Counted from the stretch's first letter, positions 1-23,865 are shown. The stretch is DNA of 23,865 bases from Candidatus Micrarchaeota archaeon (GCA_043813365.1 JBDRLB010000070.1:1-23865); one strand, 5' to 3'. The notes: generated from the sequence alone by a model not told the origin. Numbers and translations: made by a program.

Positions 1-224
1 CGGTTGAACGGATAAACAATGTCGAAAAGCTCGTCGCAGTGCCCGGAAATTATGATTTCCCGCATTCCCCTAGGGCTTTCATAAAAAGGGTTGCGATAAT
101 TCCCGGAGAAAAGGAAAAGAAGGAAATCGCCAAAACCATCGTGAACAAGCTTTCGGCGGATTCCATCGAGCTCGCGTATGAGCATGTTCTCCAGCTGATA
201 CCTGGGAATTCTGAAATAGCTTGA
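1..224 (+). CDS. 3' end of a protein of unknown function (5'-truncated by window edge)
   Basis: Frame open from base 3 (VERINNVEKLVAVPGNYDF...) to TGA at 222-224, followed by a T-rich tract; converges on argF. No family recognised. Confidence 0.6.
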   Translation, partial: VERINNVEKLVAVPGNYDFPHSPRAFIKRVAIIPGEKEKKEIAKTIVNKLSADSIELAYEHVLQLIPGNSEIA

Positions 225-243
225 TCTTGTTTATTTTGCCAAT

Positions 244-1158
244 TCAGAATTTGCCGAGTAAAAATAGCATCAAGGCTTTTTGAGCATGCATCCTATTCTC
301 CGCCTGCTGGAAAACCACGGATTGCTTGCTCTCGATCACATCCGCAGTTACCTCATATCCCTTGTTTGCGGGAAGGCAGTGCATGAAAATCGCATCCGGC
401 TTCGCGTTCTGCATGAGTTTCGCATTCACCTGGAATTCCCCGAACTCCTTCATCTTCTGCTCCTTCAAATGCTCCTCTCCCATCGAGATCCAGACATCCG
501 TATAAACTACATCCGCATCCTTTACTGCCTCCGAAGCGGAATTGAATAATTGCACTTTCGCACCGCTCATTTTTGCATATTCCCCCGCCTTCTTTACCAA
601 TTCCCTGTTTGGCTCGTATTTTTTGGGCGTCCCGGCTGAGAAATTTATCCCCGCCATGGCGCACGCGAGCATCAGGGAGTTGCACACATTGTTTCCATCG
701 CCGACATAAGCGACTTTCACATTTTTCCATCCCTTAAGCTCCTTTACGGTTTGGATGTCTGCAAGCGCTTGGCACGGATGCTCCAGATCGGAAAGCGCAT
801 TAATCACCGGAACTTTAGAATATTTCGCCAAATCCGCAACAGTCTGGTGCTTGAATACCCTCGCCATCACGATGTCCGAATATGCCGCCATCGTCCTTGC
901 CGTATCCGCAATATCTTCCTTTCCTGCCGAGAGCTGCGATCCCGTGAAATTCACCGCGTGCCCCCCGAGCTGGGTCATTCCAATTTCGAACGACAGCCTT
1001 GTTCTCGTGGATGTTTTCTCAAAAAGCATTATCAGGCTCTTATGGTCCAGCTCGTGGTAGTATTTCTCCTTGTTCTTCTTCAGCTCGATCGCCTTGTCAA
1101 TGATTTTCCCGACTTCCTGCGGCTGCAGATCCCCCATTCCAACTAGATGACGAACCAT
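244..1158 (-). CDS. argF: ornithine carbamoyltransferase
   Basis: FEKTSTRTR carbamoyl-phosphate motif, HPCQ, DVWISMG (OTC-type SMG loop), HCLP, QAENR. Start placed at ATG 1158 (MVRHLVG) after a GGGGGG SD-like tract; the track's longer start would overlap argH. Confidence 0.95.
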   Translation of the reverse strand: MVRHLVGMGDLQPQEVGKIIDKAIELKKNKEKYYHELDHKSLIMLFEKTSTRTRLSFEIGMTQLGGHAVNFTGSQLSAGKEDIADTARTMAAYSDIVMARVFKHQTVADLAKYSKVPVINALSDLEHPCQALADIQTVKELKGWKNVKVAYVGDGNNVCNSLMLACAMAGINFSAGTPKKYEPNRELVKKAGEYAKMSGAKVQLFNSASEAVKDADVVYTDVWISMGEEHLKEQKMKEFGEFQVNAKLMQNAKPDAIFMHCLPANKGYEVTADVIESKQSVVFQQAENRMHAQKALMLFLLGKF

Positions 1159-1213
1159 TTTTATCCCCCCCGAATAATCAGATTTGTTGAAAGAGCTAGG
1201 GGAAAAGAATTTT

Positions 1214-2386
1214 TTAAGCTTCTTTAACGGCAAAGTACGCCTCCCGGAACGGCTTTCCGCCCAAAGCAAGCATCGCGGCCGCTTTTGCGGTTCCCATTTC
1301 CTCCGTTAAAGAACCCGCCATTTTTTCCTTGTTGATTTTGATAATACCGAGCACGAGTTGGAGCATTTCCAATGACTCTATGGATATCTCAAACGCCTCG
1401 ATAAGCGGCTTTTTCATTTCCTGATGGTCCTTGTTGTAGCCGGAAGGCAAATTAAGTGCGATCATTTGGATTTCATTCTGCTTTGCAAATACTTTTCCCG
1501 CGCTGGTTCGCAGTAGCTCGAGCGCATCCGGATTTTTCTTATGCGGCATCATGCTGCTTCCGGTTGTTATACCCTCATCCAGCTCAACAAAGCCGAACTC
1601 TTCCGTGTTCCAAAGCATCAGGTCGGTTGCCATCTTGTTGACGTCCATCATTGTTTGCGCAAGAATGCCGCAAATTAGCGCCCCTTCCTTCATTCTTGAA
1701 TTCTGCGCTGCAATCCCGTTTACTTCCAATTTGGAAAATTCCAGCTCATGGGCTATCCCTTCCCAATCAAGGTCAATGGTGCTTCCGTAGCCTGCGGCCG
1801 TTCCAATTGGGCAATAATCGATTTGGGAAATTGCAAAATTGAGCGCTTCCACATCCTTCTCGAGCAGCTTCTCGAATCCTTCGCACCAGTAGCCGAATGT
1901 GCTAGGCATTGCCTTCTTCATATGAGTGTATCCCGGCATCACAGTTGCATTATGTTCTGATGCCAATCCGGATAATTGATCAATCAGGCCGTTCAGGAAC
2001 ACGATGGCCTCCTTCAGCTTGTCCTTTTCATATAATCTCAAGACAGCCAGTGCCTCATCATTCCTTGATTTTCCGATATGCACCTTTTTTCCGGTTTCCC
2101 CCAATGTTCCTATGAGGCAATTCTCAATTTTAGTGTGCGAATCCTCCTCCCCTAATTCGATTTTCGCATTCCCGCCAATTGCATCAGCTTCTAATTGGAG
2201 AAGGCATGCTTGTATGTCCCGAAGTTCCTTCAAATTCAGTATCCCCGCCTCATGCAATGCGCCGCTATGCGCGGAAACCACTTTGCAGTTGTAGGGAAGC
2301 AGCACCAAATCCGCTTCGCAATTCCCCTTGTTCAAAAATTCAAGCAATTTCCTTTGCATATTCCTGTTGTTTCCCCACATTGCCAT
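1214..2386 (-). CDS. argH: argininosuccinate lyase (short, 390 aa)
   Basis: GKSRND, MPGYTH, GSSMMPHKKNPD fumarate-lyase signature, LPSGYNKD; lies between argG and argF. Confidence 0.93.
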   Translation of the reverse strand: MAMWGNNRNMQRKLLEFLNKGNCEADLVLLPYNCKVVSAHSGALHEAGILNLKELRDIQACLLQLEADAIGGNAKIELGEEDSHTKIENCLIGTLGETGKKVHIGKSRNDEALAVLRLYEKDKLKEAIVFLNGLIDQLSGLASEHNATVMPGYTHMKKAMPSTFGYWCEGFEKLLEKDVEALNFAISQIDYCPIGTAAGYGSTIDLDWEGIAHELEFSKLEVNGIAAQNSRMKEGALICGILAQTMMDVNKMATDLMLWNTEEFGFVELDEGITTGSSMMPHKKNPDALELLRTSAGKVFAKQNEIQMIALNLPSGYNKDHQEMKKPLIEAFEISIESLEMLQLVLGIIKINKEKMAGSLTEEMGTAKAAAMLALGGKPFREAYFAVKEA

Positions 2387-3599
2387 TCTCCTGCACCTTT
2401 TTCCACATCCTTGTCTGCAAACTATAAAGCTCTATGAACCCCGGCGAGCACTGCTGGCTGAAAGTCTGGTTTTCCCCGTAGGTAGCAAGGTTCAAATCGT
2501 AAAGCATATTTGCTGATTTTCGCCCCACTACTTGCGCGTTCCCCTTGAACAATTTCAAAGTCACTTCCCCGCCCACATTTTCATTTGCGCTCCCAAAAAC
2601 TGCATCCAAATTTTCCTTAAGTGGATCCTGCCAAAGCCCGCAATAAACCATCTGTGCCCATTTCTCCTCCAGCATTGGCAGGAAATGGTTTTGATGGATC
2701 GTGCTGACCGATTTTTGCAGATCCTTGTGCGCCTTCAGGATGCAAATTGCGCCGGGGCACTCATAAACCTCCCGGCTTTTCAGCCCCACAACCCGGTCCT
2801 CCATATGGTCGATGATCCCAATTCCGTGCGATCCTGCAATCAGGTTGAGCTGCGAAATCAATTCAACCGGCCCCTTCTTTACCCCATTAATAGCAACCGG
2901 CAACCCCTGTTCAAATCCCAATTTCACATATTCCGGCTCGTCCGGCGCATTCGTGGGCAAAGTACACCACTCGAACGCATCCTCCGGCGGCTCCATTTCC
3001 GGCTGCTCAAGAACATCGCATTCCACGCTTCTTCCCCATAAATTCTCATCCGTCGAATACTTTGATTTCTGGGGGATCGGAATCCCATTCTCTCCCGCAT
3101 ACTTGATTTCCGCCTCCCGGCCCATCTTCCAGCTTCTTATTGGGGCAATGATTTTCATTTCCGGCTTCATGGCCAAAATCGAGGCCTCCAATCTTACCTG
3201 GTCGTTCCCCTTTCCAGTGCAGCCGTGTGCTATAGCATCCGCACCCTCCATCAGTGCGATTTCAACCGCCTTCTTTGCAATGAGCGGCCTTCCTAGCGCG
3301 GTGCTTATGGGGTAGGCTCCTTCATAAAACGCATTCGCCTTGATTGCTTTTCCAACATAATCATATGCAAATTCCTCCTTAGCATCGACCACGTACGACT
3401 TTTCGGCCCCCAAATTTTCCGCCTTCTTCTTAATCTCATCAAAATCAGCCGGCTGCCCCAAATCCACAGTAAGCGTAATTAATTTGCACCCGTACTGCTC
3501 CTGAATCCATTTGAGCATGCAGGATGTGTCCAGCCCTCCCGAGTAAAGCAGGACCACTGTTTTCGCAGATTTTGCCTCATAGCTTGAATATAATCCCAT
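2340..3599 (-). CDS. argG: argininosuccinate synthase
   Basis: LLYSGGLDTS, HGCTGKGNDQVR, YSTDENLWGRSVE, GLKSREVYE motifs. ATG at 3599 preceded by GGTGAGG SD. Confidence 0.96.
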   Translation of the reverse strand: MGLYSSYEAKSAKTVVLLYSGGLDTSCMLKWIQEQYGCKLITLTVDLGQPADFDEIKKKAENLGAEKSYVVDAKEEFAYDYVGKAIKANAFYEGAYPISTALGRPLIAKKAVEIALMEGADAIAHGCTGKGNDQVRLEASILAMKPEMKIIAPIRSWKMGREAEIKYAGENGIPIPQKSKYSTDENLWGRSVECDVLEQPEMEPPEDAFEWCTLPTNAPDEPEYVKLGFEQGLPVAINGVKKGPVELISQLNLIAGSHGIGIIDHMEDRVVGLKSREVYECPGAICILKAHKDLQKSVSTIHQNHFLPMLEEKWAQMVYCGLWQDPLKENLDAVFGSANENVGGEVTLKLFKGNAQVVGRKSANMLYDLNLATYGENQTFSQQCSPGFIELYSLQTRMWKKVQENGNVGKQQEYAKEIA

Positions 3600-3604
3600 C
3601 TTCC

Positions 3605-3733
3605 TCACCAATCATCAAACATCTCGCATACCAACAATTTATCCCCCAAAATCCTTTCCGCCTTTTTCTTCGCCCCATCACCAATTATTTTCCTTTGATC
3701 CTCTTTCCCATTTTTTTTCATTTCAATCGCCAT
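3605..3733 (-). CDS. 42-aa small protein upstream of argG (MAIEMKKNGKEDQRKIIGDGAKKKAERILGDKLLVCEMFDDW)
   Basis: Hand translation. Fills the gap between the leader hairpin and argG; its TGA lies inside the argG SD (TGGTGAGGAAGATG). Confidence 0.45.
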   Translation of the reverse strand: MAIEMKKNGKEDQRKIIGDGAKKKAERILGDKLLVCEMFDDW

Positions 3734-3739
3734 TATTTT

Positions 3740-3774
3740 AAAAAAATGAGCGCCGCCTATTATTGGCGGCATCA
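3740..3774 (-). terminator. hairpin plus T7 terminator-like element in the arg operon leader
   Basis: Minus strand TGAT-GCCGCC-AATAATA-GGCGGC-GCTCA-TTTTTTT. Confidence 0.65.
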
Positions 3775-3778
3775 GGAC

Positions 3779-3814
3779 TCATTTCTTCTTCTTGTGCTTT
3801 GATTTCTTTGGCAT
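3779..3814 (-). CDS. candidate leader peptide MPKKSKHKKKK
   Basis: Strong SD AAGGAGGGTGA 5 nt before the ATG; 7 of 11 codons are Lys; stop lies just before the terminator-like hairpin. Confidence 0.5.
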   Translation of the reverse strand: MPKKSKHKKKK

Positions 3815-3873
3815 CCGATTCACCCTCCTTCATCTCATTTTCCGCATATATCTTCTTTCCGGTCAAAACTAAA

Positions 3874-3901
3874 CAAATTTAAACATAAATGTTCAAATTT
3901 G
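3874..3901. promoter_or_regulatory. palindromic operator overlapping the TATA box of the divergent promoter region
   Basis: CAAATTTAAACAT-AA-ATGTTCAAATTTG, 12 of 13 positions symmetric; contains TTTAAA (3878-3883) about 23 nt before ATG 3906. Confidence 0.65.
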
Positions 3902-3905
3902 ATAT

Positions 3906-4532
3906 ATGGGAAAATCAGTCGCGAAGAAAACGGAGCAGATCCTGGAGTCCTCGCCCTACCTTCTGCGCGCACTTGATGGCGGCTATGCCAACATTTCAGA
4001 GGTTGCGCGGAAAATTGCTGGGGAAATGGGGGAAAAAGCCTCGCTGATTGCAGTTAGGGCGGCTGTAAAACGGTTTTCCGAGGGCAGGTCATCCAATTCC
4101 TCCGCAAATGAGAACAGGATAAAACGCTTGCTCAAGGAGAGCAAATTGGAGCTTGCGACGGGAATTTCTGTTATTGTTGTGAATCAGGCTGCATACGAAA
4201 ACCTGAGGATCCGGCCAAAAAATACACTTTCCGTCGTGAAGAGCAAAACCGGGGTCACAATAGTGTGCCCTGATGACTATTTGGCTTCTCTAGAGGCAAA
4301 ACTCCACCGGCACGACATTTTCATAAAAAACCGCGACCTCGTTTCCCTTTCCCTGATCACTCCGGAAAAGATAGAGGACACTCCGGGGGTTGTAGCATTT
4401 ATCACGGATAAACTAGCTGAGAACGGAATAAACCTGAAGGAATTCCTTAGCAGCTACAGGGATACGATGATGATTCTGGAAAAGAAGGATTCGCTCAAGG
4501 CATACCAGCTGATGGAGCGGCTTATTTCATAA
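3906..4532 (+). CDS. ACT-domain-containing protein, putative amino-acid-responsive regulator
   Basis: N-terminal helical segment (PYLLRALDGGYANISEVARKI) and C-terminal aspartokinase-like ACT motif (TPGVVAFITDKLAENGINLKEFLSSYRDTMMIL). Confidence 0.8.
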   Translation: MGKSVAKKTEQILESSPYLLRALDGGYANISEVARKIAGEMGEKASLIAVRAAVKRFSEGRSSNSSANENRIKRLLKESKLELATGISVIVVNQAAYENLRIRPKNTLSVVKSKTGVTIVCPDDYLASLEAKLHRHDIFIKNRDLVSLSLITPEKIEDTPGVVAFITDKLAENGINLKEFLSSYRDTMMILEKKDSLKAYQLMERLIS

Positions 4533-4578
4533 GGACTTCCGGACCCTGCCAATCCCGCCTTCGAAACCAATTTAAACC

Positions 4579-4598
4579 TGTATATGAATCCATATACA
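4579..4598. promoter_or_regulatory. perfect inverted repeat, likely RHH autoregulatory operator
   Basis: TGTATATG-AATC-CATATACA between TTTAAA (4571-4576) and the leaderless ATG at 4600. Confidence 0.6.
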
Positions 4599-4599
4599 C

Positions 4600-4953
4600 A
4601 TGAATTCAGTCATCGTGCCTGTCAGGTTCCCGAAGAAGGACGTGCAGTATTTCGACCGCATGGTTAAGCGGGGCTATTACGTGTCTCGCGGGGATGCGAT
4701 AAAAACACTCACACAAAAAAGCATCGACAGCGAGCTTTGGGAGGCATGGCACAACTTTTTAGAAGAAGGCAAAAAGTACAAACACCTCTATCCCGGCAAA
4801 ACCTCTGTTGAAATAGCGCGAGAGGCCAGGCAGGAAATATGGGCTGAATATATGCAAAAAGCCGGCGGGGATGAGGATAAAGCGGCCAAGCTCTTGACTG
4901 ATGAATCTAATCGCCGAGCTCGGGAAAGATATGGGAAAGTCTCCGGGCGTTGA
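4600..4953 (+). CDS. ribbon-helix-helix (CopG/Arc) protein, probable antitoxin
   Basis: IVPVRFPKKDVQYFDRMVKRGYYVSRGDAIK matches the RHH pattern; TSVEIAREAR resembles archaeal VapB C-termini. Confidence 0.75.
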   Translation: MNSVIVPVRFPKKDVQYFDRMVKRGYYVSRGDAIKTLTQKSIDSELWEAWHNFLEEGKKYKHLYPGKTSVEIAREARQEIWAEYMQKAGGDEDKAAKLLTDESNRRARERYGKVSGR

Positions 4954-5344
4954 TTTTTTGTTTCCTGAGCTCTTCAACCATCATTTTATCCTCACTTACA
5001 AGGATTGAGCCGGAATTTCTCGCTTTTACACCAAAAATGCAATCCTCGTAACCAATATTTATCCCGTTCGTCTTCAGAATTTTCATTAACCGTATTGCTT
5101 CCCTCCTTTCATTTGGCGAAATTTCAGTATAAATTAGCTTTTTCTTTTTCAACAACTTCTCCAGCTGATCAGCCAAACATCCGGCCAAATCCGGGTATTT
5201 CCTATAGATTTCCGATTCAATTAGTTCGCAGTAGATAATTTCAAATTCACAGCTTAGCGCCCTCTCAAAAAGCAGATTGGCTTGGGCCTTCTCCTCCCTT
5301 AATGCCCCCAAGTATATGTTCGTATCCAGGAACAGCCTTCCCAT
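4907..5344 (-). CDS. PIN-domain ribonuclease (VapC-like)
   Basis: LFLDTNIY, IESEI, YEDC, VSED acidic active-site pattern; 145 aa. Confidence 0.85.
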   Translation of the reverse strand: MGRLFLDTNIYLGALREEKAQANLLFERALSCEFEIIYCELIESEIYRKYPDLAGCLADQLEKLLKKKKLIYTEISPNERREAIRLMKILKTNGINIGYEDCIFGVKARNSGSILVSEDKMMVEELRKQKINARRLSHIFPELGD

Positions 5345-5471
5345 CCTCCATGCAGCCCGCCTCCTAAATCAGCTTGTGAATTCCGGCTTAAATCGGTTGG
5401 GTTGATGGGAAAGCAATGATTAGTTGATTGAAACCGGTTTATTTTGGAGGGATAGCGCGATAATAAGTAGT

Positions 5472-5749
5472 GCAGCCCCCCAGCGCGCGGCGGGTCGAAA
5501 AGGAAGTTCCAATGCAGTGAATCCCAAGCAAACCCTCCACGTTGTATTTCGCGAGCATGCCTTCGTGCGCTTATAGTTGCTCCTTCCGGCCTGGCTCATT
5601 CGCACGCGAACGCATAACGCAAAGCAACGCTTCGACGGGCAAGCAAGGGACTGCAATGAAGCTCCCTGCCCTTCCCGCAGCTATCACTCGCCTCAAAGGG
5701 ATTGGCGATTGCAGGGCACCCTTAACTCCCCGGCTAGCTGAAAGACTGC
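5472..5749 (-). ncRNA. ffs: archaeal signal recognition particle (7S) RNA
   Basis: Helix-8 motif GCCAGGCC-GGAA-GGAGCAAC; terminal helix GCAGTCTTTCAGC/GCTGGGGGGCTGC; Alu-like 5' domain (TAGCCGGGGAGTT...CCCTGCAATC); long helix-5 pairings; upstream TATA. Confidence 0.92.
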
Positions 5750-5772
5750 GTTCTAAATGTGCATACTGGAGC

Positions 5773-5780
5773 ATTTAAAA
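5773..5780 (-). promoter_or_regulatory. TATA box of the SRP RNA gene
   Basis: TTTTAAAT on the minus strand about 24 nt upstream of the predicted 5' end. Confidence 0.6.
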
Positions 5781-5870
5781 GTATCCTTATCGGCAGCAGT
5801 TCGATGAAAAGCGAAACAGAAGCCTGATCAAAAAACCTATCTTTTTAAAGCGGGAAACCGTATTGAAATC

Positions 5871-7313
5871 ATGTTCACAGCAAAGGTGCAGGTGGATTAC
5901 CCGTTCTCGCAGTACATCATTGAGGAAAAGCCGCTTTCCGCAGATCTGGAGTATATCCTGAACGATTTCATCAAATTATTCACGCAGAAGATGCCCCTCA
6001 AGGATTTCTCGAAAGCGTACAAGCTTGAGGAGAACGAGCGCTATTACAAGGAATTCCTCAGCACATTCGACCAGGCGAAGGTTGGCAAGCCTTTGCCCTC
6101 AGAGGAACGCAGGCAGATGCGCGAGCAATTCAACGTGCTGCTTGCAATGGTGATCCCCGACCCGGTTTCGCAGAAACTTCTGGCGCAGCAGCTGCTCACC
6201 CAGCTATTCGGGCTTGCCGTGCTTGAGCCGCTGTTTGAGGACGACGAGCTTGAGGAAATCATGGTGAACGGCCCGAACGAGATTTTCGTTTTCCACCGCA
6301 AATTGGGAATGTGCAAAACGAACCTCAAATTCAAGAGCGAAAAGCAGATGCTCGAACTGCTGCAGCAGGTGCTTCCCGACGAGAGGAAGACCGTTGAGGA
6401 TTTGCGTTTGCCGGATGGAAGCAGGGGGAACATCGTCTTCCCGCCAGCTGTTGACCGTACCACTTTGACAATAAGGAAGTTCAAACAGCAGCCGCTCACA
6501 ATTACGGAGCTTATCAAGAACGGCACGCTGACCCTCGACACGACCGCATTCCTCTGGGTAGCCATCGAAGGGTATAGGCTGCATCCGCTCAACATTCTGA
6601 TAGTGGGGGAAACCGCAAGCGGCAAAACCACAACCCTCAATGCACTCAGCAGCTTCATCCCCCCTTCCGAAAGGGTTGTGAGCATGGAAGACACGCGCGA
6701 AATAAACCTCTACGACATGGACAACTGGGTGCCCATGAAAACAACCGACCACGTTGACCTGGAAGGGCTTGTCAAGAATTCGCTAAGGATGCGGCCCGAC
6801 AGGCTGATCATCGGGGAAGTTAGGGGCAACGAGGCGCACCCGCTTTTCACGGCCATGAACATCGGCCATAGGGGAATGCTTGCGACTCTCCATGCACAGG
6901 ACGCCCGGGACGTTATCTCGAGGCTGGAAAATTTTCCCATGAACGTGCCAGCCAACCTCATACCCCTAGTTGACCTTGTTGTTGTTCAGCACAGAATTTA
7001 TAACAAAAAGGAAGGGGTCATACGCAGGGTCACTGAAATCACCGAATTCGACTGGCTTGACCAGCTGGTGACGCAGAACCAGATTTTCCTTTTCAAAGTA
7101 GAGAAGCTGCATTGCGAGAGGACGGAACTGCCCTCGCAATCGGTTGAGAAGCTCTCCAGGACTACCGGGAAAACCGTTTCGGAAATCCATGCGGACCTCC
7201 TCCAGCGCAAGAAGCTGCTGACTTACCTCATTGACAACAACATCACAAAAATGGAGGATGTGAACCTGTTCATGCGGAAATATTACGCCGAAATGGAATC
7301 TGCCAAGGACTGA
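5871..7313 (+). CDS. type II/IV secretion or type IV pilus assembly ATPase (CpaF/TadA/ArlI, VirB11 family)
   Basis: EEIMVNG, TLTIRKF, Walker A GETASGKTT, Asp box SMEDTRE, Walker B LRMRPDRLIIGEVRG, His box GH...TLHA. Confidence 0.92.
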   Translation: MFTAKVQVDYPFSQYIIEEKPLSADLEYILNDFIKLFTQKMPLKDFSKAYKLEENERYYKEFLSTFDQAKVGKPLPSEERRQMREQFNVLLAMVIPDPVSQKLLAQQLLTQLFGLAVLEPLFEDDELEEIMVNGPNEIFVFHRKLGMCKTNLKFKSEKQMLELLQQVLPDERKTVEDLRLPDGSRGNIVFPPAVDRTTLTIRKFKQQPLTITELIKNGTLTLDTTAFLWVAIEGYRLHPLNILIVGETASGKTTTLNALSSFIPPSERVVSMEDTREINLYDMDNWVPMKTTDHVDLEGLVKNSLRMRPDRLIIGEVRGNEAHPLFTAMNIGHRGMLATLHAQDARDVISRLENFPMNVPANLIPLVDLVVVQHRIYNKKEGVIRRVTEITEFDWLDQLVTQNQIFLFKVEKLHCERTELPSQSVEKLSRTTGKTVSEIHADLLQRKKLLTYLIDNNITKMEDVNLFMRKYYAEMESAKD

Positions 7314-7321
7314 TTTTTTTT
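7314..7321 (+). terminator. oligo(T) terminator
   Basis: T8 immediately after the ATPase stop codon. Confidence 0.55.
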
Positions 7322-7504
7322 GATTGGAGCGGTTGATAATGCAGAAGAAATTCCCCCCTGCTGATGCCTTTATTCATAATATGCGCAATTAAACGGAACA
7401 TTAATATCTCCGAAACCGCCTAATTCTCCCCCTCTTTCACTTCGAAAGTAATGACGGGGAATGCCTGCGATTAAAATTGAGCTTTAACTTTTTTTGTGAA
7501 ATAT

Positions 7505-10129
7505 ATGATCGAGACTGCAACCCAGGAAAACACCCGGGAAGAAGTGCTCCAATTGCTCAACCCCAATGTGCGGCAGTGGTTCTCGCACTTCCAGGAGCTT
7601 ACGATGCCCCAGAAGTTCGGGGTGAAGCTGATCCACGAGAATAGGAATACCCTTATCTCCGCGCCAACCGGTTCCGGGAAAACCCTCACGGCGTTCCTTT
7701 CCGTAATCAACGAGCTGGTGGGGTTGGCTGAAAAGGGCAATTTGGAAGACCGCATCTATTGCATCTACATCTCCCCTCTCCGGGCGCTCGCTGCGGACAT
7801 CGAGCGCAACCTAAACGGCCCGCTATCTGAGATTGAGAAAATCCACGAGGAAAAAACGGGAAAGAACCATGGAATACGGGTTGCGATGCGCTCCGGCGAC
7901 ACCAGCGCCTCAGAAAGGGCCAGAATGGTGCGCAAGCCGCCGCACATCCTCATCACCACGCCAGAATCGCTCGCAATCATCCTCTCCTCCCCGAAATTCA
8001 TCGAGAATTTCAAGTGGGTGAGGTGGGTCATCGTGGATGAAATCCATGAGTTGGCAAACGGCAAGCGCGGCGTGCACCTTTCGCTTTCCCTTGAACGGCT
8101 CCAGAACCTCAATGAAAAAAAGTTCGTGCGGATCGGGCTCTCCGCCACCATTGCGCCCTTGGATCGCATTGCCGAATTCCTTGTGGGCTTCGATGGGGGG
8201 AAGCCGGCCGATTGCAAGATTGTGAACGCGCAATATGCAAAGGAGATGAAGCTCGGGCTCATTGCGCCCTCAGAGGATCTGATACACACTACGCAGGATG
8301 AGCTGCAAAAGCGGACATACAAGATTTTGGACGATCTGATTCAGTCCCACCAGACCACCCTGATTTTCACCAACACGAGGAGCGGCACCGAGCGCCTCGT
8401 CCACCATCTCAAGCAATACTTCCCCAATAATTACCTTGATAGGATAGAGGCGCATCACTCTTCCCTCTCGCGGGATGAGCGCCGGGATGTTGAAAAAAAA
8501 CTCAAGAACGGGGAGCTCAAGGTCGTGGTGAGCTCCACCAGCCTCGAACTCGGGATTGACATCGGCTACATAGATTTGGTAATACAAATCGGCTCCCCTA
8601 AATCGGTATCCCGCGCCCTGCAGCGCACGGGAAGGAGCGGCCATGACATCTACAAAATCTCAGAAAGCAAGATGATCGGGCTGGAGCGTGACGACCTTGT
8701 CGAGCTGGGGGTCATGCTGCAAGAAGCCTACAAAGGCCATATTGACAAGGTTCAGATACCCGAAAACTGCCTTGATGTCCTTGCGCAGCACATAATTGGC
8801 ATGGCAGTAGAGAAGCATTGGACTTTCGAGGCGGCATTCAAATTGGTGAGGCAGAGCTACTGCTACCGCAACCTATCCGAAAAGGATTTCAAATCCGTGC
8901 TGCTTTTCCTTTCCGGAAGCTATTCCTCGCTTGAAAAATACCGAGTGTATGGGAAAATATGGTACGACGAGCAGAAAGGCGAATTCGGAAGGCGCGGCAA
9001 ACTGCTCCGCGTGATTTATGCGACAAACATCGGCACCATCCCCGACGAAGTTTCGGTTTCCGTCCAGCTCATGCCATTGGGCCGCCACATCGGTAATATA
9101 GAAGAGGAATTCCTCGAGCGGCTCCGCAAGGGCGACCGGTTCGTTCTTGGGGGGAAAACTTATTCGTATGAATATGCGAAGGGGATGAACGCATACGTCT
9201 CCCTTGCAACCGGGCTGAAGCCCACGATTCCGCAATGGTTCTCCGAAATGCTCCCGCTCTCCTTTGATTTGGCGAATGCGATCGGGAAATTCAGGGGTAT
9301 GCTTGCTGATAACCTCAAGAACAAGAGCAAGAAGGAGGCGATTACTTTCATTTCGATCAATTGCCACTGCAACGAGGAGGCTGCAACAGCGATCTACAAC
9401 TATTTTTCGGAACAGATGGCGTTCCTCAACATCCTACGCTCCAACACCTTCCACTCCGACCGGCAGCTCATAATAGAGGAATTCCTTTCCGAGGGGAAGA
9501 GGCACTTCATTTTCCATTCCCTGTTCGGAAGGAGGGTCAACGAGGTTCTCTCCAAGGTGCTTGCAGCCCGCATTTCGCACAAAATCAACCGCAACGTTGT
9601 CATTTCGCTCAACGACAACGGCTTCGTCCTCACCATGAGCCGCGCCGTGAACGTGGAAATAAAGAAGGAGCTTTTCCTGATGGCCAACCTCGATTTGGAG
9701 GAGGAAGCAAGGGAAGCAATAAAGCAGACCGAAACTCTCAAGAGGAAGTTCCGCAACGTTGCAGTGCGCTCGCTGATGATTTTGCGCAATTACATGGGAA
9801 GGAAGCGCTCAGTTAGGAAGCAGCAGATGTCCGCTCACGTCATGCTCGGCATCTCCTCCCGCCTGGTGGATTTCCCTGTGATAAAGGAAACATTCCGCGA
9901 AATTCTGGAGGACCACATGGATCTCAACAATGCGCGCTTGGTGCAGAAATGGCTGAAGGATGGGGACATGACCGTTACCGTCCTTCCTCCTTACGATCTG
10001 CCCTCCCCTTTCGCGCAACTGCTCATCACGCAGGGCATATCGGATGTTGTTTTGATGGCCGACAGGAAGGCTATTCTGGAGCAGCTGCATACTCTGGTGC
10101 TAAAAAGAATAGGGCGCATAAAAGATTAA
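7505..10129 (+). CDS. lhr: Lhr family SF2 DNA helicase (archaeal Lhr core type)
   Basis: APTGSGKT, ITTPESL, DEIH, GLSAT, HHSSL, SLELGIDIG, QRTGRSGH, GTIPD. ATG 7505 preferred over GTG 7496. Confidence 0.93.
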   Translation: MIETATQENTREEVLQLLNPNVRQWFSHFQELTMPQKFGVKLIHENRNTLISAPTGSGKTLTAFLSVINELVGLAEKGNLEDRIYCIYISPLRALAADIERNLNGPLSEIEKIHEEKTGKNHGIRVAMRSGDTSASERARMVRKPPHILITTPESLAIILSSPKFIENFKWVRWVIVDEIHELANGKRGVHLSLSLERLQNLNEKKFVRIGLSATIAPLDRIAEFLVGFDGGKPADCKIVNAQYAKEMKLGLIAPSEDLIHTTQDELQKRTYKILDDLIQSHQTTLIFTNTRSGTERLVHHLKQYFPNNYLDRIEAHHSSLSRDERRDVEKKLKNGELKVVVSSTSLELGIDIGYIDLVIQIGSPKSVSRALQRTGRSGHDIYKISESKMIGLERDDLVELGVMLQEAYKGHIDKVQIPENCLDVLAQHIIGMAVEKHWTFEAAFKLVRQSYCYRNLSEKDFKSVLLFLSGSYSSLEKYRVYGKIWYDEQKGEFGRRGKLLRVIYATNIGTIPDEVSVSVQLMPLGRHIGNIEEEFLERLRKGDRFVLGGKTYSYEYAKGMNAYVSLATGLKPTIPQWFSEMLPLSFDLANAIGKFRGMLADNLKNKSKKEAITFISINCHCNEEAATAIYNYFSEQMAFLNILRSNTFHSDRQLIIEEFLSEGKRHFIFHSLFGRRVNEVLSKVLAARISHKINRNVVISLNDNGFVLTMSRAVNVEIKKELFLMANLDLEEEAREAIKQTETLKRKFRNVAVRSLMILRNYMGRKRSVRKQQMSAHVMLGISSRLVDFPVIKETFREILEDHMDLNNARLVQKWLKDGDMTVTVLPPYDLPSPFAQLLITQGISDVVLMADRKAILEQLHTLVLKRIGRIKD

Positions 10130-10138
10130 GGAGTAAAA

Positions 10139-10927
10139 ATGCCAAAACTAAAGGACCGCATTGGCAAGCTGTTCAAGAAGCAGTTTTCAACCGCGAAAAT
10201 CCGCATTTTGAAGGAGGGAGGCGTTTATTTCGATGATTTGGGCATCCTTGCAATTACTGATTTGCAATTGGGGCACGAGGCCGTTTTGCACAATAGGGGG
10301 GTGGATGTGCCGCTGGAGCAGTTCCCGATAATCCTCGAACGCATCGAAAGCATGCTCCTTCGAACCAAAGCGGAACGCGTGCTGATAAACGGCGACATGA
10401 AGCACGAATTCTCGCACGCGATGCAGCAGGAGTGGGACGAAGTTCTCGAGCTCCTGAAATTCTTCAAAAAGAGAGAAGTGGAGCTGATCCTTGTGAGGGG
10501 CAACCATGACAATTACGTCGCGAAAATCCTCCGGAACCAAAATCTGAAATTGCACGATTACTTCCTTGAGAAGGGGATACTTTTCATCCACGGGCACAAG
10601 AAGTTGGGGGAGTACGGCGAATTTCCGGAATTGAAGGAGTATTCCACTTTAGTGATTGGGCATGTCCATCCGGCCGTTTCCCTCCATGATGAGGTCGGCG
10701 TCCCGCACAAGTACAATTGCCTGCTGAAAGGCGAGTTCCAAGGAAAGGAGCTGCTTGTTCTGCCGTCAATTTCCCCCCTCGCTTCCGGGGCGGACCTCGT
10801 TTCGCGGATTTATGAAACGGACACACTTTCTCCCATTTTGGACGAATGCGACATCGGGGATTTTGTTCCAGTTGTGATCGATCCGGAAGGGGGAGTGAAG
10901 GAGTTCCCGAAAATCAGGTACCTCTGA
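10139..10927 (+). CDS. Lhr-associated metallophosphoesterase (calcineurin-like)
   Basis: DLQLG, NGDMKH, RGNHD, IHGH, IGHVHP motifs; AAGGAG SD; 9 nt after lhr. Confidence 0.88.
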   Translation: MPKLKDRIGKLFKKQFSTAKIRILKEGGVYFDDLGILAITDLQLGHEAVLHNRGVDVPLEQFPIILERIESMLLRTKAERVLINGDMKHEFSHAMQQEWDEVLELLKFFKKREVELILVRGNHDNYVAKILRNQNLKLHDYFLEKGILFIHGHKKLGEYGEFPELKEYSTLVIGHVHPAVSLHDEVGVPHKYNCLLKGEFQGKELLVLPSISPLASGADLVSRIYETDTLSPILDECDIGDFVPVVIDPEGGVKEFPKIRYL

Positions 10928-10969
10928 TCCGTATTGTTTTTTATTCATACTATTTCCCATTATAACGCT

Positions 10970-11098
10970 GCCTCCGTAGCTCAGTAGCAGAGCGTCTGCC
11001 TTGTACGTCCTTTTCTTTGGCGCGGTGCCATCGCACCTTTCTTCCAAGAAAGGGGCAAGGCGAGCAGAAGGTCGCGAGTGCAATCCTCGCCGGGGGCT
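10970..11098 (+). tRNA. tRNA-Thr(UGU) with a 57-nt intron at 37/38 (11006-11062)
   Basis: Acceptor GCCTCCG/CGGGGGC plus discriminator T; D arm GCTC/GAGC; anticodon stem TCTGC/GCAGA with loop CT-TGT-A|A; T arm GCGAG-TGCAATC-CTCGC; relaxed bulge-helix-bulge at the junctions. Confidence 0.92.
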
Positions 11099-11108
11099 TA
11101 TTTTGTTT

Positions 11109-11211
11109 TTGGAGGGGGTTTGCTTCCAAGGGTATCGTGAAGCTTGCTTCGCGATGAGTAGCCTAAAAGGCTACGAAAGCGGGGGAACCGGAGGTGCCCC
11201 CTAAGACGCTT
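11109..11211 (+). other. GC-rich four-hairpin structured spacer downstream of the tRNA
   Basis: TTGGAGG/CTTCCAA; ATCGTGAAG-CTTG-CTTCGCGAT; GTAGCCT-AAA-AGGCTAC; GGGGGaACC-GGA-GGTgCCCCC. Confidence 0.6.
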
Positions 11212-11234
11212 GTGCTAAATCCTCGCCGGGGCTT
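11212..11234 (+). repeat. direct repeat of the tRNA-Thr 3' end (att-like)
   Basis: GTGCTAAATCCTCGCCGGGGCTT versus tRNA GTGCAATCCTCGCCGGGGGCTT; 14-nt exact core AATCCTCGCCGGGG (11082-11095 and 11218-11231). Confidence 0.85.
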
Positions 11235-11310
11235 TGGTAAACAATAGCTAATCTTTAATAAACACGATTTTGATAGTATATTTCCGATTTTTCAATAGAG
11301 GTGGGTTTTG

Positions 11311-11646
11311 ATGAACAAGAAAGCAATCAGCATGGTAATGATCCTCCTGGGAGTCGCATTCAGCACGCTTGCGCTGAACCAGCTAAACCAGATGTCAATT
11401 AGCAGCGCGCAATCAGAGCTCGCTAGGCCGGTTGCGGAGGCTCAAATTGCTGCCAATGAGCAGTTCGCTTTGAGTTATGGCCAGACGCAGGATGAAATAG
11501 ACAAGACTTCGAAGGAGGCACGCGACCTCATAGAAAAAACCATTGCCGCAACAAACCAGTCATACCTCCAAACTGCTTTGATAGATGGCATCTTAGGGCT
11601 GGTGCTGCTGTTTGCCGGCTTAATTACATTCCCGAAGGAGCTTTGA
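11311..11646 (+). CDS. small membrane protein with two predicted TM segments
   Basis: Hydrophobic N- and C-terminal segments around a helical polar region; GAGGTGG SD. Confidence 0.75.
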   Translation: MNKKAISMVMILLGVAFSTLALNQLNQMSISSAQSELARPVAEAQIAANEQFALSYGQTQDEIDKTSKEARDLIEKTIAATNQSYLQTALIDGILGLVLLFAGLITFPKEL

Positions 11647-11679
11647 TTTTTCCATTTTCCTTTTTTTGGGGTTTTGTTG

Positions 11680-13277
11680 ATGAGTGAAAACGAGGACAAG
11701 GTATTCGAGGAGATCTACGGCGAGCTTACTGAGAATCCCGACATCACCCCCCAGCAGCTGCTCAAGCTGAAAAACCGGCTCGCAAGCAAATACGGCCAGT
11801 CCCGGACAGTCAAAAACCCCGAAATACTTGGAAGGCTGGAAAAGGAGGGGAAACTAACCCCCGAACTCAGGAAAGCGCTCAAAATAAAGCATATCCGCGC
11901 TCTCTCGGGGATCTCCAACATCGCCATAATGACCGCCCCGCTACCCTGCCCAGGAAGATGCATCTACTGCCCAGGCGGCCCCTTATTCAATTCCCCTAAA
12001 TCGTACACCGGAAAGGAGCCTGCTGCCAGAAGGGCGGAGCAGAATGGGTTCGATTCCTACAGGCAAGTGGAGGCAAGGTTGAGGCAATTCTCATTAATCG
12101 GGCATTCTGCCGACAAGAACGAGCTGATAATTCAAGGCGGCACATTGAACGCCCTTCCCATAACATACCAGACGGATTTCATCAAGGGCGCTTATGATGC
12201 ATTCAACGGGAAAATAAGTGGGAGTTTGGAGGAGGCTATCAAAATAAATGAGACTTCCAAGCACCGCGTTATCGGCTTAACGATTGAAACCCGCCCTGAT
12301 TTTTGCGCGGAAGGCCAGCTTTCCAAACTACTTGAATTCGGCACCACGCGCATCGAGCTGGGTGTCCAATCGCTTGAAGATAAAATACTCCAGAAATCAA
12401 AAAGGGGCCATTCCGTGCAACAGGTTGTTGATGCGACGAGGAGATGCAAGGATTCGCTGCTGAAAATCTGCTATCACATGATGCCGGGGCTGTTTGCAAC
12501 CCCCGAGGAAGACATCGCATACTTCAAGAAGCTCTTTTCCGACCCCTCCTTCCAGCCGGATATGCTCAAAATCTACCCCACACTTGTGATGCCAAATACG
12601 GAACTTTACGAAATGTGGAAAAAAGGCGAATATGTTCCTTACACGTCGGAGGAAGCAGCTGCTGTAATTGCGGAATCTAAAAATTCGTCCCGGAATGGTG
12701 CCGCATAATGCGCGTTAATCGGGACATTCCAGTCAACCTCATTGCGGAAGGCGTGAAGAAGAGCAACTTGCGCGAATTGGTTGTCGAGCAAGCCAAAAAG
12801 AAGGGCATCAAATGCAGGTGCATCCGCTGCAGGGAAATCGGAATAAAGATGCTTAAGGAAAAAATCAAGCCTGATTATGATAATGTGGAGCTGGTGCGCC
12901 GCGAATATGCTGCTTCTGAAGGGAAGGAAATTTTCCTCTCTTTTGAGGACAAAACAAATGATGCGCTCATGGGCTTCATACGTTTGAGGAGGAACTCATC
13001 CCATCAATTCCGGCCAGAGATGGACGATTCCACGATGGGTATCCGCGAGTTGCATGTTTACGGTGAACAATTGCCATTAGGGAAGCACGAAACGGATAAA
13101 TTCGACCCCACCCAGCACGAGGGCTACGGCTCCCAACTATTGAAGGAAGCGGAAAGGATTGCCAAAGGGGAATTCGACGCCAAAAAGCTGTTGATAATCT
13201 CCGGAGTCGGTGTCCGCGAATACTACCGGAAGCGCGGATATGCCCTGGAGGGGGTTTACATGGGGAAGAAATTGTGA
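11680..13277 (+). pseudogene. elp3: Elp3 tRNA U34 carboxymethyltransferase (radical SAM + KAT), split by a 1-nt frameshift at 12679-12683
   Basis: CPGRCIYCPGG, PKSYTGKEPA, IETRPD, ELGVQS, HMMPG, KIYPT in the first frame; RVNRDIP, CRCIRCRE, RELHVYG, QHEGYG, ISGVGVREYY in the second. One extra A restores SKKFVPEWCRIMR and a 532-aa protein. May be a sequencing error rather than a pseudogene. Confidence 0.85.
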
Positions 13278-13670
13278 TTACTTCATTCTCTGAAGCACGT
13301 TAGAAACAAAATGCCTGAACGAGTCCCTATTGTCCTCAAGTGACGACAAGAAAACCCTGCCCCCATTGATGAATACCGTTGTGGGGAAACCCTCTGGCGC
13401 ATACCTTTTCCTCAGCGCTTCATGCTGCAGTGTTGGGTAAACCGCTTTTTTTCCTCCTTCGACTTCCCTTCTTTCATGGGACAAATCGAACCTTGCCACC
13501 TGAATCCCCGCCTCTTCCAGCTTCCCCGCTTCCGCCTCGAAATGGGGCTGCAGTTCCTTGCAGTCGCCGCACCACTTTGCGCCGAATTTCACAACAAGCG
13601 GCCTTCCGGATTTAACCAATTCGGCGAGTTCCTCCGGCGATTTGATTTCAATGATTCCCATTGTGCTCAC
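13278..13670 (-). CDS. thioredoxin-family protein
   Basis: VVKFGAKWCGDC active site and cis-Pro motif GFPT; GTG start overlaps the PIN stop by 4 nt. Confidence 0.85.
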   Translation of the reverse strand: MSTMGIIEIKSPEELAELVKSGRPLVVKFGAKWCGDCKELQPHFEAEAGKLEEAGIQVARFDLSHERREVEGGKKAVYPTLQHEALRKRYAPEGFPTTVFINGGRVFLSSLEDNRDSFRHFVSNVLQRMK

Positions 13671-14086
13671 CTGATAATCTCCATTTCCTTGAATTTCCTG
13701 AAATCCTCATCATATGTCAGTATTTTCTTGATGCCGTTTGCGAAAAGGCAGGTGCAGATCAGCGAATCGGTGAAATCTGCATTAAGCTCCTCGGCCATTA
13801 TCGAAGCTCGCAAAACATACTCTTCCTTCGCTTCTATGATTTTGAAATTTTCGTCAGAAATCAGCTTATCCAGCGTATTGTTGGCTACCTGCCTGCTGAA
13901 TTTCCTTCTCAGGTAGTTAGCGAATTCGGTCAGGATCGGCATTGGTATTGCCATCCTCTCGTGCTTTCCATAGCATTCGGCGAACCGCTGCTTTGCCTGC
14001 CTTACGGTTTTTTTCATTTCAGCTGAAAGCTCGGGATTTTCTTCAGTTACGCGGTATATCAGTGCGTTGGTATCGACTGCTATCAT
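13667..14086 (-). CDS. vapC: PIN-domain toxin (VapC-like)
   Basis: IAVDTNAL, ILTEF, FTDS, LTYDEDF. Confidence 0.88.
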   Translation of the reverse strand: MIAVDTNALIYRVTEENPELSAEMKKTVRQAKQRFAECYGKHERMAIPMPILTEFANYLRRKFSRQVANNTLDKLISDENFKIIEAKEEYVLRASIMAEELNADFTDSLICTCLFANGIKKILTYDEDFRKFKEMEIIR

Positions 14087-14328
14087 TTGTAATTACCCAT
14101 CATCCCGCCCTCTGCAATCAGGTCATCCATGTTCTTCAGGTCGTCTTCGGTCAGCTTAAGACTATCGAAGCATTTTGCGAATGACCCGCGTTTGCGCTGC
14201 CGGAGTATCAGTTTGTCATCTATTCTGATGATGAGCATCTCGCTCCCCAGCCCTTTCCGCAGTTCGGCAGGAATCAACACCCTACCTATCTTGTCCATCC
14301 TTACCTTTGATTTGCCAAATAAATACAT
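14083..14328 (-). CDS. AbrB/MazE-type antitoxin (VapB-like)
   Basis: RMDKIGRVLIPAELRK swapped-hairpin motif; ATGA overlap with the PIN gene. Confidence 0.85.
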   Translation of the reverse strand: MYLFGKSKVRMDKIGRVLIPAELRKGLGSEMLIIRIDDKLILRQRKRGSFAKCFDSLKLTEDDLKNMDDLIAEGGMMGNYK

Positions 14329-14396
14329 AATTTACCACTTTTTGCCAAAATTGGCAATTATTGTTATAAATGGCAAAATTAATAAATATTGGCAAA
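14311..14396. promoter_or_regulatory. array of TTTGCCA/TGGCAA half-sites, probable AbrB operator
   Basis: TTTGCCA 14311, TTTACCA 14331, TTTGCCA 14341, then TGGCAA at 14352, 14371 and 14390, in an AT-rich promoter region. Confidence 0.65.
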
Positions 14397-14450
14397 TGCC
14401 TTCTTTCCAGCGGCGCCACCGCCGCTTTCTTCGGAAGAAAGGGGCAAGGC
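14397..14450 (+). repeat. intergenic homolog of the tRNA-Thr intron
   Basis: 14410-14450 aligns with 11022-11061 at 35 of 41 columns, including an identical 16-mer AAGAAAGGGGCAAGGC. Confidence 0.8.
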
Positions 14451-14452
14451 AA

Positions 14453-15547
14453 TTATAGCCAATACCCCGTCCTTCCGGCTCCGGTTATTTCCGATGAGCC
14501 GATAGCCGTGTACTTCTTATTACCGATGACAACTTCCGCATTGCAGGGATAAGTGTTGTAATCTATATCCGTCTTCAGTATCAGGTTGGCTAGCTTCATC
14601 CCCCTTATGGAATGCACATCGATCTCGTATTTCGGCGTTATTTTCAGCTCTATTTTCCCCTCCTTGCTCTTCACGGAAAGCAGGGGTGTTTTGGGCGATT
14701 CCCATTTTAGCTTCGTTTCGGCGTCTTCAAATACCTCCGCCTCCCCCGTTTCCGGGTCCCAGTTGATCAGCTGGATGAAAATCGGTATCTGGTACTTGCC
14801 GCGCTCGAAGAAGAAATGCATGAAGCTCACGAACTTCTCGATTTTCTGCTCGTCCTCCTGGAAGCAATCCAGTATGGTCCAATGCCACCCCTGCGAAATC
14901 ATCGGCGTGCGCATGTGGATGTTCTCGTTATATGAAAAATTGCTCGCGATGTTCTTCCCAATAAGCTCCTCCGCCTCCCCTAGCTGGAAAAGCGAAATGT
15001 CGCCCTTCCCCTCGATTTCAATGGAGCCCTTCGCGGGCGAAATCATCCAATAGGCAAGGATCTGGTCGAATTCCTTGAAAATGCACTTGAATTTCTTTAT
15101 CTCGTCCGATAGTTTTTCGAATTTATACGTAAGTTTCAGCTCCCCTTCGCTTGCTGGGCCCTTTTTCCGGAATTTCGCGGTCACCTCGTATTCCGAGGGG
15201 CTGCCCTTCCAATCCACCTCCCTCCCTTCCTCCTTGATGGTGAACATCCCGTCGCCAAATTTTGTGGAATCGTTGCAGAATCCTTCCCCGATCCTGTAGG
15301 TTTTGCCCTTGTAGCGCAGCTCGTGGAAGAGATACCGCTGCAGGTCATCATACCCCAATGTGATGTACGCGGATAGGTCCTTATTGGTGACGTTCGCATA
15401 AATCCATCCGCGCTCCTTGGATTTTTTAGTCTCGTTGTAAAGGTGTTCCGGGGAAAACAGCGCATCATACTTGCCCGTCTCCTCAAGCCTCATTTTCGCC
15501 CTTCCGTCGAACGTATGCACCATAACCTGCTTGTTAGTGAGCTTCAT
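14453..15547 (-). CDS. hypothetical beta-rich protein, possibly AttH/CrtC/tocopherol-cyclase-like double barrel
   Basis: Long ORF; GWHW and C-terminal Y..PC...V...K.Y.AIGSSEITG resemble the GWDW and G.GY.ELTG motifs of AttH-like proteins. Family call is weak. Confidence 0.55.
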   Translation of the reverse strand: MKLTNKQVMVHTFDGRAKMRLEETGKYDALFSPEHLYNETKKSKERGWIYANVTNKDLSAYITLGYDDLQRYLFHELRYKGKTYRIGEGFCNDSTKFGDGMFTIKEEGREVDWKGSPSEYEVTAKFRKKGPASEGELKLTYKFEKLSDEIKKFKCIFKEFDQILAYWMISPAKGSIEIEGKGDISLFQLGEAEELIGKNIASNFSYNENIHMRTPMISQGWHWTILDCFQEDEQKIEKFVSFMHFFFERGKYQIPIFIQLINWDPETGEAEVFEDAETKLKWESPKTPLLSVKSKEGKIELKITPKYEIDVHSIRGMKLANLILKTDIDYNTYPCNAEVVIGNKKYTAIGSSEITGAGRTGYWL

Positions 15548-15682
15548 AGTGATCAACAGAAAAGTCAATAAAACCCTTTATTCCCGTTCTACATATAAAC
15601 CCAATAACTTTATTATCCTTGAGAATGGTAATGGTAAACTCGTCAGCCCAAACAGCCGGGATTCCATTTTAAGGTGGGAAAT

Positions 15683-16003
15683 ATGCAGAAATTCGTCTAC
15701 CAGATCGAAGCGAAGGATTATGGCAAGTTGAAGGGCATACTTGCAGCGGATCCGTACTCGCGCGACTCCTTTGCAATCAACGGCTATGTGCTGAAGGAAA
15801 GCAAGCCTCTGGGGCCGAAAGGCGGCTTTTACTTGCTGTTCTTCAAAACAATGGATGATGAGCTGGTGCCGAAGCTGAAGGCGCGGCTTTCCGTTCTCGA
15901 GACACTGAAGGAGCTCGCAGGCGCAGAGAAGGATTCAATCGTATCCCAGATAGAGGGAGAGGAGGACAATGCAGCCGCAGGCATAGGGAATATTTTCGGC
16001 TGA
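15683..16003 (+). CDS. hypothetical protein, resembles small conserved archaeal proteins ending EE.NAA.G.G.IFG
   Basis: AAGGTGG SD before ATG 15683; 106 aa. Confidence 0.75.
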   Translation: MQKFVYQIEAKDYGKLKGILAADPYSRDSFAINGYVLKESKPLGPKGGFYLLFFKTMDDELVPKLKARLSVLETLKELAGAEKDSIVSQIEGEEDNAAAGIGNIFG

Positions 16004-16495
16004 TCAGCCTTGGCTGAAAATCAGTTCAACTTTATCGAACGTTATCTTTTCCTTCTTGTCCAATTTATTGATTATTTCCCACACTTCCTTTTTTGTAAGC
16101 AACTGCTTAGCCCAAAGCGCCTTCAATGCCATCGGCAAATTCATGTACTTCGCGGCCATTTCCTTGCATACCCTGCTAGAATGGCTTTCATATGCAAAGT
16201 ATGTTATGTTCCTGCATTTCGCAATGGCAATCGCCTCGATTTCCTTCTTTGAGAGATGCGGGAATTTCCTCCTCCATCTCCTTATAAGCTCCCTCTCCTT
16301 GTAGTGCAATTTCGGGGAATGGATGTGGTAATTCGAGAACAGTTCCGCGTTCATGCCGGATTTTTTTGACTCCCGGAATGCCTGCGGCGCAATCAGCCAA
16401 GTGGGGTTGCCAAAAAGTTCGGAAAGCGGCCCGAGGCCCCCGCACCTCCCCATTTTTTCCAATGATTCCACATCCGCAATGATCTCCATGTGCAT
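16004..16495 (-). CDS. degenerate PIN-like protein (DUF3368-like)
   Basis: IIADVESL, LSKKEIEAIAIAK and a C-terminal helical extension; follows a UPF0175 gene. Confidence 0.65.
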   Translation of the reverse strand: MHMEIIADVESLEKMGRCGGLGPLSELFGNPTWLIAPQAFRESKKSGMNAELFSNYHIHSPKLHYKERELIRRWRRKFPHLSKKEIEAIAIAKCRNITYFAYESHSSRVCKEMAAKYMNLPMALKALWAKQLLTKKEVWEIINKLDKKEKITFDKVELIFSQG

Positions 16496-16503
16496 TCACG
16501 TTC

Positions 16504-16809
16504 TCATGTTTCGCTGATCCTGTCGAGTTCCGATTTTTCAACCCTCACTTCCCTGTAAATTTTGTGGTGCTCAAGCATTTTGTTCATCTCCTCAACGGAC
16601 ACTTCCGCGAGCTCGGCCGCTTTTCCCAGGCTGATCCTGCCCTCTTTCAGCAGCTCGATTGCAGATGCGTGGCGCAGGTTTTTTTTGCTCTTGAACAGCA
16701 GCCTCAGCGCATCCTTGATCACGTCGGATTTGCTGGAATAATAGCCTGCACGCACAAGCGCTGTTATCTGATCCTCCGATAAACGCGGCAAACTGAAGGT
16801 AGATACCAT
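16504..16809 (-). CDS. RHH + UPF0175-family HTH protein, putative antitoxin
   Basis: LVRAGYYSSKSDVIKDALR followed by AIELLKEGRISLGKAAELAEVS; GAGGTGA SD. Confidence 0.82.
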   Translation of the reverse strand: MVSTFSLPRLSEDQITALVRAGYYSSKSDVIKDALRLLFKSKKNLRHASAIELLKEGRISLGKAAELAEVSVEEMNKMLEHHKIYREVRVEKSELDRISET

Positions 16810-16938
16810 AATTTCACCTCTAAAATGCTATAAATAGTTAATAATAGTTAATAATTTAAAGCCTCCGGATAGGGTTAAAAAGCGCTTCCGGTTAATAATT
16901 CGGCCTAAAAATTGAAAAAAATCCGGTTTTAATCCCCC

Positions 16939-19900
16939 ATGCGAGGCGAGGTATACTTATTAGCACCTTTTGGCCTAGCCTTGCTTGCGATCCTTTCACT
17001 TTTCTCAATTTCCGGGATGAACGAAGGGGCAAACTCATCCGATTTGAATGCCTCCAACCTTTCCTATCCCACTGCAAGCACAATTCCCGCACAACTGAAC
17101 CTGACCTACCTAAACGGAACCCTGTTGAATTTCACCAATTTGGCAGGTTGCACTCCCTACAACTTAACGGACGATAACCAGACAAACGGGACGTCGGGGA
17201 ATATTACGGTTTGTGATTTCGCCTTCCTGAACATTTCAGATATCCCGTTAAACCAGTCAGATAACCAAACGGATCTGAATTCCACATTCGTAAACCAAAC
17301 ATATGCAAACGAAACTCCCTACGAACAAACAGAGTTGAATATTACTGTTTTCAATCAGACCATCTTAAACGAGACCTCCTCTAACCAAACTTACAATGTA
17401 ACCCTCGCGAACCAAACGCTGAACGGAACCGGATTAAACCAGACTGAAGATTTAGATGCAATTCCCGAGCTTCTTATTTTGAAGGAAAAATTCAAAAAGA
17501 ACAGCCAGCTGAACTTCAAATCCCTGAAAAAACGCTTTTCATTCATCAACGGCACCAACACCGCGCTATATGATTTGTCGTTCTCACTTCCTTCCAAAAA
17601 CAAATTCAAGCACGGTGAAGCGAAGGAGATTTCCCTCTCAATTTCCGGCATCAGGGACCTTGAACAGCTCACTGAACCGTTTAGTGCGGGTGTCCCAAAT
17701 AAGGTGCACCTTTCCACAACTGAAAATTCCGACACCGTCGCTTACTTCACGACTGATTTGATGGGAATGGAAAACCTTGAATTTGATGAAGCTGAATTGC
17801 TTCTTCCTTCCTCCTCGAGAACAGATGCAATACTTTCCTGCGATTCCGTCAACGGCTTCACGGGTGGATGCTCCGAATGGTCTATTTCCGATATACCATT
17901 CACTGAAGAGGACGGTGCCATCCGCTTCAAAGTCAACCACTTCTCGGGTTATGCGGGCGCCAACATCACCATCCTGAACGTGCAGAGCTACCCTGCAGTT
18001 GGAGGGGACTGGATAGTCAGGTTCACAACAACCGGTTCCGCACCCCTCACAGTAACTGCTATTGATGGTACCGAATTCGGCACGGATTTAGAGTTCAAAT
18101 CAATAATGTGCGGTGAAAACGACACTCTCGCAGCTTTTAACGGCACCTCCGCGCTCGTTGACAACTACGCCTGCGATTTCGAGGGTTCGGAAACGAGCAC
18201 TGTGATCACATCCGGAGCGCACCACCTCCAATTCCAGTTCGGCGATGCGGTCGCATATGCGAACAACAGCGCAACCCAGCTCACATGGTATTTGGATAAC
18301 CGCATCCACGAAACAGGCGGCCCTCGCAAATTGTTAAACAGGACCGCTCCGTTCACGACGGAGGACTATTCAGAATCCCATTTGGGTACTTTAGGCTGTT
18401 ACACTTTACAATGGCTCACTCCCCAATTCAATACTTCAGCTAAACAGCAGGCAGTCACCTATGTAAACGGTACTCTAGAAGGGAAATCCACTTCAAAAAA
18501 TATAGGCGGAACTTCCGGTGGATGGTACAACCTATCGGCAACTATTTTCAAGAGATTTATCAATGGCACGGAGGTTGAGCTTGGAACCAATAATACTGCA
18601 ATAGGGTTTATTGTCTGCAATCCTGCATGGGTCACAACAAAAACTTATACAATAACTATACCTGATGGCCCCAATTCAAGGCTGGGACCGGGCGAGCTAA
18701 TCGGAGTCAAGTACTGTTTAATAAAAAATTGCACCGCAATACAAACTTATGAGACCTATTACAATCGATCTGATACGTACATTAAGTTTTACAACGAAAC
18801 CGTTACTAGCTGCGACAACCTCACCTCAAGCTTCGTGATGGATTCGAACGTTACCAATGTCCCGAGCTGCTTCGTCATTAAGGCAAACAATGTGATCCTT
18901 GATTGCAACGGGCATTCGATCACAGGCACAAACAACGGAAACGGCATAGATGTTGGCAATTATAATAATGTTGTTGTGAAGAACTGCTTCATCTCGGATT
19001 TCACCAACGGCATCTATTCGGCCGCATCGCCCGATAATTTTTCGCTGATTAATTCCGTCCTGAAAAACAACTACTATGGCGTATATTTTGGGGGAGGCAC
19101 CGGCATGCTCGTGGATTCCAGCAGCGTCATCGATGAAGGCAGCATAGGCCTTTTTTTGGACGGTGTGGCCAATGTCACCGTAACGAACACAACTCTCCGA
19201 AATATGGATTCCTGCATACTTGGCAACACCTATTCGGAGTATTACAAAGTGGTGAATACGACCATTACGAATTGCACGTCGTCTGGCGTTAATTTGGTGA
19301 ACCCATTCGGGGGGAATATTTCTAACAACAACATAAGCGGCAATGGAGTTGGCATCCAACTAACGGGGTTTACTTTTGAACCAAATTCCAATAGGGTTTA
19401 TTCCAATGTAATCGAAGCAAATTCGGAAGCCGGCATTTTTCTTTGGGCCTTTTCTAGCGGATTTACATTGCGCGACAATATTTTCGAGAACAACACTTTC
19501 CGCAACAACTATCCCACGAATTTTTGGGCAAGCGGAGCGGACGGCCGCGAAATCCGCGACAACAAACTGAATAACAACGTTTTCGTTGCAGCTTCCGGCG
19601 GTGCGGACATGAACTTCTCCTACGGCCAGAATTTCAACCTCACGAACAATACTTTCAACAGGAGGCTGATAGGCTTCAGTGGGGTCTCAAACGCCACGAT
19701 CTGGGACATCATCAGGGTGCACACGCAGGATAGCGTCGGCACAGCCATAAGCAGCGCCAATGTGAGCATAACCAACGCCACGGCAACCTCCAACAACCTC
19801 TACAACCAAATTTCGGACGGAAGCGGCAATACCCCCTGGGCCTGGATAAAGGAGTTTTCCGGCGATTATGCAACTGGCGCCAACTACACGACTTACAATT

Positions 19901-22900
19901 TCACGGGTAACGCAAGCATTTGGGGGTATTTCAATACATCCCTGCAATACGTCGGCTCTACGATGTCAACCTTCCAGCTGATATTGAAGGACACAATCCC
20001 TCCGGCGAATCTCAAGACCCTCAATCCTACCCTTGCGAATGGAAGTTTTACGAACAAAAACTGGGTTCTGGTGAATTTCTCGTTCGTGGAGCACTATCCC
20101 TCAATATGCTGGGTTTTTTGGGGAAATGGCACCTTCAAAAATCTCTCATTATCGACATATCCTGAAATAGGATTAAGTACCTTTATGTGCACCTTGAACA
20201 TAACGGGTCAATCCGACGGATTGAAAAATTACACCATCTGGGCGAATGATACTTCGGGCAATGCCGGCACCAACGGCACCACCTTTTTTGTATATGTCGA
20301 TACAACGTTGCCTTCGACAATCAAAACCATCCCGCCAACCTTGCCGCAAAACTCCTTCACAAAGCTAAGCGCGGTAAATATCACCTATACCTTCACCGAA
20401 ACCAATCCCGAAAGATGCTGGATACAGTTCTATGCCGGCTCTTGGACCAATCGCACCTTCACCCCGAATGGCACAATGTGCACCTTGAACATAACGGGCC
20501 TTTCCTCCGGTGCGTACCAGTACAATTTTGGGCTGATGGACAAAGCCGGGAACAACGGCACCAATGGCACGACATTTACATTTACGGTCGACACAACAGC
20601 GCCCTCGAGCGTCAAAACGGTGCCGCCTACACTCTCGAGCGGCTCATTTTCAAGCAGCAACTCGTTTTACGTTAATATTACATTCACCGAAACCAACCCG
20701 CAGTCCTGCTGGACTTACCTCACCAACGCCACCGGCTCCTTCAACCTTTCAATGACCCGTGACGGAGTCAATTGCTACCTCAACATCACCGGCCAATCCG
20801 ACGGCGCGAAGAGCTACACCATCTGGGTTAACGATTCCGCCGGGAATTTGGGCACCAATACCAGCACTTTCAGCATAACGGTTGATACCGCACCGCCCTC
20901 CAGCGTTAGGACGATCCCGCCGACCCTCCCAAACGGCGCCTATACTGCCACAAATTCAGTTTACGTCAATACGACCTTCACCGAAACCAATCCCTCCAGC
21001 TGCTGGGTGCGCTACAACAACGTAAATTACACCATGACCCGAGTCGGCAACAACTGCTATTATGATTTTACAAGCCAATCCGATGGCACAAAGAGCTACA
21101 CCATCTGGGCGCAGGATTCGGCCGGGAATGTGGGAACCAACGGCACCACCTTTACCGCTATTGTTGATACTACTTCCCCCTCAAATATCGTCACAGCCGC
21201 ACCCACCCTCCCATCAGGCTCATACACGGACAGCAATTCAGTATATGTGGGCATCACATTCACAGAAACAAACCCCTCCAATTGCTGGCTGCGGTTCGAT
21301 TCCACTAATTATTCCATGACGCGTTCGGGGAACACCTGCTACAGGACGCAGACCAGCGTTTCGGAAGGTTCGCACTCTTACACAGTTTGGGTAAATGATA
21401 CGGTTGGCCACATTGCGACAAATGCACTCACATATACGGTAATTGTGGATACCATCGATCCATCAAGCATCAAAACAGTCCCGCCCACGCTTGCAAACGG
21501 TTCCCTCTCAGCAAACAATTGGGCATTCGTGAACATGACCTTCACCGAAACCAACCCATACAATTGCTGGACCGCATTCACAAACGCAACTGGCACCTAC
21601 AACTTATTCATGACCCGAGTTGGCACCAACTGCTACCTGAACATCACCGGCCAATCCGACGGGGACAAGACTTATAGGATTTGGGCAAATGACTCCGCTG
21701 GCAATTCGGCCCAAAACGGCACTTTGTTTGCAATTTCCTTGGATGCGAATCCGCCGTCTGATATCACAACAGTTCCGCCCACGCTTGCAAACGACTCCTT
21801 CACCAACAACAATTGGCTCTTCGTGAACATTACATTCACCGAAGCGAATCCCTCGCTCTGCTGGCTTACCTACAACAACGGCTCCCTCTACAACTACTCC
21901 ATGACCAGGGTAGGCACAAACTGCTACCTCAACCTTACGGATCAGCCGGAAAGCACATGGAATTATACTGTCTGGGTCAACGATACTTCCGGCGGAATCG
22001 GTACCAATGGCACGTTATTCTGGGCAACTTTGGACGCGTCTCCTCCTTCAAACCTTAAAACAGTTTCCCCAACACTTGCAAACAACTCGTTCACTTTGAA
22101 TAACTGGGTGGAAGTGAATTTCACCTTCACCGAATTCAACCCCAGCATCTGCTGGCTCTACTGGAACAACGGCTCCGCTTACAATATTTCAACTACGAGC
22201 GTCAACAACTGGTGCTACTTCAACGTTTCCGGGCAGAGCGATGGCTTCATCACGTACGAGTTATGGATGAACGATTCGGCGAACAATGTCGCAACGAATG
22301 GATCCGCATTTGCCATCACTGTTGATGTCAATCCGCCAACAGATGTGATTACGGTTCCGCCAACTCTTGCAAACGGCTCCTTCTCATCAAGCAACTGGTT
22401 ATTCGTGAACATGACCTTCACCGAAGGCAATCCCCAAAGCTGCTGGACCTACCTCACAAACGCAACCGGCTCCTTCAACCTTTCGATGACCCGTGACGGA
22501 GTCAACTGCTACCTCAACATCACCGGCCAATCCGATGGCTTCAAAAATTATGCCATTTGGGTCAATGATACCTCGGGCAATGCCGGCACCAATGGCACCG
22601 TGTTCTGGGCCACCATTGATACGGCTGCTCCTGCAAGTATCATTACGGTACCGCCAACCCTATCCAGCGGCTCCTTCACAAAAAACAACTGGCTCTCCGT
22701 AAACATCACCTTCACCGAAGCGAATCCCTCGCTCTGCTGGCTTACCTACAACAACGGCTCCCTTGCGAATTACTCGATGACAAGAGTGGGCACAAACTGC
22801 TACCTCAACCTTACGGATCAGCCGGACGGAGAATGGAACTACTCAATTTGGGTGAACGATACAGCCGGCTTAACCGCAACAAATGGCACGTTGTTCTGGG

Positions 22901-23865
22901 CAAATATTGATACAACCGCTCCTACAAACATTGCAACTGTACTTCCAACTCTCGCAAACAACACGAACAGCAGCAACAACTGGGTTTTCATCAATTTCAC
23001 GTTCACTGAAACAAACTTCAATTCGTGCTGGATTCAATGGAACAACGGCTCCTATTTGAACATAACCGCAATAAGTAGCGGAAACAGCTGCTACCATAAC
23101 TTAACAGGCCAGCCGGACGGAATCTGGAATTACGCCTTATTCGTGAACGACACTGCAGGCAATACCGGCGCCAACACGAGCTTCTTCGTGGGCGTTGATG
23201 CCAACCCGCCCTCCAATTTAAGGACTGTTGCACCTACGCCTGCAAACGGATCCTACACCAATAGGAGCTGGGTAACCGTCAACTTCACCTTCACCGAATT
23301 CAACCCCAACATCTGCTGGCTCTACTGGAACAACGGCTCCGCTTACAATATTTCAACTGCGAGCGTCAACAACTGGTGCTACTTCAACGTTTCCGGGCAG
23401 AGCGACGGACTCATTACATATGAGCTATGGATGAACGACACCTCCAATAACATTGGCACTAACGGCTCCACATTCGCAATTACGGTCGACACTACCCCGG
23501 CAGCTTCCATCACAACAACCCCGCCGACCTTATCGAATACGTCTGCTACGGGCAGGAGCTGGGTTTTCATTAATTTCACTTTCATTGAAACCAACTTCAA
23601 TAGCTGCTGGATACAGTGGAACAATGGCAGTTATATGAACATTACTGCTTCCTCCTCGGGAAACAGCTGCTACCTTAACATCACCGACCAGCCAGATGGC
23701 TATTGGGACTACAAACTTTTCGTCAATGATTCCGCCAACAACATAGGCTCAAACGGCACCTTCTTCATAACCGTAGATACAACCTATCCCCAGCTCCAAT
23801 TCGACCCTTCAACTTTGCACACCAATGCCAACATCTCCCGCAACTGGTTCCTCGTCAACATAACC
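16939..23865 (+). CDS. giant secreted or cell-surface glycoprotein (>2309 aa, 3'-truncated): signal/anchor, sequon-rich stalk, beta-rich module, parallel beta-helix, Ig-like repeats
   Basis: Hand translation of frame +1 from ATG 16939 (MRGEVYLLAPFGLALLAILSLFSISG) showed no stop to the window end. Beta-helix entry CFVIKANNVILDCNGHSITG near 18870; repeats start at 19990. Confidence 0.9.
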   Translation, partial: MRGEVYLLAPFGLALLAILSLFSISGMNEGANSSDLNASNLSYPTASTIPAQLNLTYLNGTLLNFTNLAGCTPYNLTDDNQTNGTSGNITVCDFAFLNISDIPLNQSDNQTDLNSTFVNQTYANETPYEQTELNITVFNQTILNETSSNQTYNVTLANQTLNGTGLNQTEDLDAIPELLILKEKFKKNSQLNFKSLKKRFSFINGTNTALYDLSFSLPSKNKFKHGEAKEISLSISGIRDLEQLTEPFSAGVPNKVHLSTTENSDTVAYFTTDLMGMENLEFDEAELLLPSSSRTDAILSCDSVNGFTGGCSEWSISDIPFTEEDGAIRFKVNHFSGYAGANITILNVQSYPAVGGDWIVRFTTTGSAPLTVTAIDGTEFGTDLEFKSIMCGENDTLAAFNGTSALVDNYACDFEGSETSTVITSGAHHLQFQFGDAVAYANNSATQLTWYLDNRIHETGGPRKLLNRTAPFTTEDYSESHLGTLGCYTLQWLTPQFNTSAKQQAVTYVNGTLEGKSTSKNIGGTSGGWYNLSATIFKRFINGTEVELGTNNTAIGFIVCNPAWVTTKTYTITIPDGPNSRLGPGELIGVKYCLIKNCTAIQTYETYYNRSDTYIKFYNETVTSCDNLTSSFVMDSNVTNVPSCFVIKANNVILDCNGHSITGTNNGNGIDVGNYNNVVVKNCFISDFTNGIYSAASPDNFSLINSVLKNNYYGVYFGGGTGMLVDSSSVIDEGSIGLFLDGVANVTVTNTTLRNMDSCILGNTYSEYYKVVNTTITNCTSSGVNLVNPFGGNISNNNISGNGVGIQLTGFTFEPNSNRVYSNVIEANSEAGIFLWAFSSGFTLRDNIFENNTFRNNYPTNFWASGADGREIRDNKLNNNVFVAASGGADMNFSYGQNFNLTNNTFNRRLIGFSGVSNATIWDIIRVHTQDSVGTAISSANVSITNATATSNNLYNQISDGSGNTPWAWIKEFSGDYATGANYTTYNFTGNASIWGYFNTSLQYVGSTMSTFQLILKDTIPPANLKTLNPTLANGSFTNKNWVLVNFSFVEHYPSICWVFWGNGTFKNLSLSTYPEIGLSTFMCTLNITGQSDGLKNYTIWANDTSGNAGTNGTTFFVYVDTTLPSTIKTIPPTLPQNSFTKLSAVNITYTFTETNPERCWIQFYAGSWTNRTFTPNGTMCTLNITGLSSGAYQYNFGLMDKAGNNGTNGTTFTFTVDTTAPSSVKTVPPTLSSGSFSSSNSFYVNITFTETNPQSCWTYLTNATGSFNLSMTRDGVNCYLNITGQSDGAKSYTIWVNDSAGNLGTNTSTFSITVDTAPPSSVRTIPPTLPNGAYTATNSVYVNTTFTETNPSSCWVRYNNVNYTMTRVGNNCYYDFTSQSDGTKSYTIWAQDSAGNVGTNGTTFTAIVDTTSPSNIVTAAPTLPSGSYTDSNSVYVGITFTETNPSNCWLRFDSTNYSMTRSGNTCYRTQTSVSEGSHSYTVWVNDTVGHIATNALTYTVIVDTIDPSSIKTVPPTLANGSLSANNWAFVNMTFTETNPYNCWTAFTNATGTYNLFMTRVGTNCYLNITGQSDGDKTYRIWANDSAGNSAQNGTLFAISLDANPPSDITTVPPTLANDSFTNNNWLFVNITFTEANPSLCWLTYNNGSLYNYSMTRVGTNCYLNLTDQPESTWNYTVWVNDTSGGIGTNGTLFWATLDASPPSNLKTVSPTLANNSFTLNNWVEVNFTFTEFNPSICWLYWNNGSAYNISTTSVNNWCYFNVSGQSDGFITYELWMNDSANNVATNGSAFAITVDVNPPTDVITVPPTLANGSFSSSNWLFVNMTFTEGNPQSCWTYLTNATGSFNLSMTRDGVNCYLNITGQSDGFKNYAIWVNDTSGNAGTNGTVFWATIDTAAPASIITVPPTLSSGSFTKNNWLSVNITFTEANPSLCWLTYNNGSLANYSMTRVGTNCYLNLTDQPDGEWNYSIWVNDTAGLTATNGTLFWANIDTTAPTNIATVLPTLANNTNSSNNWVFINFTFTETNFNSCWIQWNNGSYLNITAISSGNSCYHNLTGQPDGIWNYALFVNDTAGNTGANTSFFVGVDANPPSNLRTVAPTPANGSYTNRSWVTVNFTFTEFNPNICWLYWNNGSAYNISTASVNNWCYFNVSGQSDGLITYELWMNDTSNNIGTNGSTFAITVDTTPAASITTTPPTLSNTSATGRSWVFINFTFIETNFNSCWIQWNNGSYMNITASSSGNSCYLNITDQPDGYWDYKLFVNDSANNIGSNGTFFITVDTTYPQLQFDPSTLHTNANISRNWFLVNIT
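19990..23865 (+). repeat. 13 complete plus 1 partial coding repeats of 282-309 nt (Ig-like, two Cys each)
   Basis: Units begin at D-x-x-x-P-like motifs at 19990, 20299, 20590, 20884, 21166, 21448, 21742, 22033, 22324, 22618, 22909, 23197, 23488 and 23776; consensus PTL.N....N....VN.TFTE.NP..CW...CY.N.T.Q.DG...Y..W.ND.AGN...NGT.F. Confidence 0.9.

Follow-up and report, generated by a model that had tools for sequence, protein, structure and literature searches.

A structured repeat of about 50 nt found both in tRNA introns and outside tRNA genes in a lineage of Micrarchaeota

Transposing tRNA introns have been described in Thermoproteales, with recent gains and with splicing at bulge-helix-bulge (BHB) motifs by an endonuclease of broad specificity (PMC4090602 and preprint 10.64898/2026.10.13.758758, both in part). 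A 2014 review called the mechanism by which archaeal tRNA introns spread unknown (PMC4090602, in part), and in the available part of a 2026 preprint on Asgard archaea several routes of intron spread were tested and none was found (10.64898/2026.10.13.758758). Within Micrarchaeota, Ca. Micrarchaeum acidiphilum ARMAN-2 has many tRNA introns, including some at position 59/60, and a gene for a three-unit endonuclease (Fujishima 2011, PMC3239211; Hirata 2012, PMC3488258; both in part). The available part of its description (PMC3239211) covers intron positions and the enzyme, and mentions no repeated intron family or free-standing copies. Here we analysed a stretch of 23,865 nt from another Candidatus Micrarchaeota archaeon (the window), whose genome (G000; 1.34 Mb, 88.6% complete) was compared with those of five congeners (G001–G005) and of more distant relatives. 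All genomes compared are metagenome assemblies.

The plus strand of the window carries a tRNA-Thr(UGU) gene with one intron (10970..11098), matched across the insert by Rfam RF00005 with 50.3 bits. Its exons are 96–100% identical to tRNA-Thr(CGU) on contig C28. ARAGORN returned Thr-tgt in 10 of 21 solutions for the virtually spliced sequence and Ala-tgc in two of the 21; the C3-G70 pair speaks against Ala identity. The 5' exon (10970..11005, +) ends at A37 of the anticodon loop CUUGUA. The 57-nt intron at position 37/38 (11006..11062, +) is made up of a 7-nt linker (CGTCCTT), a repeat unit and one G, and the 3' exon (11063..11098, +), delimited also by Rfam, includes the discriminator U. The junction 11005/11063 is fixed because an intronless ortholog (G003:C9:50829-50902) and a DNA contig of run X2, which omits exactly 57 nt, share exactly that join. 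The Rfam match across the insert, ARAGORN on the virtual splice, the intronless ortholog and the intronless contig all have the exons joining into a canonical cloverleaf.

The unit in this intron (11013..11061, +; nhmmer 44.2 bits, covariance model R1 68.1 bits) belongs to subfamily A (GG type) and has the anatomy of the whole family: a pyrimidine tract (TTCTTT..), the motif GCGG-N-GCCAY-CGC, a CTTTCTT-loop-AAGAAAG hairpin and a terminal GGCAAGGC. The tract, Y1, is TTCTTTGG (11013..11020, +), a parallel mirror of the purine strand according to the mirror-rule test described below. The conserved motif (11022..11034, +), seen as invariant columns of alignment A1, may be a short hairpin or a linker; since the stem is invariant, covariation is uninformative on it. 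Hairpin 2 pairs CCTTTCTT with AAGAAAGG around the loop CC (11036..11053, +; covariation test), and the terminal GGCAAGGC (11054..11061, +) was read from the sequence and the fold.

A unit of subfamily B (CC type) stands free at 14401..14450 on the same strand (R1 67.9 bits). Its Y1 tract, CCTTCTTTCC (14399..14408, +), matches GGAAGAAAGG (14433-14442) in parallel at 10 of 10 positions; folding gives a hairpin GCGGCG-CCAC-CGCCGC (14410..14425, +), and hairpin 2 (14425..14442, +; CTTTCTT, loop CGG, AAGAAAG(G)) was placed by alignment, fold and covariation. The earlier note on this DNA had proposed that the intron has an intergenic homolog, and the match is real. Intron positions 11022-11061 and intergenic positions 14410-14450 are identical at 35 of 41 columns, and the whole units, 11013-11061 and 14401-14450, at 41 of 50. 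Aligned locally to the remainder of the window, the 57-nt intron scored 53 at best, which none of 200 dinucleotide shuffles reached (mean 24.4, sd 2.5, maximum 34), and the covariance model of the family gave both copies 68 bits (E about 1e-18). Both contain GCGGTGCCATCGC / GCGGCGCCACCGC and CTTTCTT...AAGAAAG, and the GCGG-Y-GCCA-Y-CGC motif and the palindrome described before are thus kept in each. TGCCTT...CAAGGC, likewise reported as kept, is common to the tRNA (10997-11002) and the intergenic copy (14397-14402); in the latter the final TT of TGCCTT is already part of the unit. By these sequence comparisons, the intron and the intergenic stretch are two copies of a structured repeat of about 50 nt.

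The intergenic copy lies beside a toxin-antitoxin operon, as had been noted: a vapB-like antitoxin gene with an MraZ/MazE fold (14083..14328, -) and a PIN-domain (VapC-like) toxin gene (13667..14086, -). The promoter region of the vapB-like gene (14329-14396) has TTGGCAAA repeats, which are kept in congeners that lack the unit. On the other side, 2 nt separate the unit's GCAAGGC end from the stop codon of an ORF of 371 aa with no Pfam family (14453..15568, -).

Iterated nhmmer placed the unit at 33 distinct loci in the genome, and R1 recovered 32 loci on the genome's contigs at E ≤ 1.3e-5, plus C9. The pair in the window, which had been presented as special, consists of two members of different subfamilies among these 33. 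Seventeen units are intronic and are distributed over 12 tRNA genes (Thr-UGU, Arg-CCU, Leu-UAA, Asn-GUU, Arg-GCG, Val-GAC, Arg-UCU, Met-CAU and four untyped), at positions 37/38 and 59/60, with inverted pairs common. Six others lie within ~100 nt 3' of tRNAs. The remaining 10 have no tRNA evidence nearby and are classed as free-standing on the basis of negative tRNA searches, in a genome in which standard tRNA finders miss many disrupted genes; for the window copy at 14401-14450 a missed tRNA is no concern because the space is too small for one. At six of the 10 solo sites the unit directly adjoins a stop codon, always in the same orientation. R1 matches number 21–39 in each of the five congeners and 1–55 in the order's remaining families. 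A match at E ≤ 1e-6 was found in 10 genomes of a 151-genome phylum sample, all of the same order, and in none of the 132 genomes outside it; as far as sampled, the unit appears confined to one order of Micrarchaeota. The idea of a structured dispersed repeat in and outside tRNA introns was borne out by these counts.

Orthologous sites vary among the congeners. The tRNA-Thr(UGU) gene shows four states in six genomes: an A-type unit in forward orientation (G000 and G005), a B-type unit in reverse (G001 and G004), no intron (G003) and an unrelated intron of ~106 nt (G002). Position 59/60 of tRNA-Asn shows six states in six genomes, G005 being intronless. The unit at 14401-14450 was not found at the orthologous site in any of the five congeners: G001 and G005 keep both flanks around unrelated spacers of 35-45 nt and are clean empty sites, G003 and G004 have other inserts, and in G002 vapBC is missing. 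Another solo unit, C44:20839, was likewise found in none of the five after the corresponding stop codon, and in G001 and G002 that site holds a different repeat family, which also makes the tRNA-Asn intron of G002. The empty-site orthologs by which mobility was to be judged thus exist, in company with sites filled otherwise; as flanking DNA in the congeners is only 70-77% identical, 'insertion' in these comparisons is indistinguishable from 'replacement of spacer'.

On this evidence, the unit is probably a lineage-specific mobile tRNA-intron module that also lands outside tRNA genes. Units would move as DNA, given that congeners carry different units, orientations, unrelated introns or none at the same tRNA sites, and solo units, typically abutting a stop codon, would be landings outside tRNA genes, 14401-14450 being one present only in this genome of the six. 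Alternatively, gene conversion between tRNA genes could be the sole route of spread, the outside copies being decayed tRNA genes or co-copied pieces. The T-loop and T-stem flanks conserved among tRNAs could guide such ectopic conversion, 23 of the 33 units lie in or within ~100 nt of tRNA genes, and the solo units C74 and C7:28151 are flanked by the T-loop-resembling ATTCAAAAC. However, the window copy has the stop codon of a protein gene 2 nt away and a conserved promoter as its neighbour, no tRNA remnant is seen at this site or the C44 site in congeners that share the flanks, and the other repeat family occupies the C44 stop-codon site; we consider conversion alone highly improbable.

As in Thermoproteales, related introns interrupt the tRNA genes of several isoacceptors and sit at more than one position, and gain or loss separates close relatives. 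The present lineage differs in its phylum and its three-unit endonuclease. Its introns are modular: a 50-nt unit of mirror-repeat (triplex-type) design is built in alone or as an inverted pair, and in forward or reverse orientation. Of the 33 units, moreover, 16 are not part of introns, and 10 of these have no tRNA close by, which sets the family apart from the introns described in the available parts of PMC4090602 and the preprint. Here one recognisable family supplies introns and is also dispersed, as a repeat, at sites other than tRNA genes. In close relatives a given tRNA site can be without an insert, hold a unit in either direction or hold a member of another family, and a second repeat family behaves likewise; gain, replacement and loss can therefore be counted. 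The lineage gives a concrete handle on how archaeal tRNA introns spread.

Protein-spliced tRNA introns of BHB type, as a family, would be built from this unit. T-loop introns (59/60) consist of two inverted units flanking a central palindrome, with ~50-nt arms that are often of different subfamilies. Their BHB-type motif comprises TTCG/CGAA with bulges AAA and TAT, for a splice at 59/60, and the GCCTTGC/GCAAGGC ends of the inverted units would pair to form the intron-side helix. In tRNA-Thr(UGU), with a single unit in the anticodon loop, the CAAG(G) end of the unit could pair with its complement in the exon, CUUG (nt 32-35), to give the central helix of a relaxed BHB. The minimum-energy fold of this pre-tRNA contains no strict BHB, its UUGU/GCGA helix being 4 bp long with a bulge of 1 nt; by hand, the central helix may be drawn with CUUG/AAGG, at the cost of one mismatch and bulges of 3 nt, or with CUUG/CAAG and bulges of 4 nt. 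The genome encodes EndA, an ORF of 388 aa with two PF01974 matches, which aligns over its full length (residues 12-388) to PDB 4fz2_A (E=2e-128) and is, by this similarity, an ARMAN-2-like three-unit splicing endonuclease. The type cuts relaxed motifs, according to work on Ca. Micrarchaeum (PMC3239211, PMC3488258, both in part), and would excise the unit-built introns. The enzyme question can be tested by comparing genomes and by use of the endonuclease of this type that is already crystallised.

The agent of DNA movement was sought in the 88.6%-complete genome. No mobilising enzyme was linked to the units there (no RVT_1 match, one tyrosine-recombinase-type gene), nor was a RAYT flanked by repeats: the linked HUH or RAYT transposase that had been envisaged came down to a single PF01797 (Y1_Tnp) match at C8:179-523, on a contig with no unit. 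No larger element bounded by units was seen in the genome, and clear target-site duplications were not found; T-loop introns have T-loop-like sequence on both sides with no exact duplication. MITEs and REP/REPIN elements are short, structured repeats without coding capacity that occur between genes in many copies, fall into subfamilies, insert into one another and are polymorphic for presence or absence. The unit shares these traits, and its two-arm form has long inverted arms. Unlike these elements, it has no linked transposase or RAYT and no established target-site duplication, and its main habitat is inside tRNA genes, with probable removal at the RNA level. Solo units have no second arm or inverted partner, which is at odds with a classical MITE.

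Five cases recall attL/attR sites: an intact tRNA is followed by a spacer of 14-55 nt, a unit, and then a partly degenerate second T-loop-to-3'-end segment (G000 C42:10314, G000 C2:28716, G007:C1, G009:C123 and G029:C122). They would suit an origin from integrative elements (plasmids or viruses) recombining with the 3' part of tRNAs, in which introns and solo units are debris of integration and excision; intron gain by mobile-element integration has been proposed for Caldiarchaeum (Sugahara 2012, PMC3293823, in part). However, only about 70-110 nt separate the repeated tRNA parts, no integrase lies nearby, two-arm T-loop introns, anticodon-loop introns and solo units behind protein genes show no such duplication, and the window copy has no tRNA-like flank. 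We regard this origin as improbable and retain the mobile intron module.

The mirror rule within the unit was examined in 117 distinct units from 10 genomes, and parsing succeeded for 107. In 101 of these, the T run that follows C in the 5' tract is as long as the A run that follows G in the purine strand. The loop-side runs are more variable and were equal in 73 of 103 units; within subfamilies they were equal in 50 of 75 and 16 of 20, against 17.9 and 4.7 expected by permutation, values reached in none of 5000 permutations, figures that overstate independence because related copies, including congener orthologs, were counted separately. Among 77 units with an asymmetric purine strand, 52 followed the parallel (Hoogsteen-type) rule at both runs and none the antiparallel (Watson-Crick) rule. 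This parallel mirroring of the purine strand by the 5' pyrimidine tract is a predicted triple-helix signature. The unit may accordingly be an archaeal triple-helix element, whose U/T-rich 5' tract would occupy the major groove of the element's own pyrimidine/purine hairpin with GCGG-N-GCCAY-CGC as connector, a proposal to which we give somewhat less than an even chance.

Such a fold resembles MALAT1, MEN-beta and ENE-type helices in its order of U-rich tract, stem-loop, U-rich strand and A-rich strand and in one C.G-C position (PMC13541005, in part). MALAT1/ENE helices and the dENEs of plant and fungal transposons also share with it a tRNA or tRNA-like neighbour and an association with mobile elements (PMC13541005, in part). 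Unlike them, the unit is archaeal, would form only 6-10 triples and has its A-rich strand internal, with no 3' end or poly(A) tail. The available part of the 2026 review PMC13541005 names no archaeal triple helix; the signature, if real, would be the first such element described in archaea as far as the literature found goes, and would link triplexes to intron mobility. A three-stranded fold, if true, would explain why one family serves as tRNA-intron arm, tRNA trailer and solo element next to stop codons. Its effect might be to make RNA ends, or introns in excised or circular form, more stable; it might equally stall polymerases and provoke spreading recombination.

The unit might then be mainly a selected structural module, an intramolecular triple helix (RNA triplex of the U.A-U type, or H-DNA), with parasitic spread secondary. 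Its placement in introns and after tRNAs or stop codons would in that case reflect a function, for example stabilising an RNA end or an excised intron, ending transcription or provoking recombination, and mobility would be compatible with it. The mirror rule, the MALAT1-type segment order and the six solo units abutting stop codons in one orientation favour this. On the other hand, the triplex is predicted from sequence, folding tools modelling secondary structure only; in A-type units the third strand places GG over G-C pairs, and this departs from the canonical pyrimidine-motif triple; the C+.G-C triple requires protonation; behind stop codons the mRNA would carry the reverse complement, so that RNA would need the less stable purine-motif triplex; and within introns the unit occurs in either orientation. 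Selection as the main cause is rather doubtful, and the mobile module remains our preferred account.

The earlier note had explained the GG/CC difference between the window copies as a double compensatory swap in a Watson-Crick outer stem. The letters TTCTTTGG..CCAAGAA and TTCTTTCC..GGAAGAA are present, each pair could form four Watson-Crick pairs and a wobble, and minimum-energy folds of the window copies use part of this pairing. The partner, however, lies in the variable loop of the hairpin, which differs in nearly every copy, and the antiparallel rule fails in all 77 informative units. In alignment A1 the complementary dinucleotide occurs in one of seven GG-type and one of five CC-type units, these being just the two window copies, and a GG-type unit, C40:37881, carries the CGG loop of the CC-type window copy. 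We give the outer stem next to no probability and rejected GG/CC as Watson-Crick covariation in favour of a subfamily difference, which would be third-strand variation if the triplex is true. Across the family, hairpin 2 is paired in 94.2% of cells, and its covariation of 0.434, against 0.226 in shuffles, was reached by none of 500 shuffles.

The earlier note had aligned the tRNA intron with an intergenic sequence 3.4 kb away, and the alignment was reproduced with identity at 35 of 41 columns. It extends to 41 of 50 columns when the intron copy (11013-11061) is compared with the intergenic copy (copy 2, 14401-14450). The best local score of the intron elsewhere in the window was 53, and 200 dinucleotide shuffles gave a mean of 24.4 (standard deviation 2.5, maximum 34), none reaching 53. 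Short-word BLAST and iterated nhmmer searches across the genome of the window (G000; 1.34 Mb, 78 contigs, 88.6% complete) found 33 distinct loci inside and outside tRNA introns, which bears out the proposal of a structured dispersed repeat. A covariance model (R1), built from the alignment of 26 full-length units (A1), recovered 32 loci at E ≤ 1.3e-5 plus one more, and both window copies scored 68 bits against it. The unit has the consensus TTCTTT(NN)-N-GCGG-N-GCCAY-CGC-(N)-CTTTCTT-loop-AAGAAAG-G(G)GCAAGGC and falls into five or more subfamilies, among which the intron copy belongs to the GG type (subfamily A) and the intergenic copy to the CC type (subfamily B).

The predicted pyrimidine/purine hairpin of the unit (hairpin 2) is well supported. 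Its partners pair in 94.2% of the cells of A1, compared with 83.7% after shuffling and 54-65% with the partner slid, and its covariation was 0.434 versus 0.226, with 0 of 500 shuffles as high. The GCG/CGC stem is invariant, and covariation is therefore uninformative on it. Three left-arm units (C26:21167, C31:1420, and C76:18476) carry GACAC for GCCAC together with CAAGTC for CAAGGC. Columns 16 and 56 of A1, which RNAalifold pairs, change from C-G to A-U in three units with one exception, a pattern that may reflect either a long-range contact or shared descent. Four units carry an insert of ca. 55 nt with two hairpins, AACCG-AAAGAGC..GCTCTTT-GCGGCCCCGAAGAC..GTCTTCG-CGGAG, in the loop of hairpin 2, once in the opposite orientation (C9:5005-5075, C42:33947-34020, C50:12271-12345, and C75:17976-18045). 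No occurrence was found outside units in G000. The insert represents a nested insertion or else a longer form of the unit; since it was only ever seen within units, a long form is as possible as an independent mobile family.

The double compensatory swap proposed for the outer stem was not upheld. This stem would join unit positions 7-8 to the first two loop bases, which are complementary in one of seven A-type and one of five B-type units of A1. The reverse complement of the 5′ end of the unit is the CCAAAGAA motif. The pyrimidine tract opening the unit matches the purine strand of hairpin 2 in parallel, with T over A and C or G over G. We examined this mirror relation in 117 distinct units from 10 genomes, 107 of which could be parsed. 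The T-run after C equaled the A-run after G in 101 of the 107, and the more variable loop-side runs were equal in 73 of 103. Within subfamilies, equal loop-side runs were found in 50 of 75 units (17.9 expected by permutation) and 16 of 20 (4.7 expected), values reached in 0 of 5000 permutations, with related copies counted that are not independent. The purine strand is asymmetric in 77 units; in 52 of these, both runs conform to the parallel rule, and no unit conforms to the antiparallel rule. Copy 2 matches at 10 of 10 positions (CCTTCTTTCC at 14399-14408 and GGAAGAAAGG at 14433-14442). Such a mirror relation is the signature of a repeat potentially able to form a pyrimidine-purine-pyrimidine triple helix. 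MALAT1-type RNA triple helices have the same segment order as the unit. Against the triple helix, A-type units place G over G-C pairs. We keep the triple helix as a tentative reading of the unit, more doubtful than probable, and not as the main one.

The gene that holds the intron copy (10970-11098) matched the Rfam tRNA model (50.3 bits), the alignment being interrupted in the anticodon loop by a gap of 59 nt. ARAGORN with default settings found no tRNA in the window; with introns allowed, it typed the gene as Ala(tgc). We dropped this typing because the exons resemble those of tRNA-Thr, the gene has C3-G70, and intronless orthologs exist. Whether pair 3-70 is G3-U70 or C3-G70 serves as an identity rule for tRNA-Ala, and the window tRNA has C3-G70, not G3-U70. 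We read the gene as tRNA-Thr(UGU) because of this pair, the identity of its exons to tRNA-Thr(CGU) on C28 (96-100%) and to tRNA-Thr(GGU) on C11 (about 90%), the ARAGORN typing of virtually spliced candidates (Thr-tgt in 10 of 21 solutions, Ala in 2), and an intronless ortholog, ...CTGCCTTGTAAGCAGA..., in the congener G003. One contig of the DNA run X2 joins 11005 straight to 11063, with exactly 57 nt absent; its flanks differ from the window, and it therefore belongs to another organism with identical exons. Together, the G003 gene and this junction place the intron at 11006-11062, the canonical 37/38 position.

The CAAGG end of the unit is complementary to the exon CUUG in tRNA-Thr. Folding of the pre-tRNA gave no strict BHB. 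Since only a relaxed motif could be drawn and the minimum-energy fold was not a BHB, protein splicing of this intron is something that we infer. An endonuclease of 388 aa, matched twice by PF01974, is encoded in G000 and aligned over its full length with PDB 4fz2_A (E = 2e-128), presumably the three-unit enzyme of ARMAN-2.

Rfam searches of 25 loci around units returned only seven tRNA matches and no other family. Since Rfam is insensitive to disrupted tRNA genes, contexts were assigned by ARAGORN on virtual intron deletions (286,548, then 206,898), a T-stem and acceptor-complement test, and reading of the flanks. Seventeen units are intronic, within 12 tRNA genes. The anticodon-loop introns of Thr-UGU and Arg-CCU each carry a single unit in 3′-terminal position, and that of Leu-UAA contains two inverted units. 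T-loop introns occur in Asn-GUU, Arg-GCG, Val-GAC, Arg-UCU, Met-CAU, and four untyped tRNAs; here the exon TTCG pairs with CGAA, CGGA, or TGAA 3′ of the unit, with 3-nt bulges, and splicing at 59/60 would restore TTCGAAT. In two-arm introns, the arms give an intron-side helix GCCTTGC/GCAAGGC around a central palindrome (e.g., TTTGATTTGCAAATCAAA).

Six units are trailers of tRNA genes, at distances of up to about 100 nt on the downstream side. After two of these units, the segment from the T-loop to the 3′ end of the tRNA recurs in degenerate form. An order of intact tRNA, 14-55-nt spacer, unit, and second T-loop-to-3′-end segment was seen in five cases: C42:10200-10390 and C2:28603-28790 of G000, and one locus each in three other genomes (L035 on G007:C1, L031 on G009:C123, and L037 on G029:C122). 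The second segment is identical or degenerate, often with a 1-nt insertion in TTCGAAT. The arrangement looks like an attL/attR pair or an intermediate in the gain or loss of a T-loop intron.

The remaining 10 units, copy 2 included, are free-standing in that no evidence of a tRNA was found. Genome-wide, ARAGORN recovered 23 tRNA genes of G000 and Infernal 19, few because many carry long T-loop introns, and any tRNA census of the lineage will fall far short of completeness. Since standard finders miss many tRNA genes, "free-standing" is generally a negative result. Copy 2 leaves no room for a tRNA: a 371-aa ORF ends with its stop codon 2 nt away, and the antitoxin gene begins 73 nt away. Its neighbors are genes for an MraZ/MazE-type antitoxin and a PIN toxin, in agreement with the toxin-antitoxin operon recognized previously. 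By a crude ORF finder and as a raw count without a null model, the GCAAGGC end lies 0-7 nt from the stop codon of a neighboring ORF in six of the 10, and exactly 2 nt from it in four (the window copy, C74, C7:28151, and C50). The orientation is constant: gene, stop, GCCTTGCC. This adjacency could come from a preference for such targets, from insertions being tolerated there, or from a role at transcript ends. Exact target-site duplications were not found by eye at introns or solo copies.

R1 gave 21-39 matches in each of five congeners (G001-G005) and 0-55 in genomes from other families of the order. Among 151 genomes sampled evenly from the phylum, 10 had a match at E ≤ 1e-6, all of the same order; none of the 132 genomes outside the order had one at this threshold. 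Orthologous tRNA sites differ among the congeners and include the empty sites sought. In tRNA-Thr(UGU), G000 and G005 carry a forward A-type unit, G001 and G004 a reverse B-type unit with a tail ending in ...GCAAGCA or ...CAAGGCA, G002 an unrelated intron of ca. 106 nt, and G003 no intron. The G002 gene (L039, G002:C3:39800-40160) is inverted relative to conserved flanking genes and is preceded, at a distance of about 100 nt, by a separate 5′ fragment of this tRNA (GCCTCCGTAGCTCAGTAGCAGC...). At 59/60 of tRNA-Asn, G000 has a B unit, a palindrome, and a D unit; G001 a single reversed B unit with other sequence; G002 another repeat family; G003 a single reversed D unit; G004 a C unit, a palindrome, and an A unit; and G005 is intronless.

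At the copy 2 site, G001 and G005 retain both flanks (the ATATTGGCAAA promoter repeats and the ORF end) around unrelated 35-45-nt spacers, other DNA of 450-630 nt occupies the site in G003 and G004, and G002 lacks the toxin-antitoxin pair. No contig of the DNA runs joins across copy 2, and one 285-nt contig of run X1 spans it intact. Another solo unit, at C44:20839, overlaps a stop codon, and none of the five congeners has it behind the orthologous stop. A different repeat (L065/L066) occupies this position in G001 and G002; it also forms the tRNA-Asn T-loop intron of G002 (L080) and has at least four copies in G000 (C72:12625-12678, C71:1680-1725, C53:11224-11276, and C57:2484-2529). This second family, CCAGGG..CTAG..CCCCTAC..CCTCTACCC, is unrelated to the unit and was seen both as a T-loop intron and directly behind a protein-gene stop codon. 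The differing orthologous sites and the second family at the same stop position suggest that intron sequences in this genus are drawn from dispersed repeat families and that tRNA sites turn over fast.

From these site polymorphisms, we infer that units have spread as DNA, either entering introns from repeats or leaving introns for other sites. The linked HUH/RAYT transposase raised in the earlier note did not emerge: the single Y1 transposase gene of the genome is of the IS200 type and lies on a contig that carries no unit. Searches of G000 returned no transposase linked to units, no reverse transcriptase domain, and one tyrosine-recombinase-type gene. The closest known phenomenon is the "transposition" inferred for tRNA introns of Thermoproteales, the mechanism of which a review describes as unknown (PMC4090602). 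A 2026 preprint on Asgard archaea finds no general arrival route of tRNA introns (10.64898/2026.10.13.758758). Heavy tRNA disruption and a three-unit endonuclease are already known from Micrarchaeum (Fujishima 2011, PMC3239211). In the literature on Micrarchaeota and archaeal tRNA introns, MITEs, and triple helices, supplements of the 2011 paper aside, we found no modular intron-building repeat family, and no free-standing copies of an intron repeat, their polymorphism, or a mirror-repeat design.

Two further features of the window were observed. An Elp3-like gene (radical SAM and GNAT; 11674-13277) is divided into two overlapping ORFs, split at 12708. In a contig of the DNA run X4, 12678 is followed by an additional A, so that either a homopolymer error of one base or a frameshift particular to the strain may account for the split. 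In the region preceding the antitoxin gene (14329-14396), repeated, partly palindromic TTGCCAAA / TTGGCAAA motifs, conserved in congeners (ATAAATATTGGCAAAT), are probably the operator of the toxin-antitoxin pair.
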